Origin: an uncultured Acidobacteriota bacterium
GTDB lineage: Bacteria; Acidobacteriota; Thermoanaerobaculia; Multivoradales; JAHEKO01
DNA length: 64,000 bases
Assembly (NCBI GenBank): GCA_963713825.1
Contig: CAVQNG010000014.1
Location: 192,001-256,000, forward strand
Direction: 5' to 3'
The notes under the pieces were generated by a model. It was not told where the DNA came from, searched no databases, and saw nothing but the letters and a program-made list of their open reading frames with translations. The position numbers and the translations under genes were made by a program. This document shows, in pieces, positions 1-64,000 of this stretch (positions are counted from its first letter, which is position 1; each line of letters starts with the position of its first letter).

Positions 1-195
1 TTCAATGAGGATCGGGCCGAGGTTCTCGGAGAGCTGTTGCAGGAGCGGATGGCAGAGCTGCCGCCGGATGAGTTCCAGGACCTGCTGCGCCCCTGTTTTC
101 AGGAGGACGAGTGGAAGCTCATCCTGATGGGAGGGGTGCTCGGCTTACTGGCGGGACTCTCCCAGCTTGTCTTCGTCTTCGGTGGATTGGGATGA
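1..195 (+). CDS. 3' end of a DUF445-like membrane protein (truncated by window edge)
   Basis: Frame 1 is open from base 1 to TGA at 193-195: ...LPPDEFQDLLRPCFQEDEWKLILMGGVLGLLAGLSQLVFVFGGLG*, resembling the DUF445 C-terminal helix. Confidence 0.7.
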   Translation, partial: FNEDRAEVLGELLQERMAELPPDEFQDLLRPCFQEDEWKLILMGGVLGLLAGLSQLVFVFGGLG

Positions 196-335
196 GGCAG
201 GCGGTGCTACCCCGGCGGGTAGTAGGCTCTCTACCTGTTGGTATGTTTGCCAGCGAGAGGCTGTCCCCTATGGTTGGATCAGAGGCTGGCCTTCAAGTAG
301 CGGCCCGGGTCGGCCTTTTACGAAAGGAGGCGTCG

Positions 336-587
336 ATGGGTGGTTCCAACGTGCGCTACCGCGATGTGTTCGATCGGGAGACTCAGGCCATCGCCTGGAA
401 GTCTCCAGACGGGCGCGAATTCCTCGTTTGTGGAACGGAGGGTGGCTACGCCCTGCGGTCTCCAGAGGAATGGGAGTCCGACGACGACGTCGAATTCGAG
501 GCCGACAGTGAGGGGCACGTCTTCTGCGACGGTGAGCCCGTGGGGTGGAAAATCCCACGGGAGGTGCTGGATCGCGCTGACGCCTGA
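336..587 (+). CDS. Small acidic hypothetical protein (83 aa)
   Basis: Strong SD AAAGGAGG 5 nt before ATG 336; MGGSNVRYRDVFDRETQAIAWKSPDGREF... Confidence 0.65.
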   Translation: MGGSNVRYRDVFDRETQAIAWKSPDGREFLVCGTEGGYALRSPEEWESDDDVEFEADSEGHVFCDGEPVGWKIPREVLDRADA

Positions 588-695
588 GTTGCCCCGTCAG
601 GCCGAATAGCCCGAGTACGTTCGGGTTTGGTGAACGGGTCAGGACCCGTCGGGTCGAGCCTCTTTCACGCTGCACCCGGCGATGGGAGACCGAGC

Positions 696-1070
696 ATGCA
701 AGATAACCATCCTGCCAACTACAGGAGGCTACAGGCGTTGATCGCAGAGCTCTCCGGCAGCCTGCCCGAGACAATGCAGGCCTTCAAGGGGCTTCACAAG
801 CAAGCGACGGCTGATGGCGCTCTGGACCGCAGAACGAAGGAGCTGATCGCCCTGGGTATGGCACTGAGTATCAACTGTGGGGGTTGCGTCGCATATCACG
901 TCAAACAATCCCTGGAGGCGGGTGCCAGTCGCGAGGAGATCCTGGAGGCAGTAGGTGTCGCCGTCATGATGGGCGGAGGTCCCGCAGTAGTCTATGGCTG
1001 CGAAGCCCTGTCGGCTTTGGATCAGTTTCAGGCCGAGGGCACCCTGGGGAACCGGTCCTTGGCACCCTGA
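696..1070 (+). CDS. Carboxymuconolactone decarboxylase/AhpD-family protein
   Basis: GALDRRTKELIALG, CGGC (CxxC), GASREEILEAVGVAVMMGGGPA; GGGAG before ATG 696. Confidence 0.9.
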   Translation: MQDNHPANYRRLQALIAELSGSLPETMQAFKGLHKQATADGALDRRTKELIALGMALSINCGGCVAYHVKQSLEAGASREEILEAVGVAVMMGGGPAVVYGCEALSALDQFQAEGTLGNRSLAP

Positions 1071-1131
1071 GTATGTGCTCGAGGCGGTCCAATTCGAACC
1101 CAGAAGCGAACTCTCTCAGAGGACGGATCTA

Positions 1132-2829
1132 ATGAAGCGACTTCTAGTGCTGATTGGATGTCTCTCCCTGGCGGCAGTCAGTCTGCATGCCGCTGACCGA
1201 ATCACGGGCAAGACCTTTGCGACACGATCGGAGGTCATCGCTGCTCATGGGATGGCGGCGACCAGTCAGCCGCTGGCGACCCAGGTGGCACTCGACATTC
1301 TGCAACAGGGCGGCAATGCCATCGATGCGGCGATCGCGGCCAATGCGATGCTGGGTCTCGTGGAGCCGACCGGCAACGGCATCGGCGGAGACCTCTTTGC
1401 CATCGTCTGGGATGCAGAGAGTCGCAAACTGTATGGCCTCAATGCGAGCGGTCGTTCCCCCTACTCGCTCACTTTGGAGTGGTTCCAGCAGCAGGGCCTG
1501 GTGTCGATCCCGAGTCATGGCCCCTTACCGGTTACCGTGCCAGGGGCAGTGGACGGTTGGTTCGAATTGCACGAGCGTTTCGGCAAGCTGCCCATGCAGC
1601 AGGTTCTGGCGCCGGCGATCCAGTATGCCCAGGAAGGGTTCCCGGTCAGTGAGTTGATCGCCTACTACTGGCAGCGTAGCGTTCCGACGCTCGAGGTGTG
1701 GGCTGGATTCAAAGAGGTGTACATGCCGGGCGGAAAAGCCCCCCAGAAAGGCGAGATCTTCCGCAATCCGGCGTTGGCCAGGACCCTTCAGGCGATCGCC
1801 GATGGCGGCCGTGACGCGTTCTACAAGGGTGATATTGCTCGTACCATCGACGCATTCATGCAACGAGAGGGTGGTTTCCTTTCCTATCGAGATCTGGCAG
1901 AGCACACGTCCACCTGGGTAGAGCCGGTCTCGACGAATTATCGCGGCTATGAAGTCTGGGAATTGCCTCCCAATGGGCAGGGTATTGCCGCGCTGCAGAT
2001 TTTGAATCTCCTCGAGCACTACGACTTGTCGAAGATGGGCTTCGGCAGTGCCGACTATGTCCACCTGTTCGTCGAAGCCAAGAAGCTCGTTTTCGAGGAC
2101 AGGGCGCGGTGGTATGCGGATCCGGACTTCAACGACATCCCGGTCGCGGAGCTCATTTCCAAGGAGTACGCGGCTCGACGCAGAGAGCTCATCGACCTTG
2201 ACCGGGCGGCAGACACCTTCGAAGCTGGCAATCCTGCTCTCGAGGAAGGCGACACGATCTACCTGACGGTCGCCGATGCGGATCGCAACATGATCTCCCT
2301 GATCCAGTCGAACTACCGCGGCATGGGCACGGGCCTTTCACCCGATGGTCTGGGGTTCATTCTCCAGGATCGCGGTGAGCTGTTCACGCTCGAGGAGGGG
2401 CAGTTCAACACCTACGAGCCACACAAGCGGCCCTTCCACACCATCATTCCGGCTTTTGTGACGAAGGACGGGGAACCGCATATGAGCTTCGGGGTGATGG
2501 GGGGGGCGACGCAGCCGCAGGCTCACGCCCAGATCATCATCAACATGGTCGACTTTGGAATGAACCTGCAGGAGGCCGGCGACGCTCCGAGGATTCTGCA
2601 CCAGGGGTCTTCCCAGCCGACAGGCGAGACGATGCTCGATGGCGGGACCGTTGTTCTCGAGACTGGTTTTCCGTATGAGGCGATTCGCGATCTCGTCGGC
2701 CGCGGTCACGCTGTCGGGTGGGATGTCGGACCCTACGGGGGATATCAGGCCATCCTCCTCGACGGCGATGAGGGGGTCTACTACGGAGCTTCCGAGTCCC
2801 GGAAGGACGGCCAGGCAGCCGGGTTCTGA
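1132..2829 (+). CDS. ggt: Gamma-glutamyltransferase (secreted)
   Basis: Signal peptide MKRLLVLIGCLSLAAVSLHA; GGNAIDAAIA, GIGGDLF, nucleophile Thr in GDTIYL, KRPFHTIIP, GVMGG, SESRKDG. Confidence 0.95.
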   Translation: MKRLLVLIGCLSLAAVSLHAADRITGKTFATRSEVIAAHGMAATSQPLATQVALDILQQGGNAIDAAIAANAMLGLVEPTGNGIGGDLFAIVWDAESRKLYGLNASGRSPYSLTLEWFQQQGLVSIPSHGPLPVTVPGAVDGWFELHERFGKLPMQQVLAPAIQYAQEGFPVSELIAYYWQRSVPTLEVWAGFKEVYMPGGKAPQKGEIFRNPALARTLQAIADGGRDAFYKGDIARTIDAFMQREGGFLSYRDLAEHTSTWVEPVSTNYRGYEVWELPPNGQGIAALQILNLLEHYDLSKMGFGSADYVHLFVEAKKLVFEDRARWYADPDFNDIPVAELISKEYAARRRELIDLDRAADTFEAGNPALEEGDTIYLTVADADRNMISLIQSNYRGMGTGLSPDGLGFILQDRGELFTLEEGQFNTYEPHKRPFHTIIPAFVTKDGEPHMSFGVMGGATQPQAHAQIIINMVDFGMNLQEAGDAPRILHQGSSQPTGETMLDGGTVVLETGFPYEAIRDLVGRGHAVGWDVGPYGGYQAILLDGDEGVYYGASESRKDGQAAGF

Positions 2830-2894
2830 AGCAGCAGTCCACGACTGCCCGCAGGTCCCGCCTCGAACTTCACGATGTCAGGCCGGAGGAGTAC

Positions 2895-5318
2895 CTAGGG
2901 TCGGGCCTCCGCTGGGGGAGTGGAGAAGGCTCTGACGTCCGATGCGAACTGTTCCAGACGCTCGGCTACCATTCGGTTCAGACTTCCTTCTGGATAGGAG
3001 CCGTCCTCTGAAGATGTGCCGGCTTCGATGCCTGTCAGTAACTCGATTCCCTGATCCACTGACTCGATCGGAAAGACGTGGAACTGCTTGGCGTCGACCG
3101 CCTCGACCACATCCTGGCGCAGCATCAGGTGCTGAATATTGGAGGCAGGTATCAGCACTCCCTGTTCGCCGGTGAGGCCGTGCCTGGCGCAGACATCGAA
3201 GTAGCCCTCGATCTTGTCGTTGACACCGCCGATGGCCTGAATCTGTCCGAGCTGATTGACCGAACCCGTGACCGCCAGTGATTGGCGGATGGGAACTCCG
3301 GCGATGGCCGAAAGCAAGGCGTAGAGCTCGGCCGACGAAGCGCTGTCGCCATCGATGCCGCCGTATGACTGTTCGAAGACCAGGCTGGCGGACAGGGATA
3401 GGGGGTGACTCTGGGCATACCGAGCACCCAGGAACGCGGTCAGGATCAGCACGCCCTTCGAGTGCGAGGGGCCGGAGAGCTCGACTTCGCGCTCGATGTC
3501 CACCACCTCTCCTTTGCCGAGTCGAACACGGGCCGTGATCCGACTCGGCCTACCGAAGGCGAACTCACCCATCTGAATGACGGAAAGACCATTCACCTGT
3601 CCGATCTGCTCACCTGTCGTCTCGAGCAGAATGGTTTGTCGATCGATTGCCTCCAGAGTTCTCTCTCGCAGTCGATCGCTGCGGAAGACCCAGTGATCGA
3701 TAGCCTGTTGGACATCGCTGGCGGTAACCGAATGCCGATCGCCGTCCCCGGCCCAGTGGTCGGCCTCCCTCATCAGATCCAGGATGCGGCTCATGAGCAG
3801 TGACATTCTCTGGGCGTCACCAACGGATCGGGCGCTGTGCTCGATGACCCGGGCAACAGCCGTCCGATCGAAGGGGAGAAGACCCTCTTCTCGCACCAGC
3901 TTGGCAATCAGTCGCGCATAGAGCTCCTGGTTTTCGGGGCTCCACTCGACAATTCCCGCAAAGTCGGCACCGACCTTGAAGAGCTCGCCAAATTCTGGAT
4001 CGAGCGTCGGTAGGAGGTAATAGACCATCGGGGCGCCCAACAAGACGACTTTGACCGTCAGATCGACTGGCTCGGGCTCGAGTGAGTAGGTGCTCATCAG
4101 GCTCATTGCCTCGCCAAGGGACTCGATCTTGATCTTCCTGGATTGCAGGGCCCGCTTGAGACCCTCGTAAGCGAAAGGCTGTTGCAGGACCTTGAGGGCG
4201 TCGACCAGAAGATATCCGCCCCGGGCGCGGTGCAGGGCCCCAGCCTTGATCAGGTTGAAGTCTGTCACCACTGCCCCCATTTGAGGGATGTGCTCGACCC
4301 GGCCGACGAGGTTCTGATAGGTAGGGTTGTCCTCGTAGACCACCGGAGCGCCAGTCGAGTTGCGATGATCCACGAGTAGGTTGACCCGATAGCGTCGCAG
4401 GCTCGGCTTCTCCGAGTCATCCCCTCCCGAGATGGCGTTCATGGAGATCGAGGTTGCCTTTTCTCCTCTGGATCCCAAGCGACTGGCATTCTCGACGAAG
4501 TCGTCCTCGGCGGCGTTCAGAAAGCCCTCGACCTCCTCGAGGCCGTCGAATTGCTCTCTGAGCTCGTCGAAGAGCGGCCTGACAGCGAAGCGATTCACCT
4601 CGACGTTGAGCTCGCGTAGCTCTTCGCTGGCCTGCCGCTGCCAGCGAGGGAACTGCCGAAGCACCTTCTGAAGGTCCTCCTTGAAGCCTTCGATCTCCTT
4701 TTCGAGCCGCTTCTGCTCCTTGTCCGGCAGCTTCTGAAACTCCTCGGGCGACAGCACTTCTTCCTCGCCCTTCGGGGCGAAGACGATTCCTACAGGCGTG
4801 CGGACCAGCGCCAGGCCTTGCTCGCCGGCCTTGTCGCCCAGCTCGGAGAGTGCCTCTCCTTGTCGCTCTTCGAACTTCTGTTCGAGCGCCTGCTTGCGAG
4901 TCTGGTATTCCTCGCTTTCGAGGGCAGTCTCGAGGACGGTGCGGACTTCTTCGAGAAACTCTCGCATCGCCTTCTGGAGCTCGCTACCGCGACCCGTCGG
5001 AAGCTCGAGGACGCGAGGTTTGTGCGATTCGACGAAGTTGTTCACGTAGCACAGATCGGGCGGGACCTCTGCCGTTGCCGCTTTGCCTTCCAGGTACTGC
5101 TTGACCGCCGTGTGCTTGCCGGTGCCGGGGGGGCCGAAAGCGAAGATGTTGTAGCCCTCCTTTTCGATGCCGATTCCGAGCTCGATTGCAGCCACGGCAC
5201 GCGGCTGCCCGAGAAGACCGTGCAGGTCATCGAGATCGTCTGTGGTAGAGAATTCCAGATCGCCGAAATTACATCGGCGGTACAACTGCTGGGAGTCCAG
5301 TTCCTTGGCTTTGGCCAC
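2895..5318 (-). CDS. LonC-like (AAA_32 + Lon_C) protease
   Basis: Walker A GPPGTGKHT, long coiled-coil insert, [11 protein letters not shown], Lon protease domain with GDSAS (Ser) and GGVNDKIEG (Lys). Confidence 0.9.
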   Translation of the reverse strand: MAKAKELDSQQLYRRCNFGDLEFSTTDDLDDLHGLLGQPRAVAAIELGIGIEKEGYNIFAFGPPGTGKHTAVKQYLEGKAATAEVPPDLCYVNNFVESHKPRVLELPTGRGSELQKAMREFLEEVRTVLETALESEEYQTRKQALEQKFEERQGEALSELGDKAGEQGLALVRTPVGIVFAPKGEEEVLSPEEFQKLPDKEQKRLEKEIEGFKEDLQKVLRQFPRWQRQASEELRELNVEVNRFAVRPLFDELREQFDGLEEVEGFLNAAEDDFVENASRLGSRGEKATSISMNAISGGDDSEKPSLRRYRVNLLVDHRNSTGAPVVYEDNPTYQNLVGRVEHIPQMGAVVTDFNLIKAGALHRARGGYLLVDALKVLQQPFAYEGLKRALQSRKIKIESLGEAMSLMSTYSLEPEPVDLTVKVVLLGAPMVYYLLPTLDPEFGELFKVGADFAGIVEWSPENQELYARLIAKLVREEGLLPFDRTAVARVIEHSARSVGDAQRMSLLMSRILDLMREADHWAGDGDRHSVTASDVQQAIDHWVFRSDRLRERTLEAIDRQTILLETTGEQIGQVNGLSVIQMGEFAFGRPSRITARVRLGKGEVVDIEREVELSGPSHSKGVLILTAFLGARYAQSHPLSLSASLVFEQSYGGIDGDSASSAELYALLSAIAGVPIRQSLAVTGSVNQLGQIQAIGGVNDKIEGYFDVCARHGLTGEQGVLIPASNIQHLMLRQDVVEAVDAKQFHVFPIESVDQGIELLTGIEAGTSSEDGSYPEGSLNRMVAERLEQFASDVRAFSTPPAEARP

Positions 5319-5617
5319 GATCCGTCCCTCTCATCTGTTGCCGTTGGGCTACCGTGTTTTGGCGGGATTGCTGCAACACCGCGACTCCAGTATACGCGCC
5401 GTAGGGCCTGCAGCGCAGGCTCGTTGAGGACGGTTTGTTGCGGTCGATGCAGGGGTACTGTCGAACAACTCGGGAGCTGTGGGACAGCGTACGGTCAACC
5501 CGTGTCCGCACTTTCGAGGAGAGTTCTGTGGGCCGAGGCGATTTGGTTGACTCGATCTCCCGAAATGAAGAGGGAGGCGAGTGTCGCCTCCCTCTTCTAC
5601 TACCGATCGTCGGGACT

Positions 5618-6940
<1,323 letters not shown>

Positions 6941-7106
6941 GTCGTCTTTCCTCCCGGGTTGTGGAGTGCACGTCGCGTAGGGCTCCTTTAATCCTGGAAC
7001 AAACGACGCGTCGAAACATTTTGCTCCAGATTCCAGGCAGTGTAACCACCCAGTAGGGCGGTTTGCGGATCATTCATTTGATGGCATTTTTCTGCGAGAT
7101 AGTGTG

Positions 7107-7135
7107 TTGCGAGAAGCTAATACTTGGCGTATAAT
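7107..7135 (+). promoter_or_regulatory. Sigma-70-type promoter of the MarR/redox operon
   Basis: TTGCGA (7107-7112), 17-nt spacer, perfect TATAAT (7130-7135), 35 nt before the MarR ATG. Confidence 0.75.
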
Positions 7136-7137
7136 GC

Positions 7138-7169
7138 TTAACGCAGTTAAATACTTACGTGGTTAAGTA
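7138..7169. promoter_or_regulatory. Tandem palindromic operator candidates (probable MarR sites)
   Basis: TTAAC-GCA-GTTAA (7138-7150) and TACTTA-CGTGGT-TAAGTA (7152-7169): AT-rich inverted repeats between the -10 box and the start codon. Confidence 0.65.
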
Positions 7170-7170
7170 A

Positions 7171-7806
7171 ATGGCTCAAGTGGGTCTGGCATCCTCGCGA
7201 AGCAGCACGCGTGTCTCGGATGGCAACGGACACGACGAGGTCTTCCGCCTCCTACGTTTCTCACACATCTTCGCCTCGGTCGTCCGGGAATTCCTGGAAG
7301 TGCAGCTCCTCCACGAGGTCAGCGATGAAAATCTCTCTCTGTCGCAGTATCACCTCTTGAAGCTCATAACGCTGGATGGCGAGCACCAGATGGGGCAGGT
7401 GGCGGAGTTCCTGGGTATCAGTCCGCCGGCGGCGACCAAGAACATCGACAAGATGGAGCGCCTCGGTCTGGTCAGCCGCATGCCGTCGACAGGCGATCGG
7501 CGAGCCACGTTCCTGGAGCCCAGTCGACAGGGCCGCCAGCTGGTGAGCCGTTACGAGACACTGAAGGAATCGCGCTTGGCCCCGGTGCTCGAGTCTTTCT
7601 CCCAAAAAGAGTTGAAACAGATGGCAGATCTGTTGGAGCGTTTCTCGCTGCGGCTTATCCATCAGCAGGAGCCAATGTCACAGATTTGTCTGCGTTGTTC
7701 GGCCTACTACGACGAAAGTTGCCCAGTCCCCCATCTCCAAGACGGCTGCCCTTACAAGCAGGTCAAGGAGCACGGGGAAGCTGCGCAGTGCGAAGGGGAG
7801 GGTTGA
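7171..7806 (+). CDS. MarR-family regulator with C-terminal 4-Cys motif
   Basis: wHTH LSLSQYHLLK...VAEFLGISPPAATKNIDKMERLGLV...DRR; tail CLRC-x7-C-x8-C. Confidence 0.9.
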   Translation: MAQVGLASSRSSTRVSDGNGHDEVFRLLRFSHIFASVVREFLEVQLLHEVSDENLSLSQYHLLKLITLDGEHQMGQVAEFLGISPPAATKNIDKMERLGLVSRMPSTGDRRATFLEPSRQGRQLVSRYETLKESRLAPVLESFSQKELKQMADLLERFSLRLIHQQEPMSQICLRCSAYYDESCPVPHLQDGCPYKQVKEHGEAAQCEGEG

Positions 7807-7896
7807 AACTCAAGGCGATTGCACCGTTGACAAGCGCTTCGTCGTAAATGCGTCGCCGCGGTGCCGATAGGCAACTTGAAACCACGGGAGGGCGGC

Positions 7897-8220
7897 ATGA
7901 GGTATTGGCGAGTTCCTCTGGACGCGGGGCAGGTCGAGACCCCCGGGGGGGAGGTGCACATCCTCGTGGACCGATGCAAGGGCTGCGCGTTCTGCGTCGA
8001 GTACTGCCCCAGGCAGGTCCTCGAGATGTCACGGACTTTCAATCGCAAGGGCTACCATCCACCAGAGATCGTCGCAAGCGGGGCCTGCGTCAACTGCGGG
8101 CTGTGCGAGATGATCTGCCCCGAGTTCGCCATCTTCTGCATCGAGGCGGTGAGCTCGGCTGGGAATCCAAACGGAGTCTCCACATCTGTAGGTGCCGAGG
8201 CCGGGGAGGCGCGTCGATGA
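7897..8220 (+). CDS. korD: 2x[4Fe-4S] ferredoxin, delta subunit of 2-oxoacid:ferredoxin oxidoreductase
   Basis: CKGCAFCVEYCP, NRKGYHPP, CVNCGLCEMICPEFAI; ATGA overlap with the alpha gene. Confidence 0.9.
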   Translation: MRYWRVPLDAGQVETPGGEVHILVDRCKGCAFCVEYCPRQVLEMSRTFNRKGYHPPEIVASGACVNCGLCEMICPEFAIFCIEAVSSAGNPNGVSTSVGAEAGEARR

Positions 8221-9374
8221 AAGCCGACCCGGCAGGTGTGCTTACTGGCTCTCATTACCTCGATGGTGACTTCGCTTGCGGCGAAGGGGCCATGGCGGCT
8301 GGCTGCCGATTCGTCGCCGGCTACCCGATCACCCCATCCACCGAAGTTGTCGAGCGCATAGCCAGGCGATTCCCGACGATCGGAGGCACCTTCATCCAGA
8401 TGGAGGATGAGTTGGCGAGCATGGCTGCCGTCGTCGGCGGGGCATGGACAGGTAGCAAGACCATGACGGTGACCAGTGGTCCGGGCTTCAGCCTCATGAT
8501 GGAGAACATCGGACTGGCCGCCATGATGGAGACGCCCTGTGTCGTCGTCAACGTGCAGCGAGGTGGGCCTTCCACCGGGCTGCCGACAATGGTTGGGCAG
8601 GGGGACGTGATGCAGGCCCGCTGGGGCTCTCATGGAGACTACGAGGTGATCGCCTTGAGCCCTCAATCGCCCCAGGAAGCCTTCGACCTCACAATCGACG
8701 CCTTCAACTTGGCCGAGATCTACAGAGTTCCCGTCATGTTCTTGATGGACGAATGTGTCGGGCACATGACTGAAAAGGTGGTGATTCCCAAGGCGGAGGC
8801 GATCGATATCGAACCCCGGCGACTGACCAGGAAGAAGCCGGAGGACTTCGATCCCTATCAGGTCTCCGACAACGAGCTGCCGGAGTTCGCCCGCGCCGGA
8901 GACGGCTACCGATTCCATACCACCGGTTTGACACACGATGAGCACGGCTATCCGGTGATGAGCGCCAAGTGCCAAGAGGTCAACGTGGGCCGCCTGGTCG
9001 GGAAGATCCGCGACAATGCAGAGAGCATCGTCCGCTTCGAAGAAGATGGGGTAGAGGATGCGGATGTTGTTGTCGTGTCCTACGGCATCACAGCCCGGGT
9101 GGCCAGGTTGGCAGTCGAGGAAGCGCGCGCGCAGGGCCTCAAGGTGGGCTTCCTTCGCTTGGTGGTGATCTGGCCGTTTCCGGAGAGGCGGATACGGCAG
9201 ATCGCAGGTTCCGTTGGCGCCTTTGTCGTGCCGGAGATCAACTATGGACAGATCGCTCTGGAAGTGGAGCGCGCCGCGGCTGGACAGGCCGTTACCTGGC
9301 CGGTCCACCATGCGGGCGGTGCCGTGCACTCGCCCGATGCGATCACTGAGATTATTGTCAAGGCGGCCGTATGA
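8217..9374 (+). CDS. korA: 2-oxoacid (probably 2-oxoglutarate):ferredoxin oxidoreductase alpha subunit
   Basis: AGYPITPSTE, QMEDE, TSGPGFSLMME, QRGGPSTGLPT, QARWGSHGD; true start ATG 8217. Confidence 0.93.
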   Translation: MKADPAGVLTGSHYLDGDFACGEGAMAAGCRFVAGYPITPSTEVVERIARRFPTIGGTFIQMEDELASMAAVVGGAWTGSKTMTVTSGPGFSLMMENIGLAAMMETPCVVVNVQRGGPSTGLPTMVGQGDVMQARWGSHGDYEVIALSPQSPQEAFDLTIDAFNLAEIYRVPVMFLMDECVGHMTEKVVIPKAEAIDIEPRRLTRKKPEDFDPYQVSDNELPEFARAGDGYRFHTTGLTHDEHGYPVMSAKCQEVNVGRLVGKIRDNAESIVRFEEDGVEDADVVVVSYGITARVARLAVEEARAQGLKVGFLRLVVIWPFPERRIRQIAGSVGAFVVPEINYGQIALEVERAAAGQAVTWPVHHAGGAVHSPDAITEIIVKAAV

Positions 9375-10270
9375 CTGTGGCAACGAATCCGACTGGCAGC
9401 CAGGAGCGGGAGCACCCGAGTGCGCCGCTCTTGAGGATGGAGCGCATTCCGCATGTCTGGTGTCCGAGCTGCGGTATCGGCACGGTGGTCAAGTGCTATG
9501 CCACGGCGCTCGAGCGCAGCGGCGTGGATCTCGACAAGGTCTCGGTGGTGTCGGGCATCGGCTGCTCCGGCCGCGTCGCCGGCTATCTCAAGCTGGACGG
9601 TTTTCACACGACCCATGGAAGGGCCATTCCTTTTGCCACAGGGCTCAAACTGGGACGTCCCGAGCTGCTGGTAACCGTGATTTCAGGTGACGGTGACCTC
9701 GTGGGCATCGGCGGCAATCACTTCATTCACGCGGCACGCCGCAATATCGATCTGTTGGTCATCCTGATCAACAACTTCATTTATGGGATGACTGGGGGAC
9801 AAAACGCTCCGACGACGCCCCCGGGTGCTAGATCCTCGACGATGCCTTTGGGAAATTTCGAGACTCCTTTCAGTCTGCCCCATCTAGCGGCATCGAGCGG
9901 TGCCTCCTATGTGGCCCGTTGGACCTGCCTTCACATTCGCCGTCTCACCTGGTCGATCGAGGAGGCCATAGGCAAGAGGGGCTTCCGCTTCATCGAGGTC
10001 ATCGCGCCCTGTCCGACTCTCTACGCCCGCCTGAACAAGCTGGGATCAGGGCTCGATGCCATGCGCTTCTACCACGACACGGCCGAGATCCGGAACGGCG
10101 CCGACACTCGTGAGGTCGACGTCGAGTTCCAAAGCCCGATCATCTGCGGCAAGTTCGTCGACGAGGAGCGACCGACCTTCCTCGATCTGATGCACGACCA
10201 CTACAGCAAGCAGCTGGGTGATCGCTATGTTCCGATGCCGCCGGAAGGAGGAATGCTCCATGAGCGGTAG
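9371..10270 (+). CDS. korB: 2-oxoacid:ferredoxin oxidoreductase beta (TPP-binding) subunit
   Basis: WCPSCG, SGIGC, HTTHGRA, GDGD...NN TPP motif, YGMTGGQ, CPT. Confidence 0.93.
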   Translation: MTVATNPTGSQEREHPSAPLLRMERIPHVWCPSCGIGTVVKCYATALERSGVDLDKVSVVSGIGCSGRVAGYLKLDGFHTTHGRAIPFATGLKLGRPELLVTVISGDGDLVGIGGNHFIHAARRNIDLLVILINNFIYGMTGGQNAPTTPPGARSSTMPLGNFETPFSLPHLAASSGASYVARWTCLHIRRLTWSIEEAIGKRGFRFIEVIAPCPTLYARLNKLGSGLDAMRFYHDTAEIRNGADTREVDVEFQSPIICGKFVDEERPTFLDLMHDHYSKQLGDRYVPMPPEGGMLHER

Positions 10271-10853
10271 GACCGAGATCCGGATCACCGGCTTCGGAGG
10301 GCAGGGTGTGGTGCTCGCGGGCCATATCATCGGTCGCGCCTGCGCCATCCATGCGGATCGTCAGGCCACGATGATCCAGAGTTTCGGGCCGGAGGCCAGA
10401 GGCTCAGCCTGCAGTGCCACTCTCGTAGTCTCCGACCGCGAAGTCTTGTACCCGTATATCCAGCGTCCCGACATTTTTGTCGTGATGTCCTCGGAAGGCT
10501 ATGAGAAGTACGGGCGGGAGCTCAAAGAGGATGGGACCCTGGTTTTCGAGCAGGATCTTGTCCATCCCAGGACGGTGGAAGGGCAGCGGTACTTTGGAGT
10601 GCCTTCGACGCGCATCGCGGAGTCGTTGGGCCGGACGATCGTCCAGAACATCGTCATGGTGGGCTTCTTCGCCGGCGTCACCGATCTGGTTCCCGAAAAT
10701 GCTGTGCGCGACGCGGTCAAGGGGTCGGTACCAGCTGGTACCGAGGATCTGAATCTGGAAGCCTTCGAAAAGGGGCTGGAGTACGCCCGAGAATCGGTCG
10801 ATCAGCCATCAGTGAACGTCACCAGGCCAAGCCTCGAGGAGGTGAGCCCATGA
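10260..10853 (+). CDS. korC: 2-oxoacid:ferredoxin oxidoreductase gamma subunit
   Basis: GFGGQGV, SFGPEARG, NIVMVG, NLEAF. Confidence 0.92.
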   Translation: MSGRTEIRITGFGGQGVVLAGHIIGRACAIHADRQATMIQSFGPEARGSACSATLVVSDREVLYPYIQRPDIFVVMSSEGYEKYGRELKEDGTLVFEQDLVHPRTVEGQRYFGVPSTRIAESLGRTIVQNIVMVGFFAGVTDLVPENAVRDAVKGSVPAGTEDLNLEAFEKGLEYARESVDQPSVNVTRPSLEEVSP

Positions 10854-13261
10854 CTGGGCCTGTTTGTCAGCTCGGAGCTGGTGCTCTCAATTTGGATGGC
10901 TGCAGTCTGTTGATTCCCGATGTGCAGTCCGAGCCGCTGCCGATCCTGCCGGTCGAACCGGCCCCCTGCACTCAGGCATGTCCCGCGGGCATCAACGTCA
11001 AGGCCTACGTCTCGCTGATCGCCGAGAGCCGGTTTGCAGAAGCCCTGCAGGTAGTTCGGCAACACTGTCCCCTGCCCGGAATCTGTGGTCGGATCTGTCA
11101 TCACCCATGTGAAGCGGTATGTCGCCGGGGAACCGTCGATGAGCCTATCGCTATCCGCGCCTTGAAGCGATTCGTCGCTGATCTCGCGGTTGCTGAGGCT
11201 CCACCTGCACCCTGGCCACTAGTTGACCAGGAAGCCAAGGTGGCAGTCGTAGGGTCTGGTCCGGCGGGCTTGACTGCCGCTTACGACCTGCGTCGCCTCG
11301 GGTATCCGGTGACGATCTTCGAAGCCGAGCCGGAGGCTGGAGGCATGCTGCGCTATGGAATCACCGAGTATCGGCTGCCCAGGGATGTTCTGGATACGGA
11401 GATCGGGTATCTCAGCGGGGTCGGTCTCAACTTTGAGACCGGTTGTCGCGTCGGGGTGGACCTGCAGTTGGAAGAGATGCTGGAGCAGGGCTTCGTGGCG
11501 ACCTTGCTGGCCGTGGGCGCTCAGCGCGGACGCCCTCTGAGAGTTCCTGGATCTGAGTCCTGTGCAGGAGTCGAGGATGCTCTGGCCTTCTTGCGTCGCG
11601 TCAACCACGGTGACCGATCGCTGGTAAGGGGTCGAGTCGTGGTGATCGGCGGCGGCTCGACAGCGGTCGAGGCGGCACGCTCGGCACTGCGCCTCGGCGC
11701 CGACTCCGTGGACATACTCTACCGGCGGTATCGTGAGGAGTTGTTGGCTGATGAGGAGGAGATCCGGGCAGCGGAGTCGGAGGGCATTGCGTTCAGATTC
11801 CTGGTGGCTCCAACTCGCCTGATCATGGGAGACGGGACTCTTCAGGCCCTGGAGTGCGTGAGGGTCGGACTGGGAGAACCAGATGCCTCGGGCCGGCGCA
11901 GACCCATCCAGATTCCAGGCAGCGAGTTCAGGGTAGAGACAGACCGAGTCCTGGCCGCTATCGGTCAGGCGGCCGATCTTGATTTCATGCCTCCCGAGAT
12001 CCTGTCACAACTGACGGAGAACGAATTGTTGCGGACCGATCCGCTGACAGCGATGACAGGCCTGCAGGGAGTTTTCGCGGCTGGCGATGCTGTCTCAGGC
12101 CCAGCGACGGTTATCGATGCTATCGCCGCCGGTCACAAGGCCGCCGAGGCGATTCATCACTATCTGGAGGAGGGCAGGCCCTCGATAGCATCGCAGCCGC
12201 CGGAGATGCGGGCACCGGTGGAATACGGTCTACCTGATTCACCGCCAGTGACCGCGGAGAGGGGTCGTCCTGAGCTCCGAAGCGTCAAGTCGGGCGCCGA
12301 ATTTGCGGAGGTGGAGAGGCCTTTCGAGAAAGCCGAGGCTGTGGACGAGGCGAGACGGTGCCTGCGTTGTGGGCCTTGCGGCGAGTGTCGTGTGTGCGCT
12401 CCTTCCTGCCGCCGACGCCACGTCCTGCTGCGGTTTCCCGATGGCGATGGAGCTGTCAGCCGGAGCCCGGTTCTGCTGCGAGCTCCAGGCAACGTCGCCA
12501 TGGGATTGAGCACTCGATCGACGGCACAGGCCCAGTTGTTGCCCGAGAGCCGTCCTCGGCTGCTGAGGGAGGTGTCGGCGAGCGAAGGTGACCTCGTGGA
12601 GATCGCGCCATTGAGGGTGCAGATTGTGGAGGAGCAATGTCGGGGGTGCGGTCGCTGTGTCGAGGTCTGTCCGTTCGATGCAATCACGATGAGCGGTACA
12701 GAGCCGGAGCGCACCGCTCGCGTCGAGCCCTCACTCTGCCGCGGCTGCAACCTCTGCTGCGCTGTCTGTCCAACTGCAGCTGCGGAGCCCAATGCCCTGT
12801 CTGTTGCCTGGTGGGGATCCAGGCTGTCCGACGCTTTCGACGGTCGAGCCGAGGCGGTCCATGAAGCCGGGCCCATCGTGGTTCTCGCATGTCAAAGGAG
12901 AGCTGGATCGGTGGAGCCGACCCTCTATCAACACTCAGCCCACGTCGAGGTGATCCGGTTCCGCTGTGTCGGCCAGGTCGATGCCGGGATGCTGGTCGAG
13001 CTCTACCGCAGAGGGGCGAGCAGCGTGCTCGTTGCCGGCTGCCAGACCGAGCGTTGTCGGTTCGGCGAGGGCGCCCAACTGGCTACCGAGCAGGTGGCCA
13101 GGGCGGAGAGGTTGATCTCCGTGATGGGGGGTGGCGCCAAGAGTCTGAGGTCGGATTGGTCTGAGGACCGAGCCGGCGACCCCATCGAGCTGCCCGTTCT
13201 ACGCATGATCGCGGAAGTCTTCGGGGCGCGTCCGGGCCTTTCCGGGCGAGAGCCCTCTTGA
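10850..13261 (+). CDS. GltD/NfnB-like FAD-NAD(P)H oxidoreductase fused to 2x[4Fe-4S] ferredoxin and MvhD-like domains
   Basis: PCTQACP, ICGRICHHPCEAVC, GSGPAG, GGMLRYGI, IGGGSTA...YRR, FAAGD, EARRCLRCGPCGECRVC, CRGCGRCVEVCP, CRGCNLCCAVCP, then MvhD-like LAC...RFRCVGQVD...AGCQTERC. Confidence 0.88.
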   Translation: MTGPVCQLGAGALNLDGCSLLIPDVQSEPLPILPVEPAPCTQACPAGINVKAYVSLIAESRFAEALQVVRQHCPLPGICGRICHHPCEAVCRRGTVDEPIAIRALKRFVADLAVAEAPPAPWPLVDQEAKVAVVGSGPAGLTAAYDLRRLGYPVTIFEAEPEAGGMLRYGITEYRLPRDVLDTEIGYLSGVGLNFETGCRVGVDLQLEEMLEQGFVATLLAVGAQRGRPLRVPGSESCAGVEDALAFLRRVNHGDRSLVRGRVVVIGGGSTAVEAARSALRLGADSVDILYRRYREELLADEEEIRAAESEGIAFRFLVAPTRLIMGDGTLQALECVRVGLGEPDASGRRRPIQIPGSEFRVETDRVLAAIGQAADLDFMPPEILSQLTENELLRTDPLTAMTGLQGVFAAGDAVSGPATVIDAIAAGHKAAEAIHHYLEEGRPSIASQPPEMRAPVEYGLPDSPPVTAERGRPELRSVKSGAEFAEVERPFEKAEAVDEARRCLRCGPCGECRVCAPSCRRRHVLLRFPDGDGAVSRSPVLLRAPGNVAMGLSTRSTAQAQLLPESRPRLLREVSASEGDLVEIAPLRVQIVEEQCRGCGRCVEVCPFDAITMSGTEPERTARVEPSLCRGCNLCCAVCPTAAAEPNALSVAWWGSRLSDAFDGRAEAVHEAGPIVVLACQRRAGSVEPTLYQHSAHVEVIRFRCVGQVDAGMLVELYRRGASSVLVAGCQTERCRFGEGAQLATEQVARAERLISVMGGGAKSLRSDWSEDRAGDPIELPVLRMIAEVFGARPGLSGREPS

Positions 13262-13272
13262 GGAGTGGAGCG

Positions 13273-14460
13273 ATGAGAGACCTCATCCAGCTCAAGCAAT
13301 CGACGCATGCCGCACTCTGCCTGGAGTGCGGCAAGTGCAGCACGATGTGTCCGCTGGCCCGCTTCGGAGGGTTCTCGGCAGCTCGCATGATGTCGATTCA
13401 GGACCCGGAGGCGGAGATTCACGGCCATGCGGCCGCGGTCCAGCGCTGTCTGACTTGCGGCGCCTGTGAGGTTCGTTGTCCGCAGGGCGTTCGTTACACG
13501 GAGTTCATTCTTGGATTGCGGCCCGAGCTGCCTGAAGAGACCCGATGGTCTTGCCCGCATGGAGCGGTGTTTCAGGAGTCCGCTCGCTGGGCTGCGGATG
13601 GGGCGGTCAACGGGCGCAATACCGCTTGGCTGGAAGACGACCTGTTGGTTGCCGAGGAGGGGGAAGTCGGGCTGTTCGTCGGTTGCCTACCTCTTTTCGA
13701 TGTCGTTTTCGGGACGGAACTGGAAGTACGCATGGTGGAGATTGCGCGCGCCGCCATCAGACTCCTGAACCACTTTGAAATCGAGCCGGTAATTGTGACG
13801 GACGAGCGCTGCTGTGGCCATGACCTCCTGTGGAGTGGTGAGGAGGAGGCTTTCGAGAAGCTGGCTGTGGCGAATACGACCGCTTTTCAGGAGCGGGGTG
13901 TGCGCCACCTCCTGACAACTTGTGCCGAGTGTTGTCGCACCTGGAGCCTCGACTACCCGCGGTATGTGGAGACCTATCAACCTCGAGTGCAGCATCTCTC
14001 GGAGTTCCTGGCGGAGCGCGTGGAGCGCGACGAGATGAGCTTCCGAGATCTCGGGGAGGCCGGCGTCATGACGTTCCACGATCCGTGCAGGCTGGGCAGA
14101 CAGCTGGGGGTCTTCGACGCCCCGAGGATCGTAATGAACTCCCTACCGGGAAGTGAAGTCGTAGAGATGGAGCGATCGGGCGCTGATGCACAGTGCTGTG
14201 GCACTCCCGGTTTCATTCAGTGCAATCGGGACTCGCGACGGCTGCAAGCCCAGAGACTGGAGAGCGCAGCGGCGACGGGCGCCACCAAGCTGGTCACCGC
14301 TTGTCCGAAGTGTTTGATTCACTTTCGGTGTGCCCAGGCCGAGGATCGTCTCAATGAACGGCAGGGCGCAGGGATTCAGATCCAAGACCTCACGGTCCTC
14401 GCCGCGAGTCTGCTGGCGACAAAGAGAGAAGCGGAGAAGGATTCACCGTCAGAGTGCTAG
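13273..14460 (+). CDS. HdrD/GlpC-like Fe-S protein (HdrC-like ferredoxin + two CCG domains)
   Basis: CLECGKCSTMCP, CLTCGACEVRCP; FVGC...CCGH...CAEC; HDPC...CCGT...CPKC. Confidence 0.9.
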   Translation: MRDLIQLKQSTHAALCLECGKCSTMCPLARFGGFSAARMMSIQDPEAEIHGHAAAVQRCLTCGACEVRCPQGVRYTEFILGLRPELPEETRWSCPHGAVFQESARWAADGAVNGRNTAWLEDDLLVAEEGEVGLFVGCLPLFDVVFGTELEVRMVEIARAAIRLLNHFEIEPVIVTDERCCGHDLLWSGEEEAFEKLAVANTTAFQERGVRHLLTTCAECCRTWSLDYPRYVETYQPRVQHLSEFLAERVERDEMSFRDLGEAGVMTFHDPCRLGRQLGVFDAPRIVMNSLPGSEVVEMERSGADAQCCGTPGFIQCNRDSRRLQAQRLESAAATGATKLVTACPKCLIHFRCAQAEDRLNERQGAGIQIQDLTVLAASLLATKREAEKDSPSEC

Positions 14461-14475
14461 AGACAGGAGAGGTTC

Positions 14476-16956
14476 ATGACAGACCAAGCCTTGCGAATCG
14501 GTGTCTTCGTTTGCGATTGCGGACTGAACATCGCCGGCACAGTGGATACAGAAGAGGTAGCACGCTTTGCCGCCGACCTTCCCGATGTGGTCGCCGTGGT
14601 GCGCAATCGCTACACCTGCGCCGATCCGGGGCAGAACGAAATCAAGAAGGCCATCGCGGAGCACGATTTGAACCGGGTCGTGGTGGCATCCTGCACCCCG
14701 AAGATCCACGAACCGACCTTCCGCCACTGCGTGGCGGACACCGGGCTGAATCCCTATCTGGTCGAGATGGCCAACATACGAGAGCACTGCAGCTGGGTTC
14801 ACATTCAAGACCGGGAAGCGGCCACCGAGAAGGCGAAGGACCTGGTCCGCAGCGCGGTCGGGCGATCTCGGCTGCTGGAGCCTCAAGACGAGAAGATCTT
14901 CCCAGTGACGGACGCGGCGCTGGTGATCGGCGGCGGCGTGGCTGGCATCCAGGCGGCTCTCGAGCTGGCTGATGGTGGCCACCAGGTTTACCTGGTGGAG
15001 AAGGAACCCTCCATCGGCGGGCTCATGGCTGCGCTGGACAAGACATTCCCGACCATGGACTGCTCTATATGAATTCTCGGCCCTAAAATGATGGATGCCG
15101 GTCGGCATCCCCGCATCGAGTTACTGGTTGATTCCGAGGTCGAGAACATCACGGGCTTCGTAGGGAACTACAACGCCCAAGTACGTCGCCGCGCTCGCTT
15201 CGTCGACAGCGACGAATGCACCTCTTGTGGTGAATGCGAGAAAGTCTGCCCTGTGACCGTTGCTGACGAGTATCAGCAGGGCCTCTCTTCGCGCAAGGCC
15301 ATCTACCTACCTTTTCCGCAGGCAGTGCCTTCGGCCTTTAGCCTCGATGCCGAGTCCTGTCTGGGTTTCAATCCGATTGCCTGTGGCAAGTGCCTCGAGG
15401 TCTGCGACAAGAAGTGCATCGATTTCGATGCCACGGACGAGATCCGCGATCTCGAAGTGGGGACGGTCGTCGTTGCTACCGGAATGGAGGTCTACGACCC
15501 GCGAGAGAACGACGAGTACGGCTATACGCGATTCCCGAACGTCGTCACCAGCATGGAATTCGAGAGGTTGATCAACGCTGGTGGACCCACGGATGGAGAG
15601 TTGGTCCGACCTTCCGACCGCGAGGTGCCTTTGCGGGTCGGCTTCGTTCAGTGTGTCGGCTCTCGGTCCCTCCAACGCGGCGTGCCCTACTGCTCGAACA
15701 TCTGTTGCATGAATACGATCAAGGAGACGCTGCTGCTGGCAGACCATTTCCCGGAGAGTCGATCAACGGTCTACTACATGGATATCCGGGCCTTCGGCAA
15801 GGGCTTCGAGGACCTGTATCGGCGAAGTCGTGAGGCGGGCGTGCGCTACGTCAGAGGATTGCCTGGCAACGTGAGAGAGGCGCCCGAGTCCAACGACCTC
15901 ATCGTCGAGGTCGAGAACACGCTCACCGGAACGATGGAGGAGCATCGACTCGACATGCTGGTTCTGGCGGTAGGGATGGTGCCGCGGCGATCTAACGGCG
16001 ACGGCAAGCGAAGCATCGACGAGATCCTGAGCCTGTCGCACACCTCGGACGGTTTCGTCATGGAGGCCCACCCCAAGCTGAAGCCGGTCGATGCTCCGAC
16101 CCGCGGGGTCTATTTTGCCGGCTGCGTCGAGTCACCCAAGGACGTCAAGGACTCCGTTACCCAGGCAGGTGCCGCTGCCGGCAGAGCGGGCAACCTGTTG
16201 GGTGGCGGACAAGTGCGAATCGAGGCCATCACGGCGACGCTGGATGCGGATCGCTGTCAGCTCTGCACCATTTGTGCTCGTGTCTGTCCGTTTCACGCCA
16301 TCGAGCAAGCGGATAAGAAGAAGGGTCTTCTGCCGCAGTTCGTCGAGGCGGCCTGCGCGGGTTGCGGTACCTGCGCGGCGGAGTGTCCATTCGATGCCAT
16401 CGACATGCGTCATTTCGCTGACAGCCAGGTCCTGGCCCAAATCGATGGCATCTTGGCCGACAATCCGCTGCAGAAGATCGTCGGCTTCGCGTGCAACTGG
16501 TGCTCTTACGCGGGCGGGGATAACGCCGGAACCTCACGCCTCCAGTACCCGGCATCCGTTCGCCTCATCCGCACCATGTGCAGCGGCAGAGTCGACCAGG
16601 CCTTTATTTGGCACGCCTTTCGGAAGGGAGCGCCGCTGGTGTTGGTGTCGGGCTGCCACTTTACAGACTGCCATTACATCGACGCGGTGACTTGGACGCA
16701 GAAGCGAATAGAGAAAATCTGGTCGAAGATGGAAAAACTCGGCATCCGCCCCGAACGACTCCAGTTGGAGTGGATCTCGGCGGCGGAAGGTCAGAAGTTC
16801 GCTCGCGTCATGCAGGAGCTGGACAGCATGCTGCGGCAGGTAACGCCAAAGGAGGTCGAGGAGGGCATGCGAATTCTCGCCGAGGAAGACCTGGGAGCTG
16901 GTGTTCCCAAACTCCCGAAGAAGCGTAGAGAGCCGGTTCTCCCGATCCAGAACTGA
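14476..16956 (+). CDS. hdrA: Heterodisulfide reductase subunit A fused to MvhD; probable selenoprotein (TGA 15070-15072 = Sec), 826 aa
   Basis: ORFs 14476-15072 and 15088-16956 are in one frame: [22 protein letters not shown] matches HdrA KTFPTxDCxxCILxPKM. Also [27 protein letters not shown]...CSNICC, two ferredoxin pairs, C-terminal FACNWCSY...MCSGRV...GCHFTDCHY. Confidence 0.92.
15093..15110 (+). promoter_or_regulatory. Candidate bacterial SECIS hairpin
   Basis: GGATGCC-GGTC-GGCATCC perfect 7-bp stem; the loop begins 27 nt after the in-frame TGA and starts with G. Confidence 0.75.
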
Positions 16957-16979
16957 AGAACCATAAGAGGGATTCGATC

Positions 16980-17174
16980 ATGGCCAAGCAGATCAAGACG
17001 TTCTACTGTCTTCGCTGCCAGCATCGTTTTGCGATGGGTCATGACCCCAAAGAGGTGGTGGAGCGCAGCTGTCCACGATGTGGCAGCAACAGCGTCAGAT
17101 TGGAGACACCACAGGCTGCTGCCAGTCAAGCCTCTTTGGGGACGAGCAAAACCGGAAAAGGAGGGGTTGTATGA
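16980..17174 (+). CDS. Small Zn-ribbon/rubredoxin-like protein (64 aa)
   Basis: FYCLRCQHRF...CPRCGS; SD GAGGGG; ATGA overlap with the next gene. Confidence 0.75.
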   Translation: MAKQIKTFYCLRCQHRFAMGHDPKEVVERSCPRCGSNSVRLETPQAAASQASLGTSKTGKGGVV

Positions 17175-17644
17175 CGACAGTGGTATCCCAAAAGTGGATC
17201 GACGATGTCCTCGAGGAGCACAAGAGGCTTCGGGTGATGATTGCCGAGGTGCGACAGATCCTGACCGAGCCGAGGCCGGATGCCGGCCAGCCTGGAGCCC
17301 ATTCCTGGGCCGCCGATCTTTCGGTGCGTCTGGTCAGGCTCCATGACGAGCTGTTTCGCCACTTTCGCTTCGAAGAGTCCATGGGGCTAGTGGAAGATGT
17401 CATCGAGCGCCATCCTCGCGCTCTGGCAAGGCTCGAGGCGATCGTTGGCCAGCACCCGGACATGCTGCGTGACCTCAGGTCGATCATGACTGACGCTCTG
17501 ACCTACTCAGAGGGAAGCCTGCCGGAGGATCCTCGACTGCGGCAGAGGACGTTGACCTTGCTCGATGAGCTGCATCAGCACGAGCAGGAGGAGACCGACC
17601 TGTTTCAACGCCTGGAGTATCGAGACCAAGGCGCGATGGACTGA
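17171..17644 (+). CDS. Hemerythrin-like (HHE) domain protein
   Basis: EEH...HFRFEE...QH...HEQEE pattern; SD GGAGG before ATG 17171. Confidence 0.8.
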   Translation: MTTVVSQKWIDDVLEEHKRLRVMIAEVRQILTEPRPDAGQPGAHSWAADLSVRLVRLHDELFRHFRFEESMGLVEDVIERHPRALARLEAIVGQHPDMLRDLRSIMTDALTYSEGSLPEDPRLRQRTLTLLDELHQHEQEETDLFQRLEYRDQGAMD

Positions 17645-17858
17645 ATTGCGGAGCCCCTGCCAGTCTCACGGGGTGGGTCCTCAGCCCACCCAGGAAGGTG
17701 TTCAAAGGCGCCGCCGAGCTTGAGAACATAGCTCGGGTAAGGGCGAGGCCTCTGGTCGAATTCAGGCCCCGCGGACGGATACCCGGAAATCCAAGGGTCG
17801 GGCACGTCGAACCAGCTGGGTTCCGGCTGCCGTCAGGCCCCAACCGAAGGAGCGTCCT

Positions 17859-18743
17859 ATGGCGACAAAGGAACAATTCGTGGACACCTTTGTGGAGCTG
17901 ATACGGCGGGCATCGGCCGAGCTGCCGCCCGATGTCGTAGCGGCTCTCGAGCAGGGTAGGGACCAGGAAGCGACAGAGAGCCTGGCGCGCCAGGCACTGG
18001 TCACGATTCTCGACAATGTCGAGCTGGCCAAAGCCAAGTCGGCGCCGATCTGTCAGGACACAGGCACCCCCGTGGCCTGGGTCAGCTATCCCGAGGGGAC
18101 TAGCACCCGCTTGCTCGAACAGGCTATGCACGAGGCGGTCAGGGAGGCGACTGCCAAGAGTTATCTGCGTCCCAACGCCGTCGATACGCTGACGGGAAGA
18201 AACACCGGTGATGGCTCGGGCCGAGCCATTCCATTTCTGCATTTCGAGGAATGGGACGAGCCGAGGGTCGAGGTGCGACTGATCCTGAAGGGCGGGGGCT
18301 GCGAGAACGTCGGTGTGCAGTACAAGCTGCCTGATAGTGGTCTCCAGGCGGGGCGAGATCTGGAGGGCGTTCGACGGGTTGTTCTGGACGCGGTCGTCCA
18401 GGCCCAGGGAAAGGGCTGCGCTCCCGGCGTCCTGGGTGTCTGCATCGGAGGGGATCGGGTATCGGGATTCTCGGAGTCCAAATGTCAGCTTCTGCGTCCA
18501 CTCTCTGACACCCATCCGGTGCCGGAGTTGGCCGCAATGGAGGAGCGGTTGCTGAAGGAAGCCAACGAGTTGGGGATCGGCCCGATGGGGTTTGGCGGCC
18601 AGACCACGGTTCTGGGAGTCAAGATCGGTGTTCTGGACCGTCTGCCAGCTTCGTACTTTGTGACCATCAGCTACATGTGTTGGGCTGATCGGCGAGCCGC
18701 TGTCAGCCTCGACGAGGAAGGAGCGGCGACATGGCTGAACTGA
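17859..18743 (+). CDS. Class I Fe-S fumarate hydratase alpha subunit
   Basis: PICQDTG, LRPNAVD, KGGGCEN, GKGCAP, GIGPMGFGG, MCWADRR. Confidence 0.92.
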   Translation: MATKEQFVDTFVELIRRASAELPPDVVAALEQGRDQEATESLARQALVTILDNVELAKAKSAPICQDTGTPVAWVSYPEGTSTRLLEQAMHEAVREATAKSYLRPNAVDTLTGRNTGDGSGRAIPFLHFEEWDEPRVEVRLILKGGGCENVGVQYKLPDSGLQAGRDLEGVRRVVLDAVVQAQGKGCAPGVLGVCIGGDRVSGFSESKCQLLRPLSDTHPVPELAAMEERLLKEANELGIGPMGFGGQTTVLGVKIGVLDRLPASYFVTISYMCWADRRAAVSLDEEGAATWLN

Positions 18744-19318
18744 GCCTGCCTGTGGACGAAAGGACGGTGCGGGAACTGAAAGTAGGTGATGGTGTCGAGT
18801 TGACAGGCCGCATGATCACCGGCCGCGATGCCGCCCACAAGTGGTTGCTGGAGGACTATCGTGAAGAGGTAGCCCCCTATCTCGAGGGAACTGTCATCTA
18901 TCACTGCGGTCCGGTGGTGCGTCAACTGGACGATGGCACCTACGAGTTCGTGGCTGCTGGCCCCACGACCTCCATTCGAGAGGAGCCCTATCAGGCCGAT
19001 GTGATCGAAAAGTACGGTCTGAGAGGGGTCATTGGAAAGGGCGGCATGGGGCTACAGACTCTCGCTGGCCTCGAGAAGAGCGGTGCCCTGTATCTGCACG
19101 CTGTTGGTGGGGCGGCGCAGGTCCTGGCCCAGGCGGTACGGAAGGTCGAGCGAGTCTTCATGCTCGAGGAGTTCGGGGTTCCCGAAGCACTATGGGTCAT
19201 CGACGTGGTCAGGTTCCCCGTCATGGTGACGATGGATGCTCGGGGTGGATCGCTCCACACAGAGGTCGAGAAGAGCTCGAAAGCGCAGTTCGAGCGGCTA
19301 CTCGCCACGACAGCGTGA
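18731..19318 (+). CDS. Class I Fe-S fumarate hydratase beta subunit
   Basis: TGRDAAHK, YHCGP, AGPTTSIR, IGKGGM, GVPEA, MDARG. Confidence 0.92.
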   Translation: MAELSLPVDERTVRELKVGDGVELTGRMITGRDAAHKWLLEDYREEVAPYLEGTVIYHCGPVVRQLDDGTYEFVAAGPTTSIREEPYQADVIEKYGLRGVIGKGGMGLQTLAGLEKSGALYLHAVGGAAQVLAQAVRKVERVFMLEEFGVPEALWVIDVVRFPVMVTMDARGGSLHTEVEKSSKAQFERLLATTA

Positions 19319-19340
19319 AACTCCATCAGTGCAGATTTCC

Positions 19341-19370
19341 AGGCCCGGCATTGGACCGGGCCTTTTCTTT
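19341..19370 (+). terminator. Rho-independent terminator ending the redox operon
   Basis: AGGCCCGG-CATTGGA-CCGGGCCT followed by TTTCTTT. Confidence 0.85.
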
Positions 19371-19374
19371 GGCT

Positions 19375-22359
19375 CTAGGCCCTGGGTTTGGCGATGACGC
19401 CGCGCCCTTCTCGGCCATCCAGGACGATCGTCAGCGGTCTTTCGAGGCGTAGGTGACGCAGGTGCTCGGTCTCGGACGTCGATGGCTGCGTGTCGAGCCA
19501 GTCCCAATCGAGAAACTCTGCGTCGTCCGCTGGCACCGTTGCGCCAGCCGGAAGGGTGAGATATCCGACTCGGAGTGAGACGATGTTCTGGAAGAAGTGG
19601 GTGCCTTGCGAGGGCTCCACATCGTAGCCCGCGGGCGAGGCCTCGACAATCGCCCGGACGTTCGATATTTGTGTCCACTGGACAGGTACTCCGAGCCAGG
19701 AATCGGCGGTGCCCCAGCGGCCCGGGCCAATCAACAGGTACTGGCGTCCCGCTGCGCCCAGCTGTTTGTTCAACTCGCCAACCTCAACGGCGATTCTTCT
19801 ATTGTCGGCCGCAGTCCAGCGGTCTCGGCGCACGTAGACGACGTCGGTCAAGTTATCTTCCACGCCGTGACCGAGGCTCCTGGCGGATCTGCACAGCAGA
19901 TCGGCAGTCGCAAAGCGATACTTGGTGACTTCCTGGCCGGCGGAGCGGGTGGCAAACGGCCTCACTTGTAGCAGATAGAGGGTCGGTTTGGCACCGCTCT
20001 TTCGCCGCGCTCCGGTCCGACCCCAGTCGCCCATATCACAGGCGAATTCGATCTCGACTGGACAGCCCAAGCCCTGTTCGGCGACCTCCAGGAGGTTTCG
20101 GAGTGCAGGCGCGAGAGGGATCGCGTTGTGCTTCAGGATGTTATTGAAGGTCACGACCCGTGGACCAGGCCGGTTCAAGTCGTCCCGCACGGTCTGGTCG
20201 TCGGCGCTATAGACACTTCCTACCGGCAACAGAGTGCCATCCAGCTCCGCGATCTTCAACGGATAGGGCTTGACGTTGGTCGATAGCTCCGTCCCGATCT
20301 CGTAGCACGACGAGTCCAGGTCGACAGCGTAGAAGTCGCGTTGACTGCTGTCCAAGAGCATCTTCGGGGTGGCGTGCTGCGGCAGTATGCCGGGACGTCT
20401 GGGGCTGAAGCGCATGGCCAGGCCACCGTCAACGACGAGCCGTCCGAGGCCCAATGCGACATGAACAATGCCCTCTTCGGCACGCTGGTTCCCGATCGGA
20501 TAGAAGTTGTGGGATTGAGCTACGCCACCGAAGTGGGGGTAGAAGCGATTGTCGTACTTTTGGCCCACCAGCCGCTGAATGATGACCGCCATCTTCTCCT
20601 CTTCGACGCGGTTGCCGGTGCTGGTGAGATAGCTCTTTGCATTGCGGAAGTAGGTGGAGGCGTAGACGAGCTTTACGGCGCTGCAAATCTGTTGCAGTCG
20701 TTCTTCCGGATCTCGCGAGCGGTTTGGGATCATCAGGGTGGTGTAGATCCCGGCCATCGGTTGATGCATCGAGTCCTCGAGTAGGCTCGATGAGCGGATG
20801 GCGAGGGGGCCATCGAGATGATGTGCGATGAAGGTCAAATCGCTGCGCAGCTCGTCCGACAGCCTGGCACTCAAGAAACGGCCACAAAGCTCCCGGTCGT
20901 TGTCACAGGCATAGGCGAACTTTCGTAGATGATTGCGATCGACGAAATCATCGAACTTGTCCGACGTGATGACGGTGGTCTTGGGAACCTGCACCTCCAT
21001 ACCGCCGAGATCGGCTTGAGAGCTCTTCGAGAGGGTCAAATTCAGGAACGCGAGACCTCTCGCCTTGCCCCCAATCGAGCCCTGGCCGATTCTGGAGATA
21101 GCGTCGCGATCGAAGGTCTTGCGTGAAAAATCGGCGATCACACCCCGGTAGGAACGCCGACGTGTTTCCTGCAACTGAGCGATGAGGTACTGACGCAGCC
21201 CCTCGACGTTCTCGAAATCCGAAATGCGGCGAGGCCGAAGAAGCTCGGCGAGCTCGAACTCACTACGCGCCATCAGCCACATGGAGAAGTGATTGTGAGA
21301 GGCATGGTAGAAGAGGGATTCTTCCGGAACGACGGCCAGTTGGCGCTCGAACTCACGTACGTCGTGGGCTCGGGCGACCTCTTCTCCCTCGGGCTCGGTG
21401 CGAAAGATGAATTCGCCGAAGCCGAGCTCTTGCCGAAAGAAGGTCCGAACATCCTCCAAGAGGCTGCCAGAGCCCTTGTGGACGAAAGTCGCATTCACGG
21501 CTTCTGCTTTGGCCGCGTTGCTTTCTTCGGCGGACTCGAGCAGAACGGGAAGCTCTGGATCGAATGACCTGACGACGCGGACGAGGTCGAGTCCGCCGGC
21601 CTTGTCGAGTTTGCTGTCACGCGGGATCTCCACATCGCTCACCAGTGCAATGGTGTTGTCCTGGTAGCGTCGAAAGAGGGCCAGGCCCTCGTCGTAGGTC
21701 TTGGCGTGGAGAATCTTTGGCCGCGAACGCATGTACATGCGGCGGTGCAGCTCGTTGACTCCCTCGGAATAGAGGGAGTGAGATTGTCTCATGAGCTCCG
21801 TGTAGAGCGTCCCGAAGAGGCTGGAGTAGTAGGTGGGAGAATCCTCGACCAACAGGATTACCCGCACATTGCCGTGCAGGATGTCGTGATCGACGTTCTC
21901 ACGATCTTCGAAGTACTTGATGATGGCCAAGAGGATCTTGGAGTCACCTGACCAGAGGAAGACACCGTCGATGGCCTGGGGATCGATGGCAGACCTGGCC
22001 AGGTCGAGCTCCTTACGATCCAGGGCGAGCAGGACCACTGGACGGCCAGGGCGAAGCTCCTTGATCTGCCGACCGAGCGCATTGGCACCCATGTCGCCCA
22101 GACTGGCCATGACCAGAATGAGGTCGTAGCGGTGCTCCTCGAGTCGCTGCAGAGCCAGCTCACCGGTTGGGACGTGAGTCACTCGGGGTGGCCCCGAAAG
22201 ACTCACGTCCCGGTATTCGAAGAATACCTGTTCGGTGAGTTGACCGTCCTCCTCCAGGATGAAGGCGTCGAACGGTGATGAAACCAGCAAAACCTCTCGT
22301 ACCCGGAAGGGCATGAGGTCGTGAAAACGGCGAACCTGGAATTGCCGGCGTTCCTGCAT
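19375..22359 (-). CDS. PEP/pyruvate-binding (PPDK_N, ATP-grasp) protein with N-terminal receiver-like domains
   Basis: Receiver-like EVLLVSS and VILLVEDS segments; GSIGGKARGL, PLAIRSSSLLED, EIEFA, LLQVRP, GPGRWG, PSQGTHFFQN; starts 2 nt after the gdhA stop. Confidence 0.85.
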   Translation of the reverse strand: MQERRQFQVRRFHDLMPFRVREVLLVSSPFDAFILEEDGQLTEQVFFEYRDVSLSGPPRVTHVPTGELALQRLEEHRYDLILVMASLGDMGANALGRQIKELRPGRPVVLLALDRKELDLARSAIDPQAIDGVFLWSGDSKILLAIIKYFEDRENVDHDILHGNVRVILLVEDSPTYYSSLFGTLYTELMRQSHSLYSEGVNELHRRMYMRSRPKILHAKTYDEGLALFRRYQDNTIALVSDVEIPRDSKLDKAGGLDLVRVVRSFDPELPVLLESAEESNAAKAEAVNATFVHKGSGSLLEDVRTFFRQELGFGEFIFRTEPEGEEVARAHDVREFERQLAVVPEESLFYHASHNHFSMWLMARSEFELAELLRPRRISDFENVEGLRQYLIAQLQETRRRSYRGVIADFSRKTFDRDAISRIGQGSIGGKARGLAFLNLTLSKSSQADLGGMEVQVPKTTVITSDKFDDFVDRNHLRKFAYACDNDRELCGRFLSARLSDELRSDLTFIAHHLDGPLAIRSSSLLEDSMHQPMAGIYTTLMIPNRSRDPEERLQQICSAVKLVYASTYFRNAKSYLTSTGNRVEEEKMAVIIQRLVGQKYDNRFYPHFGGVAQSHNFYPIGNQRAEEGIVHVALGLGRLVVDGGLAMRFSPRRPGILPQHATPKMLLDSSQRDFYAVDLDSSCYEIGTELSTNVKPYPLKIAELDGTLLPVGSVYSADDQTVRDDLNRPGPRVVTFNNILKHNAIPLAPALRNLLEVAEQGLGCPVEIEFACDMGDWGRTGARRKSGAKPTLYLLQVRPFATRSAGQEVTKYRFATADLLCRSARSLGHGVEDNLTDVVYVRRDRWTAADNRRIAVEVGELNKQLGAAGRQYLLIGPGRWGTADSWLGVPVQWTQISNVRAIVEASPAGYDVEPSQGTHFFQNIVSLRVGYLTLPAGATVPADDAEFLDWDWLDTQPSTSETEHLRHLRLERPLTIVLDGREGRGVIAKPRA

Positions 22360-22361
22360 CG

Positions 22362-23849
<1,488 letters not shown>

Positions 23850-23927
23850 TCAACACCACCCGAAATGCTGTCGGAGTTCGCCTCCAGATCCTAGGGGCCG
23901 GCGCAGAGAAGCCGCTGGGCAGGTGCA

Positions 23928-24665
23928 CTACCGAGAGGTCGGAGATCCTCCATTAGGACCTCCCGTGTCACGAGTGATGAGGCCATCCTGGATCTCCACT
24001 TGGCGCGCCGCACGTCGCGCCAGTGCCGCGTCGTGCGTGATGACGAGCATCGTGCCGCCCTGTTCCCAAAGGTCCTGGAAGAGCTCCATGATGTCGCCTC
24101 CGGAAGAGGAGTCGAGGTTGCCGGTCGGTTCGTCAGCCAGCAGAATGTCCGGATCCATGGCCAGGGCACGAGCTACCGCGACGCGCTGCATCTGGCCCCC
24201 GGAGAGCTCGGTCGGCTTGTGATCCATGCGATCGGCGAGACCGACCCGCTCCATCAGCGCCTCGATGCGCTGGCGTCGCTCGCGGCGCGGCACACCACCG
24301 AACAAGAGCGGCATCTCGACGTTCTCGTAGGCCGAGATCTGAGGCAGGAGATTGAAGTTCTGAAAGATGAAGCCGACTCGGCGATTGCGAATCGTCGCGA
24401 GCTCGTCCTTCCTCATACCGGCGACTAGATGACCGCTCAGTCGATAGACGCCGGAAGTCGGAGTGTCGAGACAGCCGATCAGATTCATGAGGGTCGATTT
24501 GCCAGAGCCCGAGGGACCGACGATGGCGACGAACTCACCCTTCGAGATGTCGAGATCGATGCCGCGCAATGCCTCGACTTGAATCTTGCCGGTGTCATAC
24601 ACCTTCCGGATCTGCTCCATCGCGATGATGGCGTCGTTGGCGGGCGTGGGCTCAGGTCGGTTCAT
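23928..24665 (-). CDS. ABC transporter ATP-binding protein (MacB/LolD type)
   Basis: GPSGSGKST, LSGGQMQRV, ILLADEPTGNLD, ITHD; real start MNRPEP at 24665. Confidence 0.93.
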   Translation of the reverse strand: MNRPEPTPANDAIIAMEQIRKVYDTGKIQVEALRGIDLDISKGEFVAIVGPSGSGKSTLMNLIGCLDTPTSGVYRLSGHLVAGMRKDELATIRNRRVGFIFQNFNLLPQISAYENVEMPLLFGGVPRRERRQRIEALMERVGLADRMDHKPTELSGGQMQRVAVARALAMDPDILLADEPTGNLDSSSGGDIMELFQDLWEQGGTMLVITHDAALARRAARQVEIQDGLITRDTGGPNGGSPTSR

Positions 24666-24670
24666 CGGCT

Positions 24671-25927
24671 CTACTCGTAGCGCAGTGTCTCGGCCGGGTC
24701 GACCGAGGCAGCTCGGCGGGCTGGAAAGTAGCCGGCAAGCAGACCGATGATGCCCAGGACACCAGCTGCCGTTGCCGCGATGGCGGGGGAGAGCGTCGGC
24801 TTGCCGAGGGCCTTGAGAGCCATGTTGTCGCCAGTTGGAATGAGGCTCAGCAGATAGACCAAGATCGTCGCCACGAGCAGGCCGGCCACTCCTCCCAACA
24901 GGGTGTAGGTCAGACCTTCGAGAACGATCGGCCCGGTGACCCAATGGCTGCGGGCGCCGAGGGCCATCTTGACGCCAATCTCCCGCGTGCGCTCCTTGAC
25001 CACGGCGTACATGATGTTGGCGACACCGATGCCACCCACGGTGAGAGTCAGGACGCCGATGATGCTCAAGAACAGCTTGATTCCGAGCATGAAGTTGTCG
25101 CGGATCTTGCCGCTTTCGACGGTATCCCAGGTCCCCAGGACACGCTCGTCTTCGGGGTCGAAGCCGTACTTGGCACTCAGCACCTGCGCCACCCCGGCCA
25201 GGGCCTGCTGCATGCCCTTTCGATTCTCGGGTTTGAGCACGAGGACCGAGAGGCGATCGCTGCCGTACTGAGCATAGAGAGTGCGAATCGGAATGATGGC
25301 GTGATTGGCATCCATGCCGCTGTAGTTGCCGAACATCATCTTCTCGATCAAGACACCGACGACGGTATAGGGCACTTTGTCGATCAGAACGCTCCCCCCA
25401 ATCGGGTCCTCTTCGCCAAAGAGGTCCGTGGCGAGATCGGTTCCCAGAAACACGACCCGTCTGCGTTGGGCGTCGTCGAGGGGGTTGAGGAAGCGCCCGC
25501 CAGGGGAGGGAATCTGGTTGCGCAGTTGACCCCAGATCGTGCCGACGCCTTTGACGGGGGCGTTGACCGTCTTGTCGCCATGCGTGAAGTTGGTGCCCCA
25601 GCGAATGATCTCGCCACTGACACCGACCAATCCAGGTACGCGCTCCCTGATCGTTCGAATGTCGTCGATGCGGGGGCGGATGGCGCGCCCGGCAGGCAGG
25701 CCCTTCCAGGGGACGGTGGTCTCTCCCGGCCAGATGACCGCGATGTCGGTGCCCATTCCGGCCCACGCCTTGCCGAGGGAGAGGCCAAGTCCCTCACCGA
25801 AGGCTAGCAGTAGGAGCAGTGCGAGGGTTCCCCAGGCGATCGCGGCTATTGTCAGAAACGCCCTCTTCTTCTGAACTCGCGACGAGCGGAAGAAGAGTTG
25901 AAAGACGATAAAGCGGGGACGAGCCAT
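24671..25927 (-). CDS. MacB/FtsX-family ABC permease
   Basis: N-terminal TM, periplasmic domain, VGGIGVANIM, ERTREIGVKMALGA, PARRAASVDP. Confidence 0.92.
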   Translation of the reverse strand: MARPRFIVFQLFFRSSRVQKKRAFLTIAAIAWGTLALLLLLAFGEGLGLSLGKAWAGMGTDIAVIWPGETTVPWKGLPAGRAIRPRIDDIRTIRERVPGLVGVSGEIIRWGTNFTHGDKTVNAPVKGVGTIWGQLRNQIPSPGGRFLNPLDDAQRRRVVFLGTDLATDLFGEEDPIGGSVLIDKVPYTVVGVLIEKMMFGNYSGMDANHAIIPIRTLYAQYGSDRLSVLVLKPENRKGMQQALAGVAQVLSAKYGFDPEDERVLGTWDTVESGKIRDNFMLGIKLFLSIIGVLTLTVGGIGVANIMYAVVKERTREIGVKMALGARSHWVTGPIVLEGLTYTLLGGVAGLLVATILVYLLSLIPTGDNMALKALGKPTLSPAIAATAAGVLGIIGLLAGYFPARRAASVDPAETLRYE

Positions 25928-25944
25928 GGTGAAATGTCCTTGCC

Positions 25945-27177
25945 TCAGTTCATCTTCATGGCCACGACCGGGTCGAGATTGGCAGCGCTGCGGGCTGGAA
26001 AGAAGCCGGCAACGAAACCGATGAGCCCGAGTAGTGACGCGGTCAGCAGGGCTACTTGAGTGTCGACCTGCGGGATGCCGATGAACTCCTCCATCCCGGA
26101 CGGCCACGCCTCGCAGATACCGTATGTGATCATCAGTCCAAGGCAGCCACCCACGGCCGTGAGGATCAGGGTCTCGGCCAGAAACTGCCTGAGGATGCCA
26201 CGGGGACGCGCGCCGAGGGCCATCTTGACGCCGATCTCCGGAGTTCGCTCCTCGACCACGACGCTCATGATGTTGGAGACTCCGATGCCGCCGACGACCA
26301 GCGTCAGCGAGCCGACGATCGCCAGGAAGGCCTTGAAGGCGAACATGAAGGAGTCCATGAACTGGAACATCTCCGTCGTGTCCCAGATCATCAGGGCTTC
26401 TTTGTCGTTCGGGTCGAATCGAATCTTACCCGCCAGGATGTTGCGCACCTCGTCGGTGGCTTGCACCGTCTGCTGGACGTCGGCCGAGGTGAAGATGAAG
26501 AGCTCGACATACTTCTGGCCGGTGAGGGCGCGGAAGGTGGAGCTCGGAATGATGGCCTTGTCCTTGTCACGTCCACTGTAGGAGGAGTCCTGCGTCTTCG
26601 GTTCGAGAACTCCGATCACGGTGAAGGGCGAGCCGTGGAGACGGAAGATCTGGCCGACCGGGTCGGCGGAACCGAAGAGGTCCTCCGCCAACTCATCGCC
26701 GAGGAAGGCGACGCGCCGTTTCTGGGCTTCGTCGATCGGGTTGAGGAAGCGACCTCCCATTTGCGGGATCATGTTCCTCATCTCGCCGAACTCCGGACTG
26801 ACACCGGAGACATCGACCGCCATGGTCTTGGTTCCGAGCTTGAGCTGCAGTGTGTCGGCGTACTCGCTGGAGATTGCATCGACGAGTGTGGCTCGCTTGC
26901 GAATCAGCTCTATATCGTCCTCCGTGACGCGGATGGGGCGCCCCTTGCCGATGCCTTCGAAGGGTTTCGATGTAGCGGTTGGAAAGGCGATGACGATGGC
27001 ATTGCCGAGGCCCAGAACGTTCTTGAGCATCTGCTTGTGCATCGCTTGCCCAAAGGACAAAAGAAGCGTCACAGCGACGGTTCCCCAGACAATTCCCAAA
27101 GTCGTCAGGAAGGTCCGCAACTTCTGAGAGCGCAGATCGCGAGCCAGTTGGCGTAGCGAGTTGAAGATAGAGGTCAT
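25945..27177 (-). CDS. MacB/FtsX-family ABC permease (second paralog)
   Basis: RTFLTTLGIVWG, VGGIGVSNIM, ERTPEIGVKMALGA, PARSAANLDP. Confidence 0.92.
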   Translation of the reverse strand: MTSIFNSLRQLARDLRSQKLRTFLTTLGIVWGTVAVTLLLSFGQAMHKQMLKNVLGLGNAIVIAFPTATSKPFEGIGKGRPIRVTEDDIELIRKRATLVDAISSEYADTLQLKLGTKTMAVDVSGVSPEFGEMRNMIPQMGGRFLNPIDEAQKRRVAFLGDELAEDLFGSADPVGQIFRLHGSPFTVIGVLEPKTQDSSYSGRDKDKAIIPSSTFRALTGQKYVELFIFTSADVQQTVQATDEVRNILAGKIRFDPNDKEALMIWDTTEMFQFMDSFMFAFKAFLAIVGSLTLVVGGIGVSNIMSVVVEERTPEIGVKMALGARPRGILRQFLAETLILTAVGGCLGLMITYGICEAWPSGMEEFIGIPQVDTQVALLTASLLGLIGFVAGFFPARSAANLDPVVAMKMN

Positions 27178-27182
27178 GGTTT

Positions 27183-28295
27183 CTAGAAGATCTCTCGAGG
27201 TGGGCGTTCGACCAACTCGGCGCCCTCATCGATGCCCGCCGTGACTTCAATATTCAAGCCATCGGAAAGTCCCGTCTGAATCTCGACCTTTCTGGGCTCG
27301 CCCTCAGGTGTCTCGGGGGGCAGCTCGACAAACGCCTTGGCGCCATCCTCTTCGAACAGCACCAGCCTTTCCGGAGCGATCAGCACGTCGGTCTTCTCCC
27401 GGATGATCAAATCCGCCGTCGACGAGTAGCCCGCTCGCAGAACTATCTCGGGGTTCTCGACCTCGTGAAGCTCGATCTCGACCTCGAAGAGCCGGGCTCC
27501 CTCCTCTTCCTTCGCTTGGGGAGCGATACGGCTCAAGTATCCGGTTACCGGCTCTCCTGGTAGCGCTCCGATGTTGAGGCGAGCCGGGACTCCTACCTTC
27601 AGCTTGCCGACATCGATCTCGTCGACGGTGCCGTTGAAGATGAGGTCACTCATATCCGCTACTGTCGCCATCACGGTACCGGCCTGGAAAGTGGTCAGAG
27701 GAACCACCGGGTCACCAGGATCGACCTCTCTCTGGAGGACGATTCCCGCCGCTGGGGCACGGATGATGGACTCCATCTGCTTGCCCCTTCCGGCGATTCG
27801 ACCTTCGCGGATGAGCTCGAAGTTGTCCTGCGCGGTAGAGAGCTCGATATTGGCCAGCTCGAACGACTCTCGTCGGGCATCTTCCTCTTCCGTCGCAATG
27901 ATCCCCTGCCGAGCGAGCTCGCTCGAGCGGTTCCAATCGGACTGGGCCCGGTTGTAGGCTGACTGTGCCGCCTCGACCCGACGCTGAGCCTCGACCAGCT
28001 CGGAGGGCGTCGGGTCGGGGACGATCTCGAACAGCGGGTCACCGGGCTCGACGCGATCACCGACCTCAACCGCGCACCGCTTGACGATGCCGGAGATCTT
28101 CGACTTGACTTCGAATTTGAGACGTGGCTCGATTTGCCCGACCGCGATCGCCTTCTCAGTGATCGAGCCGCGCTCGACCTCGACCAGCTTGAAGGGCGGT
28201 TCCGCCTGCTTGCGCCCTTGCAGCCAGAAGTAGGCTCCGGTCACCCCTGCAGCTACAATTAGAAACAAGACAAGGATCTTGAACAGCCTCGCCAT
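27183..28295 (-). CDS. MacA-like periplasmic adaptor (membrane fusion protein)
   Basis: N-terminal TM, VKSKISG, alpha-hairpin, IRAPAAG, VDEIDVGK, TGLSDG. Confidence 0.92.
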   Translation of the reverse strand: MARLFKILVLFLIVAAGVTGAYFWLQGRKQAEPPFKLVEVERGSITEKAIAVGQIEPRLKFEVKSKISGIVKRCAVEVGDRVEPGDPLFEIVPDPTPSELVEAQRRVEAAQSAYNRAQSDWNRSSELARQGIIATEEEDARRESFELANIELSTAQDNFELIREGRIAGRGKQMESIIRAPAAGIVLQREVDPGDPVVPLTTFQAGTVMATVADMSDLIFNGTVDEIDVGKLKVGVPARLNIGALPGEPVTGYLSRIAPQAKEEEGARLFEVEIELHEVENPEIVLRAGYSSTADLIIREKTDVLIAPERLVLFEEDGAKAFVELPPETPEGEPRKVEIQTGLSDGLNIEVTAGIDEGAELVERPPREIF

Positions 28296-28447
28296 CGATC
28301 TCCTCCCAGTTCGATTCCGTTCGAGGAACGGAGTATGGCCCTCTTCATAGGAAGCTACGTAAAGAACAGCCAGAGAGTTTCGCCCATTTTCTCAGGTCTT
28401 GGTCTCCGCTGGCTGCTTGGATTGGGTTGCGGTACCCTGAGGGTGGT

Positions 28448-30403
28448 ATGACAGCGCTGCGGAAAACTGAAAATTGGCGATGGTGGATTCTAGCGTGCCT
28501 GATCCTGGTGGCGTGTGGAAGGGTCCGTGAGGAGTCGGAGCCCTCCATGTCCCCGCGTCCGCAACTCGAAATCGTCGAGGCTCTGCGGCAGGATCTCGTG
28601 GCCGTGCGGCATCCGTCCGATGGCGGCGGCAGTGCCTGGATTGTCGACGAGGGTGCGTCGAGCCATGGAGTCATGGCTGGCAGCCGCGGGCAATGGACTA
28701 TTTCTTACGAGGCCGGTCCGCTGGGTATTGCCGAGGGCGGTTGGCTCTTTCTTCAGGCGCCGCCTTTCTGGGGCTGGAGCACGCCTCAGGTGATGAACCC
28801 CGACGGGGTGGGCTTCAGTCGGGTGTCCACCGATGCAGAGGGTGTCCTGCTCGAGGCGCAGACTGTGGATCAAGGTCTCCTGGGAATCGAAATTCAGGGT
28901 CGGGCTCTCGAGGAAGGGGAGCAGGTGCAGGTGATCTACGGCGCTGGCGATTCTGGCGCGGTAGCGGACCGATTCGCTGAAAGTGAGTCGTCCTTCTTTG
29001 TCGCGGTCGATGGCGATGGAGATGGTGTGCGAAAGCTGGCGCCAGGACCGTTGAGTGTCAGGGTTCTAGCCGGACCGCCGGCACAAATGGTCGCGATCCT
29101 GCCTTCGACGGCTCGGCCAGGGGAGCAGTTCACCATTCGAATCGCAATTCTCGACTCGACTGGAAGTGCCGGTGTAGATATCGACGGCCAGATCGAGTTG
29201 CGCGGAGAGGGCTTTCGTGACCTACCAGCAGTGGTTGAGATGACATCCGCCGAGCGAGGTGTCCTTCAGCTGCAGGCCTGCGTCGACAACGAAGGTGTCT
29301 TCAGGATTGAAGCGACGGGTCCGAATGACATGAAGGCGAAGAGCAATCCTCTCGTTGTGTCGACGACCGGCGAGAGAATCGTCTGGGGCGATTTGCATGG
29401 TCACTCGGCGCTGTCGGATGGTACCGGGACCTTCGAAGACTACTTTGGCTACGCACGAGATGTTGCAGGTCTGGATGTGGTCGCCCTCACGGACCACGAC
29501 CACTGGGGCATGGAACCCCTGGCTCTGAATCCGGAGTTCTGGTCCGAGACCCGTCGACAGGTCGAGGGTTTCTATCGCCCTGGGGAGTTCGTCACCCTGC
29601 TCGGCTACGAATGGACGAGCTGGATCCATGGACATCGACATGTCCTGTACTTCGGCTCCGAGGGCGAGGTTCTGAGCTCGGTGGATCCAGACTTCGAATC
29701 GCCGGAGCAACTGTGGAATGCTCTGCGTGGCAAGCCTGCCTTGACTGTGGCTCATCATTCGGCCGGTGGCCCGATCCCGACCAACTGGCAGTTTCCTCCA
29801 GATCCGGAGCTGGAGCCGATCACCGAGATCGTCTCGGTTCATGGCAGCAGCGAAGCCATGGACTCGCCAGGTCTCATCTACAGTCCACTGCCCGGCAACT
29901 TCGTTCGCGATGTCCTCGATCGGGGGTTCAGGTTCGGGTTCGTGGGTAGCGGTGACAGCCACGATGGGCATCCGGGTCTGGCCCACCTGGCTTCACCGTC
30001 TGGTGGCCTTGCCGCATTTCTCACCGAGGACCTGACGAGGGAGGGTATCCTGCGGGCCCTGAAGTCTCGACGTGTCTACGCGACCAACGGCCCGCGCATC
30101 GTTCTGGAGACCCGTTTCGATGGTCGTGTCATGGGTGAGGAGATTCAATTGGTTGAGCTGGACAGTGGGTCTTCAGCCCCGAACTCAGGGGAGCTGACGG
30201 TCGAGGTGGTTGCATCCAGCCCTCTGGATCGGGTCGATGTGATCCGCAGTGGACAGATTCACTCGAGCGTTCCTTGTGACGGTAAAGAGGAGTGCGGCTT
30301 CTCGTACACACTGGAGAACCTGAACCCGGGAGAGTATGTCTACGTCAGGGCAGTTCAGATCGACGGTGGTGCTGCTTGGTCGAGTCCCAACTACTGGCGC
30401 TGA
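28448..30403 (+). CDS. Lipoprotein with C-terminal PHP-type metallohydrolase (CehA/McbA, DUF3604-like)
   Basis: Lipobox LVAC; WGDLHGHS..SDG, TDHDH, GYEWT, HRHV, GSGDSHDGHPG, YATNGPR, AWSSP. Confidence 0.82.
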   Translation: MTALRKTENWRWWILACLILVACGRVREESEPSMSPRPQLEIVEALRQDLVAVRHPSDGGGSAWIVDEGASSHGVMAGSRGQWTISYEAGPLGIAEGGWLFLQAPPFWGWSTPQVMNPDGVGFSRVSTDAEGVLLEAQTVDQGLLGIEIQGRALEEGEQVQVIYGAGDSGAVADRFAESESSFFVAVDGDGDGVRKLAPGPLSVRVLAGPPAQMVAILPSTARPGEQFTIRIAILDSTGSAGVDIDGQIELRGEGFRDLPAVVEMTSAERGVLQLQACVDNEGVFRIEATGPNDMKAKSNPLVVSTTGERIVWGDLHGHSALSDGTGTFEDYFGYARDVAGLDVVALTDHDHWGMEPLALNPEFWSETRRQVEGFYRPGEFVTLLGYEWTSWIHGHRHVLYFGSEGEVLSSVDPDFESPEQLWNALRGKPALTVAHHSAGGPIPTNWQFPPDPELEPITEIVSVHGSSEAMDSPGLIYSPLPGNFVRDVLDRGFRFGFVGSGDSHDGHPGLAHLASPSGGLAAFLTEDLTREGILRALKSRRVYATNGPRIVLETRFDGRVMGEEIQLVELDSGSSAPNSGELTVEVVASSPLDRVDVIRSGQIHSSVPCDGKEECGFSYTLENLNPGEYVYVRAVQIDGGAAWSSPNYWR

Positions 30404-30429
30404 AGCTAGCTCCCAGAGCAGGGTCGCGC

Positions 30430-30624
30430 TTAGAGTCCGAGCCACTGCATGAGGGCTTCCAGGGCGTAGTAGAGGATGGCGAAGGCCACCAGTACTGCAA
30501 GAGACGAGTAGACCGCGAGACGGCGGGAATGGAAATGCTCGGCAATGAGGAACGTGCTGACGACGCTGATGCCTGCAAAGAGCAGGAAGAGAAGGTTGCC
30601 CAATGTCGGATCGCCTCGGCCCAT
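30430..30624 (-). CDS. Small two-TM membrane protein (64 aa)
   Basis: Two hydrophobic helices; AAGGGAG upstream of the ATG; fills the gap between flanking genes. Confidence 0.55.
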   Translation of the reverse strand: MGRGDPTLGNLLFLLFAGISVVSTFLIAEHFHSRRLAVYSSLAVLVAFAILYYALEALMQWLGL

Positions 30625-30716
30625 TTTGAACTCAGCTCCCTTTGTCGATTTGGGGTTCTCGCCGCATTCAATCGTTGGGATCTGTGCGGCAATCACATCC
30701 TACTGTGAGGCATGCC

Positions 30717-31730
30717 GTGAATGAAATCGTTGCCGCCCGAGCCGCACTCGAAACGCCAGTCAGCAAGCAGCTGAAGATCGAGGTGCCGCTGATCTGTGGC
30801 GCCATGTACCCATGCAGCAATCCGGAGTTGGTGGCGGCAGTCTCCGAAGCTGGAGGGATGGGGGTCATTCAGCCCTTGTCGCTGGTCTATGTGCATGGAC
30901 ACGAGTTCAAAGAGGGACTGGCGACGATCCGGCGCCAGACTGGCAAGCCGGTCGGTATGAACGTGGTGGTCGAGCGTTCTTCGAAGGTCTACATGGAGCG
31001 CATGCAGAAGTACGTCGATACCGCGCTCGAGGAAGGGATTCGCTTCTTCGTCACCTCGCTTGGCAATCCCAGGTGGGTCGTGGACAGGGTTCACCAGGCT
31101 GGTGGGCTCGTCTACCACGACGTGACGGAACGAAAGTGGGCGGAAAAGGGGTTGGAGGGGGGTGTCGACGGCCTGATCGCAGTCAACAATCGGGCCGGGG
31201 GCCATGCGGGAGGGAAGGGTGCGGATGAGCTGTTGGATGAGCTCGGCGACATGAACGTGCCGGTTGTCTGCGCCGGGGGAGTAGGAGATGAGGCGGATTT
31301 CGAGCGCGCCCTACGATCGGGCTACGCCGCGGTTCAGATGGGAACGCGGTTCATCGCGACGCCCGAATGCAGTGCGAGTGAGGACTACAAGATGGCCATC
31401 GTCAAGGCCAGGGCCAGGGATATCGTTCTGACAGAACGGATCACAGGAGTACCGGTGTCGGTGATTCGCACACCCTACATCGAGAAAGTCGGAACCCATG
31501 CCGGTGCCGTGGCTCGCCGGTTGCTGCAAGGCCGCAAGACCAAGCACTGGATGAGGATGGTGTACTCCCTGCAGGCTTTGTGGAGCTTGAAGCGGTCCTC
31601 GGTCCGGTCGTTCTCCTATCGCGACTACCTGCAGGCAGGCAAGAGCGTCGAAGGGGTCCAGGCGATCGAGCCAGCGGCTCTGGTGATTCAGCGCTGCGCG
31701 GATGCACTGATAAAGCCGTCGGTCGACTAG
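30717..31730 (+). CDS. Nitronate monooxygenase/FabK-like FMN oxidoreductase
   Basis: PLICGAM, LVAAVSEAGGMG, AGGHAG, CAGGVG, VQMGTRF. Confidence 0.88.
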   Translation: MNEIVAARAALETPVSKQLKIEVPLICGAMYPCSNPELVAAVSEAGGMGVIQPLSLVYVHGHEFKEGLATIRRQTGKPVGMNVVVERSSKVYMERMQKYVDTALEEGIRFFVTSLGNPRWVVDRVHQAGGLVYHDVTERKWAEKGLEGGVDGLIAVNNRAGGHAGGKGADELLDELGDMNVPVVCAGGVGDEADFERALRSGYAAVQMGTRFIATPECSASEDYKMAIVKARARDIVLTERITGVPVSVIRTPYIEKVGTHAGAVARRLLQGRKTKHWMRMVYSLQALWSLKRSSVRSFSYRDYLQAGKSVEGVQAIEPAALVIQRCADALIKPSVD

Positions 31731-31744
31731 TCAGGCCCCGCCGT

Positions 31745-32800
31745 TCAGTGGCCGCCCACGGAAGCCGGGCTGTAGGACATCCCGTCGGGCTCCCTACCGG
31801 CCCGAAGCAGATCCTTGACGACCAGATCCCCGGTCTGGATGACGACAACGGCATCAGCCTGAGTTGCAGCTACCCAGGCGATGTCGCCGGCGGGATGGAT
31901 GACCAGGCCGACCGGTACCGGACTCTCACCGAAGGTGTCACCGAAGAGGCGGCTGCTGGCATCCGGGACGGTACTCAGGTCCAACTTGCGTCGCACCAAC
32001 TCTTGGCGTGCCTCGACGTCGAATACCACGACTTCGCCAGCTCGAGCGACAGAGACGAGGGCTCGGGTACCGTCAGGGGTCATGGCCACCCGAATCGGAA
32101 AACCATCACAGGCAACAGTCTCCCGAACTTCGAGGCTCCGCGAATCGAGAATACTGATGGTGTCTGCGGCTCGATTGGTGACCCAGACTTCGCTACCGTC
32201 CGGGGTGACTGCGATCCCTTCGGCTCCTTCGCCGGTCACCAGGTCCGCCAGCTTGGTGCCCGTTGCGAGATCGATGGCGGTGACGGTTCCGGACCCGATG
32301 CTGGCGACGAAGGCGCGCTCACCGTCCGGAGTAACCGCCACCATGTGCGAGATCTCCTGTCCTGTGAACACCTGTTCGAGGACAGTGCCCGCCTGGATGT
32401 CGACGACCAGAAGATGGGCGCTGCCCTCGGTGGTCACCGCGACTCGGTTGCCGCCGATCCAAGCCAGGCCATGAGGCCTCGAGTGTTCCCCGAGATCGAC
32501 GGTGCGCAGAACCTTGGCGGCAGGGATATCGACGACTGTCAGGCTCGAGCCGGGCTGTTCTCGATTGCCGTAGTTGCTGATGACAGCCAGCTCCCCGTCC
32601 TCTGAGACCGCGATTTCGTGAGGCGCCGTGCCGGTGGGCAGAGTCGCCTTCGACTTTCCCGACTCTAGATCGATCAGATCGACCGTGTTGTCGGTTTTGT
32701 TTGCCACCAGGAGAGTCTGAGCTGCACTACCGGAGGGCAACAAGATGGTGGCAGAAAGGATCGCTGCTGCGAGCACTGAAAGACGCGTCGATCGCTGCAT
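31745..32800 (-). CDS. Secreted YVTN/YncE beta-propeller protein
   Basis: Signal peptide; repeats PHEIAVSEDG, SHMVAVTPDG, AEGIAVTPDG, PIRVAMTPDG. Confidence 0.88.
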   Translation of the reverse strand: MQRSTRLSVLAAAILSATILLPSGSAAQTLLVANKTDNTVDLIDLESGKSKATLPTGTAPHEIAVSEDGELAVISNYGNREQPGSSLTVVDIPAAKVLRTVDLGEHSRPHGLAWIGGNRVAVTTEGSAHLLVVDIQAGTVLEQVFTGQEISHMVAVTPDGERAFVASIGSGTVTAIDLATGTKLADLVTGEGAEGIAVTPDGSEVWVTNRAADTISILDSRSLEVRETVACDGFPIRVAMTPDGTRALVSVARAGEVVVFDVEARQELVRRKLDLSTVPDASSRLFGDTFGESPVPVGLVIHPAGDIAWVAATQADAVVVIQTGDLVVKDLLRAGREPDGMSYSPASVGGH

Positions 32801-32982
32801 GAGAGGCTCCAGGTTGCATTGAGCAGAGGGTTGCTGTCACATTCAAGTCGTGTTTGTCCCAAGAAGGTCGGGGGTGTAATCCTAGCTGATCGTGGCTTCG
32901 AAGCAGTCTCGAGATCCGTCGGCTGTCGATGGGAGTAGACTTTAGGCGAACGACTCGGCGTTGCAAGACAAGGAGATCGGAG

Positions 32983-33693
32983 ATGGCGACCAAGCTTGCA
33001 CAAGGTAACCGGGACATTGCCAGATTGGTGGAGAAGCAGCTCCGAAACTGGGAGCTGAGTAGGCAGCAGCGGCCGACGACTGAGATGGCAGTGCCCCAAC
33101 AGGCAGAGGACTTTGTCTGCATATCCAGGCAGGTGGGAATCCACGGGGAGGAGGTGGCTGCAAGAGTCGGTGCAGCGCTGGGCTGGCCGGTGTTCGGCCG
33201 CGAGGTGCTGGAGGCCATGGCCGGCAACGACGAGCACCGGCGCCACATCTACGCCTCGATGGACGAGCGGGATCTGAGTTGGTGGGAGGAGACCCTGAGA
33301 TCGCTGATGGAGGGCGAGTTCGTCAGGAACGACTACTACCGTCGCCTATGCGAAACGCTGCTGTCGCTGGCAAGTCGGGTCAATACGGTCTTTCTGGGTC
33401 GGGGAGCCGATCTGATCCTGCCACAGGAGCGTGGTTTCCGGGCTCGCCTGGTAGCCCCTGAGTCGGAGCGTGTTCGTCAGTTCGCTGCGATGGCGGATCT
33501 CCCTCTCGACCAGGCAGGGTCGGAATTGAGACGGATCGGGCAGGAGCGAACCCGGTTCTTCCACCGGCACTTCGGAGTCGGCCCCGACGATCCCATGCGT
33601 TACGACATCACCCTCAACCTGGCTCGGCTCTCTCTCGACCAGGCGGCCGAGATCATTCTCCAGGCCCGAGCTCTCCAACGGGGCGAGAGCTGA
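32983..33693 (+). CDS. Cytidylate kinase-like family protein
   Basis: CISRQVG..G, LGRGA, RLVAP..RV, YDITLN; SD AAGGAG. Confidence 0.85.
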   Translation: MATKLAQGNRDIARLVEKQLRNWELSRQQRPTTEMAVPQQAEDFVCISRQVGIHGEEVAARVGAALGWPVFGREVLEAMAGNDEHRRHIYASMDERDLSWWEETLRSLMEGEFVRNDYYRRLCETLLSLASRVNTVFLGRGADLILPQERGFRARLVAPESERVRQFAAMADLPLDQAGSELRRIGQERTRFFHRHFGVGPDDPMRYDITLNLARLSLDQAAEIILQARALQRGES

Positions 33694-33740
33694 GATCGCC
33701 TGCAGATAGTCCGGTCGGGCCTGAGGCGGGCAACACTCCT

Positions 33741-34904
33741 GTGGGTCGAGACGGTGATCAGCCGGGTACCGGCGATGGTGGACTGCTTTTCAGTCTGACC
33801 CGCGGTGCGACGATCGTCAGCCCGAATCGGTCCTGCTCGATGACCTTCGACCGAGAGGGTCGGCTGCATCTCTATTTCAGGCAGGGTTCGACCTACAAGC
33901 GTAGCTTGGCGAGCGAGCTCCACCTGCGGTTTCAGGAGCAAGGACGGCAACGAAGAGAGCTCTCCTCCGATGCCGCCAGGGAGGTCTTCAACGAGGCGTA
34001 TGGTCTGGCGCTAGAGGTTGCAGGTCGGGCGGATGGAGAATTGAGATCCCGTCTGCACGACGAAGTACTCCCCTGGACCGCGGCAAGACTGATGGCGGAG
34101 CGCGACAGATTCCTGTCGTGCTACCGGCCCATCTCGATTCTGCCGCCGGATCAGTATCTGTCGATCGTGCTTCAGGCAACGGAGGGCTGCAGCTGGAATC
34201 AGTGCACGTTCTGCAGCTTCTACATGGACCGGCCGTTCAGGGCGCGCTCGGTTGACGAGTTTCGCGACCATGCGAAAGGAGTGAAGAGGCTTCTCGGCAG
34301 GGGTATCGAGCTGCGCCGGGGGATCTTCCTGGCCGACGGCAACGCATTGGCACTGTCACTGAGACGGCTGGAGCCGATGGTCCGAGTCGCTCACGAGGTT
34401 CTTCCGAACAGATCTCTCTTCGGGTTCGTCGATCTCTTCAGTGGCGAGCGGCGACCAGCCGAACACTGGAATCGCCTTGCCACACTGGGGCTCGAGCGGG
34501 TCTATATCGGCATGGAGACTGGCCTCGACGAGCTTCTGAAGGTCGTCAACAAGCCCGGTTCTGCGGCCGAGTTGGTCGATTTTGTGGCTGAGCTGAAGGC
34601 TGCCTCCCTGAGTGTATGTCTGATCGTCATGGTTGGGCTGGGTGGACGCGATTACAGGTCCGAGCACGCACGGGCTAGCCTCGAGGTGTTGAAGCGACTC
34701 GCTCTCGACGAGCGTGATCTGGTCTACCTCTCTCCTTTCGTCGAGCAGTCTGCAGGCGTGGGGGGCTCGGTGCCGCTGGTTGAGAGGGGCCTGACACCGA
34801 TGACCGAGTCCGAGATCGAAACCGAAGTGGAGGACTGGGCCAGGCGAATTCGGAGGATGGGTCTGAAGACGAGCCGGTATGACATCCGTGAGTTCATCTA
34901 CTGA
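33741..34904 (+). CDS. Radical SAM protein of unknown function
   Basis: LQATEGCSWNQCTFC Fe-S Cys motif, FLADGNAL, YIGMETG. Confidence 0.88.
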   Translation: MGRDGDQPGTGDGGLLFSLTRGATIVSPNRSCSMTFDREGRLHLYFRQGSTYKRSLASELHLRFQEQGRQRRELSSDAAREVFNEAYGLALEVAGRADGELRSRLHDEVLPWTAARLMAERDRFLSCYRPISILPPDQYLSIVLQATEGCSWNQCTFCSFYMDRPFRARSVDEFRDHAKGVKRLLGRGIELRRGIFLADGNALALSLRRLEPMVRVAHEVLPNRSLFGFVDLFSGERRPAEHWNRLATLGLERVYIGMETGLDELLKVVNKPGSAAELVDFVAELKAASLSVCLIVMVGLGGRDYRSEHARASLEVLKRLALDERDLVYLSPFVEQSAGVGGSVPLVERGLTPMTESEIETEVEDWARRIRRMGLKTSRYDIREFIY

Positions 34905-35058
34905 CCTGCCGACTTCGGTAGGTCAGAGCTTCGGGCCGGGAATCGCTGTTGGTTAGGATGCGATCCCCGATTCTTGCCGCCCCGGCCCTTGCCTTGGGCG
35001 TTATGGGACGGTAAGTTGAGCGACAGCGTTTCTTCTTCCAGCAGTAGGAGTCAGTGAG

Positions 35059-36933
35059 ATGAGTGCAGAAACCCCTCTTCCCCGTGAGATGAAACCATCC
35101 CGCTATATCGAAAAGGTGAGTCTCATCACCGGTGAGACTCTCGACGAGGAGATTCTCCCGAAGCACTTGCTGGTCCAGCACCATCGCGACTACCACCTGG
35201 TGGACATTCACGCGCGTCACATGATGAGTCGCGTCGTCCGTGAGACAGGAAGTCCGGATGAGGCACGCAAGAGGATGCGCGAGGTGCGGCGCAAGGGCCA
35301 GAAAGCGGCCGAAGTTGTGGCGAGACTGATTGGCCAGTCGGACTCCTCCAAGGTATCGAAAGCGCTATTCGGGCTGAAAGAAAAGGAGTACTACTTCCGT
35401 TTCAAGAAGTCTCAGGGCGAGGAAGAAGATATCGATCGGCGACTGCTAGAGCTTCGTGAGGAAGCTGCAGCCCAACTAGAGAAAGTCTCGGTTGAGGGGA
35501 GGCTGGCTCTGCGGGTCCTGCTGACGGGCGGTACCGGCTTCGTAGGCAAGGAGATCATCTGGCAGGCGGCTCACGACGATGACATCGAAGAGTTGATCGT
35601 CGTGATTCGGCCTCGGCGGATCCTCGATCGCAAGACTGGGGAAGTGGTGAAGACGGTGAGCCCGGCCGAGCGAGGGGAGCGGCTTCTCGATCGACTGTGG
35701 CTCGAGACGCCCGAAGCGCGTGCCAAATTCACCTTCGTGGAAGGCGATGTGGAGCAGCCGAATCTGGGTATCGACGACCAGGTCCTGGAGGAGAAGGGGC
35801 CGAGCATCACCCATGTCGTGCACTGTGCAGCTAGCGTCGCCTTCGACGACCCCTACGAGAAGTCGTTCCGCACCAATGTGATGGGGACTCTCAATGCCTT
35901 GCAGTTCTCCAAGGACCTGCAGTCGCTGAAAGAAAGCTCCTTCGTGGCCCATCTGGGCATCGAGACCTCCTACATCCACGGCCGCAAAGTGACGGGTCTT
36001 GCTCGGGAAGCTCAGGTGGTCTTTCCGCGCAACTTCTACAACAACTACTACGAAGCCACCAAGGCGATGGCCTCCTTCGACACCGAGCGGTTCATGCTGG
36101 AGCAGGGCTTGCGCGTCGTGCAGCTGTGTCCAGCCATTGTGATTGGAGAGACTCGGGCCGGTAACAACCGGGGAGATTCGAAGGTTGTGAATGCTCCCGT
36201 CAACCTGTTCGGCCGGGCGCAAGAGGCACTGACCTCTCAAGAAGGAAGTTGGATGGACCGCTCCAAGGGGGCAATGCTGGCCAAGATGGCCTGCGTGTTT
36301 CCGGCCGACCCTACGGCGGAGCTCAACCTGGTGCCGGTGGATCGAGTCGTGGCGGGAATTCTGGCCGCCTTGAAGAAGCCGGGCGCAGTGGGCGAGAGGA
36401 TCCACCTGGCTGGCGACCATCGGATCACCTCACACCAGATCGCCCAGATCGTGCAGGAAGAATTGGGAGTCAAGGTGAAGCTGGCGGAACCGACGCTACA
36501 CCGGACCGTCACCCTGCCGATTGTGACGAAGGTCTTGAAGACCGCGAAGCAGGACACGATTGCCAACGCTTTGGACAAGCTTGGCACCATATTCGCCGGC
36601 TACAGCGAGTGGGGACAACCGATCCACCAGGTCGGCAACGACGTGAAAGTTCTGGGATTGCCGACGCCACGCCCCAATACCGAGCATGTCTTCCGTCTCC
36701 TTTGCCGGCACAATCGCTTCGTCCAGGAGTTCGGAAAAGTACGCGATCTGGATGAGATTTCTCGGCGGGAGAAAGCCTGGTGGGAGTTCATGTTGGGATT
36801 GGAGAGTGAGACTGGAATGCCGGTCGGAGCCATACCGGCCGACAAGTTCCACGTCATGATGGCCGAGCGACTCGATATCGAGAGCTTCACTCCGCAGACC
36901 AGTAGGACGATCGACCCTAGCCAGGGGGGTTGA
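35059..36933 (+). CDS. Fatty acyl-CoA reductase-like extended SDR with ~150-aa N-terminal extension
   Basis: LLTGGTGFVGK, GDVEQPNLG, HCAASVAFD, NYYEATKA (YxxxK), LVPVDRV. Confidence 0.78.
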   Translation: MSAETPLPREMKPSRYIEKVSLITGETLDEEILPKHLLVQHHRDYHLVDIHARHMMSRVVRETGSPDEARKRMREVRRKGQKAAEVVARLIGQSDSSKVSKALFGLKEKEYYFRFKKSQGEEEDIDRRLLELREEAAAQLEKVSVEGRLALRVLLTGGTGFVGKEIIWQAAHDDDIEELIVVIRPRRILDRKTGEVVKTVSPAERGERLLDRLWLETPEARAKFTFVEGDVEQPNLGIDDQVLEEKGPSITHVVHCAASVAFDDPYEKSFRTNVMGTLNALQFSKDLQSLKESSFVAHLGIETSYIHGRKVTGLAREAQVVFPRNFYNNYYEATKAMASFDTERFMLEQGLRVVQLCPAIVIGETRAGNNRGDSKVVNAPVNLFGRAQEALTSQEGSWMDRSKGAMLAKMACVFPADPTAELNLVPVDRVVAGILAALKKPGAVGERIHLAGDHRITSHQIAQIVQEELGVKVKLAEPTLHRTVTLPIVTKVLKTAKQDTIANALDKLGTIFAGYSEWGQPIHQVGNDVKVLGLPTPRPNTEHVFRLLCRHNRFVQEFGKVRDLDEISRREKAWWEFMLGLESETGMPVGAIPADKFHVMMAERLDIESFTPQTSRTIDPSQGG

Positions 36934-36961
36934 GCTCTGGACGGGGCCCAGTTTCAGCTGC

Positions 36962-37786
36962 TCAATCGCGGTGTTCGCCCGAGTGGCCCGACCAGGACTT
37001 CATTCCGGTGGTGACTCCCATCAAGTCGGCCAATCCATCCGAGAGGAACCGGGGCAGGACTCCCTTCAAGAGTGGAGTGAGCTTGACCAACCAGGGCTCG
37101 AGAACCAGATCCTGGCCCTCCAGGATCGCGGTTCTCACCTTGTCGACCAGCTCTTCGGGCTTGAGAAAGGGCATCATGAGCGGGGGCTGGACGCCCTCGA
37201 ACATCCCTGTGTCGACGTAGCCTGGGCAGACGGTCGTGACCCCGACGTGGTCGTGACCTAGTTCCTTCATCTCCTGACGGATCGATTCGGTGAATCCCAG
37301 TACGGCCCATTTGCTGGAAGCGTAGGTCGAGCCCCAGGGAAGAGCCACGAGCGCGGATGCGCTGCCGATGTTCACGAGATGGCCTTCCTCGGCGGCGATC
37401 AGATCCGGTAGGAAGTTGTAGGTCATGGCTACGACCCCCTCGACGTTGACACGGTAGGTGAGGAGGTGCTTCTCGAGCGGCAGCTCTAGGAAAGGCCCAC
37501 CAAAGACGACTCCTGCGTTGTTGACAAGAACATCGATCGGGCCGATCTGGTCGTGCACGGTCTGTCGAAACTCGCCAAGGGAATCGGTGTCGGTGACGTC
37601 CACCGTAAAGACCGAGCACGTGAGCCCCTCTTGTTGGAGGCTTTCGCGGGCTCTCTCGAGCTCGGCGGTGTCGAGGTCGGCAAGGAGGAGCTGGCTGCCG
37701 TCCTGTCCCAGTCGTCGAGCGATGGAATAGCCGATACCGCGAGCTCCACCGGTGATGAGAATCAGCTTGTCACGGAGGCTCTTCAT
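36962..37786 (-). CDS. Classical short-chain dehydrogenase/reductase
   Basis: TGGARGIG, NNAG, YASSK, CPGYVDTGMF. Confidence 0.93.
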   Translation of the reverse strand: MKSLRDKLILITGGARGIGYSIARRLGQDGSQLLLADLDTAELERARESLQQEGLTCSVFTVDVTDTDSLGEFRQTVHDQIGPIDVLVNNAGVVFGGPFLELPLEKHLLTYRVNVEGVVAMTYNFLPDLIAAEEGHLVNIGSASALVALPWGSTYASSKWAVLGFTESIRQEMKELGHDHVGVTTVCPGYVDTGMFEGVQPPLMMPFLKPEELVDKVRTAILEGQDLVLEPWLVKLTPLLKGVLPRFLSDGLADLMGVTTGMKSWSGHSGEHRD

Positions 37787-37938
37787 ATCCAATCTCCCAC
37801 TTGTGTGATTGCATGTCGGAGCAACGGAACCTGGTCGATTCAGCCTAGCATGACGGCGGGCGATCGGTGACCCAGTCGGGCCCGATTGGAATGCGCTAGA
37901 CTCGATGAGAGACTGCCACCACCCGAAAGGAAGAAGAA

Positions 37939-40149
37939 GTGAAAGACGTTCTTGTTGTCGATCTAGACGAGGGCGCCGAGGTTCTGGAGCTGTCTTTCCG
38001 AGGTGAGGATGTGCGTCTGGAGCGTCGCGGATGTTCCGGTGACCTGACTGCAGCCGCCAGCCTGATCGCGGCTTTCGATGGCAAGGTGGATGTGATCGCG
38101 CTCGACGGCGTGCCCCTCCATCTCGAGCTGGGAGCGGCGTCTCGACCCTACGCGCCTGCCTCCGGTCTGGCGACGGCCGCCTCCCGGACGCCTCTTGTCG
38201 ATGGCTCTGGCATTCGTTCCGCGCTCGAGCGCTGGAGTGTCACTCTCGTCGATCGAGCAGAACCAGGGATCTTCAGCCAGAAACGCATCCTGATGGTGCC
38301 GGGCCTGAACCACGTCGGGCTGACGCAGGCGCTGGCGCGCCGGTCACCGCATCTGAGATTCGCGGATCCGGAGGTGTTCTTTGGGCTGCCGAATCTGCCT
38401 GGGGTCGGGAGCCAGCACACGCTGCATCAAACCGAGAACCTGGTTCTGAGCCGTTTGCAGAGTGCCAGTGTGTCGCGGCTCGTTCCTGTGCCGGGCGAAG
38501 AGCCTGGTCTGGAGACTTCGGCCCGTTTTCGGTGGGCGGACCTGCTCGCCGGTGATGTCCGCATGATCCGGCGATACGCGCCGTCGAATTTACGGCACAG
38601 GACGGTAGTGGTGCCTTATGCAACATCGGAGGACATCGAGGATCTAGCCGAGCGTGGGGTGTCGATTCTGGTAACCCTGATGCCCGCTGTTGGGCCGGCG
38701 ACGGATCTCGCAGGGCTATCGGCAGCAGTGGTCGAGGCTCTCTGCGTGGCCACCATCGATCGACCTCATCTCGAATCTTCCGAAGGCACCTATCTGAATC
38801 TCCTGGCCGAGTTGGATTGGCGACCTGGGATTCGATACCTGCAGGACGAGGAGGCTGGAGTCAATCGATTCGCTTTCGTCCTTCACCCTCTCAACGTAGA
38901 TCAGATTCATCAGCACCCGTCCTTTCGCTGGACCAGGCACCTGCCGGACGCTCTGGTAGAGAACGTTGCTGCCTACCTGCCACCTTTCTATATCTCTCGG
39001 ATCACGGGTGCACAATCCCCGACGACGCAACAGCGGGTCGAAGGGCATCTCATCAGTCTGGGGGCGACTCCGAAGCAGATGCTGAGGAGGGGTGAGCGCT
39101 TCACCTACGCTCGTCTGAACCAGGCCGCGCGGCTGGCGGAACGTCTTGGTTGCAGGATCATGGGACTGGGAGCATTCACGAGCGTGGTCGGTGACGCAGG
39201 AGTCACCGTGGCCCATGAAACCGACATCGCGGTCACCAGCGGCAACAGCCTGACCGTCGCGGCGACGCTGGAAGCCGCCAAGCGAGCGGCCGTTCGAATG
39301 GGCCTGACCGACCTGACCCGTGGTCGCGCGATGATCATCGGGGCTACGGGCTCTATCGGTTCCGTGTGTTCCCGACTCATCGCCCAGGCCATCAAGGACG
39401 TCGTCCTGGTTTCCATCGAGCCTGAGAAACTAATCGATCTCAGGCGCACCATCGAGTCTGAGACGCCCGGCGTTCGGGTGAGCATTGCGACCAGGCCAGG
39501 AGGCTTGGTCGAGGACTGCGACCTGATCGTCACTGCGACATCGGCTTTCGGCCAGCGCATCCTGGATATCTCCGACTGCAAACCAGGGGCGATCATCTGC
39601 GATGTCGCCCGACCACCGGATATCAGCGAGGCCGAAGCGGCCCTGCGCCCCGACTTGTTGATCATCGAAAGCGGTGAGGTCTATCTGCCCGGCGAAGTGG
39701 ATTTTGGCTATGACATCGGCTTGCCGCCGAAGACGGCGTACGCCTGTCTCGCGGAAACGGCACTACTGGCCATGGAGGGCCGTTTCGAGGACTACACTCT
39801 CGGACGGTACATCGAGATGGACCGGGTCAAGGAGATCTTCAGGCTGTTCAAGAAACACCAACTGGAGATCGCTGGCCTGCGCTCCTTCGGTCATCTGCTG
39901 ACCGAGGAGGATTTCTGTCGCCGACGGGAGCTTGCCGACCGGCTTGGAGAAGATCCAGCCGGATTTGCTGCAGTTCGAGCCGCAGCGCGAACCGGCCTGG
40001 AGCGGATTCCCCGGACGTCCAAAGGGGTGAAGGGGGACAACTCGAGTTCAGCAGTCGGGTGGATTGCCGCTGCGGGAGCTGTGGGTATTGCTGGGTTCTG
40101 GCTGGGGCGTCGCCGCCGGAAGAGAAGATCGACAGTCTCTCGAACCTGA
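37939..40149 (+). CDS. Two-module protein: uncharacterised N-terminal half + acyl-ACP reductase (AAR)-like half + C-terminal membrane anchor
   Basis: [43 protein letters not shown] (catalytic-Cys position), YTLGR; tail [23 protein letters not shown]. Confidence 0.72.
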
Positions 40150-40175
40150 TTGCAGTGCGCCTGATCCAAGCCGGA

Positions 40176-42563
40176 TCAGAGGTCGTCGAGAACTTCGCGG
40201 ACCTTGTTGGCCAGGCCGTCGGGAGTGAAGGGCTTCTCCAGAAAATTGGTTTCCGGATCGAGCTCGCCGTGGTGAGTCAGGACATCGTCGCTGTGTCCAG
40301 AGACGAACAGGACTCTGAGGTCGGGCCGGGCGGCCAGCGCCTCTTCGGCGAGTTTGGCGCCGCTCATTCCGGGCATGATTACGTCCGTCAGCAGGAGGTG
40401 AAGTGGGTCCTGCATTCCGTCGAGCATCCGCAGAGCCTGGTCACCATTGGCCGCCGCGATGACGCGGTAACCGATGTTCTCCAAGATCTTGCTTGCCAGG
40501 GTTCTCACACCGTCCTCGTCTTCGACGAGGAGGATGGTCTCTGTACCCGGGGAGTGGCCCGTCTGTTCAGTCACTGGCCGCTCCTGAGTCGTAGCCTTGT
40601 CGATGCGTGGTAGGTAGATCCTGAATCGGGTTCCCTTGTTGGGCTCGCTGTCGACCCAGATGTATCCGCCGCTCTGCTTGACGATGCCGTAGACCGTGGA
40701 CAGGCCGAGACCCGTTCCCTTGCCTACTTCCTTCGTGGTGAAGAAGGGCTCGAAGATCCTGGACTGATCGTGGGTTGGTATGCCTCGGCCGGTATCGGTG
40801 ACGGCCAGCATCGAGTAGGGACCTTCGATGACTTCGTAGTTGCCGTCGCTGTAGCTCGGATCCAGTCGCTCATTGGCGGTCTCGATGGTGAGGCGGCCGC
40901 CGTCGGGCATCGCATCTCGAGCGTTGACCGCCAGATTGACCAGAACGAGCTCCAACTGACTGGGGTCTGCCTTGACCCAATCGAGCACGGGCTCGAGCTC
41001 GGTTTCCAGCTCGATGTTCTCGCCGACGAGCCGGCGCAGCATGTTACTCATGTCGCAAACGACGGTATTGAAGGTCAAGACCTCCGGCACCATCATCTGC
41101 TTCCGGCTGAATGCCAACAGCTGCCGGGTGAGGGAGGCGGCGCGGCGAGCCGCCTTGCTGACCTCGTCGATCTGCCCACGCAGCTCGTCTCTGGGCGACA
41201 GCTCCCTGGCCATGAGCTCGACGTTGCCGATGATGACGGTCAGCAGATTGTTGAAATCGTGTGCGATTCCGCCAGCCAACTGACCGACGGCTTCCAAGCG
41301 CTGAGCGCGTCTCAAACGCTCTTCGCTTTCCACCAGTGCTTCCTGAGCGTCCTTCCAGGAGGAGATGTCTCTAGCGACTCCCAGGACAGCCTTGGGTCGG
41401 CCCTGGTCGTCCCTGAGCAGGGTCATCTTGACTTCGCACCAGAGGGGAGCTCCGTTCTTGTGGACCAGCTCGAGGTCCAGGGTCCGAGTGCGGGAATTGC
41501 CGGTCTCGATTTCCTGCTCGAACCGCAGCTCCTCCAGCAGCGTGTCCCGGGCCAGTGGGAAGGAACCCGGAGCCAGGAGCTGACTGAGGTCGAGGCCAGG
41601 AACTTCGCCAGGCTCGTAGCCGAGAAGCCTCCGGATCGAGGGACTGACGTAGGTGATCTGTTGATCCAAGTCCATTGTCCAGATGACGTCAGAGATGGCT
41701 TCGGTGAGCAGAAGGTAGCGCTCTTCGCTCTGCCGCAGTTTCTCTTCGGCTCGCCGTCGCTCGGAGATATCGCGGCCGACGGATTGAATCTCTACGAGGA
41801 TCCCCTCCTCATCGAAGATTCCTTGATCCATCCATTCCTGCCAATAGACGATGCCATCGGCGGTGACGACGCGGTGTTCGTCCATCGCAGTAGGTTTTGT
41901 GGCCGACAGACCTGCGATCTTGGCTCGGACGGTGTGGCGGTCCCGCTCATGGACTCGAGGGAAGAGGCTTGTTCCGAGAATCGCGTCCCGAGGCTGATCG
42001 AAGAATCGGCAGTACGCATCGTTGACGAACGTATGAGTGCCGTCGGGAAGCCACCTGACGATGAACTCGGTCTGCGTCTCGATGAGACTTCGATACCGTG
42101 CCTCGCTGCGCTTGAGGGCACGAATGGTGTGCCTTTGCTCGGTGACATTGCTGCAGCTGACTGCAAGCGCGCTCAGCCCCGGCTCGGTGAGGACAGGTGC
42201 GACGCGGACCTCCAGGCTCCAGATGCGTCCGTTCTCGGTCCGGTACTCGATTTCGCAACGATCCTGGATCTTTCGGTCGATGACTCTCTGCAGGCAACTG
42301 TTCAGGTCGTTGCGAAAGCGGATCGGCAGAAGAGAGGCGATCCTGTGGCCGACCATCTGTTCCATCGACAGGTCTGGGAATGGACGGTTGGCGGCCAGAA
42401 TCGTACCTTCCAGATCGAGAAGAAGGAGGAAGTCCGGTGCGTGATCGGAGAGCGCTCGCCTTTCTCGATGGGCCCAGTCGGAGCCCGGATGACTCGGGGA
42501 CCGCGATGAGTCGTCGGAACGCGCACCGTTCGGGGCGCTCGAGCTGTAGGTACCGTTGCTCAT
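40176..42563 (-). CDS. Cytoplasmic hybrid histidine kinase (3 PAS + HisKA + HATPase + receiver)
   Basis: PAS/PAC repeats, LAGGIAHDFNNLL, NARDAM, FFTTKEVGKGTGLGL, ILLVEDE...TDVIMP...KPF; start uncertain. Confidence 0.93.
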   Translation of the reverse strand: MSNGTYSSSAPNGARSDDSSRSPSHPGSDWAHRERRALSDHAPDFLLLLDLEGTILAANRPFPDLSMEQMVGHRIASLLPIRFRNDLNSCLQRVIDRKIQDRCEIEYRTENGRIWSLEVRVAPVLTEPGLSALAVSCSNVTEQRHTIRALKRSEARYRSLIETQTEFIVRWLPDGTHTFVNDAYCRFFDQPRDAILGTSLFPRVHERDRHTVRAKIAGLSATKPTAMDEHRVVTADGIVYWQEWMDQGIFDEEGILVEIQSVGRDISERRRAEEKLRQSEERYLLLTEAISDVIWTMDLDQQITYVSPSIRRLLGYEPGEVPGLDLSQLLAPGSFPLARDTLLEELRFEQEIETGNSRTRTLDLELVHKNGAPLWCEVKMTLLRDDQGRPKAVLGVARDISSWKDAQEALVESEERLRRAQRLEAVGQLAGGIAHDFNNLLTVIIGNVELMARELSPRDELRGQIDEVSKAARRAASLTRQLLAFSRKQMMVPEVLTFNTVVCDMSNMLRRLVGENIELETELEPVLDWVKADPSQLELVLVNLAVNARDAMPDGGRLTIETANERLDPSYSDGNYEVIEGPYSMLAVTDTGRGIPTHDQSRIFEPFFTTKEVGKGTGLGLSTVYGIVKQSGGYIWVDSEPNKGTRFRIYLPRIDKATTQERPVTEQTGHSPGTETILLVEDEDGVRTLASKILENIGYRVIAAANGDQALRMLDGMQDPLHLLLTDVIMPGMSGAKLAEEALAARPDLRVLFVSGHSDDVLTHHGELDPETNFLEKPFTPDGLANKVREVLDDL

Positions 42564-42697
42564 GCTTGTTCCAGGCTGCAGGAACCCGTCCCTAGGTCCC
42601 TTTTGACCAGGCGGGGTCGCGCGGCACTGCTTCTCCAACTGTCTACCACGGCGATGGGCAGACCGCTATGGATTGCTCTACAGACTGGTTTGGAAAG

Positions 42698-43591
42698 TCA
42701 GTAGATCGTCTGACCGAGCAGGGACGCCACGAGCTCAACGCCGATCTTGGCTGTCCGGTTCTGGGCATCGAGTATCGGATTGATTTCGACAACATCGACC
42801 GACCCGACCTCAGCATTCGCAGCGACCAACTCCAGCAGGAAATGGGCTTCCCGGTAGGTGAGGCCCCCAGGAACGGGAGTTCCGACGCCGGGTGCCTGGC
42901 TTGGGTCGAGGCTATCCATGTCGAGGCTGACATGGATCTTTGGTCTGTGGGCGAGGCTCGCGATCGCTTGTTTCGCCACTTCTCCGATGCCCTTCTCGTC
43001 GATCTCCCGCATTGTGAATACGGTTACGCCACTGGCTCGCAGCAGCAGTCGCTCTTCTGGGTCGAGACTGCGCAGGCCCACGACGGCCACGTCCTGCCCC
43101 GAGACTTTCGGTCCTGGTCTGCCGATGTCGATCATGGCGGGGCTGCCCTGGCCTGTGAGAGCAGCGAGCGGCATGCCGTGGAGATTTCCTGACGGTGAGG
43201 TCGTGGGTGTGTTGAAGTCTCCATGGGCGTCGATCCAAAGGACTCCACTCGGACCGGTCTCGGTGGCAGCACCTACCGTGCCGAGAGCGATGGAGTGGTC
43301 GCCGCCCAAGAAGAGAGGAATCGCGCCTGCCGCGATAGCTGCTACACCAGCTTCATAGACTGCGGTACAGGCTTCCACCACAGCGGGGAGGAAGGACAGG
43401 CCGCCTTCGGAGGGCAGCTCGTCCCGGACGGCTATTTCGACGTTTCCACAATCGCGTACCTGGCAGCCTACTTGCCGCAGATGATTGTCTAGGCCTGCGT
43501 AGCGCAGCGCGCTGGGTCCCATGTCGACGCCACGGCGAGACTGGCCGAGGTCAAGGGGTACTCCCACGATGTTGACAGCTTTCTCCACCAT
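42698..43591 (-). CDS. rocF: Arginase
   Basis: [43 protein letters not shown]. Confidence 0.95.
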
Positions 43592-43658
43592 GGCGCGTCT
43601 CTTCCAGAAGTTGTTCTAACGGGTTTCTAGAGTGGAATCAGCGGGTCGAGTCGCCAGC

Positions 43659-44396
43659 CTAGAGCTTCTCGCCGACAATCTGTTTGTAGCCTTTGACCGG
43701 TGGTCCTGTCGCATCACCTACCGGACCCATACTGACCTTCCACTTGGAGGATCCCTCGAGGGTCTTTTTCAACTTCCGCGTCAGGTTGTCGAAGGTGCCG
43801 CTCATCTCGTAGCGAATCGCATCTTCTTCGCGGTTCCAGATCGACACCGACAGAGCCTGATCTGGATCGCGCAGTGCTTCCACTAGAAATGCAGCTCTGC
43901 AACCCTGGGTGGAACGGAGAATCGGCATCACGTTTGTGTTGTAGAGGTCGATGAGTTCGTCCCATTTCTTGGGCTTGACCCGCACGGATACGACCCTCAA
44001 GTAGAGTCTAGACGGCAGCTCGTCGACCGGCAGGTCTTCGTCGCCGGCCTCGACGGTAAAGGCATCACTGACCTTTTGTTGGCTGGGTTCGACGGGCGGC
44101 AGGCCCGCGCTTACAGCCAGTCGGACTTTCCACTCGGCGCCTCCCGATACGAGCTGGCTACCATCCTCCACGAGCTGGCGATACGCGTCACTCTTCTCGT
44201 AGCTGTCGGCCTCCTCGGGGCTGTCCCAGAGGGTCATCGAAATACACTCCTCGTCTTGCGAGGTTGCTTGGAGAAGACTGGCGAATCGGCAGGCGCTTTG
44301 CTGCTGAAGCAATGGCAGCACCTGTTCTTGATAGAAGGCTTGCACTGCGTGAAGGTCCGCACCCTGGGTGTCGAACTTTAGAATTCGTAGATACAC
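43659..44396 (-). CDS. Tandem antibiotic-biosynthesis-monooxygenase (ABM) domain protein
   Basis: Two internal repeats: YLRI...QVLP...SMTLWDSPEEADSYE and YLRV...NVMP...SVSIWNREEDAIRYE. Confidence 0.75.
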   Translation of the reverse strand: MYLRILKFDTQGADLHAVQAFYQEQVLPLLQQQSACRFASLLQATSQDEECISMTLWDSPEEADSYEKSDAYRQLVEDGSQLVSGGAEWKVRLAVSAGLPPVEPSQQKVSDAFTVEAGDEDLPVDELPSRLYLRVVSVRVKPKKWDELIDLYNTNVMPILRSTQGCRAAFLVEALRDPDQALSVSIWNREEDAIRYEMSGTFDNLTRKLKKTLEGSSKWKVSMGPVGDATGPPVKGYKQIVGEKL

Positions 44397-44411
44397 AGCA
44401 ACCGGTCAAGC

Positions 44412-44858
44412 CTACTGTTTACGCATCCAGATCTCGGTGCCACCTTTTTCGAAGCGGACCTCGTCCATCAGCTCATTGATGAGGTAGATTCCCCGTCCTC
44501 CTGAAGCATAGAGATTCTCGCCCGTCAACGGACTGGGTATGTCCTGCGGATCGAAGCCCGGGCCAGGGTCGCGAATGATGATGAGCATGCCCCTCTCCTC
44601 GTCACACGCGACGCACACCTGCACGTCACGCGACGGGTCTTCCTCGCAGCCGTGCACGACGGCGTTGGCGAGGGCCTCCTGTAGTGCAAGCTCGATCTCA
44701 TTCTCTTTGCCTTTGGAGCAATGCATGTCCTGGATCACCGTCATGATCCGATCGACAGCCGGCGTCACTTCTTCGACGGAGCCTTGAATGGTCATGTTGA
44801 GACGCAAGATGAGCTTCTTGGAGTCGAACTCGCAGCTAGAAATCGGATCACTTGGCAT
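44412..44858 (-). CDS. RsbW-like anti-sigma factor/Ser kinase (HATPase_c_2)
   Basis: LALQEALANAVVHG, RDPGPGFDP, GGRGIYLINELMD; SD GGAGG. Confidence 0.9.
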   Translation of the reverse strand: MPSDPISSCEFDSKKLILRLNMTIQGSVEEVTPAVDRIMTVIQDMHCSKGKENEIELALQEALANAVVHGCEEDPSRDVQVCVACDEERGMLIIIRDPGPGFDPQDIPSPLTGENLYASGGRGIYLINELMDEVRFEKGGTEIWMRKQ

Positions 44859-45073
44859 GGCAACCTCCATACCGGCTCTTCGCCCTGCAGCACGGGAGTG
44901 CAACATTATCGCACGAAGATGGCGCCTCTCGCCGATTCCGCTGTTCGGTGTTCCCGATTTGGGCTACAGTCGGGGCGCTGCAGAGCGCTGCCAGTGGCAA
45001 TTTGAAACGTGGTCGCCAGGCTTGTGGTTCTGATCCGTTCCGTCGGCGAACCTTTCAATCATAAGGAGGACGC

Positions 45074-46450
45074 GTGAAACAGGAGACTCGCTTCGCACAG
45101 CCAGGAAGGCTTCGATTCGTCATGGTGTTGGGCGTTTGCTGTCTCGCTCTGGCGGGATGGCGTCCACTTCTAGGGGCCGAAGTCAAAGCCCTGGTGGGTG
45201 GCACCTTGATCGATGGCAATGGCAGTACCACGACCCGCAACAGCGTGATTCTGATCGAAGGCGAGCGGATCAAAGCCGTGGGAGAGATCGGGACTGTGGC
45301 CATTCCAGACGGGGCCGAGGTGATCTCGACCGAGGGCATGAGCGTTCTGCCCGGGCTGTGGGACACTCACGTCCATCTGATGATCAACGGACATGCCGAC
45401 TACGAGCACTGGGACAAGACCTACCCGCCGCTGTTCAGGTCGGTGATCATGCCGTCTTCGGCGCAGCAGCTCCTGCTCGCCGGCGTGACCAGTGCCCGCG
45501 ACCTGGGTGGACCGCTCGAGGACAGCCTCGCCGTACGGGATGCGATCAACGAAGGGGAGATCCCCGGTCCCACAATGTATGTCTCTGGGCCTTTCATCCA
45601 GAAGACACCCTACCCGGGCACGGAGCTGTTCCGCTGGGGCGTCGATGGCCCCGAGGATGCCAGGTCGAAGATCAATCGACTGGCCGAAGCGGGCGTCGAT
45701 TTCATCAAGCTCATCGATCAAGACGAGATGAGCCAAGAAGAAGTCGATGCCGTGGTCGACGAAGCGCACCGCCATGGGTTGACCGTTGCTGCCCACGCCC
45801 ATCGTCCCGAGGAGATTCGGCGGGGACTGAGGGCCGGAGTGGACTGCTTCGAGCACACTGGCCTGGCCACGGCGCCCCGATACCCGGAAGACGTATTGCA
45901 GATGATCCAGGAGCGCACCGCGAAAATGAACCTGGGACCTCTTTTCTGGGTACCTACGGTTGAGGGGTTGTTCAACTATGAGTACGTTCGGGACTACCGC
46001 GAGATGCTGGACGACCCTTCCTGGCTCGTTGGCCTGCCGCCAGAGGTCATCGACGATATCCGGTCCTCGATCGGGCATCCGGATCGGCTCGGATATTTTC
46101 AGATCACGCCGGACCGCCGACCGACGCTCGGAGACAAGTTCCAGCAGCTCAAGGAGTCGGGTGCAAAGCTGCTGATCGGCACGGATAGCGGCATTCCGAT
46201 GAAGTTCCACAGTCAATCGACCTGGAACGAGCTCGACATCTGGGTGCGAGAGATGGGTGTCGAGCCGATGGAGGCGATCCGGTCTGCGACCTATTGGCCC
46301 GCTGTTCTGATGGGCGTCGAAGGGGAAGTCGGCACTATTACACCTGGAAAGTACGCGGACATCATCGCCGTGAGAGGAGATGTGCTGCGGTATATCAATC
46401 TGCTGCAAAGGGTGGACATCGTGATCAAGCATGGTGAGCGCTACAAATAG
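45074..46450 (+). CDS. Secreted amidohydrolase-family metallohydrolase
   Basis: Signal peptide; LPGLWDTHVH, GVTSARDLG, AAHAH, EHTG, GTDSG, GKYADII. Confidence 0.9.
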   Translation: MKQETRFAQPGRLRFVMVLGVCCLALAGWRPLLGAEVKALVGGTLIDGNGSTTTRNSVILIEGERIKAVGEIGTVAIPDGAEVISTEGMSVLPGLWDTHVHLMINGHADYEHWDKTYPPLFRSVIMPSSAQQLLLAGVTSARDLGGPLEDSLAVRDAINEGEIPGPTMYVSGPFIQKTPYPGTELFRWGVDGPEDARSKINRLAEAGVDFIKLIDQDEMSQEEVDAVVDEAHRHGLTVAAHAHRPEEIRRGLRAGVDCFEHTGLATAPRYPEDVLQMIQERTAKMNLGPLFWVPTVEGLFNYEYVRDYREMLDDPSWLVGLPPEVIDDIRSSIGHPDRLGYFQITPDRRPTLGDKFQQLKESGAKLLIGTDSGIPMKFHSQSTWNELDIWVREMGVEPMEAIRSATYWPAVLMGVEGEVGTITPGKYADIIAVRGDVLRYINLLQRVDIVIKHGERYK

Positions 46451-46615
46451 CCCGTGAGCGGCTGCATGCTTCGTACACGAGCGATCGCATCGCAGCGCCT
46501 CCGCGATCTTGCTTGTCGAGGAATAATCCGGCACCGCGATACGTCATAACTAGATAGGGACCCACAGTGGCCACGCGCAGGGAGTGGGGTGATTGCTCTT
46601 GGGGGTGAGCCAGCG

Positions 46616-48253
46616 ATGGAGCCGAGAGTGGGGGAGAAGGGTCTAGCGGACCGGGATTCGCGCTCACAAGGTGAGTACGAGGACCTTGGTGAGGCCCCGA
46701 ACTGCAGGCAGGGGGCAGGTGTCCCTTCGCCGGATATCGACCGTAACCGCGGATCCGCTCTGTATTCCGAGGATCGAAGCTCCTCTGAAGTTGCGGCAGC
46801 AGACGACGGAGTCCCCGATCCCATCCGGATGTACCTCCGAGAGATGGCCTCTGTTCCTCTTCTGGATCGGGATGGGGAAGTGGCGATCGCTACTTCTCTG
46901 GAAGACGGGGAGCGGCGACTCTATCGTGCCTTGGTGTCGAATCTCTACCTGCTAGAACGTCTCCTGACGACTCTCTATCTGACAGAGCAGGGCGACTCCC
47001 CTGCAGCGCAGTACCTTGAACAGAATCTTGGTGAAGGTGAACGGCTTTCACCTCCGCCTGGTGTAGCCCGTCGAATGTCTCGTTTCCGTCGAATCGCCGA
47101 GCTCGAAGGATCGATCGGTGAGCTGCGTTCTCGCCAGGCAGGGATTGAGACCGACATCGCCATGGTCAAGGAGTTGGAACGTGAGATCGATCGCCAGGTC
47201 GCGAGAGAAGCGATCGAGATCCACCGAATCGACCTACCCGTCAAGACGGTCGCTGTTCTGGGCGAGCTTATCGAGGCCATCGATCGCGAGTATCGCCGCT
47301 GCAGCCTGGGAATTCGAAGGGCGGCCAAGGCTTGTCACACCGAGAAGAACAAGGATCTCCGGGCCCTGCATCGCCGTCGGGTCAAGCGGTATCGCAGTCT
47401 GCAGCAGGAGTTGGATGGGCGGTTCGGGTCGAGCTCGGAGGAGATCCAGAGGATCGTCGGGGAGGTCCGACAGGGTAGTGGTATCGCGGAAAGGGCGAGA
47501 GAGGCGCTGATCGTTGCCAATCTAAGGCTCGTGGTATCAGTTGCCAAGAAGTACACCCGGCGGGGCCTCAGCCTTCTCGATCTGATCCAGGAGGGCAACA
47601 TCGGTTTGCTGAGAGCGGTTGCGAAGTTCGAGTACAGGCGAGGCTACAAATTCTCGACATACGCTCACTGGTGGATCCGCCAAGCGATCACTCGCGCTCT
47701 GGCCGACCAATCCAGGACGGTGAGGATTCCGGTCCACATGATCGAGACGCTCCACCAGTTGAGGTACGCGGAAAGGTACCTTGTTCAGGAGTTTGGCCGC
47801 GAGCCATCGATGGAAGAGCTGGCACACCAGCTGAGCCTGCCCATAGCCAAGGTCCGAATGTTGCGCAAAGTGGCCAGACACCCAATCTCTCTCGAGAGTC
47901 CGGTTGGCGACGATGAGGATTCGCAGTTCGGAGATTTTCTCGAGGATCGTAGCGCCAAGTCGCCGTTGGAGAGTGCCATTTCGACTCGTCTTCGTGAACA
48001 GACAGCAGCCGCCTTGAGCATGCTGAGCCCGCGCGAAGAGGCGGTGCTGAGGATGCGTTTTGGAGTGGGTGGGAGGGATTCCTACACCCTGGCGGAAGCG
48101 GGGCGACGCTTCGATATCACTCGTGAGCGAGTGAGGCAGATCGAGGCTCAGGCGCTGACCAAGCTCAATCGCGATCAAAGGGCGGCGAAGCTGCGCCAGT
48201 TCGTCAGCGACTCTTGCTCAAGGCGAGGTGCTGATAGAGCGGTCCATCGGTGA
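46616..48253 (+). CDS. RpoD-family sigma-70 factor paralog
   Basis: Region 1.2 [10 protein letters not shown]; region 2 [39 protein letters not shown]; region 4 TRERVRQIE; alternative GTG start at 46589. Confidence 0.92.
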
Positions 48254-49988
48254 AGCCCAGCTTCCTGTAGTACGGCCGCGTACCGACGGCAGAGATGACC
48301 GCCAGATTCTCGAACCTCGACTCGGTTGCGATGGCTTCTGCTCGCGCAATCAGGTCTCGGCCCAGGCCGAGATGCTGGGATCGCACCCCTTGGCGCTGTC
48401 CAATGGCCGCCAGATGCCCGTAGACGTGAACTTCCCTGATCATGGCGCTCTTCTGGATCTCGGGTATCGGTATGGGGCGCTGTGGCAGGGACAACCGGAG
48501 AAAGGCGGCGATCCGGTCCTCTGGTGTGACGAACTGAAGAAAGGTCTCACGACCAATGGACGTGTCGTAATCCGTCCTACGAAGGGTCAATGTGCTCGGA
48601 TCGACACTGCGATGACGAATCTCTCGGGCGCGGATGTCTCGGCTCTCATGACCACCTAGTCGGATCTCCTCCTCGGCGAGCTCTCGGAGGTTCGTCACCT
48701 TGTTTCCTGTCACGATATCGGTACCTGGAATGTCCCGAATGACGCGGGTTATGCGGCAGTACTCGGGCGTTCGCCTGATGCACTCGGTCAGAACCCAGGT
48801 GAGCTCGCGCTGGGAATAGGGCCGCCACTCCCGACTCTCGTAGTACCCCATCAATTCTGCGCTTTCGACGAGGCTGCAGGGGTAGATCTTGAGCTCATCA
48901 GGACGGAAGTCGGGATCGTCGAAGAGTCGCTGGAAGTCCTCGACATCCTCCTCGGGTGAGGAGCCATGGAGATTGGGCATCCAGTGGGCGTGGATCTTGA
49001 ATCCAGCCTGCCTGAGAAGACTCACGGCCCGGCGAATGTCCGCTACTTCGTGGCCTCGCCGGTTGAGGGCCAGGACCCGATCCGAGAGGCTCTGGAAGCC
49101 GATCTGAACCTTGGTGGCGCCGAGGCGGCGAATACTGAGCACTTCATCGAGCTCGAGGTGGTCAGGCCGGGTCTCGACCACTAGACCAACACATCGAGCA
49201 AAGGCCGTTTCGTTGTGTTGTTGCGCCAGTGCCAGAGAGTCCCAATCCTCCTCCTCGAGCCTGTTCGCCGACGGGCCGAGTTGCCCCAGGGCAGCGGTGA
49301 CAATGTTGTTGTAGGTCCGTGTCATCCGCCTGCCATCGACCTGGGTGCCGAGATCCCGGAAATCGAGGCTCGATTGCGGTCGGGTCGCATAGGGCACAGG
49401 GGCTTCTGGTGAGAAAGCGTTGAGGGCGTCAAAGCACCGTTTGGCGAACCAGATTCGGTAGGCTTCCCTGTAGGACGACCACGTCCCGCCCAGGACGATG
49501 ACCTCCGCCTTGTCCACGTGGTGGCCTGTGTTGTGATAGGTCATGAGCCGGGAGAGTGTTTGATTGAAGGGGTCGAACTGATGTTGGGCCGCGCGCTGGG
49601 CCCCGGGTTCGTCTGATAGGTAGCTCTTGGGCATGCGGACATCACTAGGGCAGAAGATGCACTTGCCCGGGCAGGGATATGGCTTGGTCAGAACGGTAAC
49701 CGGGGCGACTCCGCTTTGAGTGCGCATCGGCTTCATGCGTAGCTTTTCGACAAAAGGGGACTCGTCACGACCCCATTGGAGCTTTCGATTCAGGTATCGG
49801 AAGGCCCGAATGATCTCGCTCTTCGAGAAGAATCCCGAGCCGTCCTTTGGATAACGTCGTAGGATCGACTCGTAGCTGGCCTGATCGAAATCCTCCAACG
49901 CTTCGATCTCGGTGACCAAGGCCACCAACTGGGCCTCATAGAGCTCGGGCTGGAAATGAAAGCTGATTTCAGGCACTTTCTGTCTCAT
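48204..49988 (-). CDS. elp3: Elp3 tRNA U34 carboxymethyltransferase (radical SAM + GNAT)
   Basis: [83 protein letters not shown]. Confidence 0.93.
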
Positions 49989-49989
49989 T

Positions 49990-50787
49990 ATGAACCGCCA
50001 GACAATAGCAGCCCTGAACCGAATCAACCGGACCTTCTACCACCACCAGAGTGAGGACTTCAGCCGCACGCGGAGAAGCCCCTGGCCCGGCTGGAAGCGG
50101 GTTGTGTCCGCCTATGAAGAGAAAAATCCCACGAGTGGCGCCGGGCCTCTGGTGTCTATTCTAGATGTCGGATGCGGCAACGGACGGTTCTTGCCCTTCC
50201 TGGCGGAACATTCTCAGGCTCCCGTTCGATACTTCGGGGTCGATTCGAGCCTTGCCTTGCTGTTGGATGCCCGCGGTGATGCTGCTGGAAGAACATCGCC
50301 TCAGCCGAAGTTGGTGGCGGCGGAACTGATCGACGACAGGCCTCTCGAGTTCTTGCGCTCGGCCCAATTCGATCTGGCGGTCGTTTTCGGGGTGCTGCAC
50401 CACATCCCCAGTTACCAGGCTCGGCAAAGTCTGCTGACCGCTCTTGCCGCTTGTCTGACGCCGGGTGGGGTGATGGCGGTCTCCTTCTGGCAGTTCGGTG
50501 AGCACCGTCGATTTCTTCGGCGATCGATGTCGTGGACCGATTACAACAAGCAGGCCAGGGAGCCGATCGAGATCGGCGAGTTGGAGAAGGGCGACATGGT
50601 CCTGACCTGGGGTGACCAGAATGGGCAGGAAAGGGTCGGCTTCAACTCGAAACTTCGATACTGTCACTTCGCCGATGCGAACGAGGCTGGTCAGCTGGTT
50701 GGGAGCCTACCTTTGCGCGTCATGGAGATGTACCACTCAGACGGTGAAGGCCAGCGACAGAACCTCTACTACCTGCTCGAGAGGTGA
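49990..50787 (+). CDS. Class I SAM methyltransferase resembling Trm9/ALKBH8-MT
   Basis: FSRTRRSPWP, LDVGCGNGR, FDLAVVFGVLHHIPS...R, LTPGG...SFW, RYCH. Confidence 0.8.
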   Translation: MNRQTIAALNRINRTFYHHQSEDFSRTRRSPWPGWKRVVSAYEEKNPTSGAGPLVSILDVGCGNGRFLPFLAEHSQAPVRYFGVDSSLALLLDARGDAAGRTSPQPKLVAAELIDDRPLEFLRSAQFDLAVVFGVLHHIPSYQARQSLLTALAACLTPGGVMAVSFWQFGEHRRFLRRSMSWTDYNKQAREPIEIGELEKGDMVLTWGDQNGQERVGFNSKLRYCHFADANEAGQLVGSLPLRVMEMYHSDGEGQRQNLYYLLER

Positions 50788-50919
50788 GATGGGGGACAGT
50801 TAAGCGATTCGCAGCGCCGGCAAGGAGTAGTGGCTATAATTCAAGACGGATTCCGGTACTACTACCTGGGTCCGAGCGAAAGGCTCAGGTTGGTAGATCT
50901 GTAGGCAAGTCGAGATTCT

Positions 50920-52134
50920 ATGACCGATACCGGCTTTTTTCTGCTCAGCATCTCGATCAGCGTGGCTCTTCTGCTCCTGCTGATGGTGTTCTTCCTGCGG
51001 GCGCGACGACTCTCCCAATCGCTCGAGAAGCAGACCAGCGAGCTCCGGACCCTACTGAAGAAGATCCACCGCATCGACGAGGAGCTGAATTTCGTACTCG
51101 ATTTCATCCGAGAGCTGCCTCATCTGACCGGCGAGCTCAATAACCAGATGAATCCCAGAGGCATTCCCCAGGTGCTCATGAACGTTCTCGTTCGCACCTA
51201 CCAGCCTGAGCAGGCGGTCATCCTACTGCGGCGCAAGCGTACATTGGCTCAGCCCGAGAGGGACAAGGAGTTCATCGCAGCTGCAGTCGCGGCGCCGAGG
51301 TCTACTTTCGATCGCGGCATGGTCGTGACCATGGGCGAGGGTGATCTGGGGTACGTCGCTCAGCAGCATCGGGTTCTGGACGGCACAGAATTGACTCGAG
51401 AGGCTGCATCGCATCGCCATGTTCGAGCCAAGGGTCTGTCCGCGTTTCGACCCGATATCGCATCGCCAATGACCATCGACGAGCGCACTCTGGGAGTCAT
51501 GGCTCTCAGGCGCCCGGAGAAGCAGAAACCCTACAGCAAGGATGTTTTTAGGGTGATCGCTCAGATGGGGGCCTTTGCCCTGAACAACCTTCAGGCCTAT
51601 GCCGAGGTCAAGTCGGTTGCCGACGTCGATCCACTCACCAAGATCTGGAACAAGGGCGTTCTCAACTTCAGACTCGGCGAGCTCGTGTTCGATGCCGAGG
51701 AGGGTAAGAGCAATCTGGCGGTGTTCCTGTTCGATATCGATCACTTCAAGAACTACAATGACGTCAATGGGCACGTGGCTGGTGATCGGTTGCTGCAGAC
51801 GTTGGCCCGACTGGTCAAAGAGCAGGTCCGCATCGACGACATTTTCGGTCGCTTTGGTGGCGAGGAGTTCTTGCTGATTCTTCCTAACAAGAGCAAATCC
51901 CAGGCCAGGATCACCGGCGAGAAGATCCGAGCGGCCATCGAGGCCTACGAATTTCCCTTCGGTGACAAGCAGCCGCTCAATCGCTTGACGATCAGCGGCG
52001 GCGTTGCCTGCTTCCCTCAAGATGGGCGCAACAGCTCCGAGTTGATTCGGGCGGCTGATCAAGCGCTCTATCAGGCCAAGCGGGCCGGCCGGAATCGCGT
52101 CATGGCGGCTGGGGCGGTGGCTCTGGCCGAGTAG
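50920..52134 (+). CDS. Membrane-anchored GAF-GGDEF diguanylate cyclase
   Basis: N-terminal TM, GAF-like middle, DPLT, DIDHFKNYND..GH..GD, RIDD I-site, GRFGGEEF, ADQALYQAK. Confidence 0.92.
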   Translation: MTDTGFFLLSISISVALLLLLMVFFLRARRLSQSLEKQTSELRTLLKKIHRIDEELNFVLDFIRELPHLTGELNNQMNPRGIPQVLMNVLVRTYQPEQAVILLRRKRTLAQPERDKEFIAAAVAAPRSTFDRGMVVTMGEGDLGYVAQQHRVLDGTELTREAASHRHVRAKGLSAFRPDIASPMTIDERTLGVMALRRPEKQKPYSKDVFRVIAQMGAFALNNLQAYAEVKSVADVDPLTKIWNKGVLNFRLGELVFDAEEGKSNLAVFLFDIDHFKNYNDVNGHVAGDRLLQTLARLVKEQVRIDDIFGRFGGEEFLLILPNKSKSQARITGEKIRAAIEAYEFPFGDKQPLNRLTISGGVACFPQDGRNSSELIRAADQALYQAKRAGRNRVMAAGAVALAE

Positions 52135-52184
52135 TTCGGGCGTCAAGTTCCACCTGTAGCAGTTCCCTACAGCGGGCTTCATCG

Positions 52185-53420
52185 ATGACAGGGCTCGAAA
52201 TCGGAGCACTGGCCTGTCTGGCCTTTTGGGTTGGTCTGTCTCTGGATCGATCGCGAGCCTGGCCTCGGGAATCGCGGTTTCCAGAGTGCGAAAAGAGTGC
52301 AAGCCGAAGACGCAGTGGCCCGGTTTGTGCGTTAATACCGGCTCGCGACGAGGAGAAGACCCTGGCGCGAACCCTACGCTCGCTTCTGCAGCAAGATGCC
52401 GTGGATCTGGTTGTGGTCGCCAATGATGGCTCCCAGGACTCGACTGCTGAAGTGGTGGATCGGGTTGCCGAAGAGTCGGTGCGGGGACCGGCCCTGCGTC
52501 GAATCGAGGTGCCGCCTCCGCCAGCAGGTTGGTCCGGCAAGGTGCATGCCCTCGCCTACTCGACGGCGCGCATACTCGAAGACGAAGCGTTGATGGGCGC
52601 CAAAGATGGTTGGTGGCTGTTCGGTGATGCGGATATCGAGCAGGCCCCGAGCACGGTTCGGGCCTTACTGGCGATCGCCGAGTCCAGGGAGGCGGGCGGC
52701 CCATACGATCTCGTCTCCGTGATGGCGCGGTTGCACACCACCAGCTTCTGGGAACGGTTGCTGATCCCGCCGTTTGTCTTCTTCTTCCAGTTGCTATATC
52801 CCTTTCGGCGAGTTTGCAATGCCAGATCCGCAGTGGCCGCGGCGGCCGGGGGCTGTATTCTGGTTCGCCGAACTGCTTACGAGCAGGTCGGGGGGCACGC
52901 TGCGATTCGCGATGCGCTCATCGATGACGTAGCACTCGCCCGTCTGATCAAGACCAGTGGCGGCAGGGTCTGGCTGGGTCTCGATGAGAACGTCCGCTCG
53001 ATCCGGCCCTATTGCGGGCTCTCGGAACTCTGGCGCATGGTATCTCGAAGCGCCTTTGTCCAGCTGCGGTACCGCTACGACTTGTTGGCTCTCGTCATTC
53101 TGGGCCTGGCGGTGTTTGTGGTGGCACCACCCCTGCTGATCGTTGCCGGTGGCGCTTCGGCCGCGACTGGGGCAGTGTCGGTCCCTGCCGGTCTACGGAT
53201 CATGATCTGGGCTGGCGCCGCGTGGCTGCTACAGGTCCTATCCCTCCTGCCCTCTGTGCGGCATCACCGCGTTGCCTCGGTTTTTGGTTTCACCTTGCCG
53301 GTAGCCGGGGCGTTGTACGGCCTTATGACGCTGTCCTCGGCGTGGAGTCACCTGTCCGGCCGGGGACCACGCTGGAAGGGACGCTCTTACCCAGACCGCC
53401 AAGGTAAGCCTGGCGACTAA
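52185..53420 (+). CDS. hpnB: GT2 glycosyltransferase, hopene-associated HpnB-like
   Basis: IPARDEE, PAGWSGKVHA, DAD, SFWERLLIPPFVFFFQLLYPF, AAAAGGCIL, LIDDVALA, WRMVSRSAFVQLRY, WKGR. Confidence 0.85.
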   Translation: MTGLEIGALACLAFWVGLSLDRSRAWPRESRFPECEKSASRRRSGPVCALIPARDEEKTLARTLRSLLQQDAVDLVVVANDGSQDSTAEVVDRVAEESVRGPALRRIEVPPPPAGWSGKVHALAYSTARILEDEALMGAKDGWWLFGDADIEQAPSTVRALLAIAESREAGGPYDLVSVMARLHTTSFWERLLIPPFVFFFQLLYPFRRVCNARSAVAAAAGGCILVRRTAYEQVGGHAAIRDALIDDVALARLIKTSGGRVWLGLDENVRSIRPYCGLSELWRMVSRSAFVQLRYRYDLLALVILGLAVFVVAPPLLIVAGGASAATGAVSVPAGLRIMIWAGAAWLLQVLSLLPSVRHHRVASVFGFTLPVAGALYGLMTLSSAWSHLSGRGPRWKGRSYPDRQGKPGD

Positions 53421-53669
53421 AGGCCCCTGTTGAGAAGGGCGATGGCGAGCCCTGCTAGAGCGAGACCTCCGCCGAGCCACTCCAATGGGGACATCCGAAG
53501 GGTGAAGGTGGTACAAGAGCCAGCTGGCAGCCTCTCACACGCCTCGCGCACTGCTTTGATCTGTCCCTCTTCATCTGCCACTTCCAGCAGGTTGACCCCG
53601 AGCAGCAGCTCGGCGGCCCGATTGCAATGAGTGTGGCTGTCGATGAACCCTGGCCGGAGATGAGCGAGA
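53417..53669 (-). pseudogene. Chimeric remnant: amidohydrolase N-terminal fragment joined to a DMT/EamA-like final TM helix
   Basis: PGFIDSHTH...ELLLGVNLLEV...ERLPAGS switches abruptly to MSPLEWLGGGLALAGLAIALL; no credible start or RBS. Confidence 0.55.
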
Positions 53670-54392
53670 TCAACCGCGATCGATAGCGTCGTTCGAGAGC
53701 CGGAAGATGAGAGTGGTCCTGCCGGCGGTGATCTGATCACCGGCCAGTAGCTGGCTATAGCGCACGGGACTGTTGTTCAGAAATGTCCCATTGCGGCTCT
53801 CCAGATCCCTGACGAAAAACTCCGACCCGAAGGCCTCGATTTGAAAGTGAGTCGCGGAGACCGAAGGGTCGGCGAGGTTGACGTCGGCCTCTTTGCGGCC
53901 GAACGAGGTCCTGGCGCGGACGATCGGTCGTTGTTCCTCTCCTGGACGGGCACCGAGAATCAAGATATACGGTTGGGTTTCGAGATCCAGGAAAGGTGAA
54001 GGTAGATCGGCCTTCTCCGGGATCAGCTCGGTGCCCGTCATCGATGAGATCGTCTCCTGAGACTCAGCGAGGTTCGGGCTCGGTTCCAATTCGTCCATGA
54101 TCGCGTTCATCATCAGTGCCGGTTGGAACACCGTGTCAGCCGGGTTCGAGCGGTCGGCAGAGCCGCCCTGCGGAGACGGAGTTGGCGTCTTCTGCTCGAC
54201 TGTGATCGCGATCTCATCGGTCAGATGGGTGTCGCTCCGATCGGCGCCGTCATCCAGCCCATGATTGGAGGGCGAAGACGAGGGAGTGGACTTGTGAGCT
54301 GCGGAGCCGCAGATCGGACATTTCCACTCCGATCGAGGGTCGTCATCGTCCGCTGAGAAGGGATAGCCGCAAGTGTCGCAGGTGATGTCCAT
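53670..54392 (-). CDS. Zn-ribbon + FHA domain protein
   Basis: CDTC...CPIC at the N-terminus, low-complexity linker, FHA FGR...DPSVSATH...DLESRNGTFLN. Confidence 0.9.
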   Translation of the reverse strand: MDITCDTCGYPFSADDDDPRSEWKCPICGSAAHKSTPSSSPSNHGLDDGADRSDTHLTDEIAITVEQKTPTPSPQGGSADRSNPADTVFQPALMMNAIMDELEPSPNLAESQETISSMTGTELIPEKADLPSPFLDLETQPYILILGARPGEEQRPIVRARTSFGRKEADVNLADPSVSATHFQIEAFGSEFFVRDLESRNGTFLNNSPVRYSQLLAGDQITAGRTTLIFRLSNDAIDRG

Positions 54393-54398
54393 GATTCC

Positions 54399-56264
54399 CT
54401 ACTCCTTCCAACGAAGTCTCAGATCGCTGGTCTTGCGATTCAGCGTCACCTTCAAGACTCGCTGTGCACCGGCAGTGAAGTGGCTACGAATGCTGCGTGC
54501 AGTCTCGATCTCTTGAGCCGGCACGGAGACCCGTACCTCGAGAGAGTGTTGCCCCTCGGGTACTGGAATGATCGCCATGACATCCTTGCCCTTGGCCCAG
54601 GCAATAGGGTTGATCGGGCGCTTGAGGGGCTCGGACCAAACAACGTCTCCATCGAGCAGTACCGATAGATGAGCCTTTTCGTTCTTGTGACGATAGTGGA
54701 GCTCGACCACCGATACGGCAGGGGCACCTGACGCAGAAAGCGTCTGAGGTATTGCCGTTGTGATGGGCTGCGCTTCTTTCGCCGCAGGTTCACTCAGCGG
54801 CTGACTGAACAGGGTGACGGATCGATCGCCTGGTTCCTCGGCCTCGTACTCGATCGGCTCGGGCTCCACCGACCGCGGGGGCTGTCGGGCCGGGGCTGTC
54901 GAGGCGGACTGCCTGTCTGTTGCTGTAGCCTTCGGTGCTACGGGCTCTGGTACGCGACTCTCGCTAGGTGGGGATTCGGGCAACTCCTCCACGGTCTCGG
55001 TAGCTGCAACTCTCTCAGCCCGGAACCGGGTAGCGAAGTCCGGCACGTCAACGGCGTTTGTCATGTCGCTGGCGGCGGTTTGTCGCTGATTCATGGCCTG
55101 AAGGCCGAACCATGCGAGGCCTGCCACGAGTCCCAGCCCGACCGCTGAAAGAACCAAGCGCGAGAGCCAACGTCGGGGTGCGGGAAGGGGTTCGGCCGCC
55201 TCATGAGGCTCGATCCTGGCGGTTGCGTGAACGGATTCGACCTGCCGGGTGACCGGCGGCGAGCTTTCGGGATCGGCCGCTCCAAGTCGCAGAGTCTGCG
55301 AGTAGGCCACACTGGAACGGCTTCCAACGAGAGCATCAGCCGGCCTGGGGAATTGCAGGATCTCTCTCGACTGAGTACGGACTTCCGGTGCTGCCGCCTC
55401 GAGGTCATCGGAGGACTCGACTTGCAGAAGCGCCTGAATATCGGTCAGGGCCTGGGCAAACTCTTCTCCGGTCTGATAGCGGCTCCCGGCATCCTTTTGG
55501 AGGGCTCGCTCTGCTATGGCCACGAGTTGCTTGGTGGCTGGCGTGTTGGGTAACTGCATGGGGCGGGGATCGACCTTCAGGATCTTGTAGACCACCTGAA
55601 CGAGTGAATCCCCTGGGAACGGCAGGTCTCCAGTCAGGCACTGATAGAGAACGGCGCCCAGTGAAAAGAGGTCGGAGCGGCCATCGAGAGGCTCGTCCCG
55701 CACCTGCTCGGGGGACATATAGGCCGGCGTGCCGAGAACATGACCCGAGGTCGTGTGAGTTTCCGTCATGATCTTCGCAACACCAAAATCGGAAACTTTC
55801 GGACGGCCCTCCTTCTCGATCAGGATGTTCGACGGCTTGATGTCTCGGTGTACGCGGCCCTTGGAATGAGCGTAGTCCAGGGCCCGCGCGACCTTGGCGA
55901 GGATTTCCATCGTACGGCCGCCGGACAGCCTTCCTTTCTCTTCGAGGTGGCTGCGCAAGGACCTTCCCTGGACCCATTCCATGGCAATGTAGGGGAGGCC
56001 GGTCTTCTCGTCGCTGGCCGCGTCGTAGACCCGGACGATACCGGGATGCGACAGCTTGCCGACGGCCCTTGCTTCGAGCAGGAACCGGTTCTCGAGCTCC
56101 GTCTGCTCACGGGTGTCGAGGGTCCAACCCTTGAGTACGACTTTGAGTGCAATCTGTCGATCCAGGTTGGGATCGTGCGCCAGGTAGACACGACTCATCG
56201 CCCCAGCGCCGAGCTCGCCGACGATCTCGTACCTGCCAATTCGCTCCAGTAGCTCTACTTGCAC
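54399..56264 (-). CDS. Hanks-type membrane Ser/Thr protein kinase
   Basis: LGAGAMSRV, ALK, HRDIKPSN, DFG, GTPAYMSPEQ, DLFSLG; one TM; SD AGGAG before GTG 56264. Confidence 0.95.
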   Translation of the reverse strand: MQVELLERIGRYEIVGELGAGAMSRVYLAHDPNLDRQIALKVVLKGWTLDTREQTELENRFLLEARAVGKLSHPGIVRVYDAASDEKTGLPYIAMEWVQGRSLRSHLEEKGRLSGGRTMEILAKVARALDYAHSKGRVHRDIKPSNILIEKEGRPKVSDFGVAKIMTETHTTSGHVLGTPAYMSPEQVRDEPLDGRSDLFSLGAVLYQCLTGDLPFPGDSLVQVVYKILKVDPRPMQLPNTPATKQLVAIAERALQKDAGSRYQTGEEFAQALTDIQALLQVESSDDLEAAAPEVRTQSREILQFPRPADALVGSRSSVAYSQTLRLGAADPESSPPVTRQVESVHATARIEPHEAAEPLPAPRRWLSRLVLSAVGLGLVAGLAWFGLQAMNQRQTAASDMTNAVDVPDFATRFRAERVAATETVEELPESPPSESRVPEPVAPKATATDRQSASTAPARQPPRSVEPEPIEYEAEEPGDRSVTLFSQPLSEPAAKEAQPITTAIPQTLSASGAPAVSVVELHYRHKNEKAHLSVLLDGDVVWSEPLKRPINPIAWAKGKDVMAIIPVPEGQHSLEVRVSVPAQEIETARSIRSHFTAGAQRVLKVTLNRKTSDLRLRWKE

Positions 56265-56406
56265 TCGATCTCCTCGAGACCACTGTCTCGGCTGGAGACA
56301 GGATCGTGAACCACCCGACGTCTTCACGGTAAGGGGTTTTGTCAATTCCCATCAAGGGAATCTGCCACAGAGGGCGACTTCTGGAGATACGGAAAACGGG
56401 GATGAC

Positions 56407-57045
56407 TCAGGGTGCAGAGCGCGAGGCGACTCGAAAAATGACGCAGAACCGATCGGGGTCGTCGTTCCAATCGTCGTGGCGCGCCACCAGTTGGAATCCT
56501 CGCTCACCCATCTCTTCGATCAGTTGCTCAGGGGGAATGCCATGTCCGCCGCGATCAGGGACTCCCTTGAGGGTTCTCCAATGCTGCTGGGGGGTAATGT
56601 CGATCACGGCCAGGTGCCCGCCGGGCAGCAGCGCACTTCTGAGACTGGCAAGCATGGAGATCGGGTCGACGAAGTGATGATAGACCAAGCGGAGCAGGAT
56701 GGCGTCGCAACAGGCCTCTGGCAGGCCTGAATCCTCTTGATTGCCGGCCACGACCGTGATGTTGGAGAGCCCAGACTGCTCGACCTTCCTCTCGATGGTC
56801 CGGAGCTCGTTGTTGGCAACTTCGGTAGCGAAGATTCGGCCCTCTGGCCCAACGAGCCGGGCAATGGCAAGGCTCCATTCGCCGTCACCCGCTCCGACGT
56901 CGGCCACCTTCATACCCGATTCGATGGGCAGGACCTCGGCGATCTTGTCGACTTCACTCGCCGCGGCGCGGTCGGCCAGGCAACCGATCAGCAGCAGAGC
57001 TGGAAGGAGTCCTGTTGTTGTCAGGACCTCGATGGCGCGTCGCAT
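56407..57045 (-). CDS. Class I SAM methyltransferase with signal peptide/lipobox-like N-terminus
   Basis: VADVGAGDG, VYHH, LLPGGHLAVID; N-terminal LLPALLLIGC. Confidence 0.85.
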   Translation of the reverse strand: MRRAIEVLTTTGLLPALLLIGCLADRAAASEVDKIAEVLPIESGMKVADVGAGDGEWSLAIARLVGPEGRIFATEVANNELRTIERKVEQSGLSNITVVAGNQEDSGLPEACCDAILLRLVYHHFVDPISMLASLRSALLPGGHLAVIDITPQQHWRTLKGVPDRGGHGIPPEQLIEEMGERGFQLVARHDDWNDDPDRFCVIFRVASRSAP

Positions 57046-57091
57046 GCTGCACCATGATACGCGCCGCGGGCAGAAAAGATTCGTCGCAGGG

Positions 57092-57133
57092 AAATTGAAA
57101 GAGTGCCAGAGTGCCCGCCGGCACTCTGGCACT
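57092..57133 (-). terminator. Terminator-like hairpin downstream of the OmpA gene
   Basis: Perfect 14-bp inverted repeat AGTGCCAGAGTGCC-CGCC-GGCACTCTGGCACT (57102-57133), followed on the minus strand by CTTTCAATTT. Confidence 0.75.
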
Positions 57134-57163
57134 GCGCTGCAAGTCGGAATCGACCGCGGCAGC

Positions 57164-57787
57164 CTACTGCAGGACGACCAACGTGACACGTCGGTTCATG
57201 GCCCTGCCGTCGGGGCTGTCGTTGTCCGCGATCGGAGCGGTCTTGCCGTAGGAGATCACGGACATGCGATGCAGGGCGAGGCCCCCCGACTGACTCAGGT
57301 ATCGACGGACGGCTTCCGCGCGACGCTCACCGAGAACCATGTTGTAGGCGTCGTCACCCACGGAGTCGGTATGTCCTTGAATCTCGATAAAGACGTTCTC
57401 GTCTCTCGCCCTGAGCTCGCTGACGAACTGGTCGAGAGCAGCCATGCCCTCCGGGGAGAGCGTTGACTCGTTGAAGCCGAACCGGACCTTGTCGTCGGAG
57501 AGGACTGTCTCGTAGAGGAATTTGCCCTCGGCCAATAGACCTGCGGCGAGCGCGCGGTCCAGGGCCTCCTGAGCCGTTTGGGAGATCTGGGTCATCTCCT
57601 CTTCCTGGATGTCCAGTCGGGTTTGGTTCTCCTCTACCTGACCCTCGATACCGTCCATTCTCTCGGTCGATGTGGCGGTATGAGAATCGAGCTCGGTCCT
57701 TACGTATTTCTTGCTGGCGCAGCCCCCTGCTACCAGCGCCGTCAATAGAACGGCCATCAATGTCGAGCGTTTCCAGTTGTCGTTCAC
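57164..57787 (-). CDS. OmpA-family peptidoglycan-binding lipoprotein with coiled coil
   Basis: Lipobox AGGC; IQGHTDSVG...N..LGERRAEAV...NRRV; SD AAGGAG before GTG. Confidence 0.92.
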   Translation of the reverse strand: MNDNWKRSTLMAVLLTALVAGGCASKKYVRTELDSHTATSTERMDGIEGQVEENQTRLDIQEEEMTQISQTAQEALDRALAAGLLAEGKFLYETVLSDDKVRFGFNESTLSPEGMAALDQFVSELRARDENVFIEIQGHTDSVGDDAYNMVLGERRAEAVRRYLSQSGGLALHRMSVISYGKTAPIADNDSPDGRAMNRRVTLVVLQ

Positions 57788-57812
57788 GACAGTTCTCCTT
57801 GCGATCCGTTGG

Positions 57813-58253
57813 CTAGCTCTTCGCGGCAGCGGCCTGCTTTCCACTCCTCGGCTGCATATCGATATTGCCGCGAAAGTTGGCTCCTTCCTCGAGCACCACC
57901 CGGGGTGCGACGGCGTTGCCCTCGACACGACCCGATTGGCGCACGACCACCTTCTCTTCACCGTAGAGATTGCCGGTGACCTGGCCCTCTACGTAGACGA
58001 CCTTGCAATGAATATCGGCCTTGACTCGGCCCTTCGAGCCGATGGTCACGGTATTCTGGCCGAAGGAGATCTCGCCATCGATCTGTCCCTCGATCAGCAC
58101 GTCCTCGTCACCCGACACATTGCCCTTGATCGAGATCGAGGGTCCCAGCACCGCCTGGCGCGATGGAGTTCCTCCGACAGGGCGGCTGGGGGGAGAGGCT
58201 TGAGGCTCGGGCTGGGACTGTGGTTCTGAATCGGACTGGGGTTTGTTCCACAC
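57813..58253 (-). CDS. Bactofilin (polymer-forming cytoskeletal protein)
   Basis: Pro/Gln-rich N-tail, then beta-helix IKGNVSGDEDVLIEGQIDGEI...VEGQVTGNL...GANFRGNIDM; SD AGGAGG. Confidence 0.93.
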   Translation of the reverse strand: MWNKPQSDSEPQSQPEPQASPPSRPVGGTPSRQAVLGPSISIKGNVSGDEDVLIEGQIDGEISFGQNTVTIGSKGRVKADIHCKVVYVEGQVTGNLYGEEKVVVRQSGRVEGNAVAPRVVLEEGANFRGNIDMQPRSGKQAAAAKS

Positions 58254-58319
58254 CTTGTTTCTTCCTCCTGAGACGGGTTGATTGAGTACAGTTCTCCCGG
58301 TTGTGGAGCCTACCCTAAC

Positions 58320-58335
58320 AGCAACCCTCGTGCCA
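58320..58335 (-). promoter_or_regulatory. Sigma-54 -24/-12 promoter for the bactofilin-OmpA genes
   Basis: Minus strand TGGCAC-GAGGG-TTGCT, an exact match to TGGCAC-N5-TTGCW, 66 nt upstream of the bactofilin start. Confidence 0.88.
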
Positions 58336-58364
58336 ACAGGAGTGGTGAGGCCTATCTCTCTTTA

Positions 58365-58377
58365 AATCAGGTACTTA
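58365..58377 (+). promoter_or_regulatory. IHF-binding site candidate
   Basis: AATCAGGTACTTA matches WATCARNNNNTTR and lies between the sigma-54 promoter and the enhancer palindromes. Confidence 0.65.
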
Positions 58378-58420
58378 GGTCGAAGGAAGGACTGCATCGC
58401 AGGGTCAGGGGTCGAAGGTA

Positions 58421-58486
58421 AAGGGAATTCTTCCCCTTTTCTCGAAGCGATGGCGATTTGAGCTCTCCAGAAGGGAATTTTTCCCT
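58421..58486. promoter_or_regulatory. Paired upstream activator (enhancer) palindromes
   Basis: AAGGGAATTCTTCCC at 58421 and AAGGGAATTTTTCCC at 58471: GGGAA-N3-TTCCC twice, exactly 50 bp apart. Confidence 0.75.
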
Positions 58487-58567
58487 GGTAGACTGGCGGT
58501 TCAATCGGCCGCCGACTCAGCAAGGGTTGCCGCACCGGAGACTGAGGCGATCCCAAGGGAGACTTCA

Positions 58568-59941
58568 ATGATCGAGGACAGAATGAAGGTGTTAGTGGTC
58601 GATGACGAGGCGGCGATGCGCGAGGTTCTCGAGATGCGCCTCAAGCAGTGGGGGTTCGAAGTCGTGGTTGCCGAGAACGCAGCCGAGGCCATGGCGCTCG
58701 CGACTGAGGAGAACCCGGACGCGGTCATCTCGGATCTGGTACTCCCGGATAGCTCGGGTCTCGACCTGGTTCAGAACCTACAGGCCGGTGAGGTGCACCG
58801 GCCCGTCATCATGATTACGGCCCATGGCGCAGTGGACATCGCGGTCGAAGCGATGAAGCTCGGAGCGATGGACTTTCTGACCAAGCCCATCGATTACGAG
58901 AAGCTCAAGGCGACGCTGTTCGCTGCCAAACACGAACTGGAAAGGCGGCACCGGGCCCATCACCTCGAACAGACCCTGGCCGAGGGTGGCGGGCTGGGGT
59001 TGCTGGTCGGGGCCTCGAAGCCGATGCGCGAGGTCTACGATCTACTGAAAGTCCTGGCAAAGAGCGATGCCTCTGCGATCATCACAGGGGAGAGTGGCAC
59101 AGGCAAGGAGTTGGCGGCTCGGACTGTTCACGACCTCAGTGGCCGCAGGTCCGGCCCCTTCATCGCGGTCAACACGGCAGCGATCCCGGAGGGGATTACG
59201 GAGAGTGAGCTTTTTGGCCATGAGAGGGGCGCTTTCACTGGGGCGTCGAGTCCTCGCCCTGGATACTTCGAGTTGGCGGATCAGGGCACCCTGTTCCTGG
59301 ACGAAATCTCTGAGATGCCAGGGGCTCTGCAACCCAAGCTGCTACGAGTGCTGGAGGATGGCAGGGTTCGGCGCGTCGGCGGCAAGAGCGAACGGCGCGT
59401 CGACGTCAGAATCCTCGCCGCCACGAATCGGGATCCGGATTCGGCGCTGGACGCTGGTGTGCTGCGTGGCGATCTCTACTACCGACTGTGCGTCTTTACC
59501 ATTGAGATGCCGCCTCTGAGGACGAGGCCTGAAGACATCTCCCTTTTGACCCAGCACTTCATCAGCCTCGGCAACGCCAAGCACGGAACGGCGGTGGAGG
59601 GTATCTCCGAGGCGACGCTGGATCGACTGGGGGCCTACGATTGGCCCGGCAACGTCCGGGAGCTGCGCAACGTCGTCGAGCGGGGCATCATCCTGGCTCG
59701 GCAGGGTTGGATCGAAACGGTTCACCTGCCACCGTTCATCCGCGGCGGCGAGATCGAGAATCGGGCCGGTCTGGTGCTGCCCGAAGGTGTGACGGTGGCG
59801 GCGGCTGAGAAGATGCTCATTCTTCAGACGCTGGAGAGCGTCGGCAACAACAAGGCCAAGGCCGCCCGTTCGCTGGGAGTCGATGTCAAGACCATCCGCA
59901 ACAAGCTGCGCGCCTGGGGCATGACCGGAAGGGACGAATGA
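58568..59941 (+). CDS. Sigma-54-dependent (NtrC-family) response regulator
   Basis: Receiver VVDDE...SD...KP; GESGTGKE, ESELFGHERGAFTGA, LFLDEI, WPGNVRELRN; Fis-type HTH. Confidence 0.96.
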   Translation: MIEDRMKVLVVDDEAAMREVLEMRLKQWGFEVVVAENAAEAMALATEENPDAVISDLVLPDSSGLDLVQNLQAGEVHRPVIMITAHGAVDIAVEAMKLGAMDFLTKPIDYEKLKATLFAAKHELERRHRAHHLEQTLAEGGGLGLLVGASKPMREVYDLLKVLAKSDASAIITGESGTGKELAARTVHDLSGRRSGPFIAVNTAAIPEGITESELFGHERGAFTGASSPRPGYFELADQGTLFLDEISEMPGALQPKLLRVLEDGRVRRVGGKSERRVDVRILAATNRDPDSALDAGVLRGDLYYRLCVFTIEMPPLRTRPEDISLLTQHFISLGNAKHGTAVEGISEATLDRLGAYDWPGNVRELRNVVERGIILARQGWIETVHLPPFIRGGEIENRAGLVLPEGVTVAAAEKMLILQTLESVGNNKAKAARSLGVDVKTIRNKLRAWGMTGRDE

Positions 59942-61401
59942 AGGTCACCGCCAGACTGGCCACTGGAACGGGGATCGCCGTGATGCTGCTGTTGGGAGTA
60001 TTGGCGTGGGACCTGGCAACCATTCGGCGACTTGCCACGGTGGCGCAGGAACTCTCCCAGGTCAGGCTTCGTGTATCGATTCTGGCTTTGGAGGAGGATC
60101 GACTCCTGAATCGCATGGACGAATTCACTCGCAAGTACTCGGTCACCGAAGACGAGGCCTACGACCAGCGATTGAGCGAGCTCCAAGAGGCTTTTGCAGG
60201 CCGTCTTGCGGAACTGTCGTCGCTCAGGCTCTCAGACGAGGAGCGCCAGGAAGTGGGGCGGCTCTCCAGCCTCTGGGCCAGGTATTGGAGATCAGCGAGG
60301 GCGTTCCAGGAATCGCCGGTGGCTGGGACTGTGGCCGATCGCGATCGCTTGGCAGACTTGCTGGTACGACTGGACGAGTTGCAGCGACAGGTACGACGCG
60401 TGGATGAGGTCGCACAGGGGAGAGTGTCGGAGGAAGCCAGGCGCGCGGCGATGGTCAGCCGGGAGGCGGAGCGCCTCTCCTGGGCCGTGGTTGGCGTGGC
60501 TCTGGTGGTCAGCCTGATCATTCTGTGGCTCACCGTGCGCTCGATTCAGCGACCGCTGAAACGCCTGGCAGGGGGGACGCGGGCAGTCGCCGAAGGGGAC
60601 TTCACCGTTCAGCTCGACAGCTCCGGCAAGGACGAGTTCGGCAGGTTGGCTCGGAGCTTCAACCAGATGGTGCATCGGCTCGCCGAGCTGGATCAGGTCA
60701 AAAAGGACTTCCTGTCGCACGTCTCCCATGAGTTGAAGACACCACTGGTTTCCATGCAAGAGACGATCGAGTTACTTCTCGAGGAGATTCCCGGTCCACT
60801 GAACGAGCGCCAGCAACGCTTCTTGACACTAAATCTGGAGAGCAGTCGGCGGCTTTCATCGATGATTGGCCGACTCTTGGATTTGTCGCGGTTGGAAGCC
60901 GGGGTGATGGAGTACGACTTTCAGAAGTACGACCTGGTAGAGATTGTGAGAGTTGCTGTGGGTGGCTTCGAGGCTCGCTCCAGGGAGGTGAATGTAAGTC
61001 TGGCATTGAATCTACCGACCCACCAGGTTGTCGTCGATTGCGACCACGACAGAATCATCCAGGTTGTCGCGAATCTGGTCGACAACGCTTTGAAGTTCTC
61101 TTCTTCAGGCGAGTCGGTGGAGGTGGTCGTGCATCCACTGCAGGCCGCTTACTCGGAGAGAGGGGCTGCATATGTGGAAGTCAAGGATCGGGGTCCCGGG
61201 GTGGCGGATGAGGAGAAGGAGCAGATCTTCGAGCGCTTCTATCAAGTGGCCAAAGGACCCGGTGAGGGAAGTGCCAGGGGAGTGGGCTTGGGTCTGGCCA
61301 TTTGTCGTGAGATCATCGGGGCTCACCGTGGTGAGATCAGCGTCAAAGACCGGCAGGAGAGGGGAAGCGTCTTTTCCTTCGCTCTGCCGGCTACGGAGTG
61401 A
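59938..61401 (+). CDS. Periplasmic-sensing HAMP histidine kinase
   Basis: Two TMs, HAMP DEFGRLARSFNQM, SHELKTPL, NALKF, DRGPG, GVGLGL; ATGA overlap with the regulator. Confidence 0.95.
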   Translation: MKVTARLATGTGIAVMLLLGVLAWDLATIRRLATVAQELSQVRLRVSILALEEDRLLNRMDEFTRKYSVTEDEAYDQRLSELQEAFAGRLAELSSLRLSDEERQEVGRLSSLWARYWRSARAFQESPVAGTVADRDRLADLLVRLDELQRQVRRVDEVAQGRVSEEARRAAMVSREAERLSWAVVGVALVVSLIILWLTVRSIQRPLKRLAGGTRAVAEGDFTVQLDSSGKDEFGRLARSFNQMVHRLAELDQVKKDFLSHVSHELKTPLVSMQETIELLLEEIPGPLNERQQRFLTLNLESSRRLSSMIGRLLDLSRLEAGVMEYDFQKYDLVEIVRVAVGGFEARSREVNVSLALNLPTHQVVVDCDHDRIIQVVANLVDNALKFSSSGESVEVVVHPLQAAYSERGAAYVEVKDRGPGVADEEKEQIFERFYQVAKGPGEGSARGVGLGLAICREIIGAHRGEISVKDRQERGSVFSFALPATE

Positions 61402-61414
61402 TTGGGGGCGGGCG

Positions 61415-61996
61415 TTGACAGCGACGAAGGCAGCTCTGGTGGTCTCGATGTCGATGCTGGCATGGTCCTGCGCCACCGTCGATCGACAGGCTGACGATTT
61501 GTTCGCGGCCGGGGAGTACGTCCAGGCGGCCAGAGCTTATGAGGCCTATCTCGATTCTGGACCCGAATCGGGTCCAGGCACTTCGAAGGCCCTCTACCGT
61601 CTGGCTGTTACCTACGGCTCAGCGACCAGTTCCCTCTACGATCCTGAGCAGTCCGTGGCCTTGCTGCAGGAGCTCCTGTCAGGGGATCCGGATGGAGAGT
61701 ACTCCCTGGCAGCTGAAGTCATGCTTCAGCAGCAGAAGGAGATCGTTGGTCTCACCGCCGTTGTGGCCTCCCGGCGCGACCTGATCCGGAACCTGATCGA
61801 CGATCTCTCGAGGCTTCAAGAGGATCTTGAACGAACCGAGACTGAGGTCGGCGAGAGAAACGAGACGGTCCAGGATCTGTCGGATCGCATCGAACGACTC
61901 CGCCGAGAAATAGCCCATCTTTCCAAACAACTCTCCGAGCGAGAGTCGGAGCTGGAAAAGCTCAAGGAGATCGACCTGGAAGTTCCCCCCATCTGA
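61415..61996 (+). CDS. Lipoprotein with TPR-like helices and C-terminal coiled coil
   Basis: Lipobox-like LAWSC, YVQAARAYEAYL...ALYRLA, heptad-rich tail ending LEKLKEIDL; TTG start inferred. Confidence 0.75.
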   Translation: MTATKAALVVSMSMLAWSCATVDRQADDLFAAGEYVQAARAYEAYLDSGPESGPGTSKALYRLAVTYGSATSSLYDPEQSVALLQELLSGDPDGEYSLAAEVMLQQQKEIVGLTAVVASRRDLIRNLIDDLSRLQEDLERTETEVGERNETVQDLSDRIERLRREIAHLSKQLSERESELEKLKEIDLEVPPI

Positions 61997-62116
61997 GGGG
62001 CCGGGTATTGAATCGTGCAGCCCTCCTTTCTATGATCTGTCCAGAAGGTTGATCCTGAGCGGGGTCACCTTGTCTGAATTCATCTCTTGCAAGTACTCAA
62101 CATCGAGGAAATTGTC

Positions 62117-63352
62117 ATGTTTCGATCTACAACGTCTGTCATCACGGTCGCTTTGGTGTCGATGGTCTGGGTGTTTTCGTGTGCTCCTCAGGAGCCTGTA
62201 GCCCCGGCCGCGGAGGAAGTTGTCGAACAGGAAGCGCTACCCAATGGAATTCTCGTGTCGCTAGCCGTTCTGGACAAGGACGCGGATGGCAAGCCCGTCC
62301 CACAGCCAGCGCGGATGGGAATCTTGACTGCCGGTGATAGCGGCTGGACCTATCGCTATCTGGAGGACCGGGACAGCAACGTCTTCCATAAGACGATGGC
62401 GTACCCGCTGGTTGGCGGTGAGCAGGGGGTTCTCACCTTTGGTGGTACCCAGGCGGCCGTCAAGATCTTGCGGAGTGGAGCAGAGCCGGAAGTGATCTGG
62501 GAGGCAGACTTTGGCGGCAAGTTCAGTCGTATGAGAGATGGTGAAGTGGCGGACATCTACGGCGACGGACTGTCGTCGATCGCGGTAGCCACGCACGATC
62601 AGGGTGTCGTGGCAGTGCTGCGCCCTGATGGGGAGGGTGGCTTCGCTGTCGAGGAGCTGGATCGCGAGGAGGACACGTTCGTGCACGAAATCGAGATCGG
62701 CGATCTGGCGGGCGACGGAGTGCTCGAGATCTACGCGACTCCCAGCGAGCCCAACAAGATGGACGGTTCTCCCCAGCCCGGCAAGGTGGTGCGCTACATT
62801 CCTTCGACCGAGGAGGGCAGGACCGTCGTGGCGGATCTCGGTGATCGGCATGCCAAGGAGATTCTGGTAGCCGACGTCGACGGTGATGGAACCGATGAGC
62901 TGTATGTTTCTGTCGAAGCGGTCTCTGGGGGTGAGGTCGAGATCCGTCGCTACGATGCCGAGACCGATCCGGCCGAAGGCATGGTGATCGCGACCTTGGA
63001 CGACTCTCTCTGTCGGTTCCTGACTGCCGGAGATGTCGATGGTGATGGACGCAAGGAGATGGTGGCGGCGGCATTCAAGAGTGGTCTCTGGCTGCTCAGG
63101 CCCAGTGAGGCCGGTTGGTCAGTCGAGTCCATCGACAAGGACTCCTCAGGGTTCGAGCATGCCGCCATCTTGACCGACCTGGATGAGGATGGGGTCGATG
63201 AGCTGTACGTCGCGAGCGATCGGGACAACGAGATTCGCCGCTACGTCTGGCGTGATGGTCAGCCTGAGCGTCAGGTCATTCACCGCCATACCGACGGTCT
63301 GAGCCGCTTTACCTGGAACCTCATGCCGGTGCCGGTCGAATCGCTGCCCTAG
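62117..63352 (+). CDS. FG-GAP/VCBS-repeat beta-propeller lipoprotein
   Basis: Lipobox VFSC; repeats ADIYGDG, GDLAGDG, ADVDGDGTDE, GDVDGDGRKE, TDLDEDGVDE. Confidence 0.85.
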   Translation: MFRSTTSVITVALVSMVWVFSCAPQEPVAPAAEEVVEQEALPNGILVSLAVLDKDADGKPVPQPARMGILTAGDSGWTYRYLEDRDSNVFHKTMAYPLVGGEQGVLTFGGTQAAVKILRSGAEPEVIWEADFGGKFSRMRDGEVADIYGDGLSSIAVATHDQGVVAVLRPDGEGGFAVEELDREEDTFVHEIEIGDLAGDGVLEIYATPSEPNKMDGSPQPGKVVRYIPSTEEGRTVVADLGDRHAKEILVADVDGDGTDELYVSVEAVSGGEVEIRRYDAETDPAEGMVIATLDDSLCRFLTAGDVDGDGRKEMVAAAFKSGLWLLRPSEAGWSVESIDKDSSGFEHAAILTDLDEDGVDELYVASDRDNEIRRYVWRDGQPERQVIHRHTDGLSRFTWNLMPVPVESLP

Positions 63353-63422
63353 GTTCACGCCATCGGCCCTGCCAGCACGCTCTCGAGGGCTGGGCCCGGG
63401 GATGGGGCGCACAGCTGGCGCT

Positions 63423-63998
63423 TCAGGAGCTCAGGTCGAGGATCCAGGCGTCGCGGACGGAGTCTTCTACGACCGCTCGGGCGAGGTTGTACCATCGACT
63501 GCACTTGTCCAGGATTGCGCTGTCGGCCGTGGCTACGATGGTGGTCGACTCCATCAGGAGTTGGTCGGTTCGAGAGGTGAGCTCGACGCTCCACGAGGAT
63601 TCGTTTTCCACAACCGTTTCTTCGATCAGTCTCTTGAGACGAGCACTGTTGGACACCGGGCGGTCCAGGCACCACAGCACTCTGCTGCAGCCGACTCCGT
63701 CGAGATGCCGCGCGATCAGCTCGACGGCCTGGCGCGTGACGGCGACTCTTCGGTAGTGGCGACTCATGGCGGCGAGGTCTCGGAGGGCACCGTCACGACC
63801 CAATAGGAGGAGTCCGTCCGACAGAGCGGCTTCGATTGTGAGCAGCACGTTGTAGCCATCGACGCTGAGGCTTTGACCTCTCAGGTATTCGGGCGCTACC
63901 CGCCGCTGCTCGCGGTTGGTGCAATTTCGATCACTGGCGGCGCACCGACGAAGGGCTTTCCTCTGGCGATCGCGGAGAAGGTGGCGATCTCCGACCAG
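63423..63998 (-). CDS. DUF434/DUF5616-like protein (5' end outside the window)
   Basis: Frame stays open to the window edge: LVGDRHLL..RQR.AL.RC, VDGYNVL, GRDGALRDLA, LDRPVSNS, ATADSAILD. Confidence 0.8.
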   Translation of the reverse strand: MVGDRHLLRDRQRKALRRCAASDRNCTNREQRRVAPEYLRGQSLSVDGYNVLLTIEAALSDGLLLLGRDGALRDLAAMSRHYRRVAVTRQAVELIARHLDGVGCSRVLWCLDRPVSNSARLKRLIEETVVENESSWSVELTSRTDQLLMESTTIVATADSAILDKCSRWYNLARAVVEDSVRDAWILDLSS

Positions 63999-64000
63999 CG

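Follow-up and report, generated by a model that had tools for sequence, protein, structure and literature searches.

Selenocysteine-containing forms of the heterodisulfide reductase A subunit (HdrA) have been described in both methanogens and bacteria. According to the description of the Methanococcus maripaludis protein given in PMC13518236, Sec197 is bonded to a Cys and is located between FAD and cluster A3. HdrA also figures among the bacterial selenoproteins listed in PMC1794560, where the family comprised 16 members in 2006, and in PMC2702500, which describes in Desulfobacterium autotrophicum HRM2 a Sec-containing HdrA and a Sec-containing HdrL co-located with MvhD, this HdrL having a glutamate-synthase-like NADH-binding part. 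This bacterial Sec-HdrA/HdrL group is represented by Deltaproteobacteria and Clostridia (Syntrophobacter fumaroxidans, D. autotrophicum HRM2, and Moorella thermoacetica). A different architecture, in which HdrA is fused to MvhD, is that of HdrA2 from Methanosarcina acetivorans (HdrA2B2C2; NF040770). As presented in PMC5296606, this complex takes F420H2 or ferredoxin as its donor and has HdrB2 and HdrC2 as two distinct proteins, and the fusion has bacterial homologues; the word "selenocysteine" does not occur in the main text of that paper. A table of PMC13188914 includes the family NF040770, giving "CxxU" and one Sec for it.

The window analyzed here is a stretch of 64,000 nucleotides from an uncultured bacterium of the Acidobacteriota (class Thermoanaerobaculia). 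The source organism is known solely from metagenome-assembled genomes (MAGs). The window encodes an HdrA-MvhD fusion that belongs to the already known Sec-HdrA family, listed since 2006, and is a real but ordinary selenoprotein. The novelty implied by the initial annotation of this locus was therefore overstated, as Sec-HdrA, including the NF040770 HdrA2 type with CxxU, is a catalogued bacterial selenoprotein family. The features of the gene are the following:

14465..14472, + strand: Shine-Dalgarno-like sequence AGGAGAGG, 3 nt upstream of the start codon of the whole gene, read directly
14476..16956, + strand: predicted coding sequence of the HdrA-MvhD fusion selenoprotein, 826 residues when TGA is translated as U, with TGA stop at 16954-16956
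15061..15063, + strand: Cys196 codon, which opens the C-S-I-U (CxxU) motif and is the same in every parsed homologue
15070..15072, + strand: UGA predicted to be read as selenocysteine (residue 199), with Cys/TGA alternation in relatives
15093..15110, + strand: putative SECIS hairpin, with a 7-bp stem (15093-15099/15104-15110) and the apical loop GGUC (15100-15103)
16477..16839, + strand: MvhD (FlpD) domain, residues 668-788 (Pfam PF02662, E = 7.1e-45)

A single reading frame across an in-frame UGA

The 198-aa ORF (14476-15072) and the 622-aa ORF (15088-16956) are in the same frame with the TGA at 15070-15072 between them, which is the only internal in-frame TGA of the 826-codon gene. No purine run resembling AGGAGAGG was found by direct reading in the 18 nt upstream of ATG 15088. 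The initial annotation had proposed that the two ORFs share a frame split only by this TGA, that no Shine-Dalgarno sequence precedes the second one, and that both form one selenoflavoprotein of 826 aa. The sequence and the ORF list agree with the first two points, and the third is supported by a read-through translation of that length whose homology runs unbroken across the TGA. A shared frame alone means little, because the GC-rich window holds 47 cases of a TGA flanked by at least 80 open codons on each side; it is the homology through the TGA and its conservation in relatives that lift the observation above chance. The other TGA-bridged frames were judged to be frame noise, only 15070 and the terminal 16954 being in the frame of a family-matched gene. 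According to these data, the two adjacent ORFs most probably constitute one gene for an HdrA-MvhD flavo-iron-sulfur protein in which the UGA at codon 199 would be decoded as selenocysteine, a reading to which we assign a probability of about 0.93.

With C in place of U, the read-through protein matches the NCBIfam model NF040770 (HdrA2) with 1144 bits, over the cut-off of 1100, along positions 1-776 of 777. Its residues 6-662 align without a break through the TGA with the solved HdrA of Methanothermococcus thermolithotrophicus (5odc_A, E = 1.2e-229), with which it has the fold and the cofactor-binding domains in common; ILGPK, encoded by the five codons that separate the two ORFs, corresponds in the alignment to ILAPK of that protein. 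Both also share a CxxC/U motif in the thioredoxin-reductase-like FAD domain, where Sec199 occupies the position of Cys197 of 5odc_A. By means of this shared motif and the 5odc numbering, Sec199 can be mapped tentatively onto Sec197 of M. maripaludis, and Cys196 is likely to be its partner, as judged from the description of that HdrA (PMC13518236). The pair C196-S-I-U199 would most likely act as a redox-active selenylsulfide/selenol relay beside the bifurcating flavin. The C-terminal part (residues 667-796) is matched by the MvhD chain 5odc_D (E = 3.2e-39), and this MvhD domain has no in-frame TGA, according to a search of the whole genome.

Cys codons and TGA alternate at codon 199

In 36 parsed genome loci, 35 of them caught by a motif pattern and one (L064) recovered with a looser pattern, the column of codon 199 holds TGA in 25 and TGC or TGT in 11. 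One further homologue with one TGA (G011:C273) and a 51%-identical homologue without stops, in which the motif pattern is unmatched (L039), are outside this count. Identity to the query is 63% or higher in all 25 TGA loci and 45-50% in the 11 TGC/TGT loci. The alternation between Cys and UGA that had been expected among HdrA homologues is thus present, and the solved 5odc_A has Cys at the aligned column. The same TGA is found in independent assemblies of seven close relatives and of 17 further genomes of the phylum sample, as well as in 79 of 80 named MAG loci, whose labels span many phyla; the remaining one (L152) has TGT and is the single Cys orthologue. Wherever codon 199 is a stop (25 + 103 sites), it is invariably TGA, never TAA or TAG.

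The amino acid sequence is strongly conserved on both sides of the TGA, with 441 amino-acid-invariant degenerate codon columns among the window gene and seven close orthologues. Contigs from three DNA studies bridge 15070-15072. They are free of variants there and across 15088-15128 but do vary at third-codon positions close by, which speaks against the earlier concern that the true codon might be TGY. One RNA-library run (X15) likewise shows no variant at 15070-15072, in short contigs that come mostly from relatives 90-95% alike.

A hairpin downstream of the UGA

The hairpin GGATGCC/GGTC/GGCATCC has a folding energy of -11.5 kcal/mol on its own, and its loop begins at 15100, 27 nt past the UGA. 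According to the legend of Fig. 2 in PMC13188914, the bSECIS model comprises a loop of 3-9 nt with G at the first two positions, a stem of 4-16 bp, a spacing of 16-37 nt from the UGA, and a minimum free energy of at most -7.5 kcal/mol; with its 4-nt loop starting with two G, its 7-bp stem, its spacing and its energy, the hairpin lies within every one of these limits. The initial annotation had pointed to a 7-bp hairpin with a G-led loop at this distance and had called for a comparison with the bSECIS model, and it was right about the element at 15093-15110. Of the 1880 TGA triplets of the window, only 18 (~1%) are followed by a hairpin that has bSECIS geometry and a perfect stem of 7 bp or more. 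The 71-nt stretch 15060-15130 is no more stable than shuffled sequence (z = -0.07). Only the local hairpin is meaningful; the lower pairs of the 71-nt fold receive no support from the alignment. An Rfam scan of 14900-15300 with E up to 10 gave no matches, an uninformative result since a match is not expected for so short a hairpin.

The same helix was predicted independently by RNAalifold on the 25 Sec forms. Among them, 19 have CG at the pair 29-36 and six have UA, and the pair 24-41 is GC in 21, CG in two and CC in two, although such counts overstate the number of events, as the sequences are related and hence not independent of each other. Of the seven stem pairs, five are invariant and consequently carry no information for or against pairing. 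Overall, 98.7% of the cells are paired, versus at most 57.1% when the partners are slid, and the covariation score is 0.163 versus 0.066 in shuffles, none of 500 shuffles scoring as high. The compensatory changes alter the protein as well, with Ala to Val at codon 208 (C-G to U-A) and Pro to Arg at codon 212 (G-C to C-G), which means that pairing is kept across non-synonymous changes. In the 103 Sec sites of the MAG loci, the pair 29-36 is C-G in 57, U-A in 34, U-G in 11 and C.A in one, and the loop is GGUC in all 103. In the orthologue that switched to Cys (L152) the hairpin has decayed, as three synonymous changes in its codons weaken the stem.

Codon usage points in the same direction. Among the 441 columns mentioned above, 94 are also codon-invariant, and no stretch of invariant codons is longer than K204-P212, which lies over the hairpin and has seven degenerate codons, the second longest having three; a run of at least six arose in 81 of 20,000 shuffles. 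These patterns indicate that the hairpin region is under selection at the RNA level.

Since the gene is bacterial, its SECIS is a hairpin within the coding sequence right after the UGA, in contrast to the archaeal 3'-UTR element of methanogens. As in the E. coli fdhF type, the stem-loop is directly 3' of the UGA and has a G-led apical loop within 16-37 nt, and its GGUC loop presumably resembles that of fdhF. Contrary to that type, it is a short hairpin of 7 bp and a 4-nt loop, with no bulged U or lower stem identified, and SelB binding is putative.

The selenocysteine machinery of the genome

The initial annotation had reasoned that selABCD should be found elsewhere in the genome. In fact, the same genome, which is 96% complete, encodes tRNA-Sec (69.2 bits; called tRNA-SeC with anticodon TCA by ARAGORN), selA (461 bits), selB (320 bits, or 353 including the C-terminal part) and selD (339.5 bits), all four above curated cut-offs. 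The selD gene has itself one in-frame TGA, as does fdhA (778 bits), where the TGA is followed by a hairpin with the loop GGUCU. The release factor RF2 is also present (493.5 bits), and TGA is the terminal stop in 10 of the 13 family-supported genes of the window, the commonest stop there. These two observations rule out a global reassignment of TGA (code 4 or 25).

The HdrA-MvhD gene combines a recoding signature, family membership and synteny with a complete Sec machinery, and we infer that selenium is actually inserted at codon 199. Once the UGA is reached, the hairpin 15093-15110 would be bound by SelB-GTP carrying Sec-tRNA(Sec), and Sec would be delivered while RF2 competes for the codon; at the last UGA of the gene (16954), which is without such a hairpin, translation would end.

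Alternative explanations

If the TGA were a true stop, a split HdrA would be assembled from separate 198-aa N-terminal and 622-aa C-terminal polypeptides, exactly the products that gene callers output. Split hdrA_N ... hdrA_C arrangements have been reported in Deltaproteobacteria (PMC1794560), and ATG codons are located 5 and 6 codons past the TGA. However, the break would fall inside the FAD domain and exactly at the Cys/Sec column, the five intervening codons are conserved and align with homologues, ATG 15088 is without a ribosome-binding sequence, and the stop is never TAA or TAG in the 25 + 103 sites. As a true stop would also leave both the hairpin and the Sec machinery unexplained, we consider it very unlikely. 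Read-through of the UGA with an ordinary aminoacyl-tRNA, either a near-cognate one for Trp, Cys or Gly or a suppressor, instead of Sec-tRNA(Sec) can be proposed on the grounds that UGA is the leakiest stop codon and that the inserted residue cannot be told from sequence alone. Such decoding is highly improbable in a genome with a complete Sec system and RF2, where TGA is the commonest stop of the window genes. It is equally hard to reconcile with a hairpin that agrees with the SelB-type model and on which selection acts at the RNA level, with Cys at the column in the non-TGA homologues (a classic Sec/Cys pair), and with membership in a documented selenoprotein family.

The source is a metagenome assembly and one base change separates TGY from TGA, so that a pseudogene, or a sequencing or assembly error for TGC/TGT, had also to be weighed. 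This explanation is already effectively refuted and its likelihood is close to nil, given the recurrence of the TGA in the seven close relatives, the 17 further genomes of the phylum sample and 79 of the 80 named MAG loci, its presence in contigs of three separate DNA studies, and the strong amino acid conservation on both sides of it. The decoding of codon 199 as selenocysteine is the reading followed below.

Genomic context and proposed complex

The gene is part of a string formed by a MarR regulator, a 2-oxoacid:ferredoxin oxidoreductase, a GltD/NfnB-like protein, HdrCB and HdrA-MvhD(Sec), followed by a hemerythrin and a fumarase, a description of which was not found in the literature searched. 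Within the locus, the operon around the gene has been explored less. The main neighbors are the following:

7848..10853, + strand: 2-oxoacid:ferredoxin oxidoreductase alpha (N-terminal ferredoxin part), beta and gamma, by NCBIfam matches
10850..13261, + strand: GltD/NfnB-like NAD(P)-binding flavoprotein of 803 aa (Pfam Pyr_redox_2, Fer4_20 and FlpD)
13258..14460, + strand: HdrCB/HdrD-like partner with a ferredoxin-like domain and two CCG domains (Pfam CCG 2.5e-24, Fer4_8)

In 80 of 97 related loci, the Sec gene is immediately preceded by the HdrCB-like gene, whose NCBIfam TfrB-like match is under the cut-off. The GltD-like protein includes a 2x[4Fe-4S] domain and an incomplete MvhD-like domain as fused parts; its match to NF009410 (504.9 bits) is just below the cut-off of 516, and the gene is syntenic in 15 of the 97 loci. 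For the 2-oxoacid oxidoreductase, NF006412 is matched above its cut-off (549 bits) and the beta and gamma matches are under theirs, with synteny in 15 and 17 of the 97 loci, respectively.

Compared with methanogen HdrA, the window protein has MvhD fused at its C-terminus and no adjoining [NiFe] hydrogenase genes, and CoM-S-S-CoB is an unlikely substrate in an acidobacterium. The fusion is shared with HdrA2 of M. acetivorans, and the partner likewise has HdrB/C-type CCG and ferredoxin domains, which here form a single HdrCB-like fusion instead of the two separate proteins of the archaeon. In place of the F420H2 or ferredoxin of that complex, the candidate donor module nearby is GltD/NfnB-like, which points to NAD(P)H. 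The GltD-like/MvhD-like neighbor also echoes the HdrL arrangement of D. autotrophicum. Nevertheless, the locus differs from the Sec-HdrA/HdrL systems of Deltaproteobacteria and Clostridia in its lineage (the closest named records are Thermoanaerobaculia/Acidobacteriota MAGs), in that MvhD is fused and not separate while the GltD-like module is separate and Sec-free, and in its link to a 2-oxoacid:ferredoxin oxidoreductase and not to hydrogenase, formate dehydrogenase or dsr genes.

HdrA-MvhD and the adjacent HdrCB-like CCG protein probably form a flavin-based electron-bifurcating module. Its donor would be of mid potential, plausibly NAD(P)H by way of the GltD-like/MvhD-like protein; it may be linked to ferredoxin, given that the gene string includes those of a 2-oxoacid:ferredoxin oxidoreductase; and its acceptor could be some disulfide. 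Gene order is what suggests these physiological partners, and in just 15 of the 97 loci does the core pair occur together with the genes of the 2-oxoacid oxidoreductase and the GltD-like protein.

Implications for annotation and for the biology of the family

The initial annotation predicted that automated pipelines would split the gene, and NCBI, IMG and ENA do list two proteins, one for the 198-aa half and one for the 622-aa half. This gene and at least 40 near-identical fragments of the N-terminal part are stored in public collections as truncated "heterodisulfide reductase subunit A". As a result, both the full-length selenoenzyme and the selenium dependence of the organism are missed when the metabolism of sediment Acidobacteriota is reconstructed and in the corresponding metaproteomic databases. 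HdrA selenoproteins of Acidobacteriota may perhaps already be included in the supplementary tables of PMC1794560, PMC13188914 and PMC8528874.

While the finding leaves the knowledge of selenoproteins unchanged in principle, it places a Sec-dependent HdrA2-type module in Thermoanaerobaculia, and the same module with its SECIS hairpin is present in MAGs labelled with many other phyla. The cross-phylum alignment represents a clean natural data set for a bacterial SECIS, in which pairs have changed in a compensatory way, U-G intermediates occur, and one "fossil" element has decayed after a Sec-to-Cys switch. It is possible, if rather doubtful, that Thermoanaerobaculia use a new type of bifurcating or confurcating complex connecting NAD(P)H, ferredoxin cycled through the oxidation or synthesis of 2-oxoacids, and a disulfide or fumarate-like acceptor, in which the C196-U199 selenylsulfide would be an obligatory relay. 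If this were true, the near-invariant SECIS and proteins that are 63-80% identical under many different phylum labels would reflect a horizontally mobile selenoenzyme module.

A single HdrA-MvhD gene with an in-frame TGA

An in-frame TGA (15070-15072) separates a 198-aa ORF (14476-15072) from a 622-aa ORF (15088-16956), all in the same frame, and reading this codon as selenocysteine (Sec, U) gives a single product of 826 residues, as the initial annotation had read directly. The sequence AGGAGAGG (14465-14472) precedes the real start codon, while no comparable purine run lies ahead of ATG 15088, in agreement with the claim that the second ORF lacks a Shine-Dalgarno sequence. The shared-frame pattern is not rare as such, since 47 TGA codons in this GC-rich window are flanked by at least 80 open codons on each side.

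The read-through protein begins with an FAD/Rossmann domain, followed by several 4Fe-4S domains and a C-terminal MvhD (FlpD) domain (7.1e-45). It covers the entire NCBIfam model NF040770 (HdrA2) with 1144 bits (cut-off 1100). When compared with the solved Hdr-Mvh structure, residues 6-662 align with HdrA (5odc_A; E = 1.2e-229), ungapped around the TGA site, and residues 667-796 with MvhD (5odc_D; 3.2e-39). The TGA-encoded residue 199 corresponds to position 197 of 5odc_A, which is printed as Cys, and the five supposedly intergenic codons (ILGPK) align with ILAPK of the same chain. In the cryo-EM structure of the Methanococcus maripaludis Hdr-Vhu-Fwd complex (2026), HdrA Sec197 is described as lying between FAD and cluster A3, bonded with a Cys; a thiol-selenol electron shuttle was proposed, its precise role being left open by those authors (PMC13518236). 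Sec199 may have a comparable chemical role.

Decoding of UGA-199

The genome (5.42 Mb, 38 contigs, 96% complete) encodes a tRNA-Sec (69.2 bits, cut-off 47; anticodon TCA according to ARAGORN) together with selA, selB, and selD, which is the machinery that the initial annotation had implied. A general reassignment of TGA as a sense codon is rejected: TGA is the terminal stop in 10 of the 13 family-supported genes of the window, and RF2 is encoded by the genome. A sequencing or assembly error is ruled out by the contigs of three DNA studies, which span the TGA site without change, while adjacent wobble positions vary.

Conservation of the codon points in the same direction as selenocysteine insertion. 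Among 40 relatives and the genome of the window itself, all motif-matching loci have TGA (eight of the nine examined, including the window's own); the ninth, L039, did not match the motif pattern and thus falls outside these eight. A 300-genome sample of the phylum added 17 loci with TGA, at 63-75% identity, and 11 with TGC or TGT, at 45-50% identity, so that the expected Cys/UGA alternation is indeed found, with TGA in the closer loci. Of the orthologues from 80 named MAG loci, 79 carry TGA and one TGT. UGA-199 is very probably decoded as Sec (probability about 0.93), and the two ORFs are better described as one genuine selenoprotein gene that has been mis-split, so that the initial annotation was correct in what it observed and in how it interpreted it.

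The hairpin downstream of UGA-199

The initial annotation had also noticed a SECIS-like hairpin. A perfect inverted repeat (GGATGCC/GGTC/GGCATCC) occupies 15093-15110, with its loop starting 27 nt past the UGA. According to the Fig. 2 legend of PMC13188914, the bacterial SECIS (bSECIS) model has a loop of 3-9 nt, an upper stem of 4-16 bp, G at the first two loop positions, a spacing of 16-37 nt, and an MFE of at most -7.5 kcal/mol; this hairpin shows a 4-nt loop starting with GG, a 7-bp stem, 27-nt spacing, and -11.5 kcal/mol. Only 18 of the 1880 TGA triplets in the window are followed by such geometry. Over the surrounding 71 nt, folding stability does not exceed that of shuffled sequence (z = -0.07).

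Several lines of sequence comparison show selection on the hairpin at the RNA level, which upholds its proposed SECIS-like nature. Across the window's gene and seven close orthologues, only 94 of the 441 degenerate codons with an invariant amino acid also keep the same codon, and the longest invariant run of the gene, seven degenerate codons (K204-P212), lies on the hairpin; the next longest is three, and runs of at least six appeared in 81 of 20000 shuffles. With 25 Sec forms, RNAalifold returned, unprompted, exactly the 15093-15110 helix. Compensatory changes turn C-G into U-A in six of these forms and G-C into C-G in two, both being non-synonymous (Ala to Val at codon 208 and Pro to Arg at codon 212), while five stem pairs are invariant throughout the alignment. 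Paired cells amount to 98.7%, versus at most 57.1% with slid partners, although cell counts are not event counts because the sequences are related; none of 500 shuffles reached the covariation score. At 103 Sec sites of the MAG loci, the loop is always GGUC, and the variable pair is C-G in 57, U-A in 34, U-G in 11, and C.A in one. These loci were gathered with six peptide patterns, one of which spans the amino acids of the hairpin and may enrich for the peptide, not for codon choice. A comparable hairpin is absent from all 11 Cys homologues.

Among the 80 named orthologues, Cys (encoded by TGT) occupies the Sec column in just one, from a MAG record labelled Chloroflexi (L152:5594-5653). Its stem is weakened by three synonymous changes in the hairpin codons (GCT, GGC, and CGC), as relaxed RNA constraint predicts, and the remnant resembles a fossil SECIS that has outlived a Sec-to-Cys switch.

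Operon context and proposed function

Central-carbon genes are clustered around the Hdr-like genes (5618-19318):

5618-6940, minus strand, citrate synthase
7171-7806, plus strand, MarR-type regulator, upstream and in the same direction
7848-10853, plus strand, 2-oxoacid:ferredoxin oxidoreductase alpha, beta, and gamma, upstream
10850-13261, plus strand, GltD/NfnB-like NAD(P)-binding flavoprotein of 803 aa, with 2x[4Fe-4S] and partial MvhD-like domains
13258-14460, plus strand, HdrCB/HdrD-like protein of 400 aa with two CCG domains, upstream
17078-17644, hemerythrin, downstream of the Sec gene
17859-19318, class I fumarase alpha and beta, downstream of the Sec gene

The best NCBIfam match of the HdrCB-like gene is the thiol:fumarate reductase TfrB, under the cut-off. 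Of 97 related loci, 80 have this gene immediately 5' of the Sec gene; the GltD-like and oxidoreductase beta genes are present in 15 and gamma in 17, for the most part in Acidobacteriota records. The conserved core is probably an HdrCB/HdrA-MvhD module that, by analogy, would carry out flavin-based electron bifurcation, as described for HdrA2B2C2 (PMC5296606). In the Thermoanaerobaculia lineage, NAD(P)H would enter via the GltD-like protein, which recalls HdrL of Desulfobacterium autotrophicum (PMC2702500), the module would have a ferredoxin pool in common with the 2-oxoacid oxidoreductase, and a disulfide would accept electrons. These are presumed partners of the Sec-HdrA complex. The arrangement suggests a tie between the cluster and a TCA segment that depends on ferredoxin and runs in the reductive or the oxidative direction.

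Other in-frame TGA codons

selD itself (locus L018; G000:C25:839157-840080, minus strand) contains one in-frame TGA (...TDCATTGG-U-AAKVGPGDL...), followed 9 nt on by an 8-bp hairpin (GUAGGUCC/GGG/GGACCUAC), and therefore the selenophosphate synthetase of this genome is likely a selenoprotein. A formate dehydrogenase alpha gene, fdhA (L161; G000:C1:366055-368073, minus strand; 778 bits, cut-off 666), has one at ...HQCAATU-HAPT... and then a hairpin (GGUCGCC/GGUCU/GGUGACC) that has the heptamer GCCGGUC in common with that of HdrA. A ferredoxin-like match (L026; G000:C3:1192442-1192657, minus strand) lies within a 295-aa open frame that includes one TGA; this may be a further selenoprotein gene or else the edge of a gene.

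A second HdrA-like gene, located some 5.1 kb upstream of HdrA-MvhD in 24 of the 80 MAG loci (L078-L157; e.g., L101:296 and L103:388), shows TGA at the same motif and the same hairpin; the window holds at this position the Sec-free GltD-like/MvhD-like gene (10850-13261). An HdrA-MvhD homologue with 45% identity (L067; G310:C327:17365-19731) has TGC (Cys) at the Sec column and one in-frame TGA elsewhere in the match, a possible Sec codon at a different position, for instance in the MvhD domain.

Relatives, database records, and novelty

Automated pipelines split this gene, as had been foreseen: the halves 14476-15069 and 15088-16953 have their own protein entries across NCBI, IMG, and ENA. Clustering at 90% identity places the 198-aa piece in a group of 40; among the 15 members listed, 14 have 198 aa and one has 161, and nine bear the name "heterodisulfide reductase subunit A". 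The closest named records, at 91-93% identity, come from MAGs with the label Thermoanaerobaculia or Acidobacteriota, and orthologues at 64-81% identity carry the labels Latescibacterota, KSB1, Calditrichota, Zixiibacteriota, Ignavibacteria, Eisenbacteria, Chloroflexota, Nitrospinae, and others.

HdrA is a classic prokaryotic selenoprotein family, with 16 bacterial members counted in 2006 and multiple Sec-HdrA copies in Syntrophobacter and Syntrophus (PMC1794560). Both HdrA and HdrL contain Sec in D. autotrophicum (PMC2702500), and a 2026 review holds the entry [quoted passage not shown] (PMC13188914), the same model and motif as the window's gene. Electron-bifurcating Hdr complexes have been reported in marine Thermoanaerobaculia MAGs (PMC8528874); its main text contains the stem "selen" four times, at least two of the passages dealing with selenite reductases. 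A full-text literature search, covering main texts, yielded two papers, neither of them on a Sec-HdrA from Acidobacteria. HdrA selenoproteins being well known already, what is new is the lineage and the operon context, and the potential for novelty rests with the operon rather than with the UGA recoding.
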